IMG/VR virus record: IMGVR_UViG_3300045988_003155
Location: 1 to 5,661 of that record
Length of the DNA: 5,661 bases
Direction: 5' to 3' (one strand)
Source of the DNA: a virus
Each line of letters opens with the position of its first letter. Position 1 is the first letter of the stretch. The notes under the pieces are model-generated. The model made no database searches. It had not been told where the DNA came from and was given only the letters and a program-made list of their open reading frames with translations. Position numbers and translations under genes: made by a program. Shown one piece after another: positions 1 to 5,661 of this stretch.

Positions 1-119
1 CTTTTTTTTTTATATACTAAAGGCAGTCAAACAGCACAGAAGTGCATTCAACAAACCCTATTTTTACAAAAATAACTTTACGAAAGAGGTGAACCACTCT
101 GACCATCCAAGAAATCAAA
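1..119. repeat. Terminal direct repeat, copy A (identical to 5543-5661); circular-assembly overlap
   Basis: Base-by-base alignment at offset 5542: C+T10+ATATACTAAAGGCAGTC...CCAAGAAATCAAA is present at both ends with no mismatch seen. Confidence 0.95.
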
Positions 120-206
120 ACACTGTTTGACAACATCCAGAAAATCCTTGCCATGCTGGACAAAATCTACCACGCAGTAACAAAGAACAAACCGGAGGTG
201 TAAACC

Positions 207-434
207 ATGGAGAAAAAGACATGGAATGTAAGGGACCAGACCGACGAGAACCTTATGCGGGAGTTGACGAAAACCTACAAAGCAATAGACGCTGCATACA
301 ATATGGTCAGAAAGGCCGCAACAATCGAAGACGCAAAATATTACATTGATCTTGCGTTTCGCAAAAAAGCAGCAGCAAGCGACATCGAAGTGGAAATCCT
401 CAGGAGGGACATCAACCATGGCAAAGAGGAGTAA
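207..434 (+). CDS. Hypothetical protein, 75 aa, predicted helical and charged; no family recognised
   Basis: ATG at 207 follows GGAGGTG (194-200) with an 8-nt spacing from the GGAGG core. TAA stop at 432-434. Same strand as all core genes. The sequence (MEKKTWNVRDQTDENLMRELTKTYKAIDAAYN...) matches nothing I can name. Confidence 0.6.
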   Translation: MEKKTWNVRDQTDENLMRELTKTYKAIDAAYNMVRKAATIEDAKYYIDLAFRKKAAASDIEVEILRRDINHGKEE

Positions 435-537
435 AGTAAGCAAGTCGAAAGACGCAAAAATCTACAACAAGACCGCACGAAAGACCAAGGCTATCAACCT
501 AGGCAGTGGAGCAATGAGAGGGGGCATCCGTCTGTGA
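418..537 (+). CDS. Small highly basic protein, 39 aa; J / ORF8-like DNA-binding (packaging) protein
   Basis: This is the internal ATG of tracked ORF 346..537, whose own start at 346 is a TTG with no RBS. GGAGG (403-407) lies 10 nt upstream of the ATG at 418. The product MAKRSKVSKSKDAKIYNKTARKTKAINLGSGAMRGGIRL has 12 K/R against 1 acidic residue. Its size, charge and position upstream of the scaffold/capsid genes match phiX174 J and gokushovirus ORF8. I recall the C-terminal RGGxRL-type ending from such proteins, from memory only. Confidence 0.6.
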   Translation: MAKRSKVSKSKDAKIYNKTARKTKAINLGSGAMRGGIRL

Positions 538-554
538 GCGCAGTATTCGCAAGC

Positions 555-635
555 ATGACTATGGCATTTATCGCAGCAGGATTTTACCTCATTATTAACA
601 CAATCAACATCATCAAAGAATGGTTCAGTAAATAA
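555..635 (+). CDS. Micro-ORF, 26 aa, single predicted transmembrane helix (MTMAFIAAGFYLIINTINIIKEWFSK)
   Basis: ATG at 555 and TAA at 633-635, below the ORF-track cutoff. It fills almost exactly the otherwise empty 110-nt gap between the stop at 537 and the start at 648. Its stop codon is embedded in the next gene's RBS (TAAGGAG). There is no clear SD of its own, so initiation would need reinitiation 17 nt after the upstream stop. Confidence 0.35.
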   Translation: MTMAFIAAGFYLIINTINIIKEWFSK

Positions 636-647
636 GGAGACAACCAT

Positions 648-884
648 ATGAACGTATACGGAATCTTTGATAAATGCGTGATGGGCTACATCACTATCTT
701 TACCGAACGCGACGACAAAGTGGCCGAACGCAATTTCAAAATCGCACTGACCGACGAACGAAACATCATGAGCAAGACTCCGAGCGATTACCGGCTGGTA
801 AAGCTGGCAAAATTCGACGAGAAAACGGGCCTGTTTGAGAATGAAAAGGAGAACATCTTCGATGGCGTATCGCTCAGTAAGTAA
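648..884 (+). CDS. Small non-structural protein, 78 aa, VP5/ORF5-like (proposed ssDNA synthesis/packaging factor)
   Basis: AAGGAG (634-639) lies 8 nt upstream of the ATG at 648. Its position immediately upstream of VP3 matches gokushovirus synteny (VP4-VP5-VP3-VP1-VP2). The motif PSDYRLVKLAKFDEKTGLF (777-836) resembles the PEDFxLxxxGxFDxxTG signature I recall for this family. No search was run. Confidence 0.55.
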   Translation: MNVYGIFDKCVMGYITIFTERDDKVAERNFKIALTDERNIMSKTPSDYRLVKLAKFDEKTGLFENEKENIFDGVSLSK

Positions 885-1341
885 TTTCAGAGAAACCGCA
901 ATAGCAAAGCCCACTGAGGCCGGAGAGACCATCAGACGGACGTATCTTTGGGAAATCAACGAGAAGGGCGAAAAGGTGCTGACGCTTGACCAGACCATCG
1001 ACCAGCAGGCGGAAATCGATAGCTATCTGGAAGAAACCAAGCTGGAAAACATCATCCGTCGGGCATCCATCGACCCTGACCTTGCGGCCAGACTGGTGCC
1101 GGACATGGGCAATGGAATCCAGGACGCAACCGAGATGCCGAGAAATCTGATGGAGCTTCAGAACATCATGCTGCGAGCGGAGCAAATCTGGGATGAAATC
1201 CCGAAGGAAATCAAGCTCAAGTTTAACAATGACGTCGATAAATTCGTAACAAGCTTCGGAACTATCGACTGGGCAAAAAATCTGGGAATTTATCAGGAAG
1301 AGCCGCCTAAAGAGCCTAAAAAGGAGGAAGCCACTGAATGA
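862..1341 (+). CDS. VP3: Internal scaffolding protein VP3 (159 aa from ATG 862; the tracked ORF begins at TTG 835)
   Basis: AAGGAG (846-851) lies 10 nt upstream of the ATG at 862, whereas 835 is a TTG with no RBS. The C-terminal half IWDEIPKEIKLKFNNDVDKFVTSF (1186-1257) matches the conserved xxLPxxIRxxFxNDPxxF region of gokushovirus/chlamydiaphage scaffold proteins. The stop overlaps the VP1 start (ATGA, 1338-1341). Confidence 0.75.
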   Translation: MAYRSVSNFRETAIAKPTEAGETIRRTYLWEINEKGEKVLTLDQTIDQQAEIDSYLEETKLENIIRRASIDPDLAARLVPDMGNGIQDATEMPRNLMELQNIMLRAEQIWDEIPKEIKLKFNNDVDKFVTSFGTIDWAKNLGIYQEEPPKEPKKEEATE

Positions 1342-3050
1342 ACAGAAACAAAGACGCAGGGTTTAACCAGGTGCCGCGACTGGACATTACGCGAAGTCGC
1401 TTCAAACGGCGGCAAGATGTCAAATTAACCATGAACGCAGGCCAGCTCATTCCGTTCTATGTGGACGAAGTGCTCCCGGGCGATACCTTCAGCATCGACC
1501 AAGCAGCAATTATCCGTATGACGACTCCTATCTTCCCAGTTATGGACAACTGCCACATGGATATTTACTACTTCAACGTACCTTGCCGCATCATCTGGGA
1601 GCATTTCAAACGGTTTATGGGCGAAAACGACACCGGGCCGTGGGCGCAGACTCAGGAATATACCATTCCACAGGTCAAGGTAACCGGCACAACTGAAAAA
1701 CCGGCACCCTATGAGGGAAGCATCATGGACTACATGGGCATTCCTACCAAGGTGAGCAAAGGAACTGATAGTACATTCAGCGTTAATGCACTGCCGTTCA
1801 GAGCCTACGCTATGATTTGGCAAGAGTGGTTCCGCGACCAGAACGTAGACAATCCGGCAATCAACAGCACCGCAGACGCAACCGTAGACTATACGGATGA
1901 TGAGACCAAAGGCATGGACGCAGCAAAACCGGATTTGGAATATATTCTCAAGAACGCATACACCGGCGGCAGACCATTGCCAGTCAATAAGTATCATGAC
2001 TATTTCACCAGCGCACTGCCAAATCCGCAGAAAGGACCAACAGTCAGATTACCAATAACCGGAAGCGCACCTCTAGGAATGTACAACGCCAGTACCGGAA
2101 ATGTAACCATTAACAGCCAAAAAATGAAAGAAATTCTGGTATCGGCAGACATGACAACGAATAACGGCGTATTCAGAGCCTCCGACTGGGACGTAGGATC
2201 TGGACCTACAGCAGACAAAGGCCTTGGGGTCGGATACGAGTCAAGCGGAACGTATAGAGGCGTAACCTTGGGAGCTGACTTATCAAATGTAACAGCCGCA
2301 ACCATCAATCAGCTGCGGCAGGCATTCCAGGTACAAAAATATTACGAACAGCTGGCACGAGGCGGCAGCCGTTACCGCGAGATGATTTATTCGCTGTTCC
2401 ACACCAAAATCAGCGATAAAACGGTACAAATCCCGGAATATCTGGGCGGAACGCGCATTACCATCAACATGAGTCAGGTCATTCAGACTAGCGGAACGAC
2501 GCAGGAAAGTCCTCAGGGCAATACAGCAGCAATAAGTGTTACGCCGTACAATGGCAGCATGTTCACGAAGAGTTTCGAAGAGCACGGCTATGTTATCGGC
2601 GTGTGCTGCATCCGGCATGACCATACCTACCAGCAGGGCTTGGAGCGCATGTGGAGTCGCAAAACTAATCTAGACTTTTACTATCCTGTCTTCGCAAATC
2701 TGGGCGAGCAGGCCATTCTGAAGAAGGAGCTGTATCTCACTGGTACGGAAACTGATGAACAGGCCTTTGGTTATCAGGAAGCTTGGGCAGAGTACCGAAT
2801 GAAACCAAACCGCATCAGCGGCAAGTTCCGTTCGAATGCAACGGGGACGTTGGACAGCTGGCACTACGGCGACAACTACAAAGAGACTCCGAGCCTGAGC
2901 CAGGCATGGATGAAGGAGGGAGATTCCGAGATTCAGAGAACCCTGGCCGTAGACAACGAGCCTCAGTTTATCATGGATACCGTCATCGACAATACGTCTG
3001 TAAGACCTATGCCTATGTACAGCATTCCGGGACTCGTAGACCATCACTAA
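1338..3050 (+). CDS. VP1: Major capsid protein VP1 (phiX174 F homologue), 570 aa
   Basis: AAGGAGG (1321-1327) lies 10 nt upstream of the ATG. The N-terminal region ...RSRFKRRQDVKLTMNAGQLIPFYVDEVLPGDTF...TPIFPVMDN (core at 1446-1490) is the hallmark conserved block of Microviridae F/VP1 proteins. Its length is typical of Gokushovirinae, and it is the largest ORF. Confidence 0.93.
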   Translation: MNRNKDAGFNQVPRLDITRSRFKRRQDVKLTMNAGQLIPFYVDEVLPGDTFSIDQAAIIRMTTPIFPVMDNCHMDIYYFNVPCRIIWEHFKRFMGENDTGPWAQTQEYTIPQVKVTGTTEKPAPYEGSIMDYMGIPTKVSKGTDSTFSVNALPFRAYAMIWQEWFRDQNVDNPAINSTADATVDYTDDETKGMDAAKPDLEYILKNAYTGGRPLPVNKYHDYFTSALPNPQKGPTVRLPITGSAPLGMYNASTGNVTINSQKMKEILVSADMTTNNGVFRASDWDVGSGPTADKGLGVGYESSGTYRGVTLGADLSNVTAATINQLRQAFQVQKYYEQLARGGSRYREMIYSLFHTKISDKTVQIPEYLGGTRITINMSQVIQTSGTTQESPQGNTAAISVTPYNGSMFTKSFEEHGYVIGVCCIRHDHTYQQGLERMWSRKTNLDFYYPVFANLGEQAILKKELYLTGTETDEQAFGYQEAWAEYRMKPNRISGKFRSNATGTLDSWHYGDNYKETPSLSQAWMKEGDSEIQRTLAVDNEPQFIMDTVIDNTSVRPMPMYSIPGLVDHH

Positions 3051-3114
3051 AGTTTTTCGTTATTGTTATCCTAGAATAGCAATAATATAACGTAACAACG
3101 ACAAAAATAAGAAT

Positions 3115-3149
3115 CCTCAGCTGAGAATGTCAGCTGAGGCCTCAGCTGA
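3115..3149. repeat. Three copies of the CCTCAGCTGA palindromic unit (forward 3115-3124, inverted 3130-3139, forward 3140-3149)
   Basis: 3115-3124 pairs perfectly (10 bp) with 3130-3139 across the loop GAATG. In addition, 3130-3149 (TCAGCTGAGGCCTCAGCTGA) is a perfect 20-nt palindrome. The middle arm can therefore pair with either neighbour. Confidence 0.85.
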
Positions 3150-3160
3150 CGAAAGGGGGA

Positions 3161-3191
3161 AGCCCGGGACAATACCCCGGGCTATTTTATT
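3161..3191 (+). terminator. GC-rich hairpin plus short T tract after VP1 (terminator/attenuator-like)
   Basis: AGCCCGGG (3161-3168) pairs with CCCGGGCT (3176-3183) across the 7-nt loop ACAATAC, followed by ATTTTATT. The T run is only 4, so termination would be partial at best. Confidence 0.45.
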
Positions 3192-3998
3192 ATGGCGTTA
3201 GCAGCAATCGGCAGCGCACTACTCGGAATCGGCAAACAACTACTCCCAACGATCGCCGGAGGACTCATAAACAAGTTCCTAGGCGGAAGCTTAATGGAAA
3301 GCAATGGAGGGAGCAGTCAGCACAACGAAAGTACGAGCCAAGGAGGCGGATACAGCAGCTCCGCCAGCGGCGTAAACCGAGAACAAAACCTGCAAGACTG
3401 GAACAGCATGCTAGGAGCAATCCAGGGAAACATGCAAAGCCAGCAAAAATTTAACCGTCGAAGCATGTTCGAACAGATGGGCTATAACACCATGGCAGCA
3501 ATCACTCAAGGTGTATATAACCAAATAAGCAACAACGCAGCAATGTCCTACAACAGCGCAGAAGCAGCCAAAAACAGAGCTTGGCAAGAGCAAATGAGCA
3601 ATACAGCTTATCAACGAGCTGTAGGAGACATGAGAAAAGCAGGCATCAACCCTATCTTAGCATACCAACAGGGCGGAGCAAGCACTCCGGGAGGCGCACA
3701 AGGCACTATCAGCGGGGCAAGCATGGGACTCGCAAGCAGCAGTGCGGCGAATGCAAGCGCTCTCGGAGTAAGCCAGAACCACAACAACACATGGAGTAAA
3801 AGCGAAAGCAACTGGTACAACGCGGCGCAAGCAGTTGGAGACGCTACAAGCTGGTCACACACAAGCGCAGACAAAGCGTTAAAAGCATTCGAAAATGTTC
3901 TGGGCCAGCTGGGAAACCTTACAAACGAAAATCCCAAAGGGAATTCAACAAAGGACAAAGACGGCTTCGGAGGAAGTAAAGGGGGCGAATTTAAATAA
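3192..3998 (+). CDS. VP2: DNA pilot / minor capsid protein VP2 (phiX174 H analogue), 268 aa
   Basis: It has a hydrophobic G/A/L-rich N-terminus, a Q/N/S/G/A-rich low-complexity body, and the conserved block MSNTAYQRAVGDMRKAGINPILAY (3594-3665) that I recognise from gokushovirus VP2 proteins. It sits directly after VP1. There is no adjacent SD. Confidence 0.8.
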   Translation: MALAAIGSALLGIGKQLLPTIAGGLINKFLGGSLMESNGGSSQHNESTSQGGGYSSSASGVNREQNLQDWNSMLGAIQGNMQSQQKFNRRSMFEQMGYNTMAAITQGVYNQISNNAAMSYNSAEAAKNRAWQEQMSNTAYQRAVGDMRKAGINPILAYQQGGASTPGGAQGTISGASMGLASSSAANASALGVSQNHNNTWSKSESNWYNAAQAVGDATSWSHTSADKALKAFENVLGQLGNLTNENPKGNSTKDKDGFGGSKGGEFK

Positions 3999-5017
3999 TG
4001 GGGTGTAACAAACCGTTAATCCGGTTTTATGTACCTCACGACAGGGAAGCGAGTGGGCGAGTGTACTCACTCGCTTCTTTCAACGAGATTCATAAGACCA
4101 AAATGAAGTATGAAGACCTGATGTACCGCAAAGACGTAATGATGATTCCATGTGGACAATGCACAGGATGCAAACTACGCAAACGGAAAGATTGGGCCAC
4201 GCGAATGGAGCTGGAAGCATACAGCCACGACAAGGAAAGCATCTGGTTCATCACACTGACCTATGATGACGATCATATACCAACACAGGACACGGAAACA
4301 GGGGAAATCTTCAAGGGAGGCGTGAACGTATGGAGAAACGCCTCGGAGCGTCCCAGAACGGTGCAAACTTTAAGCGTGGAGGATGTCCAGTTATTCATGA
4401 AAAGGCTTAGAAAGGCCGTTAGAGAGCCTATCAGGTACTTTCTAGCCGGAGAGTATGGAGACAACACATCAAGACCACACTATCACATGATACTATACGG
4501 GTGGTATCCGGACGACTTAAAGCCGATCCACAGACTGTCAAGATTTGGACACTACACGAGCGATAAGCTGGTCAAAGTCTGGGGAAAAGGCACAGTTGAT
4601 ATAGCTCAAGCAACGCCAGAAACGTATAACTATGTAGCTGGATATGTAACCAAGAAGCTGTACGGAAACGACAAAGACAAGTACAAGAAAATGGGACTCA
4701 TACCGCCATTTTGCGTAATGAGCCGAAAACCAGGACTCGGAGACGAATGGTTCCAAAAAAATCAAGAAAGGCTATGGCAACTTGGATACATCCAGCTGAC
4801 AAACGGCAAAAGAGCAGCCATTCCAGAATATTATTGGCGAAAGCTGGAAGCTGAAAATCCTGAAAAGGCATGGAGAATCAAGCAGTATCGACAAGGAAAA
4901 GCCATCGCATCCCTAATCGAAAGAAACATGGAAACTGACAAACGGTATGCCGAACAACTAGCCAATAAAGAAGCAATCATGAAGAAGAAGATGTCCAAAG
5001 CAAAGGGCGTTTTTTAG
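3998..5017 (+). CDS. VP4: Replication initiation protein VP4 (HUH rolling-circle endonuclease, phiX174 A homologue), 339 aa
   Basis: RCR motif I is FITLTYDD (4247-4270). The HUH motif is RPHYHMILYG (His-Tyr-His at 4478-4486, aa 161-163). The two-tyrosine motif III is YVAGYVTK (4631-4654, Tyr212/Tyr216), compare phiX174 A. An N-terminal Cys cluster CGQCTGC is also present (4151-4171). The start overlaps the VP2 stop (TAATG). Confidence 0.92.
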   Translation: MGCNKPLIRFYVPHDREASGRVYSLASFNEIHKTKMKYEDLMYRKDVMMIPCGQCTGCKLRKRKDWATRMELEAYSHDKESIWFITLTYDDDHIPTQDTETGEIFKGGVNVWRNASERPRTVQTLSVEDVQLFMKRLRKAVREPIRYFLAGEYGDNTSRPHYHMILYGWYPDDLKPIHRLSRFGHYTSDKLVKVWGKGTVDIAQATPETYNYVAGYVTKKLYGNDKDKYKKMGLIPPFCVMSRKPGLGDEWFQKNQERLWQLGYIQLTNGKRAAIPEYYWRKLEAENPEKAWRIKQYRQGKAIASLIERNMETDKRYAEQLANKEAIMKKKMSKAKGVF

Positions 5018-5028
5018 CTCTGGTGTCA

Positions 5029-5075
5029 CTCAGCCAAGTAACTATCAAGTATATATACTTGGCTGAGCGTTTTTT
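5029..5075 (+). terminator. Rho-independent terminator downstream of VP4
   Basis: A perfect 12-bp stem pairs CTCAGCCAAGTA (5029-5040) with TACTTGGCTGAG (5056-5067) across a 15-nt loop. CG+T6 follows (5070-5075) and a second T6 lies at 5078-5083. The element starts 12 nt after the TAG stop. Confidence 0.8.
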
Positions 5076-5087
5076 AGTTTTTTATCA

Positions 5088-5128
5088 GCGCGCGCGCACG
5101 CGCGCATAATTGCGCACGTACACGCACG
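5088..5128. repeat. Alternating purine-pyrimidine GC-rich tract (two blocks) with GCGCACG direct repeats
   Basis: 5088-5107 (GCGCGCGCGCACGCGCGCAT) is 20 nt of strict Pu-Py alternation. 5111-5128 (TGCGCACGTACACGCACG) is 18 nt of strict Py-Pu alternation. GCGCACG occurs at 5094-5100 and 5112-5118, and ACGCACG at 5122-5128. Possible hairpins are GCGCGC/GCGCGC around GCAC, and GCGCA(5102-5106)/TGCGC(5111-5115) around TAAT. Confidence 0.85.
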
Positions 5129-5132
5129 ATTT

Positions 5133-5171
5133 TTATTATATTATTATTTACTTGTTGTAGTCGTAGTAGTA
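5133..5171. repeat. Trinucleotide low-complexity blocks: TTA/TAT units (5133-5150) then GTN units (GTT GTA GTC GTA GTA GTA, 5154-5171)
   Basis: Direct reading of TTATTATATTATTATTTA followed by GTTGTAGTCGTAGTAGTA. Confidence 0.7.
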
Positions 5172-5176
5172 GAGGG

Positions 5177-5352
5177 TGTTGAAATGTTGAATACTATGAA
5201 TTTTTATCCGCAGAACGATATTTTCTGGTTAATTTTGATGTTGAAAGTTTTGTGGAAAACTTGTTGAATTGTTGAAAGTGTAGCAATATGCACAAAACCA
5301 TTTGTGCAACTTTTTGTGGAAAACCTGTTGAAAGTGTTGAAAGTGTTGAAAA
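5177..5352 (+). repeat. Iteron array: 8 same-orientation TGTTGAA copies, including a 3 x 9-bp tandem (TGTTGAAAG TGTTGAAAG TGTTGAAAA, 5326-5352)
   Basis: TGTTGAA starts at 5177, 5185, 5239, 5262, 5270, 5326, 5335 and 5344. The exact 9-mer TGTTGAAAG starts at 5239, 5270, 5326 and 5335. One-mismatch copies TGTGGAA start at 5251 and 5315. A longer unit TTTTGTGGAAAAC[T/C]TGTTGAA occurs at 5248-5268 and 5312-5332 (20/21 identical). Confidence 0.9.
5289..5308. other. Perfect 8-bp hairpin TGCACAAA-ACCA-TTTGTGCA between the two 21-nt iteron units
   Basis: 5289-5296 is the exact reverse complement of 5301-5308, with the 4-nt loop ACCA. Confidence 0.85.
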
Positions 5353-5391
5353 CGCAATTAAAGGCAGTTCGGCAGCTGGCCGGAAAGTCAC

Positions 5392-5447
5392 GTCATGCTC
5401 TTCGTACGGCGCACCGCGCCTAGCGCATGACCTTTTAGATTAAAAGG
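5392..5447. other. Cluster of nested/adjacent hairpins, GC-rich then AT-rich
   Basis: GTCATGC (5392-5398) pairs with GCATGAC (5425-5431) and encloses GGCGC (5408-5412)/GCGCC (5416-5420), loop ACC. This is followed by CCTTTTA (5431-5437)/TAAAAGG (5441-5447), loop GAT. Confidence 0.7.
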
Positions 5448-5522
5448 AAAATGTTACACGGTGCTTGAATGGACAAACCTTAAGAACGGAGATGCAAAAC
5501 AATTCGATTGGGGAAAATGCAC

Positions 5523-5553
5523 AAAAGAGGCTTGACGAGCCTCTTTTTTTTTT
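5523..5553 (+). terminator. Rho-independent terminator (10-bp stem plus T10), potentially bidirectional
   Basis: AAAAGAGGCT (5523-5532) pairs perfectly with AGCCTCTTTT (5538-5547) across the loop TGACG, and the T run extends to 5553 (10 T). The A4 on the 5' side gives the same architecture on the opposite strand. Confidence 0.75.
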
Positions 5554-5560
5554 ATATACT
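5532..5560 (+). promoter_or_regulatory. Sigma70-type promoter: -35 TTGACG (5532-5537), 17-nt spacer, -10 TATACT (5555-5560; duplicated at 13-18)
   Basis: Each hexamer matches its consensus (TTGACA, TATAAT) at 5 of 6 positions, with the optimal 17-nt spacing. The predicted start is near 5567 (=25), giving a leader of about 180 nt before the first ATG ORF at 207. This is sequence inspection only. Confidence 0.5.
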
Positions 5561-5661
5561 AAAGGCAGTCAAACAGCACAGAAGTGCATTCAACAAACCC
5601 TATTTTTACAAAAATAACTTTACGAAAGAGGTGAACCACTCTGACCATCCAAGAAATCAAA
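5543..5661. repeat. Terminal direct repeat, copy B (identical to 1-119)
   Basis: Same alignment as copy A. The repeat runs to the last base of the window, as expected when a circle is linearised with a k-mer-sized overlap. Confidence 0.95.

Follow-up and report, generated by a model that had tools for sequence, protein, structure and literature searches.

The basal unwinding system (BUS), described for DnaA-box 6/7 of Bacillus subtilis incC, is composed of DnaA boxes, a GC-rich gap of about 4 nt, DnaA-trios and an AT tract, with some 12–13 nt separating the trios from the distal box (PMC8287927, PMC6669920, PMC10721633). The trios obey the rule NAN with the consensus 3′-GAT-5′, at least three of them lying on one strand, and the arrangement is written as 3′-box-box-gap-(GAT)n-5′ in Table S1 of Pelliciari 2021, where the B. 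subtilis BUS reads AATAGGTGT TTAGGTGT CCGG GATGATAATGAAGATGAT (GATGAT...). For Ruminococcus albus 7, the same table and DoriC give an origin 3′-AAAAGTTGT CCA AAAAGTTGT, that is, TGTTGAAAA-ACC-TGTTGAAAA. DnaA boxes are also used on single-stranded DNA: at the A-site of the ABC primosome, a box within an ssDNA hairpin drives helicase loading and priming (Masai and Arai, as related in PMC6127211).

Among rolling-circle replicons, the 30-bp origin of phiX174 (CAACTTG^ATATTAATAAC...) lies inside its rep gene, gene A, and is without DnaA boxes; the origins of CRESS-DNA viruses and rolling-circle plasmids have direct repeats and a hairpin adjoining an HUH rep gene. Few hosts are known for gokushoviruses, which count as some of the most common ssDNA viruses in the mammalian gut. 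To our knowledge neither their (+) nor their (−) origin has been defined experimentally, nor do we know of a DnaA requirement in phiX174-type replication. Full-text searches of the literature returned no description of DnaA boxes, DnaA-trios or iterons in Microviridae or gokushoviruses. Here we analysed a stretch of 5,661 nt from such a phage (the window, from here on), in which positions 5129–5352, judged by sequence, reproduce in compact form the chromosomal origin of a Firmicute, Ruminococcus-like in layout and in part of its sequence.

Anatomy of the module downstream of VP4

Bases 1–119 of the window recur as 5543–5661, which indicates a circular gokushovirus genome of 5,542 nt. Its + strand carries every gene of the phage: a VP5-like gene (648–884), the VP3 scaffold (835–1341), the VP1 capsid (1338–3050), VP2 (3192–3998) and VP4/Rep (3998–5017). 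The phage proteins match the Pfam families Phage_F, Chlamy_scaf, Phage_ORF5 and REP_ORF2-G2P, and the closest database records are faecal gokushoviruses from humans, pigs and monkeys. Since VP4 keeps an HYH motif at residues 161–163 (HUH) and YVAGY at 214–218 (YxxxY), rolling-circle replication appears to be retained. A 17-bp hairpin followed by a T-run at 5029–5075, directly after the VP4 stop and kept in close relatives, is likely the VP4 terminator. The repeats and hairpin considered below occupy the long non-coding stretch 3′ of VP4.

In this stretch the earlier note had described two 21-nt units, TTTTGTGGAAAAC[T/C]TGTTGAA, at 5248–5268 and 5312–5332. Both were recovered, 20/21 identical and 64 nt apart, and each proved to consist of two adjacent 9-mers (TGTGGAAAA and the next TGTTGAA) of a longer array. 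The repeats are far beyond chance: the window has 11 copies of the heptamer TGTTGAA, where shuffles give 1.0 ± 0.95, and 16 copies of TGTKGAWW, where 2.0 ± 1.3 are expected. Ten + strand copies of TGTKGAWW (starts 5177 and 5185; 5239, 5251, 5262 and 5270; 5315, 5326, 5335 and 5344) all fall inside 5177–5351, with none elsewhere on the + strand. Together with the related TGTGCAACT, which starts at 5303, they form an array of eleven boxes, co-oriented on the + strand, across 5177–5352.

The array opens with an 8-nt box, TGTTGAAA, and a 9-nt box, TGTTGAATA (5177–5193), co-oriented and with starts 8 nt apart; relatives, from which 107 unique elements were collected, have TGTGGAAAA or AGTGGAAAA at the first of them. 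A variable spacer follows (5194–5238), which in some relatives holds a long hairpin; here it contains the word TTATCCGCA (5204–5212), in the opposite orientation and one mismatch away from TTATCCACA, which is not conserved. Box cluster I (5239–5278; TGTTGAAAG, TGTGGAAAA, TGTTGAATT and TGTTGAAAG in the order of the starts above) contains the first 21-nt unit, and box cluster II (5315–5352; TGTGGAAAA and then three copies of TGTTGAAA(G/A) with a 9-nt period) contains the second. Between the clusters, on the same strand, lies the box-like TGTGCAACT (5303–5311), which doubles as the 3′ arm of a hairpin. The sole box-like words on the other strand near the module are inverted copies of TGTTGAAT within AAGTGCATTCAACAAA and AAGGGAATTCAACAAA, at 40–55 (equal to 5582–5597) and 3937–3952. 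Past the last box, 5353–5445 holds nested GC-rich hairpins (for instance GTCATGC...GCATGAC), the first of which, AAAGGCAGTNCGGC..., is common to many relatives and is replaced by an unrelated sequence, GCGCACAGCGCT..., in one subgroup. A role of TTGAAA as a promoter element was considered and rejected: the array holds no promoter-like pair, the sole good one being at 5532–5560. That pair (TTGACG-17-TATACT), upstream of an ORF at 207–434, is overlapped by a terminator-like hairpin with T10 at 5523–5560.

Alignment of the relatives uncovered a second conserved block at 5146–5193, upstream of the interval that the earlier note had covered. Its description was in this respect incomplete, the functional unit reaching upstream to about 5129. 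There, a pure A/T tract of 22 nt (5129–5150, 0% GC) takes the position of an AT-rich unwinding element distal to the trios; the corresponding A/T tract of relatives ends in TATTAAC. Next comes the conserved, phage-specific word (A/T)ACTTGTTG (5149–5157), which is AACTTGTTG or TACTTGTTG in 97 of the 107 unique elements. Directly 3′ of it on the + strand are the DnaA-trio-like repeats TAG TCG TAG TAG TAG (5158–5172), 5′-TAG-3′ being the same as 3′-GAT-5′. The three box-proximal TAG are almost invariant among the 107 relatives, and 33/107 extend the run to (TAG)5 or longer. A G-rich 4-nt gap, AGGG (5173–5176; GGAG in most relatives), separates the trios from the first box. Immediately upstream of the A/T tract, at 5088–5128, we also observed an alternating purine–pyrimidine GC tract (CGCGCGCACGCGCGCATAATTGCGCACGTACACGCACG); most, not all, relatives have a comparable tract there, often a near-palindrome around GAAA or GTAA.

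Read 5′ to 3′, the B. subtilis BUS becomes (TAG)n-4 nt-8-nt box-9-nt box, which is the order and spacing found at 5158–5193, and its boxes TGTGGATT and TGTGGATAA share the geometry of the pair at 5177–5193. The correspondence covers the parts themselves, their order, their orientation on the trio strand, the 4-nt gap, and the co-oriented 8-nt proximal and 9-nt distal boxes. AGGG and the two boxes give a spacer of 12 nt, as in B. subtilis and S. aureus; three or more of the trios at 5158–5172, mostly TAG, have A in the centre; and the A/T-rich region (5129–5150) lies beyond them. Unlike the BUS, the phage module resides in a 5.5-kb ssDNA rolling-circle phage and away from dnaA, its boxes are variants of TGTTGAAA, and it has its own ACTTGTTG between the AT tract and the trios.

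The boxes deserve a closer look. Most of them (TGTTGAAAG) differ from TGTGGATAA at 3/9 positions, a poor fit to the E. coli consensus. The two trio-proximal boxes of the window likewise have three mismatches each to the standard TGTGGATAA and so exceed the 2-mismatch limit of the published finder when it is run with the standard motif; the Ruminococcus origin has the same box. Compared with the Ruminococcus-origin motif TGTTGAAAA, which may or may not be that of the phage host, they have 1–2 mismatches. Among relatives, a proximal box with at most two mismatches to TGTGGATAA is seen in 42/107, the boxes at 5177, 5251 and 5315 alternate between TGTTGAAAA and TGTGGA(A/T)AA, and the box at 5251 is the perfect consensus TGTGGATAA in 34/107. 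The array is most likely made of the box variant TGTKGAAAA of Ruminococcus type, that is, of candidate DnaA boxes.

As to the hairpin, the earlier note had placed TGCACAAA-ACCA-TTTGTGCA at 5289–5308, with CAACTT at 5307–5312 and AACTTG at 5258–5263; all three are there, and the stem is complementary at 8/8 positions. In relatives with this hairpin (type A) the stem is invariant and the loop varies (ACCA, AACC, AGTC, ACAA, TCCT and AGTA). Another subgroup has a hairpin a few bases upstream, TTCGTCA-AAA-TGACGAA (type B), unrelated to type A in stem sequence, and a third (type C) has no stable hairpin. The type A 3′ arm, the box-like TGTGCAAC, is conserved even without its pairing partner. Only these two alternative stems were found among the relatives and, since each is invariant within its type, there are no compensatory changes to count. 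Because the types differ and the 3′ arm is kept unpaired, structure at this site is favoured without being indispensable, nor does the loop qualify as a conserved nick site. The hairpin is an accessory structural element between box clusters.

Conservation of the module and its independence from Rep

In several gokushoviruses that are otherwise unalignable with the window, megablast matched only 5238–5355, at 87–90%. A more sensitive search placed the element in 43 phage records, all of them gut gokushoviruses, and a core 18-mer matches more than 116 IMG/VR contigs, mostly of 5–6 kb. Across the 107 unique copies the core (5238–5352) is 75–97% identical to the window at the nucleotide level; in most of the same set VP4 is 34–56% and VP1 40–55% identical. 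In one genome whose VP4 is 41% identical (L107), the best-matching segment of all is 5139–5353, at 92.6%, and its breakpoints coincide with the ends of the module. Similarity stops at these ends (about 5139 and 5353), and exchange of the module is separate from that of VP4. The near-identity, which extends to the bases between the boxes, may in part reflect recent horizontal spread rather than selection.

Presence was assessed on loci picked by VP4 similarity alone and having at least 500 nt of downstream sequence. Every locus in this sample with VP4 identity of at least 84% carries both array and hairpin. At 55% VP4 identity, one locus shows the array and trios without the type A hairpin; at 30%, one (L044) has no module. 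Absence of hairpin and repeats from close relatives, named in the earlier note as fatal to its reading, is therefore not what we see. Over the wider set of relatives the array is kept, and the hairpin takes two forms or is missing. Beyond this group, Chp2, phiMH2K, SpV4 and a gokushovirus prophage of E. coli have no module, so gokushovirus replication in general does not need one. The prophage, in the E. coli C41 chromosome (1754–2021 and 6309–6586 of locus L166), lies between fimA and hipA, is flanked by dif-like ATATACATTATGCGCA repeats and has no DnaA-box/trio module.

These data bear on the proposal of the earlier note that the repeats are iterons bound by VP4 and that the hairpin with its CAACTT flank is the rolling-circle nick site, in the style of CRESS-DNA and plasmid HUH origins. 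As in those origins, direct repeats and a repeat-flanked hairpin adjoin an HUH rep gene: the module lies 130–340 nt downstream of VP4 in every relative with enough downstream sequence, VP4 has the HUH and YxxxY motifs, and AACTTG at 5258 is kept in 83/107. The origin-like layout beside Rep thus stands; its reading as Rep iterons with a nicked hairpin is not supported. Iterons specific to a cognate Rep would be expected to change with it, and the repeats do not follow Rep: they stay the same over VP4 proteins of 34–97% identity (34–56% in most copies), and the module swaps independently of VP4. They also match the boxes of bacterial origins. In the relatives no conserved nick motif was found in the hairpin loop, and since the stem comes in two versions or is missing and the loop varies freely, the loop is unlikely to hold the nick site. 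CAACTT itself is kept in only 42/107, with CAACAT in 48.

Comparison with phiX174 leads to the same place. The two phages share a virus family, an HUH/two-tyrosine Rep and the short word ACTTG. The module is intergenic, not inside the rep gene, and rich in repeats, and a search of the window for the phiX-type word CAACTTGATA/CAACTTG^ATA with up to two mismatches returned 2 matches against 5.3 expected, none of them in the module. A (+) origin of the phiX174 type was rejected on these grounds and on the patchy retention of CAACTT. All in all, we consider VP4-bound iterons with a hairpin nick site an unlikely account of the module.

The match to dnaA-linked origins of Ruminococcus

Metagenome contigs were scanned for TGTTGAAAANNNTGTTGAAAA, which gave 80 loci, three of which adjoin dnaA (about 0.05 expected by position alone, by our estimate). 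One of the three, on a 10.3-kb contig (L242), carries dnaA at 8755–10116 and dnaN at 7202–8362, both confirmed by Pfam. Its DnaA sequence is recorded as Ruminococcus sp./R. bicirculans and is found in the context rnpA-rpmH-dnaA-dnaN on contigs of 1–2.8 Mb. The six copies of TGTTGAA that the contig has on the strand read here all lie within the dnaA–dnaN spacer.

The spacer starts AT-rich, ...AATATTAAAT, and continues TAGTATTAGTAGTAG AGTG TGTTGAAA TGGTTGAAAAG, so that the gap AGTG is followed by the box pair TGTTGAAA-TGGTTGAAAA; after TGGTTGAAAAG come, in order, TGTTGAAT, TGTTGAAAC, CATTGTGCAAAGTTTT and TGTTGAAAACTATGTTGAAAATGTTGAAAT. The phage module has the parts of this origin in the same order. 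Shared with the Ruminococcus origins (L242 and R. albus 7) are TAG-NNN-TAG-TAG-TAG followed by AG(T/G)G and TGTTGAAAT, a TGTGCAA(A/C) word, and three to four terminal TGTTGAAA boxes at 9–12 nt spacing, all collinear: TGTGCAAAG of the L242 origin aligns with phage TGTGCAACT, and the TGTTGAAAACTATGTTGAAAATGTTGAAAT after it compares with phage box cluster II, as does TGTTGAAAA-ACC-TGTTGAAAA of R. albus. A local alignment of phage and L242 origin scored 76, against 35 ± 5.6 (maximum 57) in shuffles, and the composite (TAG)3-gap-box motif, searched in about 1 Mb of unrelated contigs, gave just two matches, the Ruminococcus origin and a single gokushovirus. The two differ in length (about 390 bp for the Ruminococcus origin and about 215 bp for the phage module), their interior spacers are unrelated, and the Ruminococcus origin has neither the TGCACAAA/TTTGTGCA hairpin nor (A/T)ACTTGTTG, in place of which it reads AAATTAGTAT.

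The variant box is also met beside the consensus: in a higher-GC organism (L171), TGTTGAAAA-GTC-TGTTGAAAA-TGTGGATAA lies just past dnaA, so that variant and consensus box are members of a single tandem array. Three further metagenome contigs have long tandem runs of words of the TGTTGAAAA type, up to 19 copies in 800 nt (L170, L216 and L168), with no dnaA in the stretch examined. The sole match to the module in bacterial assemblies is a contig binned into a Prevotella MAG (CALBJK010000280.1, 5,840 nt), itself a complete-looking gokushovirus contig with the module and probably a binning artefact. Prevotella was rejected as a host: the other contigs of this MAG gave no motif match, and the strong Shine-Dalgarno sites of the phage fit Bacteroidota poorly.

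Given that the module mirrors a Ruminococcus origin in layout and, in part, in sequence, the repeats most likely bind host DnaA and not Rep.

Possible roles and implications

DnaA could act on the single-stranded form instead. The hairpin of the packaged + strand would then duplex TGTGCAACT, and DnaA would assemble a primosome on it in the style of the ABC A-site, making the module a minus-strand origin. Precedent exists in the A-site hairpins as related in the source cited above, and the phage resembles them in having a box-like 9-mer duplexed by a hairpin on a single-stranded phage genome. Moreover, the fold pairs TGTGCA within the stem and puts ACT into an outer one, and the trios lie on the packaged strand. 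However, TGTGCAACT is paired in the type A fold and unpaired in types B and C, the type B hairpin being without a box and type C relatives without a hairpin. Unlike at the A-site, the hairpin is thus not universal and most boxes are unpaired: 10 of the 11 lack a complementary sequence to pair with, so they would stay single-stranded in virion DNA. The geometry of boxes, gap and trios, for its part, makes sense only on duplex DNA. A priming site of this kind is improbable, and weaker as an explanation than opening of the duplex by DnaA.

Binding by another protein, be it a small phage protein or a host regulator such as Spo0A, could make the array a control element of transcription or timing, since it is bounded by the VP4 terminator and the promoter that follows, and its heptamer agrees at 6/7 positions with the Spo0A 0A box, TGTCGAA. 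A Spo0A box was rejected on account of position 4: across the 107 elements, none of the 11 boxes has C there, all having T or G. Any such regulator also leaves unexplained the trios, the gap of 4 nt, the AT tract and the collinearity with dnaA–dnaN; we regard it as quite unlikely. Finally, that the hairpin and the following T-run are an intrinsic terminator and the repeats incidental is very improbable: a consensus scan does rate 5289–5308 plus ACTTTTTG as terminator-like, but VP4 already has its strong terminator at 5029–5075, just 3 of the pairs in the stem are GC, 48/107 relatives have a broken T-run (CAACATTTTG), what comes after the type B hairpin is AAATCATTG and no T-run, the reading fails for types B and C, and Rfam over 5000–5661 gave no family match, just a sub-threshold chance match.

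We return to host DnaA: that it occupies the boxes and opens up the replicative form as a duplex is, in our view, rather probable. From the anatomy, we infer that DnaA-ATP of the host would bind the co-oriented boxes on the duplex, oligomerise from those at 5177–5193 onto the TAG trios of the + strand, and melt the adjacent A/T tract. The opening might serve host helicase loading and amplification of the replicative form or, as a second option, might offer the single-stranded + strand to the HUH endonuclease VP4. For the latter, ACTTGTTG at 5149–5157 could be the nick region: it coincides with the border of the predicted bubble and has ACTTG in common with the word at which phiX is cleaved, a likeness that is only a lead.

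More tentatively, the phage may be a rolling-circle ssDNA phage of Ruminococcus-like hosts with a working miniature oriC, used for helicase loading or for a hybrid DnaA/Rep handover at ACTTGTTG, a combined proposal that we hold as possible rather than probable. If helicase loading is the purpose, the replicative form would replicate like a DnaA-dependent minichromosome; if VP4 takes over at ACTTGTTG, DnaA and Rep would share one hybrid origin. For an HUH replicon such as a rolling-circle phage, opening of the origin through DnaA boxes and DnaA-trios would be a new route, and the module is a short DNA substrate open to testing. Its box variant and its unwinding core match origins of Ruminococcus, so that it also provides a sequence-based host prediction; if true, a widespread clade of gokushoviruses of mammalian guts would have Ruminococcus-like bacteria as its hosts.
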